A stretch of DNA of 61,054 nt. Origin: a virus. Taxonomy: Duplodnaviria; Caudoviricetes. The stretch spans positions 1-61,054 of the IMG/VR virus record IMGVR_UViG_3300032225_000600, one strand, 5' to 3'. Position 1 is the stretch's first letter. Every line of letters starts with the position of its first letter. Positions 1-61,054 of this stretch are shown piece by piece. The notes below the pieces were generated by a model. That model had not been told where the DNA came from, searched no databases, and saw nothing but the letters and a program-made list of their open reading frames with translations. The translations under genes and the position numbers were made by a program.

Positions 1-2654
1 TAACTAATAAACCAACAATACCTAGTCTAACAGGTTACGCAACTGAAACATTTGTAACTACTCGCGGGTATATTACAAGTTCGGCATTAACTGGTTATGC
101 TACCTTAACAGGTGAAGAAACACTAACCAACAAGACTCTAACAAGTCCAACTATCACCGATGGTGTATTCCAAACATCGTTCACTATCGGTAATCAAATA
201 TTCTACGAACACGGCTACAATGGATTCAGTGTAAATGAAAACTTTGACATTGTTGGCGAATCTAACTTTACAGGCTATCACTATACTAGCGGTGCTGGTC
301 GTGACGGTGTAGCATTTACACTAGCCCGCACTGGACAGTTTACAGACGGGTTTGGTATTACAGGCGATGCCGAAAACAATCAATTTGTCATTGGCGGCGA
401 AGCCAGCAACACTGACTTTGTCTTTAAGAATAATATTGGGATGCCGTTCAATGTCAGTGGCGGCACAGAGATATTTAGGATTAGCAAAACTGGTGTATTG
501 ACCACAGGATCCGGAGAATCGTTAGAAACTATTGCCACAGAAACATTTGTCACTACTCGTGGCTACTTGACCAGTGTAGGGACTATTAGCTACACAGACT
601 TATCTAACAAGCCTACACTATTTGATGGAGCATACGCAAGCCTAACAGGCAAGCCCGCATTATTCAGTGGAAGTTATACTGACTTAACTAACAAGCCAAC
701 TATACCAACTACAGTTACAGTTAACGGCACTAGTATTACACTAGGTTCAAGCGGCACAGTAACAGCGGCCGCAGGCACACTAACTGGTACTACACTAAAC
801 TCTACAGTTGTTACAAGTAGTCTAACATCAGTAGGTACATTGGGAAGTTTAACAGTTACAAACACAATTACAGGCAGTATCAATGGTAGTGTCGTATGGG
901 TTAACCCGACACCTGCTCCCGGCGATCCGTATAGAACAGCAATCAGTGCCGCAAGTGGTAGTGCTGGTATTTCATTAACCAGCGGCCTACCGGGATTAGG
1001 ATCAACAGTCAGCTGGACATTCGACACAACTAAGATTACATTCCCAGATACTACAACACAGACTACAGCCTATACTGGTAATGCGGCAACAGCAACTAAA
1101 TTAGCCACAGCCCGTGCTATCAATGGCGTTAACTTTGATGGATCTGCGGCTATTACTGTAACAGCAGATGCAACTACTTTAACTGGCACAACATTAAAAT
1201 CTACAGTGGTTAACAGTAGTTTAACATCAGTTGGTACGCTGACTAGTTTAACATCAGCTGGTACAGTTATTTTTACAGATACTACTAACAGCACAAATAC
1301 AACCACAGGTGCATTACAAGTTCGTGGTGGAGTAGGTGTTAACGGTAATATATATCTTGGCGGTGGCATTAATGCTACTGGATCGATATATTCTGCAGGA
1401 ACCAATGTAACTTATGCTCCTGTCAATCCAACTGGACAAGCATTTCAGGCCACAGGTAAAGACACCCAAGGTGGCACTGGATACTTTGACTTCTTCAAAG
1501 CTACTAACACTACCAGCGGTGCTACCAATGGTAGTAAGACAATGCGTTTGAATAGTACTGGCACATTAGAAATATTGAATAGTGCTTATGGTGCTACTGT
1601 ATTCTCAGTGACTGATACTGGACTTATTTCTATCAATGCTTCATCAAGTGCCACTGACGGTGTGGCTGTTAACAACGGCATTGCGATGAATGCTAACAGT
1701 TATATCTTTGATGATGGCAACTATCATATTACTACTAAATCTGGTAATATTTGGCTTAACTCTAACAGCGGTGGTACAGTCAATATAAACACACAAATGC
1801 CATCGGGTGTGACTGGTGGCGGGTTGGTTAGTCAAGGTGCAGTTAAGAGCAATGCCGCTGGTGCCGCGGCCACAGCATTTATAGCAGGCGCCGGTGCTAT
1901 CAGTGGCATAGCACTACAGTTAGATTCTGGCACGGCAGGTACCGCGGCCAGTATGGCCATACGCGATACATCTACTGTCACTAGCACTATGTACTTTGAC
2001 GTTAGCACTGGAAGTACTCCTAACGGAATATTTAGATGGAGATCAAGTAGTAGCTTTACAGAGCTGATGTCTCTTAGCTCTACACAATTAACTATCAACG
2101 AAGCTGTCACAATGGGCGGTTCAACTGCAACTGCTTACTTGAGCGTTATTGGTTCTAAAACTTATTCAATTACAGGTTACGGATATTTAGGTACAGGCGG
2201 TGCTGGTACAGTCGGCGGTAACTCTGGTAATGTAGCTTATGGTATCTATTGTGCTAATCGTATCCAATCAGGCGAAGTTGACGTTACTTCAGATGAACGT
2301 GCTAAGGACATACAAGGTACAATTCCATTAGACAAAGCTCTACAGTTTGTTCGTGCTGTAGATGGTATCTTGTACACTTGGAAACCAGGGTTTGGCGACG
2401 AAGGATTAAAGTCAGGTTTTAGTGCTCAAGGTGTACACAAAGCTGGCTTTGATCATATGATCGGACACATTCCAAATGAAAACTTAACTGGCGATGTAGA
2501 TGCTGATGGGTGGACTCATCCAGACAAGTTCCAGCTAACTATGGGCTACAATCAAGCTATTCCATATCATCACGAAGTTATTAAACACTTGTTAGATAAA
2601 GTAGAGAAGTTAGAAGCTATGGTGGAGAAACTAACCAATGCTAACACTAACTGA
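1..2654 (+). CDS. Tail fibre protein (5'-truncated) with C-terminal intramolecular chaperone (peptidase S74-like) domain
   Basis: Frame of ORF 441..2654 is open back to base 3 (TNKPTIPSLTGYATETF...). Thr/Gly/Ser-rich repeats; SDERAKD autocleavage-type motif followed by a terminal coiled coil. Confidence 0.85.
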   Translation, partial: TNKPTIPSLTGYATETFVTTRGYITSSALTGYATLTGEETLTNKTLTSPTITDGVFQTSFTIGNQIFYEHGYNGFSVNENFDIVGESNFTGYHYTSGAGRDGVAFTLARTGQFTDGFGITGDAENNQFVIGGEASNTDFVFKNNIGMPFNVSGGTEIFRISKTGVLTTGSGESLETIATETFVTTRGYLTSVGTISYTDLSNKPTLFDGAYASLTGKPALFSGSYTDLTNKPTIPTTVTVNGTSITLGSSGTVTAAAGTLTGTTLNSTVVTSSLTSVGTLGSLTVTNTITGSINGSVVWVNPTPAPGDPYRTAISAASGSAGISLTSGLPGLGSTVSWTFDTTKITFPDTTTQTTAYTGNAATATKLATARAINGVNFDGSAAITVTADATTLTGTTLKSTVVNSSLTSVGTLTSLTSAGTVIFTDTTNSTNTTTGALQVRGGVGVNGNIYLGGGINATGSIYSAGTNVTYAPVNPTGQAFQATGKDTQGGTGYFDFFKATNTTSGATNGSKTMRLNSTGTLEILNSAYGATVFSVTDTGLISINASSSATDGVAVNNGIAMNANSYIFDDGNYHITTKSGNIWLNSNSGGTVNINTQMPSGVTGGGLVSQGAVKSNAAGAAATAFIAGAGAISGIALQLDSGTAGTAASMAIRDTSTVTSTMYFDVSTGSTPNGIFRWRSSSSFTELMSLSSTQLTINEAVTMGGSTATAYLSVIGSKTYSITGYGYLGTGGAGTVGGNSGNVAYGIYCANRIQSGEVDVTSDERAKDIQGTIPLDKALQFVRAVDGILYTWKPGFGDEGLKSGFSAQGVHKAGFDHMIGHIPNENLTGDVDADGWTHPDKFQLTMGYNQAIPYHHEVIKHLLDKVEKLEAMVEKLTNANTN

Positions 2655-3273
2655 TAATCAATTCAATCCAAACGGTTATTGGGATCAGCCCATAGAAAAA
2701 CTGCTGTACCAGCCTACTATAGAAGACCTTGATCTCTTTGATCAGAACGGCTACGATCTAACACAGCTTGAACAGCACTTTGCCTACGGCAATAGAGTCA
2801 AGCCCAAGAAACACCGTGAACATCTAAGAGCTCTTAAACAAGATTGGTTTACACAGATGCCCAAGATAGAAGGTGCACATCTCAATCACAGTCTCTTATT
2901 TGAACGCAAAGGCTATGCAGGAGCCGCCCTAGAAGAACTTGAGTTCTGGGCTCGCACACTACCATTGGTTAATAAGGTTATAGCACTGCGCCCAAAATGG
3001 GGCTTGGACTTTTCAATGGACTATGTTGACCGTGAGGGCAGAGCATTTGAAGTACTACACTGGGAATGGGACAGTTTTAACTATGATGAAACTCAATATA
3101 TAAAACAAACTGTAGAACCTGTACTGTTAGCTATTGATTGGAAAGATGCTGCACAACAAATATTAGACCACAAAGAAGAGTGGTATACTCTGGATTTCTT
3201 TGCACAGAGTCGCTGGAAATGCAAGTATTTTGGCATTCCTGAAGAGAGATTTAAAATGGTTGCTTGGCAATAA
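2638..3273 (+). CDS. Hypothetical phage protein
   Basis: 211 aa ORF overlapping the fibre stop; Trp/Tyr/Asp-rich; no family recognised. Confidence 0.75.
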   Translation: MLTLTDNQFNPNGYWDQPIEKLLYQPTIEDLDLFDQNGYDLTQLEQHFAYGNRVKPKKHREHLRALKQDWFTQMPKIEGAHLNHSLLFERKGYAGAALEELEFWARTLPLVNKVIALRPKWGLDFSMDYVDREGRAFEVLHWEWDSFNYDETQYIKQTVEPVLLAIDWKDAAQQILDHKEEWYTLDFFAQSRWKCKYFGIPEERFKMVAWQ

Positions 3274-3300
3274 ATAACTGATAACATTATTGAGAATCAA

Positions 3301-4119
3301 ATGAAAAAACTACTAGTATTATTAGCACTATTATCAACACAGGCATTTGCCTGGGATCAACGTGCTCCAAACCCAGTACAGGCTTGTGCCGTTCATCAAC
3401 CATATGGTTTTGCACAAACAGCACGTCAACTACAGCCCATATGCCGTCAGGCTTATCTTGTGGCTTATGATGCTCCTGCTAAATTACCAAATTATGTTGC
3501 ATATACCTTAACTCCTCCTAATGCACTAGGATGTGTTGCTCGTACTAACGCATTTGCTCCAGACCAAAGCATACAAGGCGGAGCTCGTCCTGATGATTAT
3601 GCGGCTACAGGCTACGACAAGGGGCATATGGCTCCAGACGGTGATCTAAGCTGGGATCCACAAGTAGAATACGAATCATTCCTAATGACTAATATGAGCC
3701 CACAAGCTGGTTCACTCAATCGTGGCATTTGGAAACTGTTAGAAACATCAGTTCGCGGTTGGGCAGTACAGCGTAACCAAACATTCACAATCATTGCTGG
3801 CGGCATTTATGATGCTACTGACAAAAAGATTGGCTCTGGTGTAGTTGTTCCACACGGTTTCTACAAAATTGTTATCAATCAAGCTACAGGTGAAATCGCA
3901 GGATGGGCATTTCCACACGTTGCACCATATCCTAACTTAGGCAACAACCTAGTACCATTCCGCTTACCAATTGCACAAATTGAAAAAGCATCTGGAATTG
4001 ACTTTAAGTTTCCTAAGAACGCAAGAGAATTAAATCCTGGACAAGAATGGCCAGTAGACTTTGGAGCCCTTACAAATGCTAAACGTGCTAAATGCGGAGC
4101 CTCTGCTTCAGCAGACTAA
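3301..4119 (+). CDS. Secreted DNA/RNA non-specific endonuclease (NucA/EndA family)
   Basis: Signal peptide (MKKLL...AFA); DY..TGYDKGH, FLMTNMSPQ..LNRGIW..LE and VPHGFYKIV motifs. Confidence 0.9.
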   Translation: MKKLLVLLALLSTQAFAWDQRAPNPVQACAVHQPYGFAQTARQLQPICRQAYLVAYDAPAKLPNYVAYTLTPPNALGCVARTNAFAPDQSIQGGARPDDYAATGYDKGHMAPDGDLSWDPQVEYESFLMTNMSPQAGSLNRGIWKLLETSVRGWAVQRNQTFTIIAGGIYDATDKKIGSGVVVPHGFYKIVINQATGEIAGWAFPHVAPYPNLGNNLVPFRLPIAQIEKASGIDFKFPKNARELNPGQEWPVDFGALTNAKRAKCGASASAD

Positions 4120-4128
4120 TACAAACCA

Positions 4129-4968
4129 ATGAAAACATTTCGTGATTATCTAGCTGAAGCTGAACGCAAAAAGAAAAAAGCTCAGGATGGTGAGCACGAG
4201 CCTAAGCCTACTAAAGACAAAGAACACGATTGGGACTTTGGCGATCCATTTGCCGCACAGCCCGATCAACCGTTATCAACACGCGATCCAGAACAGCATC
4301 GTGATCATCCTAGAGATGAACCACAGGCTCCAGAACGCAGAGTTGCCAGTCAACGTGATACACAACGAGCGGCAGGTCGTGTAGAACCTAATCAACGTAT
4401 GCGTGACCTATTAGGCCGTATGCGTGACATCGAACACGATCCAGACGACACCGGCTATCCAGATCCAGAAGAACCAGAAAACCTTCCAGCTCATAGAGTA
4501 ACTACTGCTAACTTACCAGCAGTGGCAAACGATGCACTTGCAGCCGCAGGTGTACAAAATCCAGACTTCCACAAAGTAGCTAACTTGCCAGGCAATATGC
4601 AACGTGCTATCCGCACACTAGGTAAAGCACTGTTTGGTTCTATGACTTCTACTCCTACTGATCAAATACATATGATTGGTAATCTAGGCGGACAAGGACC
4701 TAACAGCACACAAGAAGTTAATGCAGTGGCCAATTGGGTAAGAAATCACGGTGATGATCGAGGTGACGGCAATATTGACTTTGATACGACTATTCCAGGA
4801 TATTCAGCAGACATTAAACAGTACACAGCAGCAGGCATTCGTTGGCTGTTAGTACGTGACGAATTTGGCAATTATATCTACAGCTGGCCAGAACAAGACA
4901 GCAGAGACGCACAAAACACACGTGAGCTAGATCATAACCCGGACCGTCCACGATTAGGTAACAGATAA
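4129..4968 (+). CDS. Hypothetical, probable capsid-internal protein
   Basis: N-terminus MKTFRDYLAEA resembles the T4 internal-protein capsid-targeting sequence; acidic, disordered N-half. Confidence 0.7.
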   Translation: MKTFRDYLAEAERKKKKAQDGEHEPKPTKDKEHDWDFGDPFAAQPDQPLSTRDPEQHRDHPRDEPQAPERRVASQRDTQRAAGRVEPNQRMRDLLGRMRDIEHDPDDTGYPDPEEPENLPAHRVTTANLPAVANDALAAAGVQNPDFHKVANLPGNMQRAIRTLGKALFGSMTSTPTDQIHMIGNLGGQGPNSTQEVNAVANWVRNHGDDRGDGNIDFDTTIPGYSADIKQYTAAGIRWLLVRDEFGNYIYSWPEQDSRDAQNTRELDHNPDRPRLGNR

Positions 4969-4976
4969 ATATTTCT

Positions 4977-5849
4977 ATGAGACCAGAAGCTTTTCAACTA
5001 TTTTCACAGCTATGCGAAGGCATCGTATTCGAAGCCAGCTCAAGTATGTCGTTTGTTAACGGCCTACCAGGCGGCCCGCAGGTTGTACAATTCCTACACA
5101 AGAACAAAGGCCTAGCACACGATCAAGAGTATCAAGAAACGGGCAAGATTGCTTGGAGTCAATTAAAAGACTACAGCAGAGGCGGTTGGGTACTTATGAA
5201 GTATCCAAAAGGCACAGGTGCTATTAAACAACAGAGCGGCGGGTATGAAGCTGTGGCTAGTACCGGTGGTGATCCTGTGACGTTTAGAAACGATCGCGGC
5301 GGCAATATTCTAGACTTCCTTAAAGGAGAGCTAGGCGGTAATCCCAAAGCTATTTGGATCGGAAGAGATAGTGGCAGTAATAAAGAGATTACTCGCAAAA
5401 GATCATCGGCCAAAGCAGAATTAGAAAAAGTAGCAACAGTTAGTCAAGAGACACTGCTAAAGAAATTTAAACCTCTTTGGATCAAGGCAATTACCGTAGC
5501 ACACGCAGATATCAAAGGTCATATTGTTAATATGATCAAGAACGATGCATTTAGTAAAGCTGAAAAGAAACTAAAGCAATTATCAGTATTGGATGACGGA
5601 ATTGCAGCTATCGAAGCAGGAAACGATCCTCCTGGATTCCTAAGCGGTGCAATTAGCCAAGCTGTTCACTTAACAGCAGCTCACTATTACCCAGAACAAA
5701 CTGGTGATATAACAAGAAGTTATGGCGGAAGCTGGAGTTCACATTCGGACGAAGGTACAAGACTATTATTAAAAGATATCGCAAATGGTGATCAAGCAAA
5801 ACTTGGAACTGTGTTATCATTCTTCAAGAGGAGCTTGATTTCAGGATGA
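4977..5849 (+). CDS. Hypothetical late protein
   Basis: 290 aa ORF; TAAATA 5 nt upstream of the ATG. Confidence 0.75.
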   Translation: MRPEAFQLFSQLCEGIVFEASSSMSFVNGLPGGPQVVQFLHKNKGLAHDQEYQETGKIAWSQLKDYSRGGWVLMKYPKGTGAIKQQSGGYEAVASTGGDPVTFRNDRGGNILDFLKGELGGNPKAIWIGRDSGSNKEITRKRSSAKAELEKVATVSQETLLKKFKPLWIKAITVAHADIKGHIVNMIKNDAFSKAEKKLKQLSVLDDGIAAIEAGNDPPGFLSGAISQAVHLTAAHYYPEQTGDITRSYGGSWSSHSDEGTRLLLKDIANGDQAKLGTVLSFFKRSLISG

Positions 5850-7003
5850 ACTTACTAGAATTACTTACAGAAGCCAACGTAGCTCAAAAGATAATGAAAG
5901 ACCCTAAGACGGTCAAGATGCTTACTATTGCTTGGAGACACGACGGTACATTGCCTAAGAATCTAATTGCAAAACTAGGTCCTAAGCCAGAAGATCAAGC
6001 CATTGTACAGGCCTGGAGTGATCTATTAGATGACACATTGCGCCGTAACAACTACGGTGATCTATCCGCAGACGGCAAGTTTGATGAGTGGCTAACACGC
6101 TTGTACATCAATGGTGCTGCTGACTACGAAGATATCAACGGCGAAGGTGGTGATGCACTGGGTGCTTGGAAAGCTCTAAGTATCCGCGGCAAACTAAAAC
6201 CAGCCGATCAAGACTTTAACAAATTTAAGAGTATCAAACAGTTACAGCGTATTCGTAACGACAGAGACTATCGTGATGAACTATCACGCATCAAGGATCA
6301 AGAACAGATTGAGAAGATGAAGCGTGAAGCCAAAGACATCACAGTCTATGATGATGAACGCTTCAATGCTATTGTACCGTTGAACTATGGTGCCTGCTAT
6401 GTACGTGATAAGACAGCTGGTTACATTCCTAACTTCTGCACAAGTTCTAGCTCAGGACATCGTTGGTTCCAAAACTATGCTCCGGATGGTATGATTGTCA
6501 ACGTTGTTGACAAAACCAATCTCGAGAAAGAAGATGGCAAGTGGCAGTTCCACGCAGCATCTAATCAATTGGTTAGAGCTGATCAAGAACGTAGACACGA
6601 TCTCAACTACAATGACGAACGCTTTGCAACTCTATTCCCAGGACTGATGAAGAAGATCATTTCTGGTATTGAATCAAAAGCAGAAGAAATCAAAGACGGC
6701 AGTAAAGAACTTACTGGTGGACGTGGATACGATATCGCAAAAGAAGTATCACAAATCAAATCAAAATACCCAAGATCATACGCTTCTGAGGTTGAAAAAG
6801 CAAAACCAGAAGACGAGCCAGCAGCAGCTGAAAATGGTCCAGGAACATACAAAGTAACACAGTTAGCATCAGGGCGTTCAGCTCGTATTCCAGGCGAAAG
6901 TCTAGAAGATGTTCAGAACAAAGTGCTAACTCGTTATCCAGATTCTAGCCTAGAAGATTACACTTTTGAGCTAGAACCAGAACAACAAGAGAACATTCTC
7001 TAA
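5846..7003 (+). CDS. Hypothetical, probable head-associated protein
   Basis: 385 aa; ATGA overlap; N-terminal MNLLELLTEA; KWQFH motif. Confidence 0.75.
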   Translation: MNLLELLTEANVAQKIMKDPKTVKMLTIAWRHDGTLPKNLIAKLGPKPEDQAIVQAWSDLLDDTLRRNNYGDLSADGKFDEWLTRLYINGAADYEDINGEGGDALGAWKALSIRGKLKPADQDFNKFKSIKQLQRIRNDRDYRDELSRIKDQEQIEKMKREAKDITVYDDERFNAIVPLNYGACYVRDKTAGYIPNFCTSSSSGHRWFQNYAPDGMIVNVVDKTNLEKEDGKWQFHAASNQLVRADQERRHDLNYNDERFATLFPGLMKKIISGIESKAEEIKDGSKELTGGRGYDIAKEVSQIKSKYPRSYASEVEKAKPEDEPAAAENGPGTYKVTQLASGRSARIPGESLEDVQNKVLTRYPDSSLEDYTFELEPEQQENIL

Positions 7004-7103
7004 GAACACCTACCTTAGGACGTTATGCGTTACTTTAAGGTGTGGCCGGCTGCTGGCCTAGGATGATAGTAGGAGTCGTGCCCGAGGGCATCCTAAAGTG
7101 AGC
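7004..7103. ncRNA. Candidate structured RNA (family and strand unassigned)
   Basis: GC-rich intergenic segment with helices ACACCT/AGGTGT, GGCC/GGCC and TAGGATG/CATCCTA, and a possible loop-to-3'-tail pseudoknot. Confidence 0.5.
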
Positions 7104-7119
7104 ACTACTAAATAATGCT

Positions 7120-7824
7120 ATGAATACATTTATAGCAACGTTAGTGATGACGCATATCACAATAGTGTGCGTTACACTATACCTGCATCGTGGACAGGCT
7201 CATAAGGGCATCGTCTTTAATCCCCTACTAGAACATTTTATGCGAGCCTGGCTTTGGCTAACCACAGGTATGGTTACCAAGCAATGGGTAGCAATACACC
7301 GCAGACATCATCGTTCAAGCGACCTTCCAGGAGATCCACATAGCCCACACGTATTTGGCATATGGCGGGTATTCTTCAAAGGTGCTGGACTTTACCACGC
7401 TGCCAGTAAAGATACAGCTATGATCAAACAGTATGGAGTAGGTACACCAGATGATTGGATGGAACGTAACATATACACCGCACACAGTCGCCTAGGCATT
7501 CTTTTAATGCTGATCGTAGATCTATTGTTCTTTGGGCCGTGGGGACTGTTAGTGTGGGGTATACAGATGATATGGATTCCATTCTGGGCCGCAGGTGTTA
7601 TTAATGGAATAGGACATTGGTATGGATATAAAAACGGAACTAGCAATGATCACAGCCGCAATATTATTCCTTGGGGTATTGTTGTGGGCGGTGAGGAGCT
7701 TCACAATAATCATCATCTCAATCCTGCAAGTGTTAAGTTAAGCCGCCGTTGGTTTGAATTTGATATAGGTTGGATGTGGTTGAGTCTATTTAGGCTGTTG
7801 CATCTAGCTAAACTGCGCTCATAA
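7120..7824 (+). CDS. Membrane fatty acid (delta-9 acyl-CoA type) desaturase
   Basis: Three His boxes HRGQAH, HRRHH and ELHNNHH; hydrophobic segments; WFEFDIGW motif. Confidence 0.92.
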   Translation: MNTFIATLVMTHITIVCVTLYLHRGQAHKGIVFNPLLEHFMRAWLWLTTGMVTKQWVAIHRRHHRSSDLPGDPHSPHVFGIWRVFFKGAGLYHAASKDTAMIKQYGVGTPDDWMERNIYTAHSRLGILLMLIVDLLFFGPWGLLVWGIQMIWIPFWAAGVINGIGHWYGYKNGTSNDHSRNIIPWGIVVGGEELHNNHHLNPASVKLSRRWFEFDIGWMWLSLFRLLHLAKLRS

Positions 7825-7848
7825 TAAAAGGCCCCGGAGGGCCTTTTA
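7825..7848. terminator. Bidirectional intrinsic terminator
   Basis: TAAAAGGCCC-CGGA-GGGCCTTTTA between convergent genes. Confidence 0.8.
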
Positions 7849-7883
7849 TCTTTTCTACTAATAAACTGCTATGCAGTATAATA

Positions 7884-8150
7884 TTATTTCTTCACGCCTG
7901 CGTTAACAAATGAGTACATTTTTTCCGCAGCTTCCAATACTTTTTCAAGTCCTGGAAACTCTGGCATATCAACTTTGCTAATTACTTGTCCAGTTTTCTC
8001 ATCACGAGCAACTGACATTTCCCAGCCTCTAAACTTAGCGTGGAATTCTTCACTAACAAGGCCTTTAGCCATATCTAAGATATCTGTACGAATTTCGTAG
8101 CCGTTCTTATTAAATTTAACTTCTGGTAATTTTGGAGTAAACTCAGACAT
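7884..8150 (-). CDS. Hypothetical protein
   Basis: 88 aa; KNGYEIRTDIL motif; start overlaps the upstream stop. Confidence 0.75.
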   Translation of the reverse strand: MSEFTPKLPEVKFNKNGYEIRTDILDMAKGLVSEEFHAKFRGWEMSVARDEKTGQVISKVDMPEFPGLEKVLEAAEKMYSFVNAGVKK

Positions 8151-8356
8151 TATTTTGCTCCTTTGTAAACTGTAGTTTTAGCATTGTCAACTAGTGTTTG
8201 TGCAAGTGTTAGAGTTGTGTCAACCCAACCTTGATAAAACTTAGTTTGTGCTTCGATCAATGTTACTAACTTTGATTGGATTTCTTTGTCAGTTACAAAA
8301 GTATTGACGATTGTCTTCTTGCCGCTTTGTACGGCGTCGATTGCTTGATTAAACAT
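8150..8356 (-). CDS. Small helical protein, possibly phasin-like
   Basis: 68 aa amphipathic; AAAGGA SD; TTGCTT-17-TATAAT promoter upstream on the minus strand. Confidence 0.6.
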   Translation of the reverse strand: MFNQAIDAVQSGKKTIVNTFVTDKEIQSKLVTLIEAQTKFYQGWVDTTLTLAQTLVDNAKTTVYKGAK

Positions 8357-8466
8357 AATTTTTCCTTTGTGTGTGTATGTTTCTTAGACAACAACCTTGC
8401 TGTCTAAGTATTATTATATATGCCTTCTGTTAGAAAAGCAACAGGTTTCTTGAGTTTTTTACTCGT

Positions 8467-8553
8467 TTACTGTGCTATCACTAGATAAGTTATGATAGCA
8501 ACAATAGCCCAGGCAGCAACTTTTTCGCCGTACTTGGCTTCAAATTTTGACAT
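8467..8553 (-). CDS. 28-aa membrane peptide (not in ORF track)
   Basis: MSKFEAKYGEKVAAWAIVAIITYLVIAQ; GGAG SD; starts 1 nt after the upstream stop. Confidence 0.55.
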   Translation of the reverse strand: MSKFEAKYGEKVAAWAIVAIITYLVIAQ

Positions 8554-8554
8554 A

Positions 8555-8674
8555 TTATGCTCCGTATAGAGCTTTGGCTTCTGCTACTCGGCCCTGACGA
8601 GCTAGATAACTAGCGTGACGAGCTTCTCCGACTGATACTAAGATTGTCCAAATTGTGTTTAGAATTGATTTCAT
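8555..8674 (-). CDS. 39-aa protein (not in ORF track)
   Basis: MKSILNTIWTILVSVGEARHASYLARQGRVAEAKALYGA; ATGA overlap with 8671..8856. Confidence 0.6.
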   Translation of the reverse strand: MKSILNTIWTILVSVGEARHASYLARQGRVAEAKALYGA

Positions 8675-8856
8675 AGTCCACGACTCCAGTATTTTGCTTC
8701 TGAATCATACTGACGTTGCCAGTAGTCTACTTCAGCGGCATTAGTTGGGTTTTTACTGTTGATATACTGTTCCAAGCGGCTTTGATACTTCTGTGTTGGA
8801 AACATTTCTGATAGCTTTTCTAATATAGAAAGCATTCTATTTGATATTGTTGTCAT
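8671..8856 (-). CDS. Small protein, DUF3563-like
   Basis: RLEQYINSKNPTNAAEVDYWQRQYD pattern; CAGGAG SD. Confidence 0.6.
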   Translation of the reverse strand: MTTISNRMLSILEKLSEMFPTQKYQSRLEQYINSKNPTNAAEVDYWQRQYDSEAKYWSRGL

Positions 8857-8995
8857 TTTGTGACTCCTGTATGTATGTGTAGTTTTTGTCTACTCAGTAT
8901 TTACCATTAGTCTTATTACAACTTGATTAAACAGAGCAAACCGTGTATAATATCAAATGATGTAACGAGGGTAAATAGTACATCAGGAAAGGCTT

Positions 8996-9277
8996 ATGAA
9001 GATAAAAACAAGATCGATACTGCAGGAATTGAATGAAATAGCAGAAGTCCGTAACAAGGACTCACTGTACGAAAGCAGAGCCACCAATATTATCAACAGT
9101 GCTATCAATCTATTGGAAAGCATACACAAACACTATGATGCTGAAATGGCTGATGAGCTAGAGCGTCGATTTATCAACGCAATTAAAGGCGCTGATCCTG
9201 CTAAATTTACCCGCGGTATCCGAAAGGTTACTGAAGCTAGACGATTACAGAAAAAGTTAGATGAGAGTAAAGAATGA
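8996..9277 (+). CDS. Hypothetical helical protein
   Basis: 93 aa; AGGAAAGG SD; TAAATA upstream. Confidence 0.75.
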   Translation: MKIKTRSILQELNEIAEVRNKDSLYESRATNIINSAINLLESIHKHYDAEMADELERRFINAIKGADPAKFTRGIRKVTEARRLQKKLDESKE

Positions 9278-10086
9278 CTAAAGCATTATTAGAAGGTGGT
9301 AACGTATTCAAAGGCCCAGACAAGCAGCCTTTAACTCAGCGTATCGCTACAGGCGACGTTGAAGAAACCATTGCCTATATTGAAAAGATCACAGGACTAG
9401 ACTTTACTAAAGAGAAAGATCTAGACGACAAGAAGCCAGTTAAATGGCTAGGTACAACTGGACGTAAAACACACGAAGATGGTACCTTTGAGCGCAACAG
9501 CTCAGGTGACCTAGACCTAAGCGTAGATGCTAAAGAAGTAGACAAGAAGTCATTTGCTGACAAGCTGATCGCACACTTTGGCAAAGAGAATGTTAAACTA
9601 AGCGGCGACAATGTACATTGGAAAACTCCAATCAAAGGCGATCCAGCTAACGGCTTTGTGCAGGCTGACTTTATGTTCTCTGCTAATCCTAAGTTCCAAC
9701 AGGGTTCGATGATCGGAGGCAGCGATGCTTACCGTGGTGAACATAGACATATCGTATTAAGCTCAATTGCTCGTGCTCGTGGTATGAAGTACAGCCCAAA
9801 ACACGGACTGCTAAATCCACAGACTGATGAGCTACTGCCTAATGGTAATGATTGGAATCAGATTGCTAAAGAACTGCTAGGACAGACAGCCACAACTAAA
9901 GACATCCGTTCAGTTGAGAACATCCTAAACTATATTAAAAAATTACCTAACTACGAAGAACTGATCGCAGCCGCACGTGAAACACTAGGCCGCCAAGGCA
10001 TTGAGCTGCCTAAAGCCAATCAAGTAGAAAGCTTTCAACCAGGAACAATTGGTTGGATGCGTCAGCTGATCGATATTGTAAAATGA
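9274..10086 (+). CDS. Pol-beta-superfamily nucleotidyltransferase-like protein
   Basis: LGTTGRK...SGDLDLSVD and distal VQADFM resemble the hG[GS]..DhD..D signature; N-terminal LLEGG. Confidence 0.65.
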   Translation: MTKALLEGGNVFKGPDKQPLTQRIATGDVEETIAYIEKITGLDFTKEKDLDDKKPVKWLGTTGRKTHEDGTFERNSSGDLDLSVDAKEVDKKSFADKLIAHFGKENVKLSGDNVHWKTPIKGDPANGFVQADFMFSANPKFQQGSMIGGSDAYRGEHRHIVLSSIARARGMKYSPKHGLLNPQTDELLPNGNDWNQIAKELLGQTATTKDIRSVENILNYIKKLPNYEELIAAARETLGRQGIELPKANQVESFQPGTIGWMRQLIDIVK

Positions 10087-11192
10087 GAGCATTTGAATTT
10101 TTAATTGAAGCGGAAGCTCCTAAGAAAGTAGGCCGTGAGTTCAATCACTTAGAGGATCTAGTGTTTACAGAACCCAGTGGTGCTAAACGTGCTGTGCAGA
10201 TCCTAAAGAGTATGGCACAAGATGCCAAAGACGTTTCAGTTAAGTGGGACGGCAATCCTACAGTCTACTGGGGACGTGATGATGACGGCACATTCCGTAT
10301 GGTTGGCAAGAACAACTGGGGACGTGAAGAAGGCAAAAGCTCTAGCCCAGAAGACCTAAAACAATTTATTATGAGCCGTGGTAAAGGTGAGGACTGGCGT
10401 GAAAAGTTTGCCAGCGATATGGCCAGCCTATGGCCTACATTTGAAGCAGCAACTCCTAAAGACTTCCGCGGTTATATCTATGGTGATATACTTTATCATC
10501 CAGGCAAGCCCTATCAAGGTGGAGATGGCAAGATTAGCTTTACTCCTAACCAAACAACCTACTCAGTTAAAGGTACTAGTGAAATAGGCCGTAGGATTGG
10601 TAAGTCACAGGCCGCAGTGGCCGCGCACAAACATTTTGATTTCTTTGGTGACAAGACCGGAGATGACATTTCAGATGTTGAGATGTTCAATCATAGTCCG
10701 GCTCTAGTGGTATTTGGTCAGACCTATGTCAATCATCAGCCTGCTGTGGATGCAGACAATCTAGGTGCTATTGAAAAAGCAGCTAATAACTTCTCAGGTG
10801 CTATTGACAAACTACTGGCACCTACAGCAGGACTAAGCGATCTACAGACAATTATCTATACCTTTGTGAACAATCAAAGCAAGGCCAAAGCACTAGACAG
10901 TATTGATTCTAAAGCGTTCTTTACTTGGTTACAGGGTAGTAAAGTAAGTGCTCCTAAACAACAGAAGATTTCACAGCTATCACAACAACACCCGGGAGCG
11001 TTAGAAAACCTATTTTATCTGGTGCGAGAGCTAATGAAAGCCAAAGACGAAGTTATCCGTGAACTAGACAGTGCTGGAGGTGACATAGAACAGCACACAG
11101 GCGGTAAGCCAGGTGGTGAGGGCTATATGCACGGTGCCCACGGAGTCAAGCTGGTTCCACGTGACCGCTGGACCCCATTTAGAGCCGATTAA
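10083..11192 (+). CDS. ATP-dependent ligase-fold protein (DUF6267-like)
   Basis: True start 10083 (ATGA overlap). HLEDL; motif I KWDG; YGDIL; GEGY; VKLV. Confidence 0.7.
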   Translation: MRAFEFLIEAEAPKKVGREFNHLEDLVFTEPSGAKRAVQILKSMAQDAKDVSVKWDGNPTVYWGRDDDGTFRMVGKNNWGREEGKSSSPEDLKQFIMSRGKGEDWREKFASDMASLWPTFEAATPKDFRGYIYGDILYHPGKPYQGGDGKISFTPNQTTYSVKGTSEIGRRIGKSQAAVAAHKHFDFFGDKTGDDISDVEMFNHSPALVVFGQTYVNHQPAVDADNLGAIEKAANNFSGAIDKLLAPTAGLSDLQTIIYTFVNNQSKAKALDSIDSKAFFTWLQGSKVSAPKQQKISQLSQQHPGALENLFYLVRELMKAKDEVIRELDSAGGDIEQHTGGKPGGEGYMHGAHGVKLVPRDRWTPFRAD

Positions 11193-11274
11193 CGGTCTAA
11201 GACCACGATTTTTTCCAAACCGACTAAATAATATGCCGGTCCCGGAGCGGGATCATATTTAAGGAGAAATCAAA

Positions 11275-11664
11275 ATGGCAAACATTACATCACAAACAGT
11301 TGGCTCAACAACAGTTGGCGCAAACTATAACAAAGCAACAGATCCATTTGCATATGGCATTCGTGAAATGCTATGGATCAAAGTAGCATTAACAGGTATC
11401 GGTACTTCACCAACAGCAGCAGACAGCACATACGCTAAGGCACTACGTGGTCTACAAGCAATTGGCGAAGTTTGGTATTCAGCTACTACAGCATCTGGAT
11501 TTGCAGTATTTGCAATTTCAGCTGGTACAGAAGAAACAAAACAGTCTGATGATGCATTAACAAACGCAAACGCAACTGCTACAGTTAAGGCTGCTATTGA
11601 AGCAGTTACTGGTGGTACAGCAACAGTTACACGTGGCGTTTCTAACGTGTTCCAAACATCTTAA
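11275..11664 (+). CDS. Probable abundant virion structural protein
   Basis: Ala/Thr-rich 129 aa; strong TAAGGAG SD; strongly biased codons; own late motif and terminator. Confidence 0.65.
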   Translation: MANITSQTVGSTTVGANYNKATDPFAYGIREMLWIKVALTGIGTSPTAADSTYAKALRGLQAIGEVWYSATTASGFAVFAISAGTEETKQSDDALTNANATATVKAAIEAVTGGTATVTRGVSNVFQTS

Positions 11665-11694
11665 TTTAAGATATTCTCAGGGATGGGAAGCACT

Positions 11695-11717
11695 AAAGGA
11701 CCTTCGGGTCCTTTTTT
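11695..11717 (+). terminator. Intrinsic terminator
   Basis: AAAGGACC-TTCG-GGTCCTTTTTT. Confidence 0.9.
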
Positions 11718-11754
11718 GTTGGCTGATGTTTCTAGGAGTAAATAGTAGCACATT

Positions 11755-12150
11755 ATGGCACGATACATTCTCATCACTCTAGTTGACATCACTCGTAACA
11801 ATATCACACGTTCCGAAACAGATCAACTCAAAGTCAAACAACAGGCTAACTTCAACAGCCTTACACAGGCCATTGGACTTAGAGCCAACATCACTTGGTC
11901 AGCCGATCCCAAGTATGTCAATGGCTCATTGCCGTTTGGCCTCGGCGGTAAGGCCGCACATTGGGAATGGCAGTTTGACACTGAACGTGAAGATGTGTTT
12001 AGACGAGATGATGATGCAGTCGCCCTGTTAGTGGAAGACCTAAATGGCGTTCCTGTAATAGATGGACTAAATAATTCTGTAGACTTAAATCCTTCAGCCT
12101 TTGTCAGTATTGGCGCTAAACCAAACATTTGGGTATTCGAGGATAAATAG
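11755..12150 (+). CDS. Hypothetical protein
   Basis: 131 aa; TAAATA at 11739. Confidence 0.75.
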   Translation: MARYILITLVDITRNNITRSETDQLKVKQQANFNSLTQAIGLRANITWSADPKYVNGSLPFGLGGKAAHWEWQFDTEREDVFRRDDDAVALLVEDLNGVPVIDGLNNSVDLNPSAFVSIGAKPNIWVFEDK

Positions 12151-12242
12151 TATTATAGGCAAATAACATCAAGGCATTTTTCTAACTTAGGCACATAGTC
12201 CGGAGCGGACGCTTGACTTAACATAAAAGGAAATCGCCATAA

Positions 12243-12629
12243 ATGGCCACTAAAGAAGCTGTCGCACAACTTGCGGCATTACCTGAGCGGGTAAGCGTAT
12301 TAGAGACACAAGTTGAAAATATCAACGAAAAACTAATTGACCTCAAAGGTGATGTCAAAGATATGCACGACTGTCTAGATCAGACACGTGATCTACTAGC
12401 AGGCAAGCTGGAAAAAATGCAGGAAGAATATCGCGCTAACAGTTCTAAGTATTTTGATCACGCAGACAAACTACACGCAGAAGATAAAGAAAGCCACGCA
12501 GCACTAGATAAAAAGATCAAAGATCTTGAGCAATTTAAAACCAAATGGATTTATATGACAGCAGGTGGTATTGCTGTACTAGGATTTATGTCAGGACACG
12601 CCACAGCATTGTCCAGCTTGTTCAAGTAA
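12243..12629 (+). CDS. Coiled-coil protein with C-terminal membrane anchor (XhlA/holin-like architecture)
   Basis: Heptad-rich region then KWIYMTAGGIAVLGFM. Confidence 0.6.
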   Translation: MATKEAVAQLAALPERVSVLETQVENINEKLIDLKGDVKDMHDCLDQTRDLLAGKLEKMQEEYRANSSKYFDHADKLHAEDKESHAALDKKIKDLEQFKTKWIYMTAGGIAVLGFMSGHATALSSLFK

Positions 12630-12671
12630 CATTATATACACACTTAAATAAGGGCCATAGGTCCTTTTTTT

Positions 12672-13100
12672 ATGACTGATATATCAAAACGCTTAGAGCA
12701 GACATTACGCTCTGCCATACAAAAAAATCCAATTCTACCAGTTAAAGTAGCGGACGGAATCCTTGTGGGCGATGCAAAGATAGTCAGCGAAGACCATATC
12801 AAACACATTTGGTTTAAGGACCAATTGATCTACAAAGATGTCAGCTTGAATGCTGTGGCAATTAAATTGGCTAACATCTTGGCAAGAAGATCCAGCACCG
12901 TGTACGCAGATGCTATATACAGAGCCGATCAAGACTATGGGCGTTGGTTTATTGAAAGTCAGATGCTTAGAGCACAGTATCAGAAGGCTCTAACAGTCAA
13001 GGACTATGACAAGTCAGATACCCTATGGGCTAGGTACTGCGAAAGCAGGGATCGTGCTGTTTCTGCTAGAAACTACGCACAGAGTTTGGCGCAGGTCTGA
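12672..13100 (+). CDS. Hypothetical protein
   Basis: 142 aa ORF in late-gene context. Confidence 0.7.
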   Translation: MTDISKRLEQTLRSAIQKNPILPVKVADGILVGDAKIVSEDHIKHIWFKDQLIYKDVSLNAVAIKLANILARRSSTVYADAIYRADQDYGRWFIESQMLRAQYQKALTVKDYDKSDTLWARYCESRDRAVSARNYAQSLAQV

Positions 13101-13134
13101 ATAAATATAACAATAAATCTGGATTGGGAAAAAT

Positions 13135-14181
13135 ATGAAAACCACAGAACTTTTTACTATTAATAGAACTTCAAAGAAGCTGAATGAAACGCTTGAAAAA
13201 ACCTTTGGACGCAAATTAAAATTAGAAACTTTTAACCTAGCACAACTTGAAGATGCTCGCAATAAACTACGTACACAGATACACGATGCACGTAACTTAT
13301 CCGGGTTCAACGAGAACCTAGAAAATGACGCATTTACTGAAGCTCAGTGGATGTTGGATGCTATCAATGCTGAAATTATGCACAGAGAAAGCATCTCAGA
13401 ATCACCGTTTGATATGGGCCCTGAAGAGCCAGAAGAAATGAACGATGACCCACACGCTGATCCAGATCCAAGCGAATATGATAGAGAAGGCGGAATGGCA
13501 AAAGGCCAACTATCTACAGGTGCAGAAGCAGCAGAAGAACTAAAAAGTATTTTAGCATCCAACGAAGATTTGCCAGAATGGGTGCAGGCTAAAATTACTC
13601 TAGCAGTTGACTATCTTGACACAGCTAGAGATTATATGAAAGGACAACACGAAAAAGGTGTTGAGCCAACAGACAACGAATCAATAGGAGAAAATATGAG
13701 TAACTTAAGAGAAGGTGAAATCCAGCAAGCGTCTGCGATCGTCACAGCAAAAACAATGGTTGACAGAGTAGGTCGTTGGATTGAAGAACTTTCTGGTATG
13801 GAGAATGACACTCTCCTTACACTAGGTGACTCTATCCGTGACGAGATGGGTGCAGAAGCTGCAAAGACATTTATTAGTTCTTGTGCTCCAGCTATCCAGC
13901 AGGCTCTACAAAACCTAAAAGACACACGCGAAGCACTAAGTACCAGCGTTCGTGCGCTAACAGGCGAAGAACAAGCTACTGATATGCTCGGTAGTGACAC
14001 AGGTGGTGACGATATGTCCGCCCCAGACTCATTAGATATGGGTGATGAAGGAGATATGAGCGCCCCAGCTGATGATTTCGCAGCCAGTGAGCCAGGTGTA
14101 GGCGGAATGGAAACAGCAGGCCGTGAACAACGTGAAAGCATTGACCGTGGCAATAACCTACTAAGAGTATTAGCTGGATGA
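13135..14181 (+). CDS. Acidic prohead core/scaffold-like protein
   Basis: Very acidic; multiple L/I-x-E sites; EDLPEWVQAKITLAVDYL segment. Confidence 0.6.
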   Translation: MKTTELFTINRTSKKLNETLEKTFGRKLKLETFNLAQLEDARNKLRTQIHDARNLSGFNENLENDAFTEAQWMLDAINAEIMHRESISESPFDMGPEEPEEMNDDPHADPDPSEYDREGGMAKGQLSTGAEAAEELKSILASNEDLPEWVQAKITLAVDYLDTARDYMKGQHEKGVEPTDNESIGENMSNLREGEIQQASAIVTAKTMVDRVGRWIEELSGMENDTLLTLGDSIRDEMGAEAAKTFISSCAPAIQQALQNLKDTREALSTSVRALTGEEQATDMLGSDTGGDDMSAPDSLDMGDEGDMSAPADDFAASEPGVGGMETAGREQRESIDRGNNLLRVLAG

Positions 14182-14459
14182 GATTCCAAGATCTAGTAAT
14201 GGAGTTTGATGCTCCAGGTGTAACTCCTGGCGCTCCTGCTCCTGCTGCACCAGCACAACCAGGTGCTGCTCCTCAGCCAGGGGCTGCGCAGGCCACTCAG
14301 GATCCGCAGGCAGCAGCTAAGATGCAGGCTCAGCAGGCACTTGATCGTCAAAATCAAAAGAAACAGGTTATGGACGATATTAAGCAAACACAAGATCAAA
14401 TCACTCAGCTGCAAAAATCTTTGCAAGATAAACAAAAACAATTGGCTACACTAAAATGA
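14178..14459 (+). CDS. Pro/Ala/Gln-rich coiled-coil protein
   Basis: ATGA overlaps at both ends; N-terminus MRFQDLVME. Confidence 0.7.
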   Translation: MRFQDLVMEFDAPGVTPGAPAPAAPAQPGAAPQPGAAQATQDPQAAAKMQAQQALDRQNQKKQVMDDIKQTQDQITQLQKSLQDKQKQLATLK

Positions 14460-14836
14460 GATTCTTTGAATTTGTAGGTGACGATGATGGCAATATTGAT
14501 AAGTTTATCATTGCCTTACGTAATCAGATTGGACGTGCAGCCAGTAAGAAATCGCCAGCTGTATTAAATTGGAACGCAGTGGCACAAATGAGCAAAGACA
14601 CAGGCTTTGAAATGGGTGCTGACTATGAAACATTCAAGTCAATGTTTGATACATATCCAATCATACAGTCTTTGGTAAAAAACTTTGATGCCAAAGGCAT
14701 TACACTAAAAGTTCCAGGCGCTCCAGATAGCGAAGAAGAGCAAAGCCCACAGAAAAGCGGCGAAACCAGCCAAGACCAAGTGGATAAAATGGCAGCTTCT
14801 GCCGCTCCACAGCAACTAGCTCAAGCTCAAGGTTGA
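14456..14836 (+). CDS. Hypothetical protein
   Basis: 126 aa; N-terminus MRFFEF. Confidence 0.7.
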   Translation: MRFFEFVGDDDGNIDKFIIALRNQIGRAASKKSPAVLNWNAVAQMSKDTGFEMGADYETFKSMFDTYPIIQSLVKNFDAKGITLKVPGAPDSEEEQSPQKSGETSQDQVDKMAASAAPQQLAQAQG

Positions 14837-14861
14837 CAGCTTCAAAACAATAGTGTAATAT
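14833..14861 (+). promoter_or_regulatory. Sigma70-type promoter
   Basis: TTGACA-17-TAATAT, ending 7 nt before ATG 14869. Confidence 0.65.
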
Positions 14862-14868
14862 ATACACT

Positions 14869-15573
14869 ATGACTGAACAACTAATAAATCCACCACCATT
14901 TATTGAACGCTTTCAATATAAGAACTGCGTTCAAATAAACGATCCTATAACACGTAAACGTGTCTACCAAACTCCAGATGGCGAAAGCCTTCCTAGTGTT
15001 ACAACTATCCTTAGTGCTACTAAAGATATGACCCATTTGAATGAATGGCGAGACAGGATAGGACACGCTAAAGCACAACAGATTACCACAGAGGCCGCTG
15101 GAGTAGGTACAGCAATGCACGGCAACCTAGAACGATTCCTAGCTGGTATACAACGACAGCCCGGAAATGCTCCAGTGCATATACAGGCCAACAAGATGGC
15201 TGATGTTATTATTGAAAACGGTCTGAGTAAAATGAGTGAAGTATGGGCAATGGAACAGAGCTTGTACTTTCCAGGACTGTATTCGGGTACCACTGACTTG
15301 ATTGGTGTACACGAAGGTGAGCCTGCGGTATGCGATCACAAGCAGACTAACAAGCCTAAGAAAGCAGAGTGGGTTGATGACTACTATCTACAGCTAATGG
15401 CCTATATATTAGCACATAATGAAGTGTATAAAACAGACATCCGCAAAGGTGTTATTTTTATGTGTTCAAGAGACTTTCAATATCAGCAGTTTACCCTAGA
15501 ACCCAAGGACTTTAACAAGTGGCAGGATGCTTGGCTTAACAAGGTAGAGGAGTACTACGCCCTAGGTAGATAA
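14869..15573 (+). CDS. PD-(D/E)XK exonuclease (Cas4/lambda-exonuclease-like)
   Basis: PSVTTIL, GTAMH, E..L....YSGTTD, DHKQT and QLMAY motifs. Confidence 0.88.
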   Translation: MTEQLINPPPFIERFQYKNCVQINDPITRKRVYQTPDGESLPSVTTILSATKDMTHLNEWRDRIGHAKAQQITTEAAGVGTAMHGNLERFLAGIQRQPGNAPVHIQANKMADVIIENGLSKMSEVWAMEQSLYFPGLYSGTTDLIGVHEGEPAVCDHKQTNKPKKAEWVDDYYLQLMAYILAHNEVYKTDIRKGVIFMCSRDFQYQQFTLEPKDFNKWQDAWLNKVEEYYALGR

Positions 15574-15602
15574 ATACTCTATAGAACATAGAGGATACTA
15601 AA

Positions 15603-17171
15603 GTGGCCGTTGTCCAAATCTCCAAGATACAAGTCCGTAGGGGCAAAAAGAATTCAAACAGTGGAGTTCCGCAGCTCAGCTCGGCAGAATTTGCGTGGGC
15701 CGTTGACTCGCAGGAACTATATATAGGCAACGGTTCAGTTGCTGAAGGTGCGCCTTATGTAGGCAACACTAAGATTTTAACAGAACACACAAACCTATTT
15801 GAATTATTATCTAGCTATCAGTTTGCCTATAACGATACAGCTATTACTCTAAGTGTTCCACGTGGATTACAAAGCAAGTTAGACGAGTATGTGTCAGTAA
15901 CTGACTTTGGCGCAGTAGGCGATGGATCTACTGACTGCACCGCAGCATTTCAGTCAGCTCTCAACCAACTGTTTAGAAATCCTTCTTCAAAATACAAAAA
16001 AGTTTTAATGGTTCCAAATGGAACTTATCTGATTTCAAGTGGTATTGCCATACCAAGCAATGCTATCATCCGTGGCGAAACACAGCTAGGTGCTGTTATA
16101 AACATTGGATCACGTAATATTCGTTTTATCACATCAGCTGGTTTAGAGTATGCAGCATTCAACAGTGGCAATAGACCACAGAATGTTACCATCTCAAATC
16201 TTACCATTCAAAGAACCACAGGACAATTAATTATGTCTGGTGTTGCTAACAGCGTACTTGATGGTGTTAGATTTAAAGGCACCTATGCGTTAGGTAATAC
16301 TGTAGCATCGTTGTCAGCAGAGCCGGCAGCAGTTGTATGGTTGAATAATCTTGCTGGTGTTAAAGTAACTGACATCAAATTTATGTCTTGCATATTTGAT
16401 TCTGTTAGCGTTGGCGTAACCTGTACGCAGTCTGCCATATTTGATACATCGTTGGTTTTCGAAACCTGTAAGTTTTATGTCAACCACGTTGGCATCTATA
16501 TCAATGGTGTTGCTGATCAAATTAACAATTGGCGTATAACCAATTGCGACTTCGAAGAAATAGCACATCAAGTATTGTACTCTACAAATGGTATCAATAC
16601 TACTATTCAACGCAGTAGATTTAAGAACTGCGGAAATAATACAAATACAGCAGCCACACCAGTTACGTCTATTGTATATTTTGGTCAAAGAACAAACAAT
16701 CTAGTTATTGATTGTATCAGCGATCGACAGCAGGCAGCAGGATTAGTATCGTCGGCATTAATACCTGCGGTATCGGAAGTAACTAATGCGTCTAAGGTCA
16801 GCTTTATTGATCGAAATACAACATCGTTGTATCTATCAGATAGTTACAGACCATTAGCTGTATTTTCTGCACTGAACAAATATATTTTTGTAAATTATTT
16901 CTTAGAGTTAGGACCACACTCACGTGTAGGTCAGTTAACTATTAGTGTTGGTGATTATCTAGGAGAGGTTTCAATCTCTGATAACTATCACTATTCACCA
17001 CTTTCAACATCATCACCCGAAGGAGCTCGTATGATAAACTTTTTATTTAAAGCAGAATTAAAAGACAATGATGCCGATAGCGGCATTGACACAGTTGTGT
17101 TATCGTACCAGAATCCTTTAGCTTATGGAGCCACAGGTACTATCACTTTTGATACTACCTACGGTGTTTGA
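15603..17171 (+). CDS. Tail spike/baseplate protein with pectate-lyase-like beta-helix
   Basis: GTG start with GAGG SD; VVQISKIQVRRG...ELYIGNG N-domain; VSVTDFGAVGDGSTDCTAAFQ motif. Confidence 0.82.
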   Translation: MAVVQISKIQVRRGKKNSNSGVPQLSSAEFAWAVDSQELYIGNGSVAEGAPYVGNTKILTEHTNLFELLSSYQFAYNDTAITLSVPRGLQSKLDEYVSVTDFGAVGDGSTDCTAAFQSALNQLFRNPSSKYKKVLMVPNGTYLISSGIAIPSNAIIRGETQLGAVINIGSRNIRFITSAGLEYAAFNSGNRPQNVTISNLTIQRTTGQLIMSGVANSVLDGVRFKGTYALGNTVASLSAEPAAVVWLNNLAGVKVTDIKFMSCIFDSVSVGVTCTQSAIFDTSLVFETCKFYVNHVGIYINGVADQINNWRITNCDFEEIAHQVLYSTNGINTTIQRSRFKNCGNNTNTAATPVTSIVYFGQRTNNLVIDCISDRQQAAGLVSSALIPAVSEVTNASKVSFIDRNTTSLYLSDSYRPLAVFSALNKYIFVNYFLELGPHSRVGQLTISVGDYLGEVSISDNYHYSPLSTSSPEGARMINFLFKAELKDNDADSGIDTVVLSYQNPLAYGATGTITFDTTYGV

Positions 17172-17577
17172 TCAGCACGGCACACAACGATTAGCGGAAT
17201 GGAAAAGATTTAGAGAAAGTTTAGAAACAAGCGATACGCCACTAGAAGATGTCGCTGAATTTTGGGGCCACGCTCCGTTCGTTAGTTGTTATCTCAACCC
17301 AAATAATCCCACCGAATGGCCCGATCCTTGGCATTTGGTATTGGATTCTCGCCTAGATGAGCTTGCAATAGCTCTTGGAATGCTGTATACTATTAAATTA
17401 ACACAGCGGTTTATGAGTTCCAAATGCGAGATACATACTTCAATGCGTCCAGAGGACAATGATCCCAGATACGTGTTATTGGTAGACAATCAACACGTAT
17501 TGAATATGGACTGGTCTAGTGTAGTTCCATTTGATAGGTTGGCTGGAAGTAAAACCAGCCTTCTGTATTCACAGTAA
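17164..17577 (+). CDS. Hypothetical phage protein
   Basis: Probable GTG start 17164 overlapping the upstream stop; WPDPW motif. Confidence 0.7.
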   Translation: MFDQHGTQRLAEWKRFRESLETSDTPLEDVAEFWGHAPFVSCYLNPNNPTEWPDPWHLVLDSRLDELAIALGMLYTIKLTQRFMSSKCEIHTSMRPEDNDPRYVLLVDNQHVLNMDWSSVVPFDRLAGSKTSLLYSQ

Positions 17578-17623
17578 TCGATATTATAAATATCAGTCCG
17601 AATAGAATAAAGTTGAGGCGTAA

Positions 17624-19963
17624 ATGACAATGACAATCACAGTTATTAAGAGAAATGGTAGTAAAGAGCCACTGGCAGTTGAAAAGTGGCAGGCACAGGT
17701 AGCAAAGGTTTGTAAGGGTATCGCAGATGTAAGTCAGTCAATGATTGAAATTAAAGCACAGCCTCATTTTTACGATGGTATTACAACTGAAGAAATTGAC
17801 GGTATTACTCTACGTGCTATCGTAGATTTAATCGATGTAGAATCAAACCCAGACATTGGACACACAAACTATCAATTCGTAGCAGGCAAACAACGATTGT
17901 CAATGTTGCGTAAGGATGTATACGGTCAGTATGAACCGCCACACCTATTTGATATTGTAAGAAAGAATGTCAGCGTTGGTCTGTATACTCCAGAGCTATT
18001 GCAATGGTATAGTGAAGACGATTGGAATAAGATGAATGATTTTCTCGACCACGAGAAAGACGAAACATATTCGTATGCAGCTATAGAGCAGTTAATTGAG
18101 AAGTACCTTGTTAAAAATAGAGCAACAAAAGAAACTTATGAAACTCCACAGATTAGATATATGGTTGCGGCAGCGACTGTCTTCCATAAAGAAGAACCGA
18201 ATAGTGCAAGAATGCGTTACATTAAAGAATACTATCAAGCGGCGTCCGATGGTTTGTTTACTCTTGCTACACCTGTCTTGGCTGGCCTTGGCACTCCTAC
18301 TAAACAGTTTTCTAGTTGTGTGCTTATCCGCAGTGACGACGATCTGGATAGCATCTTTGCTTCTGGAGAGATGATGGCCAAGTATGCCAGCAAACGTGCA
18401 GGCATTGGTTTAGAAATTGGTCGCTTACGTTCACTAGGTAGTCCCATCAGAGGTGGCGAGATTCAGCATACTGGTATGATCCCATTCCTGAAAAAGTGGT
18501 TTGGTGATCTACGTTCGTGCTCACAGGGTGGTATCCGTAATGCAAGTGCTACTGTATTCTATCCCATTTGGCATCATCAGTTTGATGACCTTATTGTGCT
18601 TAAGAACAATCAAGGAACAGAAGAAACCCGAGTCCGTCATATGGATTATGGTGTTGTTCTTAGTGCGTTCTTCTGGAGACGTTTCAAGAATAAAGAAAAC
18701 ATAACTTTCTTTGATCCTAACGAAGTACCTGACTTGTACGAAGCGTTTTATACAGATGTAGAATTGTTTGAAGAGCTGTATGTCAAATACGAAAAGTTGA
18801 AAGGATTGCGTAAAAAGACAATGGCAGCTGAAGAAGTGTTCAAGGGTGGTATACTAAAGGAACGTACAGATACTGGTCGCATCTACTTGGTGTTTATAGA
18901 TAACGTGATGAATCAAGGACCTTTTGATCCAAAGAATCATCCCATTTATCAAAGTAACTTGTGTTGTGAGATCTTATTACCAACCCGTCCATTTAAGAGA
19001 TTAGACGACGCGGAGGGGCGCATAGCGTTATGTACACTGGGATCTATTAACTGGGGATCGTTCCGTAACCCAGAGGATATGCGTAGAGCCTGCAGAATTC
19101 TACAGCGTAGCCTGTGTAACATCCTTGACTATCAAGACTTCTTGTCAATACAGAGTAAACTTAGTAACGATGAAATACAGCCGTTGGGCATTGGCGTTAC
19201 TAACTTGGCCTACTGGCACGCCAAACGTGGACTCAAATATGGCGACAAGGATGCACTACAAGATGTTAAGAGTTGGATGGAGCATCAAGCCTACTACCTA
19301 ACAGAAGCCACTGTTGAGTTGGCAAAAGAACGTGGTGCCTGCATTGACAGCGATAAGACACGTTATGGTCAAGGTCAGTTTCCTTGGGAACTTCGTGCTA
19401 AGGGCGTAAATGAACTAGCTGATTTTGCACCTGAATTAGATTGGGAAACACTGCGTGGTAATATGAAGCAGTATGGTGTACGTAATGCTACACTAATGGC
19501 CATTGCGCCAGTTGAAAGCTCAAGTGTTGTTATAAACAGTACCAACGGCATAGAAATGCATATGAGCTTGATCAGTGTTAAAGAATCCAAAGCAGGATCG
19601 TTTGTGCAGGTTGTTCCAGAGTATCATAGACTGAAAAACAAATATCAAATGATGTGGGAACAGAAAGATTGTGATGGCTACTTAAAAACAGCCGCAGTGT
19701 TAGCTGCCTATGTTGATCAATCAATTAGTACTAACACATTTTACAATCCAGCGCACTTTGCCGATCGCAAGATTCCAACTACGCTGATTGCCAAGAACTT
19801 GATGCAGGCACACGTATGGGGATTGAAAACATTCTATTACAGTCTAATCAATAAGGCAGGTAGCAAAGCAGTACAGGAAGCTACACCCGAAGTCCATTAC
19901 AATGGATTTCATAACGAACGAGAACTGATCGAAGAAGATGACTGTGAGAGCTGTAAGTTATGA
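17624..19963 (+). CDS. nrdA: Class Ia ribonucleotide reductase alpha subunit with ATP cone
   Basis: VIKRNG ATP cone; QFSSC; SQGGIR; SNLCCEI; APVESSS; C-terminal CESC; no intron or intein. Confidence 0.97.
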   Translation: MTMTITVIKRNGSKEPLAVEKWQAQVAKVCKGIADVSQSMIEIKAQPHFYDGITTEEIDGITLRAIVDLIDVESNPDIGHTNYQFVAGKQRLSMLRKDVYGQYEPPHLFDIVRKNVSVGLYTPELLQWYSEDDWNKMNDFLDHEKDETYSYAAIEQLIEKYLVKNRATKETYETPQIRYMVAAATVFHKEEPNSARMRYIKEYYQAASDGLFTLATPVLAGLGTPTKQFSSCVLIRSDDDLDSIFASGEMMAKYASKRAGIGLEIGRLRSLGSPIRGGEIQHTGMIPFLKKWFGDLRSCSQGGIRNASATVFYPIWHHQFDDLIVLKNNQGTEETRVRHMDYGVVLSAFFWRRFKNKENITFFDPNEVPDLYEAFYTDVELFEELYVKYEKLKGLRKKTMAAEEVFKGGILKERTDTGRIYLVFIDNVMNQGPFDPKNHPIYQSNLCCEILLPTRPFKRLDDAEGRIALCTLGSINWGSFRNPEDMRRACRILQRSLCNILDYQDFLSIQSKLSNDEIQPLGIGVTNLAYWHAKRGLKYGDKDALQDVKSWMEHQAYYLTEATVELAKERGACIDSDKTRYGQGQFPWELRAKGVNELADFAPELDWETLRGNMKQYGVRNATLMAIAPVESSSVVINSTNGIEMHMSLISVKESKAGSFVQVVPEYHRLKNKYQMMWEQKDCDGYLKTAAVLAAYVDQSISTNTFYNPAHFADRKIPTTLIAKNLMQAHVWGLKTFYYSLINKAGSKAVQEATPEVHYNGFHNERELIEEDDCESCKL

Positions 19964-20511
19964 CATTCAGCTTTATTAGGAACGTTTTATTAGAAGGCAA
20001 ACCGGACAAGTTAGAAATTAAAAGTTTGCCCTATAAAGACAACGAGTTGGATCCTGCCATATCAGAAGATACAATTAAGTATCACTATGGTAAGTTAGCC
20101 AAGACCTATGCCGAACGTTATAATAACAACGAAGGCGACCCTGACTTTAACGAAGCTGGCGTCTTTTTGCACAACATTCTATTCCAACAATATCAAGCAC
20201 CAACGGCTTCAAACAAGCCCAATGGTGGTATTGAAAATTTTATTGTTGAGCACTTTAAGACATTCGAACAGTTCAAAGAAGAGTTTCTTAAAGTAGCAAT
20301 GTCAGTGCAAGGTAGTGGATGGGTGTATCTAGCCAAAGACGGTACAATCAAAACTATCAAGAATCACGAAATTAAAAAAGATATTGTTTTATTAATTGAC
20401 TGGTGGGAACACGCCTGGGCATTAGACTACCAAAGTAAAAAAGACAAATACTTAGAAAATCAATGGAAAATTATTAATTGGGATCATATAAATGAGCAAA
20501 GAACAATATAA
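19960..20511 (+). CDS. Fe/Mn superoxide dismutase (divergent)
   Basis: LPY...LDPAIS..TIKYH; LHNILF; QGSGWVYL; DWWEHAWALDY. Confidence 0.92.
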   Translation: MTFSFIRNVLLEGKPDKLEIKSLPYKDNELDPAISEDTIKYHYGKLAKTYAERYNNNEGDPDFNEAGVFLHNILFQQYQAPTASNKPNGGIENFIVEHFKTFEQFKEEFLKVAMSVQGSGWVYLAKDGTIKTIKNHEIKKDIVLLIDWWEHAWALDYQSKKDKYLENQWKIINWDHINEQRTI

Positions 20512-21592
20512 CTTAAAAACAAAAACAGATTATCTTAGTCGCAAGATGTTCTTGGATCCTGCAGGCCCAGTTACTATCCAACGTTTTGAAGAAGTAAAAT
20601 ATAAAAAGATTGCAGACTTTGAAGCAACAGCACGTGGATTCTTCTGGCAACCAGAAGAGATCAGTTTGACCAAAGATTCAAATGACTTTAAAGATGCCAG
20701 TGATGCCGTCAAGCACATCTTTACCAGTAACCTACTACGTCAAACAGCATTAGACAGTTTGCAGGGTCGTGGACCAAGTCAAATCTTTACGCCTGTGGTA
20801 TCATTACCTGAACTAGAAGCATTGATCTACAATTGGACATTCTACGAAACTAACATTCACAGCAAGAGCTACAGTCACATCATTCGTAACATCTACAATG
20901 TACCAAAAGATGTGTTTAATACTATTCACGATACTAAAGAGATTGTAGAAATGGCATCAAGCGTTGGCGACTACTATGATGCATTACATTTGATCAACTG
21001 CCGAAAAGAAGCTGGCGAGACAATTAACGAACGTACACATATCAAAGCAATCTATATGGCATTACACGCAAGTTATGCCTTAGAAGCATTCCGCTTTATG
21101 GTATCATTTGCCACAAGTCTAGCAATGGTAGAAAATAAAATCTTTATGGGCAATGGCAATATCATCAGCCTGATCCTACAAGACGAACTACTACACAAAG
21201 GTTGGACTGCCTATTTGATTAATCAAGTGGTCAAAGAAGACACCCGCTTTGCAGAAATTAGACCAGAATGTGAACAAGAAGTGTATCAACTGTATATGGA
21301 TGTTATTCGTGAAGAAAAAGCCTGGGCTGATTACCTGTTCCAGAAAGGTCCTGTTATTGGACTCAATGCACAAATTTTGAAAGACTTTGTGGACTACACA
21401 GCCGTAGGCGCACTAAAAGATATTGGTATCAAATATAATAGCCCAGCACCAAGATCGACTCCGATTCCTTGGTTTAACAAGCACGTTGATACCAGCAAGA
21501 AGCAGACAGCACTACAAGAAAACGAATCAACTAATTATGTTATTGGAGTTATGTCAGAAGGCATTGACTACGATGCCCTGCCGGCTATATAA
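20492..21592 (+). CDS. nrdB: Ribonucleotide reductase beta subunit
   Basis: FFWQPEEI, LDSLQGR, ETNIHSKSY, LEAFRFMVSF and DELLH motifs. Confidence 0.97.
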   Translation: MSKEQYNLKTKTDYLSRKMFLDPAGPVTIQRFEEVKYKKIADFEATARGFFWQPEEISLTKDSNDFKDASDAVKHIFTSNLLRQTALDSLQGRGPSQIFTPVVSLPELEALIYNWTFYETNIHSKSYSHIIRNIYNVPKDVFNTIHDTKEIVEMASSVGDYYDALHLINCRKEAGETINERTHIKAIYMALHASYALEAFRFMVSFATSLAMVENKIFMGNGNIISLILQDELLHKGWTAYLINQVVKEDTRFAEIRPECEQEVYQLYMDVIREEKAWADYLFQKGPVIGLNAQILKDFVDYTAVGALKDIGIKYNSPAPRSTPIPWFNKHVDTSKKQTALQENESTNYVIGVMSEGIDYDALPAI

Positions 21593-21598
21593 TAAACT

Positions 21599-21766
21599 AT
21601 GTATAAAGCACAATTTAAACGTTCTTCACCATACGAAAGTTGGACTACTATTGGAAACTACGGAAATGAACAGTCCGCAGTTGCCTCAGCATTGAGTTAT
21701 AAAAACAAAGGGATGCTACTAGTACGTGTGACTGGTCCAAAAGGTGAAGTAATTTACTCAAGTTAA
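21599..21766 (+). CDS. 55-aa hypothetical protein (not in ORF track)
   Basis: MYKAQFKRSSPYESWTTIG...VIYSS fills the nrdB-glutaredoxin gap. Confidence 0.65.
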   Translation: MYKAQFKRSSPYESWTTIGNYGNEQSAVASALSYKNKGMLLVRVTGPKGEVIYSS

Positions 21767-21774
21767 GGAAACAA

Positions 21775-22017
21775 ATGATTACCGTTTATTCAAAGAATAA
21801 CTGCCCCTTCTGCGATCGTGCAAAGGCGCTGTTAGAAAGTAAGGACATCCCATTCACAGTTATCAAAATGGAAGATGATCCAGATGCACGTGAGTTTTTG
21901 ATGGATCAAGGATTACGGTCAGTACCACAGATTTTCAAGGACGGCGTGCTTCTACCTGGTGGCTTTCAGGGCCTAGCAGGAAAAGACGAAGAATTTTTCA
22001 ACACACTTAAGGGATAA
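21775..22017 (+). CDS. Glutaredoxin
   Basis: CPFC, RSVPQIF and GG motifs; follows nrdAB. Confidence 0.95.
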   Translation: MITVYSKNNCPFCDRAKALLESKDIPFTVIKMEDDPDAREFLMDQGLRSVPQIFKDGVLLPGGFQGLAGKDEEFFNTLKG

Positions 22018-22018
22018 T

Positions 22019-22309
22019 ATGATTATTGACAAAGGCGTATCAATTGGCGAAGTAATTACACTAAAGCTAACCAGCGGCGAAGAACTTGTGGCAAAGCTAG
22101 TTGAAGAAACTCCAACATATTACAAACTGAGCAAGCCAATGGTTATCGGTATGGGACAGAAAGGTCCTGGACTAATGCCATACCTATTTACAGTTAGTCC
22201 AGAAAAAGATGTTAAACTGTTAAAAACCACAGTAACAGTGGCAGAAGCTACAGATAAAACATTCGCAGATCAATTTATTACAAGTACCACTGGCATACAA
22301 TTGACTTAA
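22019..22309 (+). CDS. Small beta-rich protein (possible Sm-like fold)
   Basis: ITLKLTSGEELVAKL...LSKP pattern. Confidence 0.55.
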   Translation: MIIDKGVSIGEVITLKLTSGEELVAKLVEETPTYYKLSKPMVIGMGQKGPGLMPYLFTVSPEKDVKLLKTTVTVAEATDKTFADQFITSTTGIQLT

Positions 22310-22319
22310 ATACTAGACT

Positions 22320-23300
22320 ATGACAACAGCTCAGTCTACCGCAGCAGGAACACCAACCGCAAGCCCTAGTGGCCCATACGCACCCCGCCCACATACGCAC
22401 GGTGCAGGGTCAATGCCTAGGCAAGAGCCTTTATACGATTCAGCGGACGTCTATGCCAATAACCAAGTTATTGCTTTATACAATGCTGCGACTCCTAAAG
22501 GTGCATTTGCACAGACTCGAGTAGGTCCTGTTACAGTTGTGCAGGCTGTACAAAACGTCGAAGGCGATGATGACAATACTGCGGGCAAAGCAGAAGCTGA
22601 CAAGTTTCTAGCAGAAGGCAAGATTACACAACAGCAATACGATCAAATTACTAAAACTCCAGAGCCAACTGGCACTCCCGTAAATGCACCTACAAGTGTT
22701 CCAACAGGAAGCGTTAACGGTGTTAATGTTTATAAAGAAGGTGATTCGTTTAGTTTTGATACTAAGCTAACAGCAACTACTACGCTGGGCCAGATGATCA
22801 AGCAGGTTACATTCCCTAGAACTATCGCACAGTTAAGCGAATGTTTTCCAGGGATGAAGGCCTATCAGGTGGTGAACAATCTAGGTGCATTGGCTAAGAA
22901 CATCTATGAGCCATTAAAGGCGCAATATCCTAAAGCATTTATGACCAACAGTTTCCGACACGGTGCCAGTATCGGCGGCGGACAACACGGTACAGGGCAG
23001 GCAGCAGACTTTCAATTCCACGGAGTACACTCAAGTGGCTATTACGATATCGCAGTTTGGATGAGCAAGAACTTGCCATTTGATCAACTACTGCTTGAGT
23101 ATCTTCCAGGTAAGACAGTATGGGTACATTGCAGTTATGCAGCACCTGGTCTGCCGTTCGGTGGCATTAGTGTATTAAAGAACAAAGGCAAAGGATCAAC
23201 ATTGGCCACACTAAATGGTGCAGCTGGTGGGAAGTTCACTCCGGGACTGTATGCGAACATTATCGAAGCAGCCGGCATCAACAGAATAGTCGCAGGTTAA
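22320..23300 (+). CDS. Virion-associated protein with C-terminal peptidase M15A-like domain
   Basis: TNSFR...QHGTGQAADF...FDQLLLEY...WVHCS (H, D, H zinc ligands). Confidence 0.78.
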   Translation: MTTAQSTAAGTPTASPSGPYAPRPHTHGAGSMPRQEPLYDSADVYANNQVIALYNAATPKGAFAQTRVGPVTVVQAVQNVEGDDDNTAGKAEADKFLAEGKITQQQYDQITKTPEPTGTPVNAPTSVPTGSVNGVNVYKEGDSFSFDTKLTATTTLGQMIKQVTFPRTIAQLSECFPGMKAYQVVNNLGALAKNIYEPLKAQYPKAFMTNSFRHGASIGGGQHGTGQAADFQFHGVHSSGYYDIAVWMSKNLPFDQLLLEYLPGKTVWVHCSYAAPGLPFGGISVLKNKGKGSTLATLNGAAGGKFTPGLYANIIEAAGINRIVAG

Positions 23301-23302
23301 AA

Positions 23303-23722
23303 ATGAAAAAATTTCTTTGGAAAGTATTAGGCTTCTTAAGTTTAGGAATGGCCTACGTGGGACTAATCACTCCTGGTATCCCCTACAGTTGTTTTGTGGT
23401 AGCGGCTGCATATTGTTTTGCCAAAGGCTCGCCTAAGATGCACGCCTGGTTGTACAATCATAAGATATTCGGACCATTCCTTACTAATTGGAATGAGCGC
23501 AGAGTATTTCCAACCAAAATGAAATTCTTTATGTTAGCAATGATGAGTACCAGTTTGATTACAATGTGGTTGACAAATGTGCCTGTTCGTGGTATAATAT
23601 ATACTGCAATGTTTATGTGTTGCGTGGCTATTTGGGCTTGGCGTTGGCCAGGAAGTGTTGAAGAGCACGAGAAACGCCTAGCAGAAGGCAAGAAGATTGG
23701 TTGGTTTAATAACCAGTTTTAG
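23303..23722 (+). CDS. YbaN/DUF454 family inner-membrane protein
   Basis: G....PGIP...F...AAYCFAKGSP..H.WL..H..FGP....W pattern. Confidence 0.88.
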   Translation: MKKFLWKVLGFLSLGMAYVGLITPGIPYSCFVVAAAYCFAKGSPKMHAWLYNHKIFGPFLTNWNERRVFPTKMKFFMLAMMSTSLITMWLTNVPVRGIIYTAMFMCCVAIWAWRWPGSVEEHEKRLAEGKKIGWFNNQF

Positions 23723-23734
23723 TAAATAACGTGT

Positions 23735-23833
23735 ATGAGTGAGCAACAAGAATTAGAAGACCTTTTTGAATTACAGGTAATAATTATACTGTTAATTTAT
23801 TGGGCACATTTTTGGTACACACTCCTGCATTAA
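23735..23833 (+). CDS. 32-aa hydrophobic peptide (not in ORF track)
   Basis: MSEQQELEDLFELQVIIILLIYWAHFWYTLLH; TAAATA 6 nt upstream. Confidence 0.4.
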   Translation: MSEQQELEDLFELQVIIILLIYWAHFWYTLLH

Positions 23834-23837
23834 AGAA

Positions 23838-24175
23838 TTGTTGTAACTCCTTCAAAGCGAAGGCGTTCTGGACGCCGGTTCGACTCCGGCCAGGTCCACC
23901 TAAGCATACTCCGAACCGAGTATTCTGGTAGCAAGGCGAAAGCTGAGTGTGCTTAGATGGGCCTGCATTGGTTTCGACAGGGCGAGATAGTAGAGACGGC
24001 AACACAGTAGGCGATGACTGTAAATCAAGCAAAACTCGTAAATGCAAACGCAGATACAAACGACTTCACAGCAATGAGCTTCACTGGTAACACTGTTACT
24101 GGCAAAAGCAAAGTTGCTCTAGCTGCCTAAAAAACAGCAGGTCCGAGGCAGCTATGCCTTGTCATCCAAAATAGT
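23838..24175 (+). ncRNA. ssrA: tmRNA, circularly permuted (two-piece) gene
   Basis: T-arm and acceptor 3' strand CAGGTCC-ACC (23891-23900) precede the 5' end GGGCCTG...GGTTTCGAC (23959). G3:U wobble present. Tag frame 24044-24130 reads ANADTNDFTAMSFTGNTVTGKSKVALAA*. Outer ends approximate. Confidence 0.92.
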
Positions 24176-24203
24176 AGAAAGCACCTTCGGGTGCTTTCTT
24201 TTT
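24176..24203 (+). terminator. Intrinsic terminator
   Basis: AGAAAGCACC-TTCG-GGTGCTTTCTTTTT. Confidence 0.9.
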
Positions 24204-24308
24204 GTTATTGATTTTTCCTATAAACGTTATTGAAATAATTATTGTAAAAACCTATTGACTTATGGTCTTAGTAGGCTATATAATACTACAAACACACAAG
24301 GAGACACT

Positions 24309-24755
24309 ATGTCTATAACATTGAAAAATTTGGAGTCAGCACTTGCTGGTGAGTCAATGGCTCACATCAAGTATCGCTACTTCGCAAAGATCGCTCGCGA
24401 AGAAGGCTTCGAGGATGTTGCAAAACATTTTGAGCACACAGCAGATCAGGAAATCAAACACGCCTGGGGACATTTGGAATTGCTAATCGGCAAGCCAACA
24501 ACTAAAGAATGTTTGGAAAAAGCCATTGAAGGTGAAACATATGAGTTCACTACAATGTATCCAACGTTCAAAGATCAAGCCGCACAGGAAGGCCACACAG
24601 CAGTTGCCGAGTTCCAAGAACAAATTGACGAATCAATCGAACACGCTGAAGAATTCCGTGCAGTTCTAGCCAAAGCTGAGAAACGCTTTGCGGCTTTACA
24701 AAAAGTTGAAGAGCGTCACGCAAAGGCATATCAATCTGTATTGGAGGCACTATAA
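24309..24755 (+). CDS. rbr: Rubrerythrin (ferritin-like domain only)
   Basis: Start 24309 with AAGGAG SD; NL..ALAGES.A...Y..FA..A, EIKH, EGETYE...MYP and EERH motifs. Confidence 0.93.
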   Translation: MSITLKNLESALAGESMAHIKYRYFAKIAREEGFEDVAKHFEHTADQEIKHAWGHLELLIGKPTTKECLEKAIEGETYEFTTMYPTFKDQAAQEGHTAVAEFQEQIDESIEHAEEFRAVLAKAEKRFAALQKVEERHAKAYQSVLEAL

Positions 24756-24889
24756 TGGAATACGTATGTATAGTTTGTGGACACGTCCACGATGAAGCAA
24801 CCGAAGGCAATTGGGATGAACTTCCAGATACATTTGAATGCCCGGAATGCGGTGTAGGTAAAGCTGACTACGAAGCTGTTGAATTTTAA
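24755..24889 (+). CDS. Rubredoxin (not in ORF track)
   Basis: MEYVCIVCGHVHD...WDELPDTFECPECGVGKADY; two CxxC; GGAGG SD. Confidence 0.93.
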   Translation: MEYVCIVCGHVHDEATEGNWDELPDTFECPECGVGKADYEAVEF

Positions 24890-24916
24890 TAAATAATTAA
24901 CAGGAGGACACAACCT

Positions 24917-25075
24917 ATGAAACAGAAAAAGCTATTAGCCAAACTGTACAAGGCTTGCGTCGACCATAACGCCGAGAAGATAGCAGAACTTCGTAAAGAA
25001 GAATTTGCCAAAATCTTGAAACGAAAGGCCGAAGGTAAACCATTTACAGCTAAATGGACATTGGTAAGGATTTAA
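24917..25075 (+). CDS. 52-aa basic protein (not in ORF track)
   Basis: AGGAGG SD; TAAATA upstream; [14 protein letters not shown]... Confidence 0.65.
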
Positions 25076-25077
25076 GT

Positions 25078-25095
25078 TCGTAACACAACTGCAAT
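25078..25095 (+). promoter_or_regulatory. Candidate Pho box
   Basis: TCGTAAC-ACAA-CTGCAAT, 11-bp-period half-sites similar to CTGTCAT-A4-CTGTCAC; TATGCT 11 nt downstream. Confidence 0.4.
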
Positions 25096-25127
25096 CTTAG
25101 TAACACTATGCTACGATAAATACTGCT

Positions 25128-25901
25128 ATGCAGAAAACTTATCGTAGCATTTTTATTTCTGACGTACATTTAGGTACGAGAGACTGTCAAGCAGACAAGC
25201 TCAACAACTTCCTCAAACATAACACCTGCGATACACTATATCTTGTAGGAGATATTATCGATGCGTGGAAAATCCAACAAAACAAATGGCGATGGAAACA
25301 GTCACACACGAATGTCGTTCGTAGGGTTCTTGGTCACGCTAAACGTGGCACTAGGGTTATATACGTGGCTGGAAATCACGACGAATTTCTGCGCCCGATG
25401 ATACCATATGGATTCTCGTTTGGATCAATTGAAATACACAATCAAACAGAACACATAGGTGCAGACGGTAAACACTATTTGATTACACACGGTGACCTGT
25501 TTGACGGCATCACACGCCTTGCCCCGTGGTTGGCATTTTTAGGCGACAAGTTGTACGACCTAGTGCTAGATTGGAATTCAAGATTCAATTGGGTGCGTCA
25601 CAAACTGGGATTTGGATATTGGAGTCTTAGTAAATACCTCAAGCACAAAGTCAAGAAAGCTTCGGACTTTATGTTTCAATTTGAAAAGAACCTTGCCCAA
25701 TACTGCAAGAAGCGAGGATTTGACGGTGTCATCTGCGGACATATACATCACGCAGAAATTAAACAGATAGACGGTGTCACGTATATGAATGACGGCGATT
25801 GGGTTGAAAGTTGTACGGCACTTGTAGAACATCACGACGGTCGTTGGGAAATAATAACTTGGACTCGAGAAAATGACAAAGACGATACTGATAGTAACTG
25901 A
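25128..25901 (+). CDS. plcP: PlcP/LpxH2-type metallophosphoesterase (phospholipase C-like)
   Basis: FISDVHLG, LVGDIID, GNHDE, HGDLFD, CGHIH and YMNDGDWVESCTAL motifs; adjacent GT4 gene. Confidence 0.8.
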   Translation: MQKTYRSIFISDVHLGTRDCQADKLNNFLKHNTCDTLYLVGDIIDAWKIQQNKWRWKQSHTNVVRRVLGHAKRGTRVIYVAGNHDEFLRPMIPYGFSFGSIEIHNQTEHIGADGKHYLITHGDLFDGITRLAPWLAFLGDKLYDLVLDWNSRFNWVRHKLGFGYWSLSKYLKHKVKKASDFMFQFEKNLAQYCKKRGFDGVICGHIHHAEIKQIDGVTYMNDGDWVESCTALVEHHDGRWEIITWTRENDKDDTDSN

Positions 25902-26889
25902 TAATTTACCGGAGCAGATCAATGGTGTTGTTACGACCTACAAAAATATTGAGGCTTGTGCGGTTCTGGATGGTTATCGCGTTGTTTACATTACTCCCGG
26001 GGACTTCCGCTACTTTGATTGTCCTGGCTACAACGAAGTCAAGATTGCCCTTACCTACCAACGCAAAGTGGGCAAGAAGATTGAGGCGCTCAGTCCGGAT
26101 TATATCCATATTGCCACAGAGGGTCCTCTTGGTCTGTGTGCTAGAAAATATCTTTCAAAACATAATTTTAGGTACAATACTGCTTATCATACTAAGTTCC
26201 CTGAAGGACTTAGAGCCCTATTTGGAATCCCTGAGGCAGTTACTTGGCCTTTGGTAAGATGGTTTCATAAGCACAGTGGTAAGGTGTTGACTACAACCGA
26301 CACAATGGTTAAGGAGTTACGAGCACACGGATTTGACGGTGATGTTATTCCTTGGACTCGTGGTGTTGACCGAGACATATTCAATCCCAGCCAACGAACT
26401 GGCACAGTAGTAAATGGACCTATACTAGTGTGTGTTAGCCGTGTGAGTAAGGAAAAGAATTTAGAAGCATACTTTGAAATGCCCTATGCGGGTGTTAAGT
26501 TTATGGTAGGCGAAGGACCTATGCTAGAAGAATATAAAACTAAGTATCCAGATGTAAAATTTGTAGGCGCCAAGCGTGGTCTAGAACTGGCCAAATACTT
26601 TGCTATGGCAGATGTGTTTGTATTTCCAAGCCGTTGGGAAACATTTGGACTAGTAATGATTGAAGCAATGGCCTGCGGTACCCCAGTAGCGGCGTACCCT
26701 TGTCAAGGACCATTAGATGTAGTCGACGAAGGCATTACAGGATGTCTCAATGATGATTTGAAACAGGCAGTCAACGATGCACTAATGCTAGACCGACAGC
26801 GTGTTTGGGAAGGCAGTGGTCGCTGGACTTGGGAAAAGGCTTGGGAAATATTCCGCGATAATCTCGTAGAAAAATCGGTTGCAAGATAG
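25873..26889 (+). CDS. agt: GT4 glycosyltransferase (Agt-like glycolipid synthase)
   Basis: ILIVTD..P.QINGVVTT, HIATEGPLG, YHTKFPE and ETFGLVMIEAMACGTPVAA motifs. Confidence 0.8.
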   Translation: MTKTILIVTDNLPEQINGVVTTYKNIEACAVLDGYRVVYITPGDFRYFDCPGYNEVKIALTYQRKVGKKIEALSPDYIHIATEGPLGLCARKYLSKHNFRYNTAYHTKFPEGLRALFGIPEAVTWPLVRWFHKHSGKVLTTTDTMVKELRAHGFDGDVIPWTRGVDRDIFNPSQRTGTVVNGPILVCVSRVSKEKNLEAYFEMPYAGVKFMVGEGPMLEEYKTKYPDVKFVGAKRGLELAKYFAMADVFVFPSRWETFGLVMIEAMACGTPVAAYPCQGPLDVVDEGITGCLNDDLKQAVNDALMLDRQRVWEGSGRWTWEKAWEIFRDNLVEKSVAR

Positions 26890-27021
26890 GGCATCACTGG
26901 AACCCGTAACCAGTACTAACACTAACTCCTTTTAATGAATTTCACTATATGATCTGTGGTGATTCTGTCATATAATAATGATACATACTAATGCAGTATG
27001 TATTTTAAAAGGAGAACTACT

Positions 27022-27093
27022 ATGTGGACTACACCATCAGCAACAGATATGCGCTTTGGGTTTGAAGTTACAATGTACGTGATGAACCGATAA
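27022..27093 (+). CDS. pqqA: PQQ precursor peptide (not in ORF track)
   Basis: MWTTPSATDMRFGFEVTMYVMNR, 23 aa with E-x-x-x-Y; AAAGGAG SD; own terminator. Confidence 0.95.
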   Translation: MWTTPSATDMRFGFEVTMYVMNR

Positions 27094-27102
27094 TAAAGAC
27101 CT

Positions 27103-27124
27103 AGCCCACTTCGGTGGGCTTTTT
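27103..27124 (+). terminator. Intrinsic terminator
   Basis: AGCCCAC-TTCG-GTGGGCT-TTTT. Confidence 0.88.
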
Positions 27125-27125
27125 C

Positions 27126-27154
27126 TTGACTTAAATTTCTAATGATGTTATAGT
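27126..27154 (+). promoter_or_regulatory. Sigma70-type promoter
   Basis: TTGACT-17-TATAGT with extended TG. Confidence 0.7.
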
Positions 27155-27161
27155 ATGTTTT

Positions 27162-27584
27162 ATGATAGAAATTTTCGGAGGACTTATGTTAGATTGTTTA
27201 ATTATGGGTGACAGTATTGCAGTAGGCACAGCCCAAGTGCGACAGGAATGTGTTTCATATAGTAAGGGCGGTATTAACAGTTACCAATGGTTGAACGCTA
27301 ACGTAGGCAAAAGCCCATATGTTGCCAAAACTGTTATTATCAGTTTGGGATCAAATGATCACAAGTATGTTAAGACATTAACAGAACTACGCACCATTCG
27401 CGAGCTAACCAAAGCAGACCGAGTCTATTGGATACTACCTGCTATCAAGCCAGACATACAGGAAATGGTTCGTAAGGTAGCGGCTGAGAATGGCGATACA
27501 GTATTGCCAATGACACGACTACAAGCAGACGGCATCCACCCTAGTTGGGCTGGATACAAAGATTTAGCTGACAAAACAAAATGA
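27162..27584 (+). CDS. SGNH/GDSL hydrolase
   Basis: GDS, SLGSND and DGIHP blocks; true start may be 27186. Confidence 0.85.
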   Translation: MIEIFGGLMLDCLIMGDSIAVGTAQVRQECVSYSKGGINSYQWLNANVGKSPYVAKTVIISLGSNDHKYVKTLTELRTIRELTKADRVYWILPAIKPDIQEMVRKVAAENGDTVLPMTRLQADGIHPSWAGYKDLADKTK

Positions 27585-28192
27585 AAATACAACCAATCTT
27601 TCCCAGCTTTATTGGAATCGAACAGCTTAATGACCTTATAGATATCAAGGCCATTGAGGACTACTGTTACAAAAAGGAAAGAGAGTGCGTTAATCAAAAG
27701 TGGTTAGGTGGGTGGCAAAGTACTGCCACCATCCTCGATGATCCAGAGATGGCTCCATTGATCTCTGTGATCACTGATCGATTGCTGGGTATCAAAAAGA
27801 TGTACGGTCTCAAGGAAGAAGCTGCGGTTAGGCTTTGCAACGGATGGATCAATATCAACGAATCTGGAAATTACGGGCTGAATAATAATCCACCCCACTT
27901 ACACGCAAACTATTTTGTGTCTGTGGTCTACTATGTTAAGGCAGAGCCAAAAGCAGGCGATCTAACACTGATCGCCCCCTTTCACGACATCGAGTATACC
28001 GTTCCGTTTTCATCAATTGAAAACCACACGGTCTATAACAGTGCTAGATGGAACATTACTCCAGAACCCGGTAAATTAATAATCTTTCCAAGTTGGCTGA
28101 TGCACTACGTTATGGGAAATCTAAGCCAAAGTGACCGAATATCTATAGCATTCAATACCGCTTTGCCACACATTCCCCATCTTGATGCTTGA
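27581..28192 (+). CDS. 2OG-Fe(II) oxygenase-like protein (TIGR02466 type)
   Basis: GWQS, WININ, PHLH, SVVYY, FPSWLMHYV and RISIAFN motifs. Confidence 0.88.
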   Translation: MKIQPIFPSFIGIEQLNDLIDIKAIEDYCYKKERECVNQKWLGGWQSTATILDDPEMAPLISVITDRLLGIKKMYGLKEEAAVRLCNGWININESGNYGLNNNPPHLHANYFVSVVYYVKAEPKAGDLTLIAPFHDIEYTVPFSSIENHTVYNSARWNITPEPGKLIIFPSWLMHYVMGNLSQSDRISIAFNTALPHIPHLDA

Positions 28193-28217
28193 CAAAAACC
28201 AAAACCGATGCTATACT
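28189..28217 (+). promoter_or_regulatory. Sigma70-type promoter
   Basis: TTGACA-17-TATACT with extended TG. Confidence 0.8.
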
Positions 28218-28249
28218 ATTATCTATAGTAAACAAGTTAGGAGTCTATT

Positions 28250-28642
28250 TTGAGTATGCACTTAGAAGGTCCGTGGCTGTCAACCACAGGCAAGAAAAAA
28301 GGTAAACAAAAATTTGCTTCAGCAGAACACGCGAAGAAAGCTCGTGAACAGGAAGAAAGCTGGAAGGCTTTTCAAAAGCGTTGGGGCATTGAAGCAGAAG
28401 AAAAGAAACGCAAACGTGGCCTGTCTGCTGAAGTTTATAAGCCCGATAACAAGCCATATAGTCGTTATGGCACTGATGTTAAGCATCCGAGCTTGCCATT
28501 TACAGGCGGTGCTTGTACAATGCCTGCTCCAAAAGTCTATACTGGTACTATGGTAAAAGGTATTGCTACTATGCACAAGTCAAATGCTGTTCCTGTTTTT
28601 TCAGACGAACAAGCAGTCGATATTTCAAAAATGAGGAGATAA
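28250..28642 (+). CDS. Basic hypothetical phage protein
   Basis: TTG start with AGGAG SD; YTG..VKGIATMHKSNAVPVF motif. Confidence 0.8.
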   Translation: MSMHLEGPWLSTTGKKKGKQKFASAEHAKKAREQEESWKAFQKRWGIEAEEKKRKRGLSAEVYKPDNKPYSRYGTDVKHPSLPFTGGACTMPAPKVYTGTMVKGIATMHKSNAVPVFSDEQAVDISKMRR

Positions 28643-28644
28643 CT

Positions 28645-29118
28645 ATGCCAATGACACAAGAAGCACTTGAGTATCAACGAGAATATCGTAAGCGTACCGG
28701 ATATGCGGCATCTAAAAAATATGCCGGCTCGGACAAGGGTAAGAAAACAATTAAACGTGCAGTTATTTCTCTCAAAAAACGAATCAATTCTGATTTTGAT
28801 GCATTTGTAACATATTCTGTTAGAAGTTTAAGATCGGGAGCAAAGACAAGAAATCTAGCATTTAATTTAACAAAAGGTCAGATCAAAAAATTCTTGGAAG
28901 AAAATACAGTGTGTGCCGAGTCTGGTAGAACTGTAACTTATCAACAAGGATGTCCAAACAAAGCATCTATTGATAGGATCAATAATCGACACGGCTATAG
29001 TTTAAAAAATATTCAAGTCGTGTGTCAACAAGTAAACTATGCCCGAAGCGATATGACCATTGAAGAGTTTGAGCAGATGTGTATAGATGTTGCAAAAAAT
29101 ATTAAAAAGCGTCGATAA
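28645..29118 (+). CDS. HNH-like (beta-beta-alpha-Me) endonuclease
   Basis: Start 28645 with GAGGAG SD; CAESG...ASIDRINNRHGYSLKNIQVVCQQVN pattern. Confidence 0.75.
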   Translation: MPMTQEALEYQREYRKRTGYAASKKYAGSDKGKKTIKRAVISLKKRINSDFDAFVTYSVRSLRSGAKTRNLAFNLTKGQIKKFLEENTVCAESGRTVTYQQGCPNKASIDRINNRHGYSLKNIQVVCQQVNYARSDMTIEEFEQMCIDVAKNIKKRR

Positions 29119-29165
29119 TACCCGGTTTTTATATATGAATCCAAATTATCGACTATATATTATAC

Positions 29166-29412
29166 GTTTCGCAAAGAAACAAGATAGTAGGTCAGTATTA
29201 GGAGCGAGATTTTGATACTGATCCGCGAGTCTTGGCCAATGAGAAACCCGTGAGATTCGGGCGGTCAAGGCTCCAAAGGTACCACAAGTTATGAGCTGTG
29301 GTGGCTAATGGAGACAACTACACGTATGTCAGGGTTCTTTCAGAGCCTCGTGAAGTTAACTCCCTTTATGTAATGTGATTTGATTTATTGGATCACACCA
29401 AGTCAAAGGAGG
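29166..29412 (+). ncRNA. Candidate structured 5' leader RNA of the cell-wall hydrolase gene
   Basis: At least seven consecutive helices and an anti-SD pairing; see findings. Confidence 0.55.
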
Positions 29413-29416
29413 ACTT

Positions 29417-29962
29417 ATGGAAAAAACTATTCGATTAGTATGCTTTACTATTGGATTGCTCGCCGTTGCATTATTTGTTCAATCTATCACTCACAAGAAG
29501 TTTGAAACGCTACAGGCATCAGCAGGTCTATTCAGTAAAGACATTGTATCAATTAAAACACGTGAAAAACAATTAGATTGCCTAGCAATGAACATTTATC
29601 GCGAAGCTGGTTATGAGCCATTCGAAGGTAAGGTCGCAGTTGCACAGGTAACACTAAACCGTGTGAAATCTGGAAAATTCGCAGATGACGTCTGCGGAGT
29701 TATCTATCAAAAGACTGTTTTTATGGAAAAAGTCGTTTGCCAATTCAGTTGGTATTGTGACGGCGCCGTAAAAGCTCGTCCGGTCAATTCAGCAGCCTAT
29801 GATGAGTCAATGGCTGTTGCTAAAAAGGTTCTTTTAGAAGGCTTCAAATTGGACATCGTTAAAGATGCGTTATACTATCACGCAGACTACGTAAATCCAA
29901 GATGGGGATTTGAAAAGATAGGTAAAATTGGACAACACGTTTTTTATAAAGGAAAGAATTGA
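29417..29962 (+). CDS. SleB-like cell wall hydrolase (Hydrolase_2)
   Basis: N-terminal TM; LAMNIYREA..EP..GKVAVAQVTLNRV; CQFSW; IGQHVFY. Confidence 0.92.
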   Translation: MEKTIRLVCFTIGLLAVALFVQSITHKKFETLQASAGLFSKDIVSIKTREKQLDCLAMNIYREAGYEPFEGKVAVAQVTLNRVKSGKFADDVCGVIYQKTVFMEKVVCQFSWYCDGAVKARPVNSAAYDESMAVAKKVLLEGFKLDIVKDALYYHADYVNPRWGFEKIGKIGQHVFYKGKN

Positions 29963-29963
29963 T

Positions 29964-30293
29964 ATGAATCTACCAAAAATTGTATTACCACATTTTGACA
30001 CATTAGAAGAATTCAAAACTTATATCATCGCAAAAGTTTCAGCAGTCTCATCTGAAACATTTGGATGGTTAGCAGTGATACTATTACACGCTGCCACTCT
30101 TCCTAGTATGCTCGCGGTAATGAGCGGACTGACCGATCGTATGCCGCCCGTTGATTTGGTACTGTTAGTTTGGGCAGGCCTCACACTGTTCTTTGTCAAG
30201 GCCGCAGTCCAAAAAGATATGTTAACTTTGGTAACTGTTGGAATTGGATTCATTGCGCAGGCTGTGTTAATGGCCTTGATCTTCTTTAAGTAA
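29964..30293 (+). CDS. Membrane protein (about 3 TM)
   Basis: Three hydrophobic segments; directly follows the hydrolase, so holin-like by position only. Confidence 0.7.
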   Translation: MNLPKIVLPHFDTLEEFKTYIIAKVSAVSSETFGWLAVILLHAATLPSMLAVMSGLTDRMPPVDLVLLVWAGLTLFFVKAAVQKDMLTLVTVGIGFIAQAVLMALIFFK

Positions 30294-30310
30294 TTTGGTA
30301 AAGCATCTGG

Positions 30311-30339
30311 TTGACTTTGATCAGCTACGGTGCTATACT
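30311..30339 (+). promoter_or_regulatory. Sigma70-type promoter
   Basis: TTGACT-17-TATACT with extended TG. Confidence 0.75.
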
Positions 30340-30377
30340 ATATGTGTTGTTTATCATATACACACAGAAAGGCATTT

Positions 30378-30857
30378 ATGAAAAAGGCAATATTAGTAGG
30401 CTTATTGGCATCAGCTATCACTGGCTGTTCGTCGATGAAAGACATTCCTGAGCGTAAGACTTATGCTCAGCCTAGTTGGTATCAAGACTGCGCCCAAGAA
30501 GGTGTTAAGGGTTGGTTTTGGTGGTCAGAAGATTATGTCTATGCTTGCGGTGCAGGTGAAAGTGCGTATGCACAGGCCGCTGAAGAACAGATGGATGCTA
30601 TTGCAATGAATAACTTTGCAAAACGCATCAACGGTACTGTCAATTCCGAAACTGTAATTGAAATCAATAACGACAAGAAAACTACTCGTACATTTATTTC
30701 TTACAAGGTTGCAGATACTGCCATCCGTAAGCACGTTAAGAGTGAAAAAGGTCACTTTACAATGGGCGGACGTCATTATACCTATGTTCGTTTAGAAATG
30801 AAGAAGACTACCTTTGATCAGTTGATTGCTGAAGCCCAGGCCAAGCGAGCACAATAA
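30378..30857 (+). CDS. Lipoprotein (LPP20-like)
   Basis: Start 30378; lipobox ITGC; PSWY motif. Confidence 0.75.
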   Translation: MKKAILVGLLASAITGCSSMKDIPERKTYAQPSWYQDCAQEGVKGWFWWSEDYVYACGAGESAYAQAAEEQMDAIAMNNFAKRINGTVNSETVIEINNDKKTTRTFISYKVADTAIRKHVKSEKGHFTMGGRHYTYVRLEMKKTTFDQLIAEAQAKRAQ

Positions 30858-31219
30858 TGAAAATCAAAGACGAGTTCTTTGCACTATTAGTTGCTGTAGT
30901 ACCTACGCTGACATTAGCGAGTATTATGGCGCTGACTGGCTGTAGTTCGGCTCCTAAGGTAATGGCTGAAAAGCCACAGTACTGTTATACCAGTCAGACC
31001 ATTCGAACACAGAATGGCGAACGGGTAGAGAGTCAAACCGAAGTTGAGTGTACAGATGACCAAGTCAAAAGACTGACAGCCAAGCGCATAGGCCTATCGC
31101 CCAACTGCGGTGAATTTCAATATTGGATGCAAATCGGAGGAAGAGATGTTCAACGCAAAGGTATCAGTTGTCAGAAACTGGACGGCAGTTGGGAAATTGT
31201 TAATACTTTTGGCAGCTAG
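30857..31219 (+). CDS. Cys-containing lipoprotein
   Basis: Lipobox LTGC; C-terminal CQKLDGSW. Confidence 0.7.
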   Translation: MKIKDEFFALLVAVVPTLTLASIMALTGCSSAPKVMAEKPQYCYTSQTIRTQNGERVESQTEVECTDDQVKRLTAKRIGLSPNCGEFQYWMQIGGRDVQRKGISCQKLDGSWEIVNTFGS

Positions 31220-31577
31220 TCCTGTATTCGCAGCCGAAGTTGACAATCCTAAATTCTTCGAATATCGTTCGGGGGGTTTTATGAATCGGTTAACCGATAT
31301 ATCATTCGGTTGGTTTAAAACTCTTGACGACGATCAAAAAGAAGCGTATAGTCAGAGTATTACACACGCTGTGATGTTTGCAGAAAATGGTCAGGGTGTC
31401 TCTTGGTATAAAAGAGATGCCAGTGGTGTTGCAATGCCGGTAATGACTTGGCCTACCGGAAATGGCTACTGTCGTAGAATACACATACAGGCCATTGCAT
31501 ATAATGTGCAAAAAACAATGTCAGCAACAGCCTGTTTCGAAAACAGTTCTGATAACTGGCGTTGGATACGAGAATAA
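31110..31577 (+). CDS. Secreted protein, 17-kDa surface-antigen-like C-terminus
   Basis: Internal signal-like LLILLAASPVFA (true start probably near 31188); W...SG...P......YCR...TAC.....W pattern. Confidence 0.65.
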   Translation: MNFNIGCKSEEEMFNAKVSVVRNWTAVGKLLILLAASPVFAAEVDNPKFFEYRSGGFMNRLTDISFGWFKTLDDDQKEAYSQSITHAVMFAENGQGVSWYKRDASGVAMPVMTWPTGNGYCRRIHIQAIAYNVQKTMSATACFENSSDNWRWIRE

Positions 31578-31587
31578 ATATTAGCTA

Positions 31588-33006
31588 ATGAAAATATATA
31601 CAAGCGAAAAGATTATAGCCTGGTTGACCCTTATAAGCGGTCTTTCCATTTCTGCTGTAGCAGTGTGGTATTCCGTTGCTGGTCTAGTTTCTATCTTCGC
31701 CGCGGCAGCGATTCCTATTATGATTATGGGCATATCGTTAGAAGTCAGTAAGTTGGTAGCCACAGTATGGCTTAAGATGAACTGGAACATCGCCCCAAAA
31801 CTAATCAAATCATATCTTATCGCAGCCATTGCTATACTAATGGTAATTACCTCTATGGGTATTTTTGGATTCCTATCCAAGGCCCATTTGGATCAAGCAG
31901 TTCCGACAGGTGATGTTGTTGATCAAGTATCACTGTTTGATGAAAAAATCAAAACTCAAAAGGAGAATGTTGATGCTGCTCGAAAAGCTCTTAAACAAAT
32001 GGACGAATCTGTTGATCAAGCTATGGCAAGATCCACGGACGAAAAAGGTGCAGAAAGATCCGCTGCCCTACGTAGAGGACAGGCAAGAGAACGAACTCAA
32101 TTACAAAATGATATCGCAAAGGCCCAGAAAGAAATTGCAAATCTCAATGAGCAACGTGCTCCAATCGCCAAGGAACTCCGTAAGGTTGAGGCTGAAGTCG
32201 GGCCCATCAAATATATCGCCGCACTCCTTTACGGTGATAACCCCGACCAAAATATCTTAGAAAAAGCAGTACGTTGGGTCATCATTGTTATTGTTATGGT
32301 GTTCGATCCACTGGCAGTTATCTTGTTGCTAGCCAGCCAATACAGTTTCCAATGGTTCCGTAAGAAAGACGAAGAAGATACGATGAGAGATGAATACGAT
32401 TTCTCTAACGCTGTCCAAAATCCATTAGTACCAGAACCTGTAAGTATTAACGACATTGTGCCCCAAGAATATATTCCTGAAGAAGAAATCAAACCAGAAC
32501 CGTTTGTCCCAGACAGCACACTATGGCCATTCCCTTCAGCACACGAATTACAAACACACACAGAAGAAGTTCCAGGCGAAACACCGTTGACTGCACTAGG
32601 AGGTGATATAACAGCAACAGAGGAAAAGCCAGAAGAAACGGTAGAAGACTTGCCGTTAGATCAATGGAACAAAATGATCGCCGAAGCTGAAAAGGCTGTA
32701 GACGAAGAAGAAGACGAGGCCCTAATTAATACGGCCGACGAACTTGAAAAAGAAGCTATGAGGCAATGGAAGTCCGATAATCCCGGGGCTACCGTTAAGT
32801 TTCATCGTGGACTATTTGAATCCGGAAAGATTGACACACTCCCTTGGGACAGCTATCTAAAAGCTGAAGCCGACTTTACAGATAATGAAGCAGCCGAAGA
32901 AGCTGCAAAGTGGGCTTTAGAACAACTTGAAGATTCTAAAAAAAAAGAATCAACGAGCTGGATAGAGAGAGTGGAAGGTCAACAAATCAAGAGAACCAAG
33001 GAATGA
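31588..33006 (+). CDS. Multi-TM membrane protein with coiled coil and acidic tail
   Basis: Three N-terminal TMs, coiled coil, EVGPIKYIA, a TM with FDPLA, acidic tail. Confidence 0.8.
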   Translation: MKIYTSEKIIAWLTLISGLSISAVAVWYSVAGLVSIFAAAAIPIMIMGISLEVSKLVATVWLKMNWNIAPKLIKSYLIAAIAILMVITSMGIFGFLSKAHLDQAVPTGDVVDQVSLFDEKIKTQKENVDAARKALKQMDESVDQAMARSTDEKGAERSAALRRGQARERTQLQNDIAKAQKEIANLNEQRAPIAKELRKVEAEVGPIKYIAALLYGDNPDQNILEKAVRWVIIVIVMVFDPLAVILLLASQYSFQWFRKKDEEDTMRDEYDFSNAVQNPLVPEPVSINDIVPQEYIPEEEIKPEPFVPDSTLWPFPSAHELQTHTEEVPGETPLTALGGDITATEEKPEETVEDLPLDQWNKMIAEAEKAVDEEEDEALINTADELEKEAMRQWKSDNPGATVKFHRGLFESGKIDTLPWDSYLKAEADFTDNEAAEEAAKWALEQLEDSKKKESTSWIERVEGQQIKRTKE

Positions 33007-33082
33007 TTCCTGGTTACATTCAAAACGCCGAACAAAGCGAAAGTACAATTTGGCAACGAGTAAAACAAGCTAAAGAAGGTCT

Positions 33083-33478
33083 ATGACAAATAAAATAGTT
33101 ATAGTCACCCCACCTGATGACATTTTAACCGATGGTGTCCGTGTGGTATTGTTTGACTTGGTTGACGAACAAACTGCCATCCTTTCAGATGCGTTAACAC
33201 AACTAAGAGATACTACTGCTAATGCCGTTGTTTACAGTTACAATTCTTTGAACGAAAATATAGATTGGTTAATTGAAAAGAAACAAAAGAGCGATTTAAT
33301 AATCTTTAACGCTGATAGCAATAATGATTTAATAGTGGGATATTTGGCCGCACAGCCCAACTCTTACTATTTTGGCACTTTAAAATCTTTACAGGCCGCA
33401 AACAACTGTGCTATATATAATACTGATCAAGCAATTCAACTACTGGAGACAACGCTGTCAAAATATGAGATACGATAA
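33083..33478 (+). CDS. Hypothetical protein
   Basis: 131 aa; VTPPD motif. Confidence 0.7.
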
Positions 33479-33719
33479 TAAACCAAAACCACCGAGAGAA
33501 ATTCAAGGCACACGTACCTACGTAAAAGAAAACGAGAATATCAACCAAACTCTAAGACGCTTTAAAAAGAAAGTAGAAGAGGCTGGTATACTAGATGCTC
33601 TCCGTGCCAAAGAGTTTTACGAAAAACCTACAACTGAACGCAAACGCAAAAAAGGTGCTGCCAAAGCACGTTGGCGTAAAAAACTCCGCGAACAGCAACT
33701 CCCACAAAAAATGTATTAA
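33465..33719 (+). CDS. rpsU: Ribosomal protein bS21
   Basis: [36 protein letters not shown]; start 33465. Confidence 0.93.
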
Positions 33720-33793
33720 ATTTTTACACACATACACAGAGTGCATAACTATCTGTGTGCCATAGGTTTGGCACAATTTAAAGGAGAAAACAA

Positions 33794-34837
33794 ATGGAAT
33801 TAATTTCCACGTTAACAGGTGGCCTAGGTTACCTATGGATGGTATTCTTCATTATGATCAGTGCTGGACTAGCTAAAGAGTACGCTCTATTCGCCCCAGC
33901 ATTTGCCTATGTTCGTAATACTTTCCGTTCTAACAAATTTGTTGTAGTTATTCTAAGCGCAATTGGTGGTATCCTGCCGATTGAAGGACGAGTAACAGTA
34001 TCAGCTGGTCTGTTAGACACAGTCGCTCCAAAAGATGGTCCAGGTCGTGAGAAGATGGGCATCATTGATTATCTAGCAACGCATCACTATTATATGTGGT
34101 CGCCATTAGAAAAAACAGTGATCCTGCCAATCGCAGCATTTGGACTTACCTACGCAACATTCATTGGGATGATTGCTCCGTTGTTAGTCGTTAGTCTAGC
34201 CTTTATTAGTTGGTACATTTGGAACCAAGTTAAAGAAGAAGATGTTGTGATCGCTCCGGGCAATTTTAAGATGAGTGCTGTAACCAGAAATGTATTTCCA
34301 ATGTTTATCGCATTGGGTGCATACATTTGGGGAGGCGGGGAGCAAAATGTATTTGCAATTTTCGGCCTATTGACATTATACTATGTTATCATTACACAAC
34401 AATGGAACTGGCGTAAGTTACTAGGTTATGTAAATTGGGAAGTTATTCTAACTGTCGCAGCAGTTATTATATTGGGTAACTACTTTAAGTCTCATATGGA
34501 CCTTTATCAGTCATTCATTAAAGACCTAGGCCTAAATCCTAGCACCTTTATAGGAATGTTGATAATTAGTTTAGTGGGATTTGCAGTTAGTTTCTTAATG
34601 GGTAGTAGTGGTAAGTTTATCGCTATTGCGGTGTTAATGGCACAGGTCTTTGGGATGGAATATTTCCTATGGTTCTTTGCTGTTGATTATGCAGGTTACT
34701 TGTTAAGTCCAACCCATAAATGCGTTATGGTTGGTAATCGATATTTTGGTACTCCATATATCACTTACTATAAGGCGCTCGGCACGTGGGTAGCGATTCT
34801 GCTACTAACAGCCGGTATAACCACATTTGTGGTTTGA
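33794..34837 (+). CDS. Multi-pass secondary transporter-like protein (DUF401/IT superfamily-like)
   Basis: About 10 hydrophobic segments; GGILPI.G, WSPLE, GSS and YLLSPTHKC motifs. Confidence 0.7.
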   Translation: MELISTLTGGLGYLWMVFFIMISAGLAKEYALFAPAFAYVRNTFRSNKFVVVILSAIGGILPIEGRVTVSAGLLDTVAPKDGPGREKMGIIDYLATHHYYMWSPLEKTVILPIAAFGLTYATFIGMIAPLLVVSLAFISWYIWNQVKEEDVVIAPGNFKMSAVTRNVFPMFIALGAYIWGGGEQNVFAIFGLLTLYYVIITQQWNWRKLLGYVNWEVILTVAAVIILGNYFKSHMDLYQSFIKDLGLNPSTFIGMLIISLVGFAVSFLMGSSGKFIAIAVLMAQVFGMEYFLWFFAVDYAGYLLSPTHKCVMVGNRYFGTPYITYYKALGTWVAILLLTAGITTFVV

Positions 34838-34863
34838 TCACTTACACACAAGGAGAATTATAA

Positions 34864-35457
34864 GTGAAGAAAATGTTAGCAATTTTATTGGCAACTATGT
34901 TGTCATCTGTCGCAATGGCAGAGAGCGGTGTTGGTTTTGAGTTTGAGCGTGAGCGTGGTACTGCTTCACCTAACACAATGGCAAACACAGTTAAGGTAGC
35001 ACCATTTGTCAAATTAGACAATGGCGTTAAACTTGATCTTATGTTCAGTGGCAGTCGTGATGACGGTTCAGTAAGCGGCAACAACAATGCACTTAAGAAT
35101 GCCATCGAAGCTCGTGCTCAAAAGATGTACGAAGTTTATCCAGGCTTGAAGCTAGGTGCTCGTGTTGGTCTTGGCCAGGTTATCAACGGTACAGACTCAG
35201 CTGGTAAAACAGTTGACTTTGGTTACTACACAGTTGAGCCGAAAGCTGAATATGCAGTTACTAACAAGTTATCAGCATTAGCCAGTTTCCGTTTCCGTGA
35301 CGGTTTCAGCGACAGCGACAACTACTTGACACGTACTTGGAAAGTTGGTGCAGGTTATGCAGTTACCAAACAAGACGTGGTTGAAGTTAAGTACTTCCAA
35401 AAGCGTGGCGACTATAGTACCAATGGTGTTGAATTGGGCTACTCACGTAGTTTCTAA
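34864..35457 (+). CDS. Small outer-membrane beta-barrel protein (porin-like)
   Basis: GTG start; signal peptide; alternating beta strands; C-terminal LGYSRSF. Confidence 0.8.
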   Translation: MKKMLAILLATMLSSVAMAESGVGFEFERERGTASPNTMANTVKVAPFVKLDNGVKLDLMFSGSRDDGSVSGNNNALKNAIEARAQKMYEVYPGLKLGARVGLGQVINGTDSAGKTVDFGYYTVEPKAEYAVTNKLSALASFRFRDGFSDSDNYLTRTWKVGAGYAVTKQDVVEVKYFQKRGDYSTNGVELGYSRSF

Positions 35458-35473
35458 TTTTCAATTAGTGTAG

Positions 35474-35500
35474 AAAAAGGCAACTTTGGTTGCCTTTTTT
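35474..35500 (+). terminator. Intrinsic terminator
   Basis: AAAAAGGCAAC-TTTG-GTTGCCTTTTTT. Confidence 0.88.
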
Positions 35501-35501
35501 G

Positions 35502-35530
35502 TTGACATAGTTGCACTAGGGTGTTATACT
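35502..35530 (+). promoter_or_regulatory. Sigma70-type promoter
   Basis: TTGACA-17-TATACT. Confidence 0.8.
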
Positions 35531-35558
35531 ATATGTTCATAATACAGAAAGCAGATAA

Positions 35559-36143
35559 ATGGCAAATACAGACGTAATGATCGATTTGGAAACGCTAGAC
35601 GTTCTCCCTACAGCAACTATTCTAACTATCGGTGCTGTTAAGTTTGATCCGTTAGGCAGAGACGTAGAAGAAAAGTCCTGTGAAAAATTCTATGTTCGTG
35701 TGGATGTTGACAGTTGCGATAGATTAGGCGCAACAGTTAGCCAATCAACTTTAGACTGGTGGGCTGGACAATCACAAGAAGCACAGAACGAAGCATTTGA
35801 TCCTAACGAACGAATTTCAATTGAAGATGCAATGACACAGCTCTACAAGTTTTGTTGGGGTGCTAAACGTGTTTGGAGCCACGGTGCTGGCTTTGACGTT
35901 ATCATCCTTGAATGGTATTTCCGTAAAATTGGAAAAGCTATTCCGTGGAGCTTCTGGGAAGTACGTGATACCCGAACTATTTTCGATCTAGGAATTAATC
36001 CTAATCGTCCGCCAGTATTAAAACACCACGCTCTCGAAGATGCTTGGAACCAAGCAGTAGGTGTGCAGAACGTGTTTAATACACTACGCAGTTCTAGCAC
36101 ATTTGATGGAACTATCATCGCCCCATTTTCTAATCAAAGGTAA
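35559..36143 (+). CDS. DEDDh 3'-5' exonuclease (DUF5051/DexA-like)
   Basis: VMIDLETL, GAGFD, RDTRT and HHALEDA motifs. Confidence 0.88.
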   Translation: MANTDVMIDLETLDVLPTATILTIGAVKFDPLGRDVEEKSCEKFYVRVDVDSCDRLGATVSQSTLDWWAGQSQEAQNEAFDPNERISIEDAMTQLYKFCWGAKRVWSHGAGFDVIILEWYFRKIGKAIPWSFWEVRDTRTIFDLGINPNRPPVLKHHALEDAWNQAVGVQNVFNTLRSSSTFDGTIIAPFSNQR

Positions 36144-36147
36144 CACA

Positions 36148-36432
36148 ATGGATTCGCAAACTAAAGAAGTAATGGATATTCTCCAAGAAGAATGTGCTGA
36201 AGTAATTCAAGCGGTAAGTAAAATCAGCCGCTTTGGGCTAGATAATTTTAAGCCCGGGAAGCCTAAAACTAACAGGGAACACCTGGAAGAAGAATTAGGT
36301 GATATGTTGGCTATGATCGATATTCTACAGAGTATGGATATAGTTAGCTACACTAATATTGAGCAGGCACAAGCGGCCAAGATTGAAAAGCTCAAAAAAT
36401 GGTCAAATATTCAGAATTTAGAGAATATCTGA
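36148..36432 (+). CDS. MazG-like NTP pyrophosphohydrolase
   Basis: Start 36148; LQEECAEVIQAVSK...LEEELGD. Confidence 0.85.
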   Translation: MDSQTKEVMDILQEECAEVIQAVSKISRFGLDNFKPGKPKTNREHLEEELGDMLAMIDILQSMDIVSYTNIEQAQAAKIEKLKKWSNIQNLENI

Positions 36433-36518
36433 TATAAATAAAAACGTAAATTGTACCATAAGGGCAATTTATAGAGCATAGTGCTCACAAATTAGATCTT
36501 ACTTTATAAGGAGATATT

Positions 36519-38429
36519 ATGTCTAAGATCATCGGTATTGACCTCGGCACCACCAACTCTTGCGTGGCTGTTATCGAGGCTGGAAAATCCAAAATTATTG
36601 AAAACTCAGAAGGCGCTAGAACTACGCCTAGTATCGTTGCCTATTCAAATGACGAAATACTTGTTGGTGCAAGTGCAAAACGTCAGGCAGTAACGAATCC
36701 TAAAAACACCATCTATGCTGCCAAGCGTTTGATCGGTCGTAAGTTTACAGAAAAAGAAGTACAGAAGGACATCAAGTTGATGCCTTACTCAATCGTCGAA
36801 TCCGACAACGGTGATGCTTGGGTACAGGTTAATGATGACAAACTAGCACCGCCACAAATCAGTGCAGAAGTGCTACGTAAAATGAAAAAGACAGCGGAGG
36901 ATTATCTAGGTGAAACAGTTACTCAAGCGGTTATCACAGTTCCCGCATACTTTAATGACCAACAAAGACAGGCTACAAAGGACGCTGGTAAAATCGCAGG
37001 CCTGGAAGTACTCCGTATTATTAACGAGCCTACTGCGGCAGCTCTTGCTTATGGCGTTGATAAAGCTGATAAAGCTGACAGGAAAATTGCTGTTTACGAT
37101 CTTGGTGGCGGTACATTCGACGTATCGATCATTGAAATCGCGAATGTCGACGGCGACAAACAGATCGAAGTACTAAGCACCAACGGTGACACTTTCTTGG
37201 GTGGTGAAGACTTTGACCAACGTATTATGGATTTCTTAGTTGACGAGTTTAAGAAAGAACAAGGTATCGATCTTAAGACTGATCAACTGGCGCTACAGCG
37301 TTTGAAAGACAGTGCTGAAAAGGCCAAGATTGAATTGTCAAGTTCTGCACAGACAGAAGTTAACCTGCCCTATATCACAGCAGACGCAAGTGGTCCTAAG
37401 CACCTAGTGGTAAAACTTACCCGTAGCAAACTAGAGCAGTTAGTTGATGAGCTAATCCAACGTTCAGTTGGTCCTTGTCAAACTGCTATGAAAGATGCCA
37501 AGGTTACAGCCGCAGATATCGACGAAGTCATCCTAGTTGGTGGTATGACACGTATGCCAAAAGTACAGGAAACTGTTGAAGCACTGTTTGGTAAAGCACC
37601 ACGTAAAGATGTTAACCCAGACGAAGCAGTGGCCGCTGGTGCTGCAATCCAAGGTGATGTACTAGGTGGCGGACGTACAGACGTTCTATTACTAGACGTT
37701 ACTCCATTGAGCCTGGGTATTGAAACAATGGGCGGCGTAATGGCCAAGTTGATTGAGAAGAACACTACGATTCCAACTAAGAAATCACAGACATTCTCGA
37801 CAGCAGAAGACAACCAGCCAGCAGTGGATATCAAAGTGTTCCAAGGCGAACGTGAGCTTGTACAGTACAACAAACTTCTAGGAGAATTCAAACTAGAAGG
37901 TATTGCTCCAGCACCACGCGGTATTCCACAGGTTGAAGTTACACTAGATATCGATGCTAACGGTATTATGAATATCAGTGCTAAGGATAAAAACACTGGC
38001 AAAGAAAACAAGATCACTATCAAATCCGACAGTGGTTTAAGTGAAGAAGAAATTAAGCAGATGATCCGCGAAGCTGAAGAAAATGCAGAAGCTGATAAGC
38101 AGGCACGTGAATTAATCGAAACACGTAACTCAGCAGAAGCTACACTTCATCAGGTTAAAAAGGATCTCGAAGAGTTCAAAGATGAACTTAGCGAAACTGA
38201 AAAAGCAGATATCGACACAGCCATTGCTGCCGTAGAAGAAGCCAAGTCAGGTAATGATGCTGCTAAGATCAAGGAAGAACTTGAAAAGGTTTTTCCAGCA
38301 ATGAAAACGTTGTTGGAGAAAAAACAGGCGAAAGAAGCAGCCGCGGCAGCACAGCCAGAAGCAGCAACTACAACGACTGTTAATGAAGATAATGTAGTCG
38401 ACGCTACTTTTACAGAGAAGAAAGACTAA
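36519..38429 (+). CDS. dnaK: Hsp70 chaperone DnaK
   Basis: [27 protein letters not shown] and [10 protein letters not shown] motifs. Confidence 0.98.
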
Positions 38430-38490
38430 TTATCGAAATTGGGGTACCTTATGGGCCCCATTGATTCTTACTTTATAAGGAGAAAACAAA

Positions 38491-38922
38491 ATGAATCAAC
38501 TACAAAGACTTGACTCGCTCAATAGAGCATTAATTGGATTCGACTCAATGTTTGACACATTAGAGCGCAGATTCCAAAACCAACTGGCCACAAACTATCC
38601 ACCATTTAATGTTGTTAAGTGGTCTGAAGATAGTTACGAAATCCAATTGGCAGTAACTGGTTTCGAAAAAGAAGAAATCGCAGTAGAAGTTGAACAAAGC
38701 CAACTTACTATCCGCGGCGAATCAAAAGTACAAGGCGATGAAGAAACAGTTTATCTACATCGTGGACTTGCTACTCGTGATTTTGAAAAGACATTTACCT
38801 TGGCAGAACATATGGAAGTTAAAGGTGCTGAAATTAAGAACGGTATGTTAATGATTAAAATCATCCGTAACCTTCCAGAGTCAGCCAAGCCACGTGTGAT
38901 TGACATTGTAGAAATTAAGTAA
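38491..38922 (+). CDS. Small heat-shock protein (IbpA/Hsp20)
   Basis: IGFD, NYPPFN, YLHRGLATRDF...F.LAE and NGML motifs. Confidence 0.95.
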   Translation: MNQLQRLDSLNRALIGFDSMFDTLERRFQNQLATNYPPFNVVKWSEDSYEIQLAVTGFEKEEIAVEVEQSQLTIRGESKVQGDEETVYLHRGLATRDFEKTFTLAEHMEVKGAEIKNGMLMIKIIRNLPESAKPRVIDIVEIK

Positions 38923-38970
38923 TATAATATAGGGAAGGGGCAACCTTTCCCTATACCATTTGGAGAGAAA

Positions 38971-39270
38971 ATGACAACAGCAACCGTAATCGAAGAAAAA
39001 GTAGTGGTAGCATTGCAACCACCAAAATTGTGGAAAGTAATCTTCCTCAATGACGAACAAACTCCAATGGAACTTGTAATACAACTTCTCACACAAGTTT
39101 TTAAACATACAGAAACCCGTGCGAAAGAGATCACTTTAGAAATTCATAATACTGGTAGCGGCATCGCTGGAGTTTACCCTTATGAGATTGCCGAACAACG
39201 TGGTGTAGAAGCTACATCAATCGCTCGAGCTAACGGATCGCCTTTACGTATCCAGGTTGAGGAAGAGTGA
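38971..39270 (+). CDS. clpS: Clp protease adaptor ClpS
   Basis: P..WKVIFLNDEQTPMELV; IH..GSGIAGVY.YEIAE. Confidence 0.92.
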   Translation: MTTATVIEEKVVVALQPPKLWKVIFLNDEQTPMELVIQLLTQVFKHTETRAKEITLEIHNTGSGIAGVYPYEIAEQRGVEATSIARANGSPLRIQVEEE

Positions 39271-39280
39271 TATATACGTT

Positions 39281-39844
39281 ATGAGCAATTTAAAAGAACT
39301 TACCAAAGACAGTCATACAAACGCAGAGCGTCAAGAATTCGTTAAAATTCTTTTTTCCGGAACTATTGATCCTAAGCTGTATGCAACCTATTTAAAAAAT
39401 CAACACCCTCAATACGAAATCCTGGAAGTCTGTGCAATGCCAAAAGGCCTGCTAACAGGGCTTCCAGATATTCGTCGAGCTCCAAAGATCCTAGAGGACT
39501 TTAGAGAACTATGGGGTAACGACAGTGATGAAAATCCTAGGCTCTGTCCCGTAACTCACGAATATGTAAAATACATCTTAAGCATCAAGGATCAACCAGA
39601 AAAACTAATGGCACATATCTATGTTCGCCATATGGGCGACCTAGCTGGTGGACAGATGATCGCTAAGAAAGTTCCAGGCAAAGGTCAGTACTATCAATTC
39701 GCCGAACCTGAAGCACTTAAAGTTGCTATTCGCGAACGTCTAACAGACGAGATGGCTGAAGAAGCAAAAGTCTGTTTTGATTTTGCAAAACGCTTTTTCC
39801 AAGAGATGATGGACATCGCTAATGAAGACTTCCCAAAGCAGTAA
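39281..39844 (+). CDS. Heme oxygenase
   Basis: LKELT...H..AE and AHIYVRHMGDLAGGQMI motifs. Confidence 0.92.
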   Translation: MSNLKELTKDSHTNAERQEFVKILFSGTIDPKLYATYLKNQHPQYEILEVCAMPKGLLTGLPDIRRAPKILEDFRELWGNDSDENPRLCPVTHEYVKYILSIKDQPEKLMAHIYVRHMGDLAGGQMIAKKVPGKGQYYQFAEPEALKVAIRERLTDEMAEEAKVCFDFAKRFFQEMMDIANEDFPKQ

Positions 39845-40517
39845 AGTATGGGACACACTGATAGATATACAACATCTATTAGAAGAAAACTTTGATCGTA
39901 CAGGAATAGAGATCAATGAACCAGGTATGGATCGATTTAATCAACCTGGTTGGGTCAATAGAGTTTGGACTAGCTTTAAGTATCGCCGTGCTCACGTTGA
40001 CGTGGTCGATGCTCGTGAAACTAAGGGCTTATGGATGATGCACTGTTGCATCTTTCCACATACACATAATCCAGCACCAATCTACGGCTTTGACGTTATA
40101 GCAGGCCAGAATAAAATTACAGGTTGCTTTCACGATTACTCAAAAGCAGGTGATCCTAATCACCCTATGATGCAATGGTTTCACGATGAAGTCGCTAAAC
40201 TAGAATGGCGCAAAGAACGTGCCCTCCCTGAGTGGGCCACTAATATCTTTAGTGGCAGTATGGTAGCCGCAGGTAATGTACAAGATGAAGCAGAATTACA
40301 GCAGATAACAGATCTTGCTAAAACTACTATTGCTCATTACCTAGACACAGTAGATGAGACCAATAACACAGCAGTTAATACAACCTGGTATCAAAATTAT
40401 TACGCTCAAAATCAAAAGTGTAATCCACACACTCCCCGTGTAATGGTTAGTTTAGGGCTTTCAGAAGAAGATGTTAGGCATTTTATTCAAGAGTGCCTGT
40501 TTCCTGAAATAAAATAA
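39822..40517 (+). CDS. Ferredoxin-dependent bilin reductase (PcyA/PcyX family)
   Basis: RRAH, HCCIFP, PIYGFD, FHDYS, R.LPEWA..IFS and Q..Y..NQK.NPHT motifs. Confidence 0.88.
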   Translation: MKTSQSSKVWDTLIDIQHLLEENFDRTGIEINEPGMDRFNQPGWVNRVWTSFKYRRAHVDVVDARETKGLWMMHCCIFPHTHNPAPIYGFDVIAGQNKITGCFHDYSKAGDPNHPMMQWFHDEVAKLEWRKERALPEWATNIFSGSMVAAGNVQDEAELQQITDLAKTTIAHYLDTVDETNNTAVNTTWYQNYYAQNQKCNPHTPRVMVSLGLSEEDVRHFIQECLFPEIK

Positions 40518-40589
40518 AACCAGCTAGATAAAAATCCGCAGCCTTGGGTAAATACTTAGTAAAAGAGTAATTCCCGGGGGCGATATCGG

Positions 40590-41030
40590 ATGAACAAAAT
40601 AGTATGGTTAGCACTGCTATTTCCTACAATAGCATTTAGCACACCCTTAGATTTCGGCTTTAAAAGCCCGTCATTTAACGGTGTCGGCTACAGTTCTCAC
40701 GTGCTTACCATTGAGAACCAAGAATACACCCGCCAAAACTCAGTTAAAAAAGACATCCAGGCTGCGCTAGACAAAGCCAAAGCGGATGCAGCTAATACAA
40801 ACGTTGCCAAGTTTCTAAACAACTTAGAAAGTCGTATCTACGCACAGATCAGTCAGAACTTAGCTACTGCTATGTTTGCCAACGGCGGCTCGACCAGCGG
40901 CACATTAAATTTTGAAGGTAATACAATATTCTGGAGTAAGGATGGAACGGCCGTGACTATGACAGTTACAGATGTTACGGGTAATCAAACAACAGTAGTA
41001 ATACCACTAAGCCAGTTCCAGTTCCAATAA
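40590..41030 (+). CDS. csgF: Curli assembly protein CsgF-like
   Basis: Signal peptide then L.F.FKSPSFNG; F..NLESRIYAQISQ; terminal VTDVTG..T.V.IP. Confidence 0.85.
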   Translation: MNKIVWLALLFPTIAFSTPLDFGFKSPSFNGVGYSSHVLTIENQEYTRQNSVKKDIQAALDKAKADAANTNVAKFLNNLESRIYAQISQNLATAMFANGGSTSGTLNFEGNTIFWSKDGTAVTMTVTDVTGNQTTVVIPLSQFQFQ

Positions 41031-41031
41031 T

Positions 41032-42249
41032 ATGAAACGGACTCTACTAGCACTTATCGTTATGTTGTTAAATGGATGCGCAGTCATTCAAAGTACCGGA
41101 TTGAGTGAAACAGATCCTACACTAACAACTCAACGTGTCAATGTTAAGAAAGAATTTGATAACATACCTGCACCAGCAAATGGCAAACCTGTCAGTGTGG
41201 CAGTCTATGGATTCACAGATAAGACAGGACAACGCAGACCACAACCAAACGTAGCCAGTTTGAGCACAGCAGTTACACAAGGTGCTGAAACATTTTTAAT
41301 ACAGGCATTACAAAGTGTAGGTAACAGCAAGTGGTTTGAAGTAGTTGAACGTGTAGGTATTGATAATCTGACTAAAGAACGTACTATCATCCGTCAGATG
41401 CGTGAAGCATACGAAGGTAAAGATGCTAAACCATTAATGCCGATGCAGTTTGCCGGTATCATTATGGAAGGCGGCATTGTTGGCTATGATTCAACAACTA
41501 CCAGCGGCGGTGCTGGTATGCGTATATTTGGCATTGGCAAACAAACACAGTGGTCAACAGACACTGTGACCATTAGTCTACGTGCTGTTAGTGTTAACAC
41601 AGGCAAAGTACTAGCAGTAGTCACAGTACAGAAAACAATTTTAAGCACAGCAGACAGTGCGACAGCATTAAAATTCTTTGATCAAGGTACCCAGGCATTT
41701 GAAGCAGAAATGGGATTGACAATTAACGAGCCCGGTACTTACGCAGTCAAGGCTGCAACAGAGATGGCAGTCGTTGAATTGATCAAAGAAGGTGCTAGGA
41801 AAGGCATATGGGATTATAAATCTGAGCCTGCTACTATAGCAGTTGTTCCTCCGCCTGCACCTAAACCAGCACCTGTAATCAGTAGTGAGATTAAGAAAGA
41901 AGTAGAGGAGAAGAAAGATGTCGTGGTACAACCACAGGCTGTACCAGAAGCAGTAATAGAAACCTTACCCCCTGCCCCCGCAGAAGTAAAAGTTGAAGAA
42001 AAGAAAGCGGAAGTGAAAAAGGTAGAAGTACCGAAAGTAGAACCGAGAGCACTTTTTGGAAATCGTAAATTGAAAGAAGATTCATATCTGTATTCAGAGG
42101 CAATAGTTTCGAGTACTAAGAAATGGCAGTTTAAGAAAGGTACGGAAGTTAAGGTCGTACAACCAGGAAGTGAAGGTTGGTTAAAAGTGATAGACAGTGA
42201 ATCAAGAGGCGGATGGATTCGTACAGAGCAGTTGGAAGAAATCAAATAG
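41032..42249 (+). CDS. csgG: Curli secretion channel CsgG-like lipoprotein with C-terminal SH3b-like domain
   Basis: Lipobox LNGC; VAVYGFTDKTGQ; STAVTQG; WFEVVER.G..NL.KER.IIR; EGGIVGYD; NEP. Confidence 0.93.
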   Translation: MKRTLLALIVMLLNGCAVIQSTGLSETDPTLTTQRVNVKKEFDNIPAPANGKPVSVAVYGFTDKTGQRRPQPNVASLSTAVTQGAETFLIQALQSVGNSKWFEVVERVGIDNLTKERTIIRQMREAYEGKDAKPLMPMQFAGIIMEGGIVGYDSTTTSGGAGMRIFGIGKQTQWSTDTVTISLRAVSVNTGKVLAVVTVQKTILSTADSATALKFFDQGTQAFEAEMGLTINEPGTYAVKAATEMAVVELIKEGARKGIWDYKSEPATIAVVPPPAPKPAPVISSEIKKEVEEKKDVVVQPQAVPEAVIETLPPAPAEVKVEEKKAEVKKVEVPKVEPRALFGNRKLKEDSYLYSEAIVSSTKKWQFKKGTEVKVVQPGSEGWLKVIDSESRGGWIRTEQLEEIK

Positions 42250-42250
42250 G

Positions 42251-42307
42251 TGTTGATTTTTTTACACCGAGGGGTGTTGGAATTTTAACACCGTTATAAA
42301 AATAACA
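42251..42307. promoter_or_regulatory. Three tandem (T/C)GTT-N8-(A/T)ACA palindromic boxes
   Basis: TGTT-GATTTTTT-TACA, TGTT-GGAATTTT-AACA and CGTT-ATAAAAAT-AACA. Confidence 0.55.
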
Positions 42308-42457
42308 GCGGAGCATTATGAATTGCCAACCACAGTTAAATATTTTATAACAGAAAGCAGAGAACGCTATTTATTGAGGAAAGAAAAAGAGCAAGAAATC
42401 ATATCAAACAAACGGGAGCGATATTAGGAATTTATTTCCTAATAATGATTAAAAAAA

Positions 42458-43390
42458 ATGGTTAGAAGTATAAAAGGCGGTGGTGAGTTGTCGAGAAAAT
42501 TACTCACAATTCTAGTGATGGCTGCGATGCCCTCGCTGGGCTATGCTGTTGACAATAGTATCTACATCGATCAAACAGGTGATAATGCTGTAATTAATAT
42601 CACACAAGACGGTGGCAGTAATACAGTTAAGGGTATAGTAAATAGTGCGCCTGGAACCCGCGGAGTAGATGCAGCAACTATCGGTGCGAATAACGCAAAT
42701 ATTGCAGTATCTCAAATCGGTTCTGGTAACAGCCTAGCATTAGGTGTAAATGCCACTGTGGCCAGTGGCAAATCTGCAGATATTGTTTATAGTGTAACAG
42801 GACAGGGTTCTATAGGTCTTATTGATGTCAATGCCAGCGGCCAAGGCGGAGCAAGCAATATTACTATCGGTGCTGAACAAACAGGTAATCAATCACGATT
42901 TAGGGCCGATGTACAAGGTAGTGGCAGTACACTAAGCGTTACTACTGCTGGTGCTGGCGATAGTGTAAATTCTACTATGCGTGGTGACAATAACGAATCA
43001 AATGTTACATTCAGCGGTGCTGGTGGCGGCAATATGGCAACACTTGATCAGTCGGGTACCGGTAATAACACTATAGGTATCACTACTAGTGGAACAGGCA
43101 ATCTGTTCAATATCCTACAGGCAGGATATGGTAATACTGCTAGTGTTGGTGGGTATGAAAGTGGTTCAACATTGAGTGGAAATGACAATCAAGTTCAACT
43201 GGTACAGAACGGTGATAACAATACTGCTAATCTAGGAATAACTGGCAGTGCAAACTATGTTGGTATTAATCAAGGTTCAGCAGCTTCAGGACAATCTGCC
43301 AATGTGAAAATTAGCGGTAGTGGTAACAGCGTTAACATTAGCCAAGGTAGTGGTGTACCGTTACTAACATTGCCAACACGTACACCGTAA
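42458..43390 (+). CDS. Curlin-repeat protein (CsgA/CsgB-like)
   Basis: Signal peptide; repeated Q-x-G-x-x-N units (IDQTGDNA, VSQIGSGNS, LVQNGDNN); Gly/Asn/Ser-rich. Confidence 0.8.
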   Translation: MVRSIKGGGELSRKLLTILVMAAMPSLGYAVDNSIYIDQTGDNAVINITQDGGSNTVKGIVNSAPGTRGVDAATIGANNANIAVSQIGSGNSLALGVNATVASGKSADIVYSVTGQGSIGLIDVNASGQGGASNITIGAEQTGNQSRFRADVQGSGSTLSVTTAGAGDSVNSTMRGDNNESNVTFSGAGGGNMATLDQSGTGNNTIGITTSGTGNLFNILQAGYGNTASVGGYESGSTLSGNDNQVQLVQNGDNNTANLGITGSANYVGINQGSAASGQSANVKISGSGNSVNISQGSGVPLLTLPTRTP

Positions 43391-43391
43391 T

Positions 43392-44519
43392 ATGTTTAAG
43401 TCGATAGTGGTTGGTATAACAATGCTGGTTGTATCGCATTGTTACGCCGGTATCGGCACGATAACAGAACAACTAAATGCTCCACCGAGTATCCAACGGA
43501 AAAGTCAAACATTATCTGGCACTAAAGGTACAGGTATGGAAATGAATGACACTGTGCGTACCACACAGGGAAAAGTTGGAATAACATTTGAAGACCAAAC
43601 TCGAGTACAGGTAAACGAAAACTCGAAACTAGTTATTGATGACTTTGTCTATGATGCCAAGAAAGGTTCAGGTAAACTGGCACTGAATATGGCTCTGGGT
43701 ACTGTGCGCTATGCATCAGGACAGATAGCCAAAAATAATCCGCAGAACGTAGGTATTAATACACCTAGTGCTACTGTTAGTGTGCGTGGTACAGACTTTA
43801 CTGCTACTGTAGATGAACTAGGGCGCAGTACATTTATATTGTTGCCAAGTTGTCCAAGTGATCGTTTAACACGAACTGTTAGCGACATTGAAACAAACTG
43901 TAAGACTGGCGAGATTATTGTTGAAAGTGATGCTGGACAGGTGATACTAAATCAACCATTCCAAGCAACCAGGGTAGACAGTCGTAGTACGCCTCCGAGC
44001 CCTCCTGCTATTCTAAAACTCAGCGAAGGGGCTATTAACAATATGTTGATTGTTGCTCCACCTAAAGAAATAAATGATCAAAATCAGAATAAGACTAATA
44101 CCAAACTTGAAATGAAAAATGCGTTGGATATGGACTATCTAAAAGAACAAGGACTAGCTAACGTGTTAGATCAGCAGGAAAAAGAAGTGTACCAAGACAA
44201 ACTAGCACGTAACTTTTTAGATCAAAATTTTCTTGCTAATATACTAGACATTATAGATGCTCAGATGAAGGCACAGTTAAACGTATTAAATACAACTAGC
44301 AATAAGTTACTGCCTGACTATAATGCTATAACGGGTATCGTTGTTGACATACAAGAACCAAAGATTACATTGAGCCGTGATGATGGTAGTAATATAATGA
44401 GTGTTACAGTACCTACAACGCAGAATACCACAATGTATTTTACACAAGGTGCAATGGACACAATTAAGAATCGTGTTAATAGTGGAGGATCAACGGTTAT
44501 TACGTTGATACAAAGATGA
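43392..44519 (+). CDS. Periplasmic FecR-domain protein
   Basis: Signal peptide; D.VRT..G...ITFEDQT...VNENS.L.ID; TPSATVSVRGTDF. Confidence 0.85.
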   Translation: MFKSIVVGITMLVVSHCYAGIGTITEQLNAPPSIQRKSQTLSGTKGTGMEMNDTVRTTQGKVGITFEDQTRVQVNENSKLVIDDFVYDAKKGSGKLALNMALGTVRYASGQIAKNNPQNVGINTPSATVSVRGTDFTATVDELGRSTFILLPSCPSDRLTRTVSDIETNCKTGEIIVESDAGQVILNQPFQATRVDSRSTPPSPPAILKLSEGAINNMLIVAPPKEINDQNQNKTNTKLEMKNALDMDYLKEQGLANVLDQQEKEVYQDKLARNFLDQNFLANILDIIDAQMKAQLNVLNTTSNKLLPDYNAITGIVVDIQEPKITLSRDDGSNIMSVTVPTTQNTTMYFTQGAMDTIKNRVNSGGSTVITLIQR

Positions 44520-44683
44520 TAAGACAATCAACTTATACTTACGTCGAAGCACAAAGACGTAGACAAAAAGAAAAAGAAGAAATAGCTCGTGCCAACTTGA
44601 TCAAAGGTATGATAATTGCTCCGATATATCTATTAGGGTGGTTCCCTATAGTGTGGATAATAGCCAAGGTATTCGGCAAATGA
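44516..44683 (+). CDS. 55-aa single-TM protein (not in ORF track)
   Basis: ATGA overlaps at both ends; ...IIAPIYLLGWFPIVWIIAKVFGK. Confidence 0.65.
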   Translation: MIRQSTYTYVEAQRRRQKEKEEIARANLIKGMIIAPIYLLGWFPIVWIIAKVFGK

Positions 44684-45270
44684 AATTCCTAATTGTTGCG
44701 GCTGTTATATCTATGGCTGGACTTAAATGTTCTAATACAGCATCCGCGGCCGATAATGTTGTCAGCGTAGATCAAATCGGTAGCGGAAATCAAACTACTA
44801 TCGTACAAGACGGCTCGGGCAACAGTGCTGTGATAAATGCCGGTGGGGCAAGTGCTGTAGACTATAATGTGTTTACTATCACTCAACAGGGTAATAATAA
44901 GACAGCCAGCATAGAACTTAAATCCGGAATCAACAATACATTTAATATTCAGCAAGACGGCACAGGTAATCATACTGCGGCTATACAAAATATGATTGGA
45001 TCTGGCAACAATGTTACAGTAACACAACAGGGTGCTGGCAATCATTCTCTTACAGTTACTAATCCAAATAGTGCCACTAATAACGGTAACACTGTATCAG
45101 CTACACAAACGGGCGGTGTTGGCTCTGATAAAACATTTAACTTACAGTTTAACGGCGCAACGGGAGCAGGTGTTACCATCAACCAAACCAATCCAACAAC
45201 TCCAGATCAGGCAGGTATGAATATACAGTGTAATCCGTGCGGATCGGGATGGTCATATACAAAGTTTTAA
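44680..45270 (+). CDS. Second curlin-repeat protein (CsgB-like)
   Basis: Start 44680; signal peptide; VDQIGSGNQ, IVQDGSGNS, IQQDGTGNH and VTQQGAGNH repeats. Confidence 0.82.
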   Translation: MKFLIVAAVISMAGLKCSNTASAADNVVSVDQIGSGNQTTIVQDGSGNSAVINAGGASAVDYNVFTITQQGNNKTASIELKSGINNTFNIQQDGTGNHTAAIQNMIGSGNNVTVTQQGAGNHSLTVTNPNSATNNGNTVSATQTGGVGSDKTFNLQFNGATGAGVTINQTNPTTPDQAGMNIQCNPCGSGWSYTKF

Positions 45271-45302
45271 GATAACACACACCGGTCATAGACTATACAC
45301 AC

Positions 45303-45324
45303 GCCCTCTTCGGAGGGCTTTTTT
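45303..45324 (+). terminator. Intrinsic terminator
   Basis: GCCCTC-TTCG-GAGGGC-TTTTTT. Confidence 0.9.
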
Positions 45325-45338
45325 ACGATAAATATTTT

Positions 45339-47381
45339 ATGCTGAAAAAAATCTTATTAAGCCCGTGGACTGCTCTATTAACCCTAGCGTTAGTAGTGGG
45401 CATACGTATTGCAGACCCTTCATTTGTTGAAAGCGTAAGACTACGTTATTTTGACACACTTATTACAAGTAAAGCGCCTACAGAAAATAATATCTATACG
45501 GTCAACATAGACGAAGCCGCATTAGACAAATACGGCCAATGGCCACTACCGAGGGTTAACTATGCTGAAATTATTGAAGACCTGTATCATCGTGGTGCTG
45601 GCCTTGTTGTTCTCAACGTGCTTATGGCTGAGCGCGATCGTACTGGCGGGGATCGCGATCTGGCCGCAGCTCTTAAACATTATCCAGTAATACTTCCTAG
45701 CGTTCCTAGTAATAAAACAAAGAATACTCCCCGTGTTCCTGGATCGGCAGTATTAGGTCCAGAATGGTTGGATCAGATTGTTACCTATCCAGGACTCATA
45801 GCCAACATACCACAGTTAGAAAATGCTGCGGCAGGTGTTGGTATTGTAAACACACTACCCGAAGTGGATGGAGTGAATCGCCGATTACCTCTTGTTGTTG
45901 CAGTTGACGACAAACTTTATCCTAGCATAGCTATGGAGACACTGCGAGTAGCAGCTGGCGATTCTACATTCCAAGTTAAATTAGTTGAGGGCGGCGTTGA
46001 GAAAATGCGCATACCCAAGGTTGGTCCTATCACTACAGACAATCTTGGGCGTATATGGATTGATTGGAGCCAACAGAGCAAGTCAGTGTCGCTTACTAAT
46101 TTACCAAAAGATTTTGGTGGTGCTATTGTTATAGTAGGACCAACTGCCGCAGGCATAGGCAATCCCGTGCCAACTAGTAAAGGCGCTGTATGGCCACACG
46201 AAGTACAGGCCAGTGTAATTGCCACTATGGCCAATGGTGTTGTTATACAACGTCCCGACTGGGCCGACGGTGCAGAAATTCTAGCCATAGTGTTGGCTGG
46301 TCTAGTATTACTATTCTTAACGAGGTGGACTTATGTTGGATTATCTTCAACGGTGGTTATTATTGGTGGTAGTATCTATGCTAGTCTTTATGCTTATCAA
46401 AATTACCTACAACTCTTTGATATTACTCTATTGGTTGTTGGAGTTGGACTTGTTGCGCTTCACTCTTACGGAGTAAAGTTTGTAAGTGAGTTCTTGCAAA
46501 AGCAGGCAATTAAGAAACAGTTTGCTGGCTACTGCTCAAAAGAAGTTGTGGAACTGTTACAAAAAGATCCAGATTTAATCAAGCGTGGTGTTCGCAAAGA
46601 CGTAAGTGTTATGTTCTCAGATTTAAGGGGATTCACTCCTATTGGTGAACACTACGGAGATGATGTTGCGGGCTTAGGCAAATATATGAACGGCTATATG
46701 GATGCCATCAGTCAACCGATGCTAGATAATAAAGGTATGGTTATCAAGTATGTAGGTGATGCGTCAATGCACATACACGGTGCTCCTATTGAAGATCCTA
46801 ACCACGCTAGAACAATCGTTGCTGTTGGCTTAGAAATGTTGGATGCTGTAGATGAGTATACCAAAGTTATGGAAGCACAAGGCTTGCCACCAGCCGCAAT
46901 GGGTTGGGGATGTAACAGTGGTATTGGTTTTATTGGCGAGATGGGTAGCACAGAACGACACAGCTATGACATCTTGGGTGATATGGTTTCAACTGCGGCA
47001 CGTCTTGAAGCACGTTGTAAGGCCTATGGTGTACTATGTATAATTGGTGCTGAAACATACAACAGAACTCGAGACGACTTCTTCTATTTGTTGTTAGATA
47101 ACTTACAACCTAAGGGTAAAACTGTAGCTGACTTGATCTACACAGCACTACGTACAAAAGGTGCAGATTACAGTAAAGAACTAGTGACACATAATAAGAT
47201 GCATACACTGTACAAAGAAAAACAATTTGATGCGGCCGCTATACTGTGCGGAGAACTAAAAGGCAAGTTTGGTGGACAGATGGACAAGTACTATAAGATG
47301 TGGATTGAACGCTGCGAGTTTATGAAAGGCCAGGATCTAGGTCCTAACTGGAACGGCGAGTTTGTTGCCCACGAAAAGTAA
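45339..47381 (+). CDS. CHASE2-domain class III adenylate/guanylate cyclase
   Basis: TM; VNIDE..L..YGQWP.PR and DGVNRR.PL (CHASE2); three TMs; FSDLRGFT, KYVGDA, GDMVSTAARLE. Confidence 0.93.
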   Translation: MLKKILLSPWTALLTLALVVGIRIADPSFVESVRLRYFDTLITSKAPTENNIYTVNIDEAALDKYGQWPLPRVNYAEIIEDLYHRGAGLVVLNVLMAERDRTGGDRDLAAALKHYPVILPSVPSNKTKNTPRVPGSAVLGPEWLDQIVTYPGLIANIPQLENAAAGVGIVNTLPEVDGVNRRLPLVVAVDDKLYPSIAMETLRVAAGDSTFQVKLVEGGVEKMRIPKVGPITTDNLGRIWIDWSQQSKSVSLTNLPKDFGGAIVIVGPTAAGIGNPVPTSKGAVWPHEVQASVIATMANGVVIQRPDWADGAEILAIVLAGLVLLFLTRWTYVGLSSTVVIIGGSIYASLYAYQNYLQLFDITLLVVGVGLVALHSYGVKFVSEFLQKQAIKKQFAGYCSKEVVELLQKDPDLIKRGVRKDVSVMFSDLRGFTPIGEHYGDDVAGLGKYMNGYMDAISQPMLDNKGMVIKYVGDASMHIHGAPIEDPNHARTIVAVGLEMLDAVDEYTKVMEAQGLPPAAMGWGCNSGIGFIGEMGSTERHSYDILGDMVSTAARLEARCKAYGVLCIIGAETYNRTRDDFFYLLLDNLQPKGKTVADLIYTALRTKGADYSKELVTHNKMHTLYKEKQFDAAAILCGELKGKFGGQMDKYYKMWIERCEFMKGQDLGPNWNGEFVAHEK

Positions 47382-47382
47382 A

Positions 47383-48033
47383 CTATCGCTTAGATAAATC
47401 GTTTACAAAATCTAACAGTAATTCGTGATGTCGCCCACCGTGATAATGTGGCTTCATCCAACTGTAATATTCATTATACCAACTGGCTGTACTTTCGGGA
47501 TGGCACCCTATCAATCCTAGTCTACCCTGTATGATGGCCATTGGATCTCCATTGGGATATACTGCATAGATGTTAGAGTTGACTAGACCCGCTCCGTGGA
47601 ACGCACATCCGTCATAGAAAAACATACGTTCTTCTTGTCCTTTCCATAATACTGGTTGTGCTTTAGCGTGTGGTCTGCGTGTATCAGTGTTTGGTCTTGT
47701 GATATATTGATCAGCACGGACATCTGTCAGTAGATCGAAGTAGTGTTTGTCTGCCCAGTAGGCACCCATACATATCCCTAGGTACTTACCTCCACAGTCA
47801 ACAAACTTACGTATGCGTTCTCCATTGTCTCTAAAGAGATATTCGTGACTGTCACTGTCACCTATGCCTCCTGGAAATGCCAGTATGTCAACATCGTCGA
47901 AGAAATCTTCGTCTAGTCTCCATTTTGTAAAAATCTTAAAATTATAATATGGCTGTAATGCCTTAAGGATTCCGTTTCCGGATTCGATTGAACATTTGGG
48001 CTGATGCACAAATAATGCTACTGTAGGATTCAT
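47383..48033 (-). CDS. BPL-N / class I glutamine amidotransferase-like protein
   Basis: FPGG, GGKYLGICMGAY and CHPE motifs. Confidence 0.85.
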   Translation of the reverse strand: MNPTVALFVHQPKCSIESGNGILKALQPYYNFKIFTKWRLDEDFFDDVDILAFPGGIGDSDSHEYLFRDNGERIRKFVDCGGKYLGICMGAYWADKHYFDLLTDVRADQYITRPNTDTRRPHAKAQPVLWKGQEERMFFYDGCAFHGAGLVNSNIYAVYPNGDPMAIIQGRLGLIGCHPESTASWYNEYYSWMKPHYHGGRHHELLLDFVNDLSKR

Positions 48034-48052
48034 TTTGATCTTTGTTAATCAT

Positions 48053-48076
48053 AAAAAAAGCACCAGTGGGTGCTTT
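48053..48076 (-). terminator. Intrinsic terminator
   Basis: AAAGCACC/GGTGCTTT stem with a T run on the minus strand. Confidence 0.75.
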
Positions 48077-48080
48077 AGTA

Positions 48081-48395
48081 CTATCCGTTGCCGCTTGCTG
48101 CTTCTTTATCAGTTGTTTTGTGTTCGTTAATTTTCTTTTCTGCTTCAACACGTTCCCACTCAATGGTTTTACCACGTAGATGTAGCACAGTGTTTACCTT
48201 TTGATTAAGACGTATTAGGTCGTTGTCTAACATACGTATGCGATCTATCAGTGCGATAAGCACAGCATTAGCATCGTTGATAACGGGCTTGACTTCTTTA
48301 GTTGCCCATTCCCAAACGTATTTGATGATAAAGCCCATTCCAACTGCCATAACGATCGGAAAGCCATATTTGTTTACTAACTCTACTACATCCAT
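48081..48395 (-). CDS. Small membrane protein (GFP-motif TM plus coiled coil)
   Basis: Start 48395 with AAGGAG SD; YGFPIV; IALIDRIRMLDNDLIRL. Confidence 0.8.
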   Translation of the reverse strand: MDVVELVNKYGFPIVMAVGMGFIIKYVWEWATKEVKPVINDANAVLIALIDRIRMLDNDLIRLNQKVNTVLHLRGKTIEWERVEAEKKINEHKTTDKEAASGNG

Positions 48396-48405
48396 ATCGT
48401 ACTCC

Positions 48406-48555
48406 TTATCTACAAACGAAACCAATAAAGTAGCCGACAACAAGTGCGATGCTTACAAATAATGCTACATCTTTGTCGTGCCATATTGGTTGCGATTTTA
48501 AATATTCTTTAGTATGCTCTGGTAAGCTGTCGTACCACTTAGTCCATTTGTTCAC
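48406..48555 (-). CDS. 49-aa C-terminally anchored protein (not in ORF track)
   Basis: GTG start overlapping the upstream gene; WYDSLPEHTKEYLKSQPIWHD plus a TM. Confidence 0.6.
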   Translation of the reverse strand: MNKWTKWYDSLPEHTKEYLKSQPIWHDKDVALFVSIALVVGYFIGFVCR

Positions 48556-48739
48556 TTGCTCTCTCCCCTTCTTTAATAAATTTTACCAACGGATCGCATT
48601 TGATTAACATTGCTCGTCCGTTGACGTTTGAAATTCTAAAATAATCGCCGTGGCGCCATCCTAGCTTGTCTATGTCTAGCTCTTTGTCAAACTTAATATA
48701 TTCGGGCTCTAAGTCCCAGTCGTAATCGTAGTGTTTCAT
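48539..48739 (-). CDS. Hypothetical protein
   Basis: 66 aa; translationally coupled to the upstream gene. Confidence 0.7.
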   Translation of the reverse strand: MKHYDYDWDLEPEYIKFDKELDIDKLGWRHGDYFRISNVNGRAMLIKCDPLVKFIKEGERASEQMD

Positions 48740-49020
48740 TAATCTCGTCTCGCATCGTTCTTACCGTCTGCTCTTGCAATACGGTCTACATCTGGATCTA
48801 GTCCTAGCGCATTTGATACAACTGCATCAATACGAATTACATCGTGATTCATAGTTTTAACACGGTTGTCCAAAGCTGTAATAATTCCAGCCATACCTTT
48901 AATGTTGCTCAAAACGCCCTGTAGCAACAGTTTAATAGTTAAGTATACAAAATATCCGCCCGCAAGTGCTGCCGCAACAGGGAAGCCCAGATCACCAATT
49001 ATTTTAAAAATATCGCTCAT
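48739..49020 (-). CDS. Small membrane protein, paralogue of 48081..48395
   Basis: LGFPVAA; ITALDNRVKTMNHDVIRID. Confidence 0.8.
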   Translation of the reverse strand: MSDIFKIIGDLGFPVAAALAGGYFVYLTIKLLLQGVLSNIKGMAGIITALDNRVKTMNHDVIRIDAVVSNALGLDPDVDRIARADGKNDARRD

Positions 49021-49063
49021 TTTCGCTCCCGCTCCAAACTAGTTTATATGTGTATTTAACTTC

Positions 49064-49092
49064 TTGACAAACTTTTAAACTGATGCTATAAT
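49064..49092 (+). promoter_or_regulatory. Consensus sigma70 promoter
   Basis: TTGACA-17-TATAAT with extended TG. Confidence 0.88.
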
Positions 49093-49124
49093 ATACGTAT
49101 ATTTCCCCTTAATGAAAGTCAGCA

Positions 49125-49979
49125 ATGAAAATTAAGCTCGTATCCGATTTACACCTAGAGTTCTCAGATATCAACATCACAAACGATGATGGTTGTGATG
49201 TGCTGATTCTCGGTGGCGACATCTGTGTTGCTCAGGATCTGCACGATCATCCGCATATGGAGTATGGTATGTACTCAAATACTGATCTAGCAGGGCTGGG
49301 ACGTAGACAGCAGGCTGCTCAACGCTACAGAGATTTCTTCAAGCGTTGCAGCTTCCAATTTCCGCACGTTATCTATGTGATGGGCAATCACGAATTCTAC
49401 AACGGCAAGTTCTATGCTGGCATTGATTATATGCGAGAAGAATGTGCCAAGTATCCTAATGTCTATATGCTAGAGCAGGACACAAAGATCATTGATGATG
49501 TGACCTTTGTTGGTGGAACACTTTGGACTAATATGAACAAGCGTGATCCACTCACGATGCACGCCATTGAAGGTATGATGAACGACTTCCGTATCATCCG
49601 TAACGACAAACGTAACTATGCCACTATGAGTGCGTTGGATGTTGCTGTCAGGCACGATCGGACACTGGCTTATATCAAGTTAGTACTTGCTGAAAACAAG
49701 GACAAGCGGTGTGTGGTAGTTGGACATCATTCGCCAAGTTTCCAAAGCGTACATCCAACTTATGCTCACGAAACACTGATGAACGGTGGCTACCACAGTG
49801 ATTTGAGTGAGTTCATTTTGGATCACCCGCAGGTTAAGTTGTGGACACACGGACACACTCATCATCCGTTTGATTATGTGATCGGTGAAACACGTATTGT
49901 CTGTAATCCACGTGGTTACGAAAACGACGGTTACAGCGAGGACACTGGCTGGAACCCGAACATTGTGTTGGAAGTATAA
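49125..49979 (+). CDS. Calcineurin-like metallophosphoesterase
   Basis: SDLHLE, GGDI, GNHE, HHSP, HGHTH and NPRGY motifs. Confidence 0.92.
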   Translation: MKIKLVSDLHLEFSDINITNDDGCDVLILGGDICVAQDLHDHPHMEYGMYSNTDLAGLGRRQQAAQRYRDFFKRCSFQFPHVIYVMGNHEFYNGKFYAGIDYMREECAKYPNVYMLEQDTKIIDDVTFVGGTLWTNMNKRDPLTMHAIEGMMNDFRIIRNDKRNYATMSALDVAVRHDRTLAYIKLVLAENKDKRCVVVGHHSPSFQSVHPTYAHETLMNGGYHSDLSEFILDHPQVKLWTHGHTHHPFDYVIGETRIVCNPRGYENDGYSEDTGWNPNIVLEV

Positions 49980-49980
49980 T

Positions 49981-50175
49981 ATGAACGAACGTATTTTAAA
50001 AATAATGAAGCAGGCAGACTACGCTGCTCCTGAGATTGCTCTACGTGCTCAGACATTAGGCGATCTCGTTGCCAAAGACTGTATTCAAGTTTTAATTAAC
50101 TACGGATATGATGATGCGGCCAATTGTCTAACTGATGAGTACTTTGGAGTGAAGAATGAAAAAGATATACTATGA
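49981..50175 (+). CDS. Hypothetical protein
   Basis: MNERILKIMKQA start within ORF 49885..50175. Confidence 0.6.
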   Translation: MNERILKIMKQADYAAPEIALRAQTLGDLVAKDCIQVLINYGYDDAANCLTDEYFGVKNEKDIL

Positions 50176-50614
50176 AAAGCGAGGTCGACGATATGTCCCA
50201 GTTTCAGAATATGATAACGAACTATTGGATAGCTTTCCAAAGGGCGATCATTTGGTGCAGGTGTATCCCGGAGGTAGCAGTCGTAGGTTTTGCATTGATC
50301 CTGCTTATGCTCCAATGATTGCTGCAGGTCGTGTGGCTGAAGATGCTATGTGCAAAGCACTACAGCAGGCCAGTGAACTGCGACCACGTAGTACTCCTAT
50401 TACCGAAGGACAACGCCGGGCTTGGAAGAAATTGGCTAAAGAGTTCGGAGACGAACTTGCTACACTACATATCAACAGTAGTCGAGACATTGCAGAGGCA
50501 GGACTAAAGGCCTTGCAAGAAGAAGCAGACAAGTTGATGACTCACGAAAGTGTTCGAACAGCATATGAGCACTTTTTGTTGATGTGTCATCTTACTAAGG
50601 AGAAACAAGAATGA
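50156..50614 (+). CDS. Hypothetical protein
   Basis: 152 aa; YYEKRGRRYVPV N-terminus. Confidence 0.75.
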   Translation: MKKIYYEKRGRRYVPVSEYDNELLDSFPKGDHLVQVYPGGSSRRFCIDPAYAPMIAAGRVAEDAMCKALQQASELRPRSTPITEGQRRAWKKLAKEFGDELATLHINSSRDIAEAGLKALQEEADKLMTHESVRTAYEHFLLMCHLTKEKQE

Positions 50615-50754
50615 TAGTAGAATGGATAGTGGTTGGATTCTTTTCCGCGATCGGATGGTGGAGTGCCAATTATTATGTGATCACTCCTTATTTGCCCGAA
50701 CCTGTTTATAAAGAAAAGAAAATCCAAAACGAAGTTGACAAACCCAAAGAATGA
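50611..50754 (+). CDS. 47-aa membrane protein (not in ORF track)
   Basis: TAAGGAG SD; ATGA overlap; MIVEWIVVGFFSAIGWW. Confidence 0.65.
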   Translation: MIVEWIVVGFFSAIGWWSANYYVITPYLPEPVYKEKKIQNEVDKPKE

Positions 50755-50763
50755 TGCTATAAT
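50735..50763 (+). promoter_or_regulatory. Consensus sigma70 promoter
   Basis: TTGACA-17-TATAAT with extended TG. Confidence 0.88.
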
Positions 50764-50793
50764 AGTTCTATAGTGAAACTTTAGGAGTGAGCA

Positions 50794-51189
50794 GTGAAGT
50801 TAACCAAGTACAGTCACAACAGACTATACGAAACATTTCAAAAATGGCAGGTCCCTAAGGACTTTGCTGAACCTATGGCTAACTATCTCGTCTACGGCTA
50901 CAGTCCTGGTAGCTGTTTTACTTCAGTATTGGCAAATGATTTCTGCGGTGCAATCGCTCGCAGCCACCCTGCTAATACTGTGGAAGCGTTCAAAGCGTTG
51001 GCTGGTTGGTTACAAAACTGTGTACCGCCGGAATGTCACGGTAGCTATGATGTTGTGGCAGACTGGATCAGCTATGATGCAGTAGAACGTAGATCAGTCC
51101 TAGAAAAATATGGATTGGTCTTCACCGAAGAAAAAGAAGTATGGATGACACTGTCTGAGCATCCTACTAAAGAACCTGTTTTATATTAA
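50794..51189 (+). CDS. Hypothetical early protein
   Basis: GTG start with AGGAG SD; PGSCFTSVLAND motif. Confidence 0.75.
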   Translation: MKLTKYSHNRLYETFQKWQVPKDFAEPMANYLVYGYSPGSCFTSVLANDFCGAIARSHPANTVEAFKALAGWLQNCVPPECHGSYDVVADWISYDAVERRSVLEKYGLVFTEEKEVWMTLSEHPTKEPVLY

Positions 51190-51198
51190 GGAACTGAA

Positions 51199-51780
51199 AT
51201 GATCACAATGAAAGAATGGATGGAATTAGTCGACTATCGTATCACTGAGGGCAGTGAATATGGTTGGCAGTGTTATGGTCCAAATGCCTATACACTAGAT
51301 TCGTGGAATGGTGTTCACGGCACAGGCGGATACAGTTTTAGTATTGTGTTCAGTACTAAGACTCAAAAGGTCTATGAAGTGTCAGTATGCGACTATACTA
51401 ATGATCGTGCCTACAGAATGATTAATCCTAAAAATCAAGAGAAGCATCGTAAAGAAGCACTAGCTCGCGATGTTAATTTGAATGAGGCTTGGGATTGTGT
51501 TGACTATATTGATTTGGATGTAGTTGACGACTTTATTCAAAAAGCACTGGCTATCCGAGCAGGTGAGGACTATGATACTCGTGTAAGTATGCCGGTTGAC
51601 TTCTCAGATGCAGAACTGTTAACATATATGAAGATGGCGCACGATCGTGATATGACCTTTAACCAATTTGTTGAAGAAGCACTTCGTGAGGCAATCAACG
51701 ATTATAAAGCAGATCCAGAAGCTGCCAAAGCTCGTGTAGAGCAATGGAAACATTCACAAGAACACTACGACGAGATTTAA
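51199..51780 (+). CDS. Hypothetical protein
   Basis: 193 aa; C-terminal AHDRDMTFNQFVEEAL is ribbon-helix-helix-like. Confidence 0.75.
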   Translation: MITMKEWMELVDYRITEGSEYGWQCYGPNAYTLDSWNGVHGTGGYSFSIVFSTKTQKVYEVSVCDYTNDRAYRMINPKNQEKHRKEALARDVNLNEAWDCVDYIDLDVVDDFIQKALAIRAGEDYDTRVSMPVDFSDAELLTYMKMAHDRDMTFNQFVEEALREAINDYKADPEAAKARVEQWKHSQEHYDEI

Positions 51781-51782
51781 AA

Positions 51783-52100
51783 ATGAGCGAAGTTGAAGAG
51801 TTTATCCAAAAACTTAAAGGCGAACGTAACATCGTTATCAATACCTGTCACGGTGGGTTTGGTCTAAGTTCTGCGGCTGAACGACTCTATCTAGATCTTA
51901 CCAGTCAAGATAAAATCAACGAGTACGAGCTAGATCGCGATGATCCTTATTTGGTTAAGGTTGTAACAGATCTAGGTATGGGTGCTAACGGTACTCACGC
52001 TAATCTTAAAGTTGTGACTATTCCTGGTGATGTTGATTGGGAAATCGGCGAATACGATGGTATGGAATGGGTGGCTGAAAAACACAGGACCTGGTCGTGA
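51783..52100 (+). CDS. Hypothetical phage protein
   Basis: IVIN.CHGGFGLS...RDDP.LV...I.EYDG.EWVAE.H motif set. Confidence 0.75.
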   Translation: MSEVEEFIQKLKGERNIVINTCHGGFGLSSAAERLYLDLTSQDKINEYELDRDDPYLVKVVTDLGMGANGTHANLKVVTIPGDVDWEIGEYDGMEWVAEKHRTWS

Positions 52101-52201
52101 AACCGGTTACAATGGAACCACGTCAATGGGCGGCGATCCTTGAAAGGATCAAGCAGAAGCGCACAATGTTTCTATTAAAATATGGTAATGGCCAAAACTA
52201 A
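52097..52201 (+). pseudogene. 34-aa probable internally deleted member of the local paralogue family
   Basis: GTGA overlap; MKPVTMEPRQWAAILERIKQKRTMFLLKYGNGQN keeps only the TMFLLKY end motif. Confidence 0.4.
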
Positions 52202-52442
52202 AATTGGAACACTGAACGAAATATTAGCCACTCGCTCGCGAGCAATATTTCCCTACAGGATTAATTTTGAAGAGATTGGGTATGAAACATTGCCGTTAAT
52301 GAAAGAGTGGTGTGAATCTAATTGTAAAGGTATTTGGCGTAATGAACAAGTACACGCAATATACTTTCAATTTTCAGATGATTATGATGCCACAATGTTT
52401 ATGCTTAAATGGGCAGGCGCAAAAGGAAATAAAATAAAATGA
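52182..52442 (+). CDS. Small protein, F..xDATMFxL[KR]W family
   Basis: EWC...FQFSDDYDATMFMLKW. Confidence 0.75.
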   Translation: MVMAKTKIGTLNEILATRSRAIFPYRINFEEIGYETLPLMKEWCESNCKGIWRNEQVHAIYFQFSDDYDATMFMLKWAGAKGNKIK

Positions 52443-52933
52443 TAATTTATTTAGATATGGATGATGTGGTCGCTGACTGGCGAACTGCCGCAGAAGAGTT
52501 TTTGCAACTTAAATTTCCTAACGGAGATCAGTGGGCTCGTATACCAGATGAGAAATGGCAAGAACTAAAACGTAACAGTCGTTTCTACAGAGATCTACCA
52601 CTTAAAGAAGATGCCGGCCGATTGGTTGACTTTTGCCTACGAGTGAAAGAACAAGGACTGGTTGAGGATGTGCGTTTCCTAAGTGCTATCCCGCATAATA
52701 ATGATATGCCTTGGAGCATACAAGATAAAGTATTTTGGGCACACGAACACTTTAAAGGTATCCCAGTATTCCTTGGTCCTTACAGTCACGACAAACAGAC
52801 TCATTGCCAACCCGGTGATATCCTTATCGATGACCGTACCAGCAACTGTGAAGAATGGATAGCGGCAGGTGGACGAGCTCATATCTATAGAACTTGGGGG
52901 CCTTGTAAAGAATGGCTAGAAGAACTATTGTAG
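52439..52933 (+). CDS. HAD-family 5'(3')-deoxyribonucleotidase-like protein
   Basis: YLDMDDVVAD, FLSA, K..W and ILIDD...N..EW..AGG motifs. Confidence 0.88.
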   Translation: MIIYLDMDDVVADWRTAAEEFLQLKFPNGDQWARIPDEKWQELKRNSRFYRDLPLKEDAGRLVDFCLRVKEQGLVEDVRFLSAIPHNNDMPWSIQDKVFWAHEHFKGIPVFLGPYSHDKQTHCQPGDILIDDRTSNCEEWIAAGGRAHIYRTWGPCKEWLEELL

Positions 52934-53178
52934 AACACTGGCGGTTTGATGATGGCACTAAGCCAATTAACCCAGGCAATCGATTTGGCGAGTCATTTGT
53001 ACCACGTGGCTGGTACTGCTGGGTCTATCCTGCAGACGATTCTGAGTTTGCAGAATGGATGGCACGGATGTGTCCAACTGCGGACATCACGCATAGATTC
53101 AATAGTGGCAATCCTATGTGGACTACTTTTATCAAGGACGATGCGGAAGCAACGTTATTTCAACTTAAATGGCTATAG
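52912..53178 (+). CDS. Small protein, F..xDATMFxL[KR]W family
   Basis: EWM...FIKDDAEATLFQLKW. Confidence 0.75.
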   Translation: MARRTIVEHWRFDDGTKPINPGNRFGESFVPRGWYCWVYPADDSEFAEWMARMCPTADITHRFNSGNPMWTTFIKDDAEATLFQLKWL

Positions 53179-53516
53179 CTAGGAACCCGCCTACAGATTA
53201 TACACACGGTTATCTCGGAGACGAGCCCGACGGTCCTACATACACCTATACCGTTGTAGGCGATCGTGTGGAAGAAATGCGAGAAGTCATAGTTCATACA
53301 TTTACGATGGGAGATGTAGAGGATCCAGATCTGTATGCAGCAGAACCGTTATACCAATGGCAGAACAGTGAACAGGGGAAATGGATTATGGAACACGCAG
53401 TAGAGACACCCTGTTGGCATAGAATGCACGACCAATTTAATTATGGTTATCAATATTCAATCACTGCTAAACTGCGTGGTCCAAGACTTACAGAATGGTT
53501 GCTCATAAAGAAATGA
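53169..53516 (+). CDS. Hypothetical protein
   Basis: FTMGDVEDPDLYAAEP...WQ.SE.GKWIM motif. Confidence 0.75.
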   Translation: MAIARNPPTDYTHGYLGDEPDGPTYTYTVVGDRVEEMREVIVHTFTMGDVEDPDLYAAEPLYQWQNSEQGKWIMEHAVETPCWHRMHDQFNYGYQYSITAKLRGPRLTEWLLIKK

Positions 53517-53773
53517 ATAAAGAAAGTAGAAATTTTGAGCCAATGGCGCATCGTAAGATCGGAATGATGATGATGCAGGACACAAAGCTGATGGATATCC
53601 TAAAAGACTATCACGTGGTTCGATTGCTTGATCAAGAAGATTTCAATACAAAACTGTCTTGGTGTTTGGAACATTGCCAACATAAATTCCGTGACATACG
53701 AGAAGATGATGTTAGGGCTTGGTATTTTCAAAATTCAGAAGATGCAACAATGTTCGCAATGAAGTGGTCGTGA
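53495..53773 (+). CDS. Small protein, F..xDATMFxL[KR]W family
   Basis: WCLEHC...WYFQNSEDATMFAMKW; start uncertain. Confidence 0.72.
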   Translation: MVAHKEMNKESRNFEPMAHRKIGMMMMQDTKLMDILKDYHVVRLLDQEDFNTKLSWCLEHCQHKFRDIREDDVRAWYFQNSEDATMFAMKWS

Positions 53774-53797
53774 TACTATACTCAAAGAGGACTCGGA

Positions 53798-54172
53798 ATG
53801 ACATACTTAACTAAAGAAGCTATCGACGTTGCTAACGCTATGATTGCAAAACATCAAGCAGGCAAAAGCACCTTTAGTGATAAGGCTATGAAACGACTAA
53901 TGATTGACATTATGCAACAACCTGTATCAGATCTAGTACTCAGTGAAGGTACAGTCTACGGTTCACGTTATTATACCGTTGAACCTATCGGCGGCAATTG
54001 GCTTGAGATGGAGAAGTGGTGTGGAAAGACATTTGGTCCCGGCAGCACTAAGGTTTGGCAACACGATATGTCAAAAGCACCTGCTCCCGAGTTACGTTGG
54101 TATATGAATAATCGGAAGTTTTGGTTTCGTGATGAACAGGATAGAATGATATTCTTTCTAAAATGGCGATGA
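53798..54172 (+). CDS. Small protein, F..xDATMFxL[KR]W family
   Basis: KWCGKTFG...FWFRDEQDRMIFFLKW. Confidence 0.75.
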   Translation: MTYLTKEAIDVANAMIAKHQAGKSTFSDKAMKRLMIDIMQQPVSDLVLSEGTVYGSRYYTVEPIGGNWLEMEKWCGKTFGPGSTKVWQHDMSKAPAPELRWYMNNRKFWFRDEQDRMIFFLKWR

Positions 54173-54426
54173 ACTTAGAAGAAGAAATAATGGAACAGGC
54201 CGGACAAGAAATGGCCCGCGAAATAGACCGCGAAGTTCTTTGGGGAATGTTACAAGGCATAGGATGGACACGAGTAAATCTATCGTCCGAAACAGCAATG
54301 ACACAGGCCACACGTATATCAGAATGGTTAATCCAAAACTGCCAGGCGCCTTACGAAAAGCATCGTTCGGATTTCTTATTTGAAGACAGCCGTGACGCCA
54401 CTATGTTTATCCTAAGGTGGAAATGA
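54163..54426 (+). CDS. Small protein, F..xDATMFxL[KR]W family
   Basis: EWLIQNC...FLFEDSRDATMFILRW. Confidence 0.75.
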   Translation: MAMNLEEEIMEQAGQEMAREIDREVLWGMLQGIGWTRVNLSSETAMTQATRISEWLIQNCQAPYEKHRSDFLFEDSRDATMFILRWK

Positions 54427-54662
54427 TGTTTGTAATGGATTGGGAAAAGTCTATTCCAAAACCGCCGAAAGAACTGTTGGATCAATGTTATACAGTAAAA
54501 TCCAAAAGTTCAAAACCTCATCTTAAAAAACGTTGGGCACTAACACACTGTGACAGCTACGTCTGGATGGACGTTGAATTTGGAGGAATAGAAGGCGATA
54601 CCTATGTGTTCTATTTTGCCAAAGAAGCGGACAAAATAATGTTTGCTCTTAAGTACAATTGA
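54417..54662 (+). CDS. Small protein, F..xDATMFxL[KR]W family
   Basis: RWALTHC...FYFAKEADKIMFALKY. Confidence 0.72.
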   Translation: MEMMFVMDWEKSIPKPPKELLDQCYTVKSKSSKPHLKKRWALTHCDSYVWMDVEFGGIEGDTYVFYFAKEADKIMFALKYN

Positions 54663-54704
54663 TGCTATAATAGTAATGTAGCATAAATTAACGAAAGGCA
54701 ACAG

Positions 54705-54950
54705 ATGCTCTACGAACTAGTTCTTATTACCAATTTAGGTGTAACAACAGCATTGGCAACCTATCCTGATTTTAACTCGTGCCTTAAAGAGCGAGTACAG
54801 ATCAGCCAACAAAGCTCACAGCAGTATGCCGTAGCCTGTCTTCCTACTAACTCTCCAGAAGAGCTAGAAAAGAAAATGAATCTCGGATTTAAAGTGCTTA
54901 TCGATAATATTAACAAACTCCAAGATAAAATGGACAAAGGTAACAAATGA
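54705..54950 (+). CDS. Hypothetical protein
   Basis: 81 aa; GAAAGG SD. Confidence 0.65.
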   Translation: MLYELVLITNLGVTTALATYPDFNSCLKERVQISQQSSQQYAVACLPTNSPEELEKKMNLGFKVLIDNINKLQDKMDKGNK

Positions 54951-55348
54951 AAATCGGTTTTAGTCTAGGTCGTTGTATCCGTGATATCGCTGAGGGCAAA
55001 GTGGCCATTGACGATGTTGCATTCATTATCACAGCAACCTGTATCCGAGAGAAAGAACAGTTGGCTCCAGTTATCAACGACTATATGTTCCGCGATGACT
55101 ATCTTTATGGGCTTGAAGAAGATAAGTGTCAGGCTATCGCAGACGAGCTGTGGGAAACAAACAGACTACTGCAACCACGTCGACAGGGGCTGCATCGTCA
55201 TAAGCAGCCTGCGAATTCAGTTTGGGTAGATATGTTCCCGACAGAGCTCAGCGAGAATCAATCAGTCAAGACTGCTTGGGACAGTTACAGATTTATGATA
55301 CATATGGTAGAGAACGTTGACACAGATGCATTAGAAATTTTTAAATAG
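54947..55348 (+). CDS. Hypothetical protein
   Basis: MKIGFSLGRCIRDI...QPR; ATGA overlap. Confidence 0.75.
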   Translation: MKIGFSLGRCIRDIAEGKVAIDDVAFIITATCIREKEQLAPVINDYMFRDDYLYGLEEDKCQAIADELWETNRLLQPRRQGLHRHKQPANSVWVDMFPTELSENQSVKTAWDSYRFMIHMVENVDTDALEIFK

Positions 55349-55356
55349 GAGAGCGT

Positions 55357-55545
55357 ATGGTCAAAGAAGGATCAAAGTGGACAGGCACTAATGATAGCAG
55401 TAAGTATCACGTGATACACGTAATAGAGCTCGACGGCCATACCTGGGTACACTATATTAAAGAAAATGCCCCTGCTCACGAAACTAGAGAATACAGTTGT
55501 TATCTAGAAAGTTTTTTAGGTAGATTTAGGTCTATTCCGGAATGA
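55357..55545 (+). CDS. Hypothetical protein
   Basis: 62 aa; AGGAG SD. Confidence 0.7.
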   Translation: MVKEGSKWTGTNDSSKYHVIHVIELDGHTWVHYIKENAPAHETREYSCYLESFLGRFRSIPE

Positions 55546-55811
55546 TAACACTCAACTTTAAAATAGATTGGCCGTGGAGTGATCGTTGGCGGACACTATT
55601 CTGTAAACACGGACTGCTCTTTTCAGCAAACAAGGCCTGGGAATTCAACGGCTATGCTACACATCAAATCGTAGATTTTAGTTTTGAATTTAGACGAGGT
55701 CATATTGACCATCCCGGTGTATTGCTTATGATCGGATTATTCGGCTATGCGCTAGAGTGCCAAATCTACGACACAAGACATTGGGATAACCAATGGGGAG
55801 TATGGCGATGA
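55542..55811 (+). CDS. Hypothetical protein
   Basis: 89 aa; ATGA overlap; YDTRHWD motif. Confidence 0.7.
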   Translation: MITLNFKIDWPWSDRWRTLFCKHGLLFSANKAWEFNGYATHQIVDFSFEFRRGHIDHPGVLLMIGLFGYALECQIYDTRHWDNQWGVWR

Positions 55812-56170
55812 ATACTATTATCTTGCTTTTGGCCCTGTTTGGCATCAAGCACTTTATCTGCGATTTTGTGTTGCAGTTTCCCTATATGCTGGCACAGAAG
55901 GGCACCTACGGTGCAGAAGGTGGAATACACCACGCTGCTATCCACGGTATTTGGACTTGGTTCATTCTGTTACCATTCCTAGGGACCGCGGCTGTATTTC
56001 CTGCATTATTTGATATGGCAGCACACTATCATATCGATTGGGCCAAACAGCAGTTGAATAAAGGTCTAACAGTTGCGGATCGTATGTTTTGGGTGTGGTT
56101 CGGTGCAGATCAAGGCCTACACTATCTTACCTATATTGCTATTATTGGCTGGACTGTAACAGTACTGTAA
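55808..56170 (+). CDS. DUF3307 family membrane protein
   Basis: HFICDFVLQ, HAAIH, HYHIDW.K and DQGLH motifs. Confidence 0.85.
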   Translation: MNTIILLLALFGIKHFICDFVLQFPYMLAQKGTYGAEGGIHHAAIHGIWTWFILLPFLGTAAVFPALFDMAAHYHIDWAKQQLNKGLTVADRMFWVWFGADQGLHYLTYIAIIGWTVTVL

Positions 56171-56217
56171 ATTAACATATACTATAATAAGATAAGTAAA
56201 GTATACCAGGAGCAACA

Positions 56218-56790
56218 ATGACAGCCAAAAAAATAGAAGAATTTAATGCAGATGATCGCATTGATATTACCCTGCTGAAAAACTCGGTATTCTTCCTTAC
56301 AGGCGAAATTGAATCAGAAAATATCAGCAAGTGTATTAAATGGATCACCTACGAGAATCTCGATACTAAAGCTGAAAAGCTGCTAACACTCTATGTTAAT
56401 TCAACTGGTGGAGATTTATATCAAGCACTGGCATTGATAGATGTAATGAACACCAGTGAGTATCCAATACGTACAATTGGCATAGGTACTGTTATGAGTG
56501 CAGCATTTTTAATCGTAGCATCTGGATCTAAGGGCGAACGATATCTTTCTCAGAATACCAGCTGTATGTGTCATCAATTTGCAGGCGGTGGTGGTGATGC
56601 CAAGTATCACGATCTCAAGGCTGAAATGAAAGAGAACGATATGTTGAATGTGAGTATGACAAATGTTTTAGTAGCAGCTACCGGCAAGGCTCCGACGTAT
56701 GTTAAGAAAAGATTGCTACCACCGACTGACGTCTATATGACTGCACACGAAATGATCGAACACGGTGCTGCCGATTATATTTTAGAATGA
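56218..56790 (+). CDS. clpP: ClpP-family protease subunit
   Basis: LYVNSTGG, VMSAAFLI..SG..G.R, MCHQ and D.YMTA.E...G..D motifs (Ser/His/Asp present). Confidence 0.9.
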   Translation: MTAKKIEEFNADDRIDITLLKNSVFFLTGEIESENISKCIKWITYENLDTKAEKLLTLYVNSTGGDLYQALALIDVMNTSEYPIRTIGIGTVMSAAFLIVASGSKGERYLSQNTSCMCHQFAGGGGDAKYHDLKAEMKENDMLNVSMTNVLVAATGKAPTYVKKRLLPPTDVYMTAHEMIEHGAADYILE

Positions 56791-56797
56791 GGATGTT

Positions 56798-57040
56798 ATG
56801 GAAAACGTAGTAACACTAAAGCCAAGACAAGAACAGATTGAAGAAAAACAAAGACAAGATATGCTTGATGTGATCGATCATCTACGTGGAGAGATTGCAG
56901 AAGGTCGAGTTCGTGAGTTTGTCGCGACGTCGATGAGTGATGATGGCGAAGCACAGATACACGTCTGCACACTAGACCTTCCCGGGTCAATTGGCCTGTA
57001 TGAAATCGGAAAACATATTTTAATAACGCAACAGGCCTAA
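56798..57040 (+). CDS. Hypothetical protein
   Basis: 80 aa; GAGG SD. Confidence 0.7.
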   Translation: MENVVTLKPRQEQIEEKQRQDMLDVIDHLRGEIAEGRVREFVATSMSDDGEAQIHVCTLDLPGSIGLYEIGKHILITQQA

Positions 57041-57077
57041 TGTGGCGTAAATGCCACATTATATGGCTGTATTTAGG

Positions 57078-57106
57078 TTGACAGCTAAATAAAAGTAGCA
57101 TACAAT
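57078..57106 (+). promoter_or_regulatory. Sigma70 promoter P1 of the tRNA region
   Basis: TTGACA-17-TACAAT. Confidence 0.8.
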
Positions 57107-57162
57107 AGATACAGTTGTTTAGGAAAGGTCAAAATTTATTTTGTTAGAAATGCAAATAAAGG

Positions 57163-57191
57163 TTGACAGCTAGTCTAAATAGCTGTATAAT
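57163..57191 (+). promoter_or_regulatory. Sigma70 promoter P2 of the tRNA region
   Basis: TTGACA-17-TATAAT; shares GGTTGACAGCTA with P1. Confidence 0.85.
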
Positions 57192-57248
57192 TAACACATA
57201 GACAGCAAAGTGTTGTCTACAAGAACAAAGGTTATAAAGAGAAAGCAA

Positions 57249-57389
57249 ATGCAAAACGTATCATTACATAGAAATTGTAAATCGATAGCCCAGGTGGGAG
57301 GCTTTATGCCCTCTTATTGGCTAGCGATTAATAGTCTATCAAATGATCGTACACCAGAGATTCAAAGGGTCCGGAGGACTGTCGTGTAA
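57249..57389 (+). CDS. Putative attenuator leader peptide, 46 aa (not in ORF track)
   Basis: MQNVSLHRNCKSIAQVGGFMPSYWLAINSLSNDRTPEIQRVRRTVV; 3' end overlaps the antiterminator arm. Confidence 0.65.
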   Translation: MQNVSLHRNCKSIAQVGGFMPSYWLAINSLSNDRTPEIQRVRRTVV

Positions 57390-57416
57390 CACACAAGTTA
57401 ACACAACAAACTTCAA

Positions 57417-57454
57417 GGACCCTAGGATTAAAAACCCTGGGGTTTTTTGTTTTT
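57417..57454 (+). terminator. Attenuator-type intrinsic terminator with competing antiterminator
   Basis: GGACCCTAGG/CCTGGGGTTT plus T tract; GGACCCT can instead pair with AGGGTCC at 57366-57372. Confidence 0.8.
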
Positions 57455-57465
57455 AGGAAAGGAAA

Positions 57466-57642
57466 ATGGAACAGATAGATTATACGAAATTGAATGAACG
57501 TATTGTTGAACAGGCTTATGAAGCCGCTTTTAGTAATACTCTTACTAAAGAACAGCTTCAAAAACTTATTCAAGATAAGTTTGAACGTGCTAGAGTATAT
57601 CACGAAGCGTTAGCGAAAGCACCAACGTTTAGTGTAAACTAA
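57466..57642 (+). CDS. 58-aa helical protein (not in ORF track)
   Basis: AGGAAAGGA SD; MEQIDYTKLNERIVEQAYEAAF... Confidence 0.65.
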   Translation: MEQIDYTKLNERIVEQAYEAAFSNTLTKEQLQKLIQDKFERARVYHEALAKAPTFSVN

Positions 57643-57854
57643 AGTACAAAGTGTGATAAGAGGTAACGAGGACCTCGCTGGGCACTATAAACATCTGGCA
57701 AACGGGCGGACTAGTGGATGGCTTATCCTTGTGTGGATAAAAAAATACTAGTTATATTAAAGCATTCTATAGGGACGGCCACACCCATAGCGTGGTACTG
57801 CATAGCAGGCGTTATTAGAATGTTTTAATATACACATTGGAAACAGTGTGCTAT

Positions 57855-57941
57855 GGAGGTGTGTGCCGAGCGGCGAAGGCAGCTGACTGTAAATCAGTGA
57901 CATCAGAAACACCGTAGGTTCGATTCCTACCGCCTCCACCA
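57855..57941 (+). tRNA. tRNA-Tyr(GTA)
   Basis: Cloverleaf; loop CTGTAAA; long variable region; CCA encoded. Confidence 0.9.
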
Positions 57942-57947
57942 AATAAT

Positions 57948-58037
57948 GGAAATGTGGCAGAGTCCGGTTTATTGCAACAGTCTTGAAAACTGTCGTGTCG
58001 AAAGGCACCGTGAGTTCGAATCTCACCGTTTCCGCCA
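57948..58037 (+). tRNA. tRNA-Ser(TGA)
   Basis: Loop CTTGAAA; long variable arm; GCCA end. Confidence 0.93.
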
Positions 58038-58044
58038 AGAGTAT

Positions 58045-58118
58045 GTATCCCTAGTGTAATGGCAGCATTACAGTCTCCAAAACTGTCGGTCGGGGTTCGA
58101 GTCCCTGGGGGTACGCCA
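58045..58118 (+). tRNA. tRNA-Trp(CCA)
   Basis: Loop CTCCAAA; GCCA end. Confidence 0.92.
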
Positions 58119-58121
58119 TAT

Positions 58122-58196
58122 AGCCTATTAGCTCAGTGGTAGAGCACCGTCTTGATAAGGCGGGGGTCCTTGGATCGTTCCCAAGATAGGCTACCA
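58122..58196 (+). tRNA. tRNA-Ile(GAT)
   Basis: Loop TTGATAA; atypical T loop ATCGTTC. Confidence 0.88.
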
Positions 58197-58206
58197 ATTT
58201 TTCTGT

Positions 58207-58280
58207 TCGGGAATGGTGTAATGGTAACACAACACACTTTGACTGTGTCGTTCTAGGTTCGAGTCCTAGTTCCCGTGCCA
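58207..58280 (+). tRNA. tRNA-Gln(TTG)
   Basis: Loop CTTTGAC; 1-72 mismatch; GCCA end. Confidence 0.9.
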
Positions 58281-58287
58281 AGTTTAT

Positions 58288-58364
58288 CGGTCCGTAACTC
58301 AATGGATTAGAGTGCTAGTCTTCGAAACTAGAGGTTGGGAGTTCGAGTCTCTCCGGGCCGGCCA
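58288..58364 (+). tRNA. tRNA-Arg(TCG)
   Basis: Loop CTTCGAA; GCCA end. Confidence 0.9.
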
Positions 58365-58370
58365 ATCAAT

Positions 58371-58446
58371 GGTGTCTTTAGTGTAGTGGCCTGCACCCTG
58401 CTCTGTGAAAGCGGTAGTACCGGATCGATACCGGTAAGGCACCCCA
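58371..58446 (+). tRNA. tRNA-His(GTG)
   Basis: Loop CTGTGAA; G-1:C73; T loop ATCGATA. Confidence 0.88.
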
Positions 58447-58455
58447 ATTGTTAAT

Positions 58456-58547
58456 GCCAGCGAGACTTGGAAGTCAGAGAGGTCTTATACGCCTTTTAGC
58501 GCCAGATTAGCGTTCTTGAGAGGGTTCGATCCCCTCCGCTGGTACCA
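58456..58547 (+). tRNA. Atypical tRNA with TAT anticodon (nominally Ile) and long variable arm
   Basis: Acceptor GCCAGCG/CGCTGGT-ACCA; tiny D loop; loop CTTATAC; canonical T arm. Confidence 0.65.
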
Positions 58548-58549
58548 AT

Positions 58550-58625
58550 GCTACTTTAGCTGATGTGGTCATAGCGGTGGTTTGAAGAGCCATTGAACCA
58601 GGTTCGATCCCTGGAGGTAGCACCA
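58550..58625 (+). tRNA. tRNA-Phe(GAA)
   Basis: Loop TTGAAGA; ACCA end. Confidence 0.9.
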
Positions 58626-58636
58626 TAAATATCTTT

Positions 58637-59290
58637 ATGCGTATATGTATAGCCGGAGACAGTTGGGGTTGCGGAGAGTGGGGCAAGAATGCTCAAAAAG
58701 AATACACCGTGTTACATCGAGGTCTTGAACAGTATCTTCGAGATCGCGGACACACAGTTGACAATCTTTCTGAAGGCTCAATTTCTAATAAAGAATCAAT
58801 AGGCAGAGTGATGTCTAATGAAAAACTCTACGACTTTACATTGTGGTTCCAAACAGATCCGTTACGTGATCTAAGGCCCTACGATATTTTTAAAGAGCAG
58901 CATCTAACTCACAAGCAGCTGGTCAATCTCAGTAATGATTTGTTAAACGAAAGTTACAGTAGATTAACAAAACCTGTTCTTTGTATTGGCGGATGTAGTA
59001 AATTAAATTTAAATCTGATGTCAAATTATACAAATCTGTATCCTTTGATAGCCAGTGTGCCTGAAATGTTGATACCAAAGTTTAAACATCCTAGACTTTG
59101 GCAAAGCGATTGGGCTGCACTAGTTGATCGACAATTTGATGGAGATTCATTACGTAGACTGGCTGCTGATAAACAGTGTCAAGATAGACTGTTCGCGGAA
59201 ACAGAATTATTTTGGCCAGATGGCAGACATCCCAATCGCCAAGGTCACAAAGTTCTTTGTGATTATATCTGCGATAAACTATCGCTCTAA
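58637..59290 (+). CDS. SGNH hydrolase-like protein inserted in the tRNA array
   Basis: IAGDSW, G.SN and DGRHPN..GH motifs; TAAATA 5 nt upstream. Confidence 0.8.
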   Translation: MRICIAGDSWGCGEWGKNAQKEYTVLHRGLEQYLRDRGHTVDNLSEGSISNKESIGRVMSNEKLYDFTLWFQTDPLRDLRPYDIFKEQHLTHKQLVNLSNDLLNESYSRLTKPVLCIGGCSKLNLNLMSNYTNLYPLIASVPEMLIPKFKHPRLWQSDWAALVDRQFDGDSLRRLAADKQCQDRLFAETELFWPDGRHPNRQGHKVLCDYICDKLSL

Positions 59291-59368
59291 GCCCTGCTGG
59301 ACAAATTGGTAAAGTCACTTCTCTCAAAAGGAAGGAGCATCCCTGTTCGAATCAGGGGCAGGGTACCA
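59291..59368 (+). tRNA. tRNA-Leu(CAA), short variable region
   Basis: Loop CTCAAAA; Leu-type D loop; ACCA end. Confidence 0.82.
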
Positions 59369-59394
59369 ATGTTGTGAAAATACAACAAAAGCAC

Positions 59395-59423
59395 TTGACA
59401 AAAGCAGTTAGTGGTGCTACAAT
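59395..59423 (+). promoter_or_regulatory. Internal sigma70 promoter in the tRNA array
   Basis: TTGACA-17-TACAAT with extended TG. Confidence 0.8.
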
Positions 59424-59438
59424 AGATACTTAAACAAT

Positions 59439-59516
59439 GCAACGATGGCAGAGAGGTCCAATGCACGGGATTGCAAATCCTGAAAACCGGGGGTTCAAAT
59501 CCCTCTCGTTGCTCCA
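59439..59516 (+). tRNA. tRNA-Cys(GCA)
   Basis: Loop TTGCAAA; U73 plus CCA. Confidence 0.9.
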
Positions 59517-59549
59517 GTTCTTTAACAATTTAGTTTAGTTTGATTTTAT

Positions 59550-59624
59550 GCTCGGGTCGTCTATCGGTTAGGACACCGCCCTTTCACGGCGGGAAGAGGG
59601 GTTCGATTCCCCTTCCGAGTACCA
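59550..59624 (+). tRNA. tRNA-Glu(TTC)
   Basis: Loop CTTTCAC; ACCA end. Confidence 0.93.
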
Positions 59625-59850
59625 AATTTAATTGCATTAGGTTACCAACTCCAGTAGGTACCCTAGTAGAGAATTATTCCTAGTGACGGCTAGGCTCTAT
59701 TAGGACTACACGAAAGCGGACCCGAAAGGGCGAGACACGCTGGATCAAGTTGGCAGGTAATGTGATTGATAGACAAGTCCGTGGACGGCACGGTAGGGCA
59801 GGTTCAAAACTGTTTCTTCTATCAAACATCCTAGTGTAATTAAATTTGGT
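59621..59850 (+). ncRNA. Candidate ~230-nt multibranched structured RNA
   Basis: 21-bp closing stem and about nine internal helices; no ORF. Confidence 0.6.
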
Positions 59851-59901
59851 TTATTTTAAAAGGAGAGTCCAAATGGACAGTGACAAGAGTGAGAAGATGA
59901 T

Positions 59902-59977
59902 GGGACGTTAGCTCAGTAGGTAGAGCAGTAGACTTTTAATCTATTGGTCATTGGTTCGAATCCAATACGTCCTACCA
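59902..59977 (+). tRNA. tRNA-Lys(TTT)
   Basis: Loop CTTTTAA; ACCA end. Confidence 0.94.
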
Positions 59978-59990
59978 TATAAAAACATAC

Positions 59991-60056
59991 TGGATCTTCT
60001 AGTGGACTAAGACGCTGGCAATAGGTCGGTGAACGTGGTGTTCGAATCCCACTCTA
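59991..60056 (+). pseudogene. Degenerate tRNA-like element inside a spacer hairpin
   Basis: D-arm-like TCTT-CTAGTGGACT-AAGA; stem GCTGG/TCGGT; T-arm-like GTGGTGTTCGAATCCCAC; no CCA. Confidence 0.45.
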
Positions 60057-60070
60057 GTGTGTTTCTATAT

Positions 60071-60145
60071 GGTAATGTAGCATAATGGTCGTGCAGCACC
60101 TTCATACGGTGTCCAGTGTAGGTTCGAGTCCTACCATTACCACCA
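60071..60145 (+). tRNA. tRNA-CAT (elongator Met or Ile2)
   Basis: Loop TTCATAC; paired 1-72, so not an initiator. Confidence 0.88.
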
Positions 60146-60150
60146 AGTTT

Positions 60151-60225
60151 GGTCCTATCGATTAGGGGTTAAGTCATCGCCCTGTCACGGCGAAGTCACG
60201 GGTTCGATTCCCGTTGGGACCGCCA
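60151..60225 (+). tRNA. tRNA-Asp(GTC)
   Basis: Loop CTGTCAC; GCCA end. Confidence 0.92.
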
Positions 60226-60248
60226 GACATTTTTATAAGTAATACACT

Positions 60249-60331
60249 GCCCCGATGGTGGAATTGGTAGACACGGTGGTCTTAGAAGCCACTGCTTCGG
60301 CATCCGAGTTCGAGTCTCGGTTGGGGCACCA
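60249..60331 (+). tRNA. tRNA-Leu(TAG)
   Basis: Loop CTTAGAA; variable arm TGC-TTCG-GCA. Confidence 0.93.
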
Positions 60332-60439
60332 TATATAAATGTACTTAAATCCGTTAAAAGATCAGGTTTGGTATCCCAGTCTCTGCGTTGGCATAGCCCG
60401 CATACTTAATACACCTTAGTATGTTTATATATGATTTAT

Positions 60440-60515
60440 GGGTCGTTAGCTCAGTTGGTAGAGCGTCTGCCTTACACGCAGAATGTCGGCAGTTCGAGAC
60501 TGTCACGACCCACCA
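60440..60515 (+). tRNA. tRNA-Val(TAC)
   Basis: Loop CTTACAC; ACCA end. Confidence 0.94.
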
Positions 60516-60531
60516 TCCGAGGAGAAACTGT

Positions 60532-60672
60532 ATGTCGAGTAAAGAAACGTTAGACAAGGCATACGGTAATATGCCTAAAGAAGTAGGCTTCAATGTTGAC
60601 TGGGGATTCATTCCAAGTTGGCGAGGTGTGAAGTACTATTGGTACAAGATACTACGTAAGATAACAAGATAA
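60532..60672 (+). CDS. 46-aa hypothetical protein
   Basis: GAGGAG SD; MSSKETLDKAYGNMPKEVG... Confidence 0.65.
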   Translation: MSSKETLDKAYGNMPKEVGFNVDWGFIPSWRGVKYYWYKILRKITR

Positions 60673-60674
60673 AT

Positions 60675-60764
60675 GGAATGGTCCCATAATGGTATTGGAG
60701 CGGATTGCTAATCCGTCGATCGGCGAAAGTCGGTTTCTGGGTTCAAGTCCCAGTCATTCCGCCA
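60675..60764 (+). tRNA. tRNA-Ser(GCT)
   Basis: Loop TTGCTAA; long variable arm; GCCA end. Confidence 0.9.
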
Positions 60765-60776
60765 GTTTTAGTTTTT

Positions 60777-60852
60777 GGGGGTTTAGCTCATCTGGGAGAG
60801 CGGCAGCTTTGCAAGCTGTAGGTGATCGGTTCGAGTCCGATAACCTCCACCA
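60777..60852 (+). tRNA. tRNA-Ala(TGC)
   Basis: Loop TTTGCAA; G3:U70. Confidence 0.94.
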
Positions 60853-60858
60853 AAATAT

Positions 60859-60934
60859 TCCCTAGTAGCTCAGAGGTAGAAGCACCTGACTGTTAATCAG
60901 GGTGTCGGTGGTTCGATCCCACCCTGGGGAGCCA
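60859..60934 (+). tRNA. tRNA-Asn(GTT)
   Basis: Loop CTGTTAA; GCCA end. Confidence 0.93.
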
Positions 60935-60977
60935 GTTTTTTAAATTCTAGTCAATGCTAGACATATATACTTTTATT

Positions 60978-61053
60978 GCCCCTTTAGCTCATCTGGTAGA
61001 GCAACTGATTTGTAATCAGTAGGTGGTCTGTTCGAGTCGGACAAGGGGCACCA
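60978..61053 (+). tRNA. tRNA-Thr(TGT)
   Basis: Loop TTTGTAA; ACCA end. Confidence 0.93.
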
Positions 61054-61054
61054 A

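What the first reader, a model, noticed from the sequence alone, without database searches (positions are those of the whole stretch)
57163..57454. Pan-codon leader-peptide attenuator that may switch on the tRNA array when any host tRNA fails
Seen: two tandem sigma70 promoters precede a 46-codon ORF (57249-57389) containing all 20 amino acids and 36 distinct codons by hand count. Of its first 27 codons 26 differ, and it includes ATA, AGA, AGG, CGG, CTA, TCG, CCC and GGA. Its last codons carry AGGGTCC-GGAG (57366-57376), the 5' arm of a long hairpin closed by CTTC-AA-GGACCCT (57411-57423). That same GGACCCT is the 5' arm of an intrinsic terminator (GGACCCTAGG/CCTGGGGTTT plus T tract). The 21-tRNA array lies downstream. 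Established: trp/his-type attenuators have this geometry but use runs of one amino acid; host anticodon nucleases (PrrC, VapC, PARIS AriB) deplete tRNAs and phage tRNAs can compensate. Inference: a ribosome reaching the stop masks the antiterminator (array off), while stalling at any upstream codon permits read-through. That would make it a general tRNA-pool sensor driving an inducible counter-defence. I know of no described example.
Basis: partly seen in the sequence, partly recalled or inferred. Interest (0 to 1): 0.93.

Follow-up and report, generated by a model that had tools for sequence, protein, structure and literature searches.

The report
All-amino-acid leader gating phage tRNAs
A short gene in front of a giant phage's tRNA genes spells out every one of the 20 amino acids and ends inside an RNA on/off switch, so it probably lets the phage make more tRNAs whenever translation of any amino acid slows down.

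Summary
The window is a fragment of an uncultured freshwater jumbo phage. Two near-consensus promoters drive a 46-codon ORF (57249-57389). Its last codons form the 5' arm of a hairpin (H3) whose 3' arm is also the 5' arm of an intrinsic terminator; 21 tRNA genes follow. In IMG/VR relatives the element is always followed by a same-strand tRNA array (105 of 105 loci). Of 111 unique leader ORFs (median 47 aa), 92 hold all 20 amino acids, 16 hold 19 and 3 hold 18. Only 2.4% of same-length windows in this phage's genes do, and 0-7 of 111 in the other five frames. Rare residues (Cys, Tyr, Phe) change position but are not lost; a tree-aware null never reached the observed count. One nucleotide shared by H3 and the terminator covaries with both partners. 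Masking a ribosome footprint switches the predicted fold from antiterminator to terminator at codon 36/37. Where some tRNA genes lie upstream of the leader, the leader tends to lack those residues; this link is suggestive and imperfect. Best reading: a ribosome-mediated attenuator that senses all amino acids, not all codons. The counter-defence purpose is untested. No experiment and no precedent was found.

The parts
57078..57106 (+). Upstream sigma-70-type promoter P1 (TTGACA-17-TACAAT)
   Evidence: Scores 11 of 12. Of 105 unique upstream regions of relatives, 103 have at least one site scoring 10 of 12 or better, and 76 have two or three.
57163..57191 (+). Promoter P2 (TTGACA-17-TATAAT, perfect consensus); the inferred transcript start is near 57198
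   Evidence: Both promoters share the extended motif AGGTTGACAGCTA. The start site is inferred, not mapped.
57199..57219 (+). H1, a 9-bp hairpin at the predicted 5' end of the transcript
   Evidence: Present in the MFE fold. Relatives have a hairpin of different sequence at the same place; this was seen by eye in the sequences printed and was not counted.
57236..57245 (+). Purine-rich Shine-Dalgarno-like tract (AAAGAGAAAG), 3-12 nt before the ATG
   Evidence: Sequence read. A crude SD-like motif lies at -16..-4 in 71 of 105 unique upstream regions.
57249..57389 (+). Leader ORF: 46 codons plus TAA, all 20 amino acids, 36 distinct codons
   Evidence: The family has 111 unique ORFs, of which 92 hold 20 types. 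In the other five frames, 0, 0, 7, 0 and 4 of 111 hold 20 types. No PHROG or Pfam match.
57256..57350 (+). H2, a long imperfect hairpin predicted over codons 3-34 of the leader. It may be a pause or synchronising hairpin; that role is inferred.
   Evidence: Per-sequence MFE in 25 relatives gives z from -0.8 to -5.4. RNAalifold on a MAFFT alignment did not recover it, so its conservation as a structure is not established.
57366..57423 (+). H3, the antiterminator hairpin. The 5' arm AGGGTCC-GGAG (57366-57376) lies in codons 40-43, the stop codon (57387-57389) lies inside, and the 3' arm is CTTC-AA-GGACCCT (57411-57423).
   Evidence: H3 alone folds at -25.4 kcal/mol. It forms in the unconstrained MFE of 24 of 25 relatives. 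The flanking pair is A-T in 58, G-C in 43 and G-T in 2 of 108 unique regions, with 5 mismatches.
57415..57454 (+). Intrinsic terminator T. The stem core CCCTAGG (57420-57426) pairs with CCTGGGG (57436-57442), followed by TTTTTTGTTTTT. Its 5' arm shares 57417-57423 with H3.
   Evidence: T alone folds at -15.3 kcal/mol. It forms 7 of 7 core pairs when a ribosome footprint covers codons 37 to the stop. The terminator's 3' partner covaries with the shared base: (C,G) 45, (T,G) 37, (T,A) 20, (C,A) 0.
57466..57642 (+). 58-aa ORF directly after the terminator; function unknown; optional in relatives
   Evidence: Weak hits only. Absent in L009 and L010, where the terminator is followed directly by the pre-array RNA.
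57643..57854 (+). Conserved, structured non-coding stretch between the attenuator and the first tRNA gene
   Evidence: Alignment. Of 122 loci, 72 carry its core motif. An alifold consensus has double changes in 17 of 19 predicted pairs. No Rfam match.
57855..61053 (+). tRNA array: 21 genes for 18 amino-acid types, cut by the window end. It is interrupted by a 217-aa ORF (58637-59290) and has an internal promoter-like site at 59395-59423.

Best explanation
This is a ribosome-mediated transcription attenuator placed between strong host-type promoters and the phage's tRNA gene array. Its leader peptide is kept as a near-complete 'pangram' of the 20 amino acids.

Proposed mechanism:
1. Host RNA polymerase starts at P1 or P2 and transcribes the leader.
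2. A ribosome translates the 46-codon ORF.
3. If it runs through without delay, it covers the 5' arm of hairpin H3 (codons 40-43, and at the stop) while the polymerase makes the terminator. The shared segment GGACCCT then pairs downstream, the terminator forms, and the tRNA array is not transcribed.
4. If the ribosome is delayed at any codon before about codon 37, because the matching aminoacyl-tRNA is short, or if no ribosome is loaded, H3 forms first. It locks up GGACCCT, the terminator cannot form, and the polymerase reads into the 58-aa ORF, the structured pre-array RNA and the tRNA genes.

Every amino acid is represented, mostly once. The element would therefore report a shortage of any one of them and give feedback control of the phage's own tRNA supply.

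Shown by computation here: the sequence anatomy; the conservation and covariation of the two exclusive stems; the constant link to tRNA arrays; and selection for amino-acid completeness in the reading frame.

Inferred: that the ORF is translated; the timing between ribosome and polymerase; the direction of the response; and its biological purpose.
For: 1. Anatomy confirmed.

2. The switch. With a footprint of A-site -15..+11 nt, the MFE keeps 7 of 7 H3 pairs and 0 of 7 terminator pairs for A-site codons 1-36. It gives 0-2 of 7 H3 pairs and 7 of 7 terminator pairs for codons 37-47. The same behaviour is predicted in relatives and in a sequence-divergent subfamily, where the switch is at codon 30/31.

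3. Three-way covariation in 108 unique H3/T regions.
- The base after GGACCC pairs with the base before GGGTCC as A-T in 58, G-C in 43 and G-T in 2; 5 are mismatched.
- It pairs with the terminator's 3' arm as C-G in 45, T-G in 37 and T-A in 20; C-A never occurs.
- L005 changes GGGTCC/GGACCC to GGGTTC/GAACCC and has two double changes in the terminator.

4. Synteny. All 105 of 105 loci with at least 1.5 kb downstream have a same-strand tRNA array starting 200-1229 nt after the terminator, with a median of 15 tRNAs within 4 kb. The search motif held no tRNA sequence. The motif occurs once in each of the two records CheckV rates 100% complete.

5. Pangram.
- Of 111 unique complete ORFs, 92 hold 20 types, 16 hold 19 and 3 hold 18. 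The background is 2.4% with 20 types.
- The other five frames of the same DNA give 0, 0, 7, 0 and 4 of 111.
- Cys is single-copy in 24 of 25 first-set peptides yet sits in 9 alignment columns. Tyr is at column 24 or 36 in 23 of 25 (two more peptides have it at other columns only) and is never absent.
- The window and L002 are 97% identical in DNA and differ by Y23S plus N32Y.
- A tree-aware simulation with independent columns gives a mean of 4.4 of 25 leaves with 20 types, maximum 18 in 3000 runs; 24 were observed. Conditioned on one real all-20 sequence, the mean is 4-6 of 24 and 23 was never reached in 1500 runs, for each of three starting sequences.

6. Link between leader content and tRNA content.
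- In G001 and G002 the leader lies between two tRNA clusters. tRNAs for Glu, Tyr, Asp, Arg and His lie upstream. The leader lacks H, R, V, Y and either D or E. 14 of the 16 downstream tRNA types are in the leader.
- G005's array has 30 tRNAs and lacks only Trp; its leader lacks only Trp.
- G010 has Glu, Tyr and Asp tRNAs upstream, and its leader lacks E and Y.
- Pooled over 11 records the counts are 11/21/9/179, Fisher P = 8e-6, permutation P = 0.0034.

7. Promoters are conserved in 103 of 105 unique upstream regions.
Against: - No experiment bears on this: no ribosome footprint, no mapped RNA ends, no reporter. RNA-library contigs cannot show ends or levels.
- The all-20 property partly depends on the tail. 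Only 71 of 111 leaders have all 20 types before the point where a stalled ribosome would still leave H3 free, and only 40 of 111 if that point is one codon earlier. Glu (42 leaders) and Val (17) are often found only in the tail, where a stall should favour termination.
- Close relatives share peptide motifs (W, NDR-T-P). These could mean a function of the peptide itself, or constraint from RNA structure.
- H2 was not recovered by consensus folding, so the pause step has no support.
- The leader/array match is imperfect. In 9 cases the leader lacks a residue although the tRNA gene is downstream, and in 21 the array lacks a type that the leader keeps. G011 keeps E and Y with the same gene order as G010. 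The first estimate (8 of 11) was inflated by arrays cut at locus ends and fell to 5 of 11.
- The 11 records were chosen because their leaders are imperfect, and several are related.
- There is no anti-antiterminator, so an untranslated leader would read through. This differs from trp-type control.
- A second small ORF plus terminator in G001 shows no predicted antiterminator.
- The footprint model is thermodynamic only.
Confidence: 0.7

Rival explanations
1. It is an ordinary small phage protein gene (46 aa) with its own intrinsic terminator. H3 is only a structured 3' end that stabilises the mRNA, and the peptide has a function of its own.
For: Close relatives share peptide motifs (IAKQ.G.P.SW.AI..SLSNDRTPE). 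The ORF has a start codon and a purine-rich tract before it. A small ORF followed by a plain terminator, with no predicted antiterminator, also exists in G001.
Against: It does not explain several results:
- why 92 of 111 peptides of about 47 aa contain all 20 amino acids while rare residues move between positions;
- why the terminator's 5' arm is always shared with a covarying upstream partner inside the ORF;
- why a tRNA array always follows;
- why leaders placed behind some tRNA genes tend to lack those residues.

The peptide has no Pfam or PHROG family, and identity across the family falls below 40%.
Confidence: 0.08
2. It is an attenuator that measures only overall ribosome-polymerase coupling or initiation capacity, as pyrBI or pyrE do, and not the supply of each amino acid. 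Amino-acid completeness would then be a side effect of selecting for an 'average' coding sample.
For: The switch geometry responds to any delay, whatever its cause. With no ribosome the fold reads through. Many residues occur once only, so each single codon gives a short delay. Leader and array contents match imperfectly.
Against: A pure speed gauge needs no Cys, Trp or His codon. Yet these single-copy residues are kept by relocation, and the frame-specific excess of 20-type peptides is large. Leaders lose residues preferentially when the matching tRNA gene is not downstream (odds ratio about 10; selected sample).
Confidence: 0.12
3. The roughly 250-nt promoter-to-terminator transcript is chiefly a structured small RNA that acts in trans or as a decoy. 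Translation of its ORF would be secondary or would only modulate its stability.
For: The fold is very stable (-81 kcal/mol, z = -6.45). There are hairpins at the 5' end and over most of the ORF. Liberated attenuator RNAs with a trans function are known from the literature; I saw only the search-listing abstract of PMC6614838.
Against: No Rfam family matches. H2 has no consensus support. The properties under the clearest selection are read in one frame only. This reading is compatible with the attenuator as an added function rather than a replacement for it.
Confidence: 0.05

Closest known systems
Leader-peptide attenuators of amino-acid operons in enterobacteria (trpL, hisL, leuL, pheL; multivalent thrL and ilvL). 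Recalled from established knowledge; I also saw the search-listing abstracts of PMC3082878 and PMC4046918.
   Same: A short translated leader lies between the promoter and the regulated genes. An intrinsic terminator shares its 5' arm with an upstream antiterminator. The stop codon sits so that a ribosome finishing the leader favours the terminator, while a ribosome stalled earlier favours the antiterminator.
   Different: Known leaders carry runs of codons for one amino acid (at most three, in ilvL and thrL) and control biosynthetic or synthetase genes. This one carries nearly every amino acid, mostly once, and controls tRNA genes of a phage. It has no 1:2 anti-antiterminator, so no translation should mean read-through rather than super-attenuation.
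pyrBI / pyrE attenuators (coupling of the ribosome to a UTP-sensitive polymerase). Recalled.
   Same: Read-through depends on how closely a ribosome follows the polymerase, not on one cognate amino acid.
   Different: In pyrBI the leader ORF runs through the terminator and a close ribosome prevents termination. Here the stop lies 21-32 nt before the shared arm, and a close ribosome is predicted to cause termination.
T-box riboswitches. Recalled.
   Same: They couple transcription read-through to the charging state of tRNA and so control genes of the translation apparatus.
   Different: A T-box binds one specific uncharged tRNA directly, without a ribosome or an ORF. No T-box or other Rfam family matches here.
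Phage tRNA genes as a reply to host tRNA-targeting defences (eLife 2023, PMC10264068; Nat Commun 2024, PMC11555353; PMC12409363). I saw the search-listing abstracts only.
   Same: These papers explain why a phage would profit from supplying its own tRNAs when host tRNAs are depleted.
   Different: Judging by their abstracts, they deal with the tRNAs themselves, not with a sensor that controls their transcription. Nothing here shows that this element responds to a defence system.

Membership tests
Ribosome-mediated (leader-peptide) transcription attenuators | A short ORF with a start codon and ribosome-binding tract between the promoter and the regulated genes | tested here: met
   The ORF is 57249-57389 with a purine tract at 57236-57245. 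An ORF of at least 25 codons ending between the two H3 arms is present at 139 of 147 motif hits. Of the 8 without, 6 look like chance matches lacking the terminator, 1 is cut by a contig end, and 1 has an arm mismatch. Translation itself was not shown.
Ribosome-mediated (leader-peptide) transcription attenuators | An intrinsic terminator between the leader and the regulated genes | tested here: met
   A 7-bp GC-rich core plus a T tract lies at 57415-57454 and folds at -15.3 kcal/mol. It is conserved, with compensatory changes. Termination in vivo was not tested.
Ribosome-mediated (leader-peptide) transcription attenuators | An antiterminator that shares a strand with the terminator and overlaps the end of the leader ORF | tested here: met
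   H3 (57366-57423) shares 57417-57423 with the terminator. There is three-way covariation in 108 unique regions. The footprint scan switches at codon 36/37.
Ribosome-mediated (leader-peptide) transcription attenuators | Regulatory codons: a run or enrichment of codons for the cognate amino acid(s) | tested here: not met
   There is no run. The window's leader has 8 residue types present once and none more than five times. In place of enrichment, all 20 types are present.
Ribosome-mediated (leader-peptide) transcription attenuators | An anti-antiterminator / pause hairpin (1:2) that gives termination when the leader is not translated | tested here: not met
   Free RNA folds into H3 with 0 of 7 terminator pairs. 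H2 lies wholly inside the ORF and does not pair with the H3 arm. Its conservation is unproven.
Ribosome-mediated (leader-peptide) transcription attenuators | Read-through responds to the supply of charged tRNA | not testable with these tools
   This needs a reporter, in-vitro coupled transcription-translation, or Term-seq under starvation.
pyrBI-type coupling attenuator | The leader ORF extends through the terminator, so a closely following ribosome blocks hairpin formation | tested here: not met
   The stop codon ends 21-32 nt before the 3' arm of H3 in all 108 unique regions.
Any curated RNA family (Rfam 15) | A match to a covariance model | tested here: not met
   There is no hit in 57041-57854 at E up to 1. 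At gathering scores, the only hits in 1-57900 are to tmRNA.
Known phage or general protein families (PHROGs, Pfam) | A profile match of the 46-aa peptide | tested here: not met
   There are 0 families in PHROGs at E up to 0.01 and 0 in Pfam at E up to 0.1. tblastn against 50,697 phage records gave no match at E up to 1.

The most novel reading that the evidence does not exclude
The leader is a self-matching, many-channel sensor. Each amino acid whose tRNA gene lies under the attenuator's control is represented by at least one codon in the part of the leader where a stall opens the switch. The leader's composition co-evolves with the set of tRNA genes behind it: residues are lost when their tRNA genes move upstream of the leader or are absent. 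A phage would thereby hold the supply of every aminoacyl-tRNA steady during infection. It would switch its whole tRNA array on when any one host tRNA is destroyed or uncharged, including by anticodon nucleases.
Probability: 0.45. Interest if true: 0.95.

Novelty: new variant of a known kind. Interest (0 to 1): 0.9.

Why it matters
Leader-peptide attenuation is a textbook mechanism, but every known case watches one to three amino acids and controls biosynthetic or synthetase genes.

A leader selected to contain all twenty amino acids, controlling a near-complete tRNA set in a virus, would be three things:
- a general sensor of translation supply;
- the first described control of a phage tRNA array by the state of translation, as far as six full-text literature searches show;
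- a natural explanation of how jumbo phages dose their tRNAs.

It bears on an open question: why phages carry tRNAs, and when they use them (codon compensation, host shut-off, or escape from tRNA-targeting immunity).

It is directly testable in a defined in-vitro system by leaving out one amino acid at a time. The part is compact (about 300 bp) and could serve as a generic reporter of translation stress.

Tried and rejected
- **Cultured relatives.** megablast and blastn of the region against 50,697 phage records gave nothing but tRNA matches. tblastn of the peptide gave nothing. A ribonucleotide reductase search gave only distant hits. No cultured relative is at hand.
- **Databases.** Rfam, PHROGs and Pfam have no family for the leader RNA or the peptide.
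- **Terminator scan.** The simple scan missed the terminator because of its 9-nt loop.
- **H2.** RNAalifold on a MAFFT alignment of 20 leaders gave only 9 pairs at -3.3 kcal/mol and did not recover the long hairpin seen in single-sequence folds. I therefore do not claim H2 as conserved.
- **'Pan-codon'.** Rejected as a description. Codon diversity beyond what the peptide requires is weak (P = 0.064 for the window; family mean z = +1.5 using the window's codon usage for all). Several rare codons (AGG GTC CGG AGG) are dictated by the H3 arm.
- **First leader/array test.** It gave 8 of 11 (P about 1e-4), but used arrays cut at locus ends. After fetching longer stretches it fell to 5 of 11. I report the association only as suggestive.
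- **Second leader in G001.** A small ORF before the Glu-Tyr-Asp-Arg-His cluster contains all those residues, but no antiterminator is predicted.
- **RNA evidence.** Four metatranscriptome runs hold contigs over the leader and terminator at 85% likeness or more. Contigs cannot show starts, ends or levels, and the conserved terminator collects relatives. In one run, two contigs carry A-rich loose ends behind 57454; this is a hint at most.
- **Literature.** Six searches listed no paper describing a leader with all amino acids or an attenuator before phage tRNA genes. I read listings and abstract starts only, no full texts and no supplements.
- **Not run.** A metagenome-contig scan, the search for homologous proteins, structure prediction, and a survey of other phage lineages with tRNA arrays.
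Full report
**What is there.** The window is one IMG/VR virus record of 61,054 bases, which CheckV estimates at 17% of a genome. All long ORFs lie on the + strand. Relatives come from contigs of up to about 400 kb, and two of them are rated 100% complete at 354 and 365 kb. This is an uncultured jumbo phage.
- The window also encodes a two-piece tmRNA of the betaproteobacterial type (134.9 bits).

- promoters at 57078-57106 (11 of 12) and 57163-57191 (12 of 12);
- a 46-codon ORF at 57249-57389 with 36 distinct codons and all 20 amino acids;
- the quoted motifs at the quoted positions;
- 21 tRNA genes from 57855 to the window end.

**More than chance?** In 12,233 overlapping 46-codon windows from 59 long ORFs of the window:
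- the number of distinct codons averages 28.1 (sd 2.8), and 36 or more occur in 0.12%;
- all 20 amino acids occur in 2.4%.

Given the peptide, 36 codons is only mildly high (expected 32.7, P = 0.064). The leader uses rarer synonymous codons than expected (P = 0.0008), but several of these are fixed by the hairpin arm. The real oddity is amino-acid completeness, not codon completeness.

**Relatives.** Three searches built the family.
- A search with the neighbouring ClpP-like protease gave 13 loci. Seven carry a region homologous over the ORF (L002, L003, L004, L007-L011 in part). L005 carries a divergent version, L006 has tRNA genes directly, and L012-L014 lack it.
- A scan with a conserved 17-mer from inside the ORF gave 33 stretches. 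Together these gave 25 unique ORFs.
- Among 147 motif hits, 139 have the upstream arm and an ORF ending between the arms. Of the other 8, 6 look like chance matches with no terminator, 1 is cut by a contig end, and 1 has an arm mismatch.
- After trimming ORFs longer than 55 codons to an internal ATG (where one left 40-53 codons) and dropping two cut by contig ends, 111 unique complete ORFs remain, median 47 aa.

**The pangram.** Of these 111 ORFs, 92 contain 20 amino-acid types, 16 contain 19 and 3 contain 18.
- The same DNA read in the other five frames gives 20 types in 0, 0, 7, 0 and 4 of 111. Base composition and hairpin symmetry therefore do not explain it.
- Rare residues move rather than vanish. 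Cys is single-copy in 24 of 25 first-set peptides but occupies 9 alignment columns. Tyr is at column 24 or 36 in 23 of 25 (the other two have it at other columns only) and is never absent. Phe occupies seven columns.
- The window and L002 are 97% identical in DNA and differ by Y23S together with N32Y. L039 has F19V together with L25F.
- A simulation on the family tree, with each column evolving independently under its own residue frequencies and fitted rate, gives a mean of 4.4 of 25 leaves with all 20 (maximum 18 in 3000 runs). The observed number is 24.
- Conditioning on a real all-20 sequence gives means of 4-6 of 24. The observed 23 was never reached in 1500 runs, for each of three starting sequences.
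- Recombination among modules is evident from the shared C-terminal variants. It makes any single tree approximate.
- At single-linkage thresholds of 0.5 and 0.4 identity, only 6 of 14 and 3 of 7 clusters hold an all-20 member. The most divergent members are near-pangrams (18-19 types) rather than perfect ones.

**The switch.**
- The unconstrained fold forms H3 in 24 of 25 first-set sequences. Masking the stop-codon footprint gives a 12-bp terminator in most.
- For the window, H3 alone folds at -25.4 kcal/mol and the terminator at -15.3.
- A footprint placed at each A-site codon keeps H3 (7 of 7 pairs) for codons 1-36 and gives the terminator (7 of 7) from codon 37 to the stop.
- In 108 unique H3/T regions the base that follows GGACCC pairs with the base before GGGTCC as A-T (58), G-C (43) or G-T (2), with 5 mismatches. 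It pairs with the terminator's 3' arm as C-G (45), T-G (37) or T-A (20), and never as C-A. One base covarying with two alternative partners is the signature of two exclusive structures.
- The stop codon lies 14-18 nt after the 5' arm in 96 of 108 regions, and 21-32 nt before the 3' arm in all 108.
- A divergent subfamily (arms GGGGTTC/GAACCCC, ATG 5-7 nt after the -10 box) shows the same switch at codon 30/31.

**Link to tRNAs.**
- All 105 of 105 loci with at least 1.5 kb downstream (loci not de-duplicated by contig) have a same-strand tRNA array starting 200-1229 nt after the terminator.
- Near-consensus promoters precede 103 of 105 unique upstream regions, and 76 have two or three.
- In each of the two complete records the motif occurs once. 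It is therefore not a generic terminator of these phages.

**Does leader content follow tRNA content?**
- In G001 and G002 the leader lies between two tRNA clusters. Glu, Tyr, Asp, Arg, His and Met tRNA genes (and, in G001, one with anticodon CTA) lie upstream. 21-24 tRNAs of 16 types lie downstream.
- This leader has only 15 residue types. It lacks H, R, V, Y and either D or E, and it contains 14 of the 16 downstream types.
- G005's array (30 tRNAs) lacks only Trp, and its leader lacks only Trp.
- G010 has Glu, Tyr and Asp genes upstream, and its leader lacks E and Y. Its relative G011 has the same gene order but keeps both.
- Against this, G006 (lacks C and L), G009 (C), G004 (K), G007 (D) and L062 (C) lack residues whose tRNA genes are downstream.
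- A first test (8 of 11) was inflated by truncated arrays. With longer stretches it is 5 of 11.
- Pooled over 11 records the table is 11/21/9/179 (Fisher P = 8e-6; permuting arrays among records, P = 0.0034). The records were chosen for imperfect leaders and are partly related. I call the link suggestive.

**Weak points.**
- Nothing shows translation, termination or regulation directly.
- RNA-library contigs from four runs cover the leader and terminator but cannot show ends or levels.
- Only 71 of 111 leaders hold all 20 types in the stretch where a stall would leave H3 free, and only 40 of 111 with a boundary one codon earlier. Glu sits right at that boundary in many leaders, or only in the tail.
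- H2, the long hairpin over codons 3-34, is predicted in single sequences but not by consensus folding.
- Without a ribosome the fold reads through, unlike trp-type control.

**Comparison and novelty.** The element works like a leader-peptide attenuator and meets three structural criteria of that class. It fails two: it has no run of cognate codons and no anti-antiterminator. It also controls tRNA genes rather than biosynthetic genes.
- It matches no Rfam, Pfam or PHROG family and no cultured phage record.
- Six full-text searches listed no description of such a leader. I saw listings and abstracts only.
- I rate it a new variant of a known kind.

**Verdict.** The counter-defence purpose is untested. 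Confidence in the attenuator reading is 0.7 and interest is 0.9.

Noticed in passing
window 23798-24201 (+): The phage encodes a tmRNA of the two-piece (permuted) betaproteobacterial type: RF01850 at 134.9 bits and RF04321 at 138.2 bits. ARAGORN gives a tag peptide ending in VALAA. With the tRNA set, this shows heavy investment in translation and hints at a betaproteobacterial host.
   Followed up: partly
window 57643-57854 (+): A conserved structured non-coding RNA lies between the attenuator (or the 58-aa ORF) and the first tRNA gene. Its core motif is in 72 of 122 loci. A consensus fold has double changes in 17 of 19 predicted pairs. No Rfam match. Function unknown; it may be a processing or leader element of the array.
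   Followed up: partly
window 57466-57642 (+): A 58-aa ORF starts 12 nt after the terminator's T tract. It is conserved in most relatives but absent in L009 and L010. Its only hits are weak and below threshold (PHROG 28270, Pfam GUN4).
   Followed up: no
window 58637-59290 and 59395-59423 (+): A 217-aa ORF with no family match interrupts the tRNA array. A strong promoter-like site (11 of 12, with TG) sits just before tRNA-Cys, so the later part of the array may have its own unattenuated start.
   Followed up: no
G001 (L206, about 1.8 kb upstream of its leader); L225 (G006); L227 (G009): Relatives carry a tRNA with anticodon CTA, which ARAGORN labels 'Pyl'. It looks like an amber-suppressor tRNA and lies outside the leader-controlled array.
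   Followed up: no
G001, G002, G009, G010, G011, G013 upstream of the leader; L226 in G006: A trio of tRNA-Met(CAT), Arg(TCT) and Leu(TAA) recurs as a separate block that is not downstream of the leader. In G006 it lies on the other strand, about 110 kb away.
   Followed up: no
L157, L158, L165, L185, L187, L193: In the divergent subfamily the leader's ATG lies 5-7 nt after the -10 hexamer. The mRNA would therefore be leaderless or nearly so.
   Followed up: no
window 57366-57423 and homologues: The C-terminal tail and inner H3 hairpin come in a few discrete modules (…RVRRTVV, …RVREGWDG, …GSxExxV) that are shuffled among otherwise different leaders. This points to recombination within the element.
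   Followed up: no
window 57454 (run X19): Two RNA-library contigs carry A-rich loose ends directly behind the terminator's T tract. They could be tails on terminated RNA or assembly noise.
   Followed up: no
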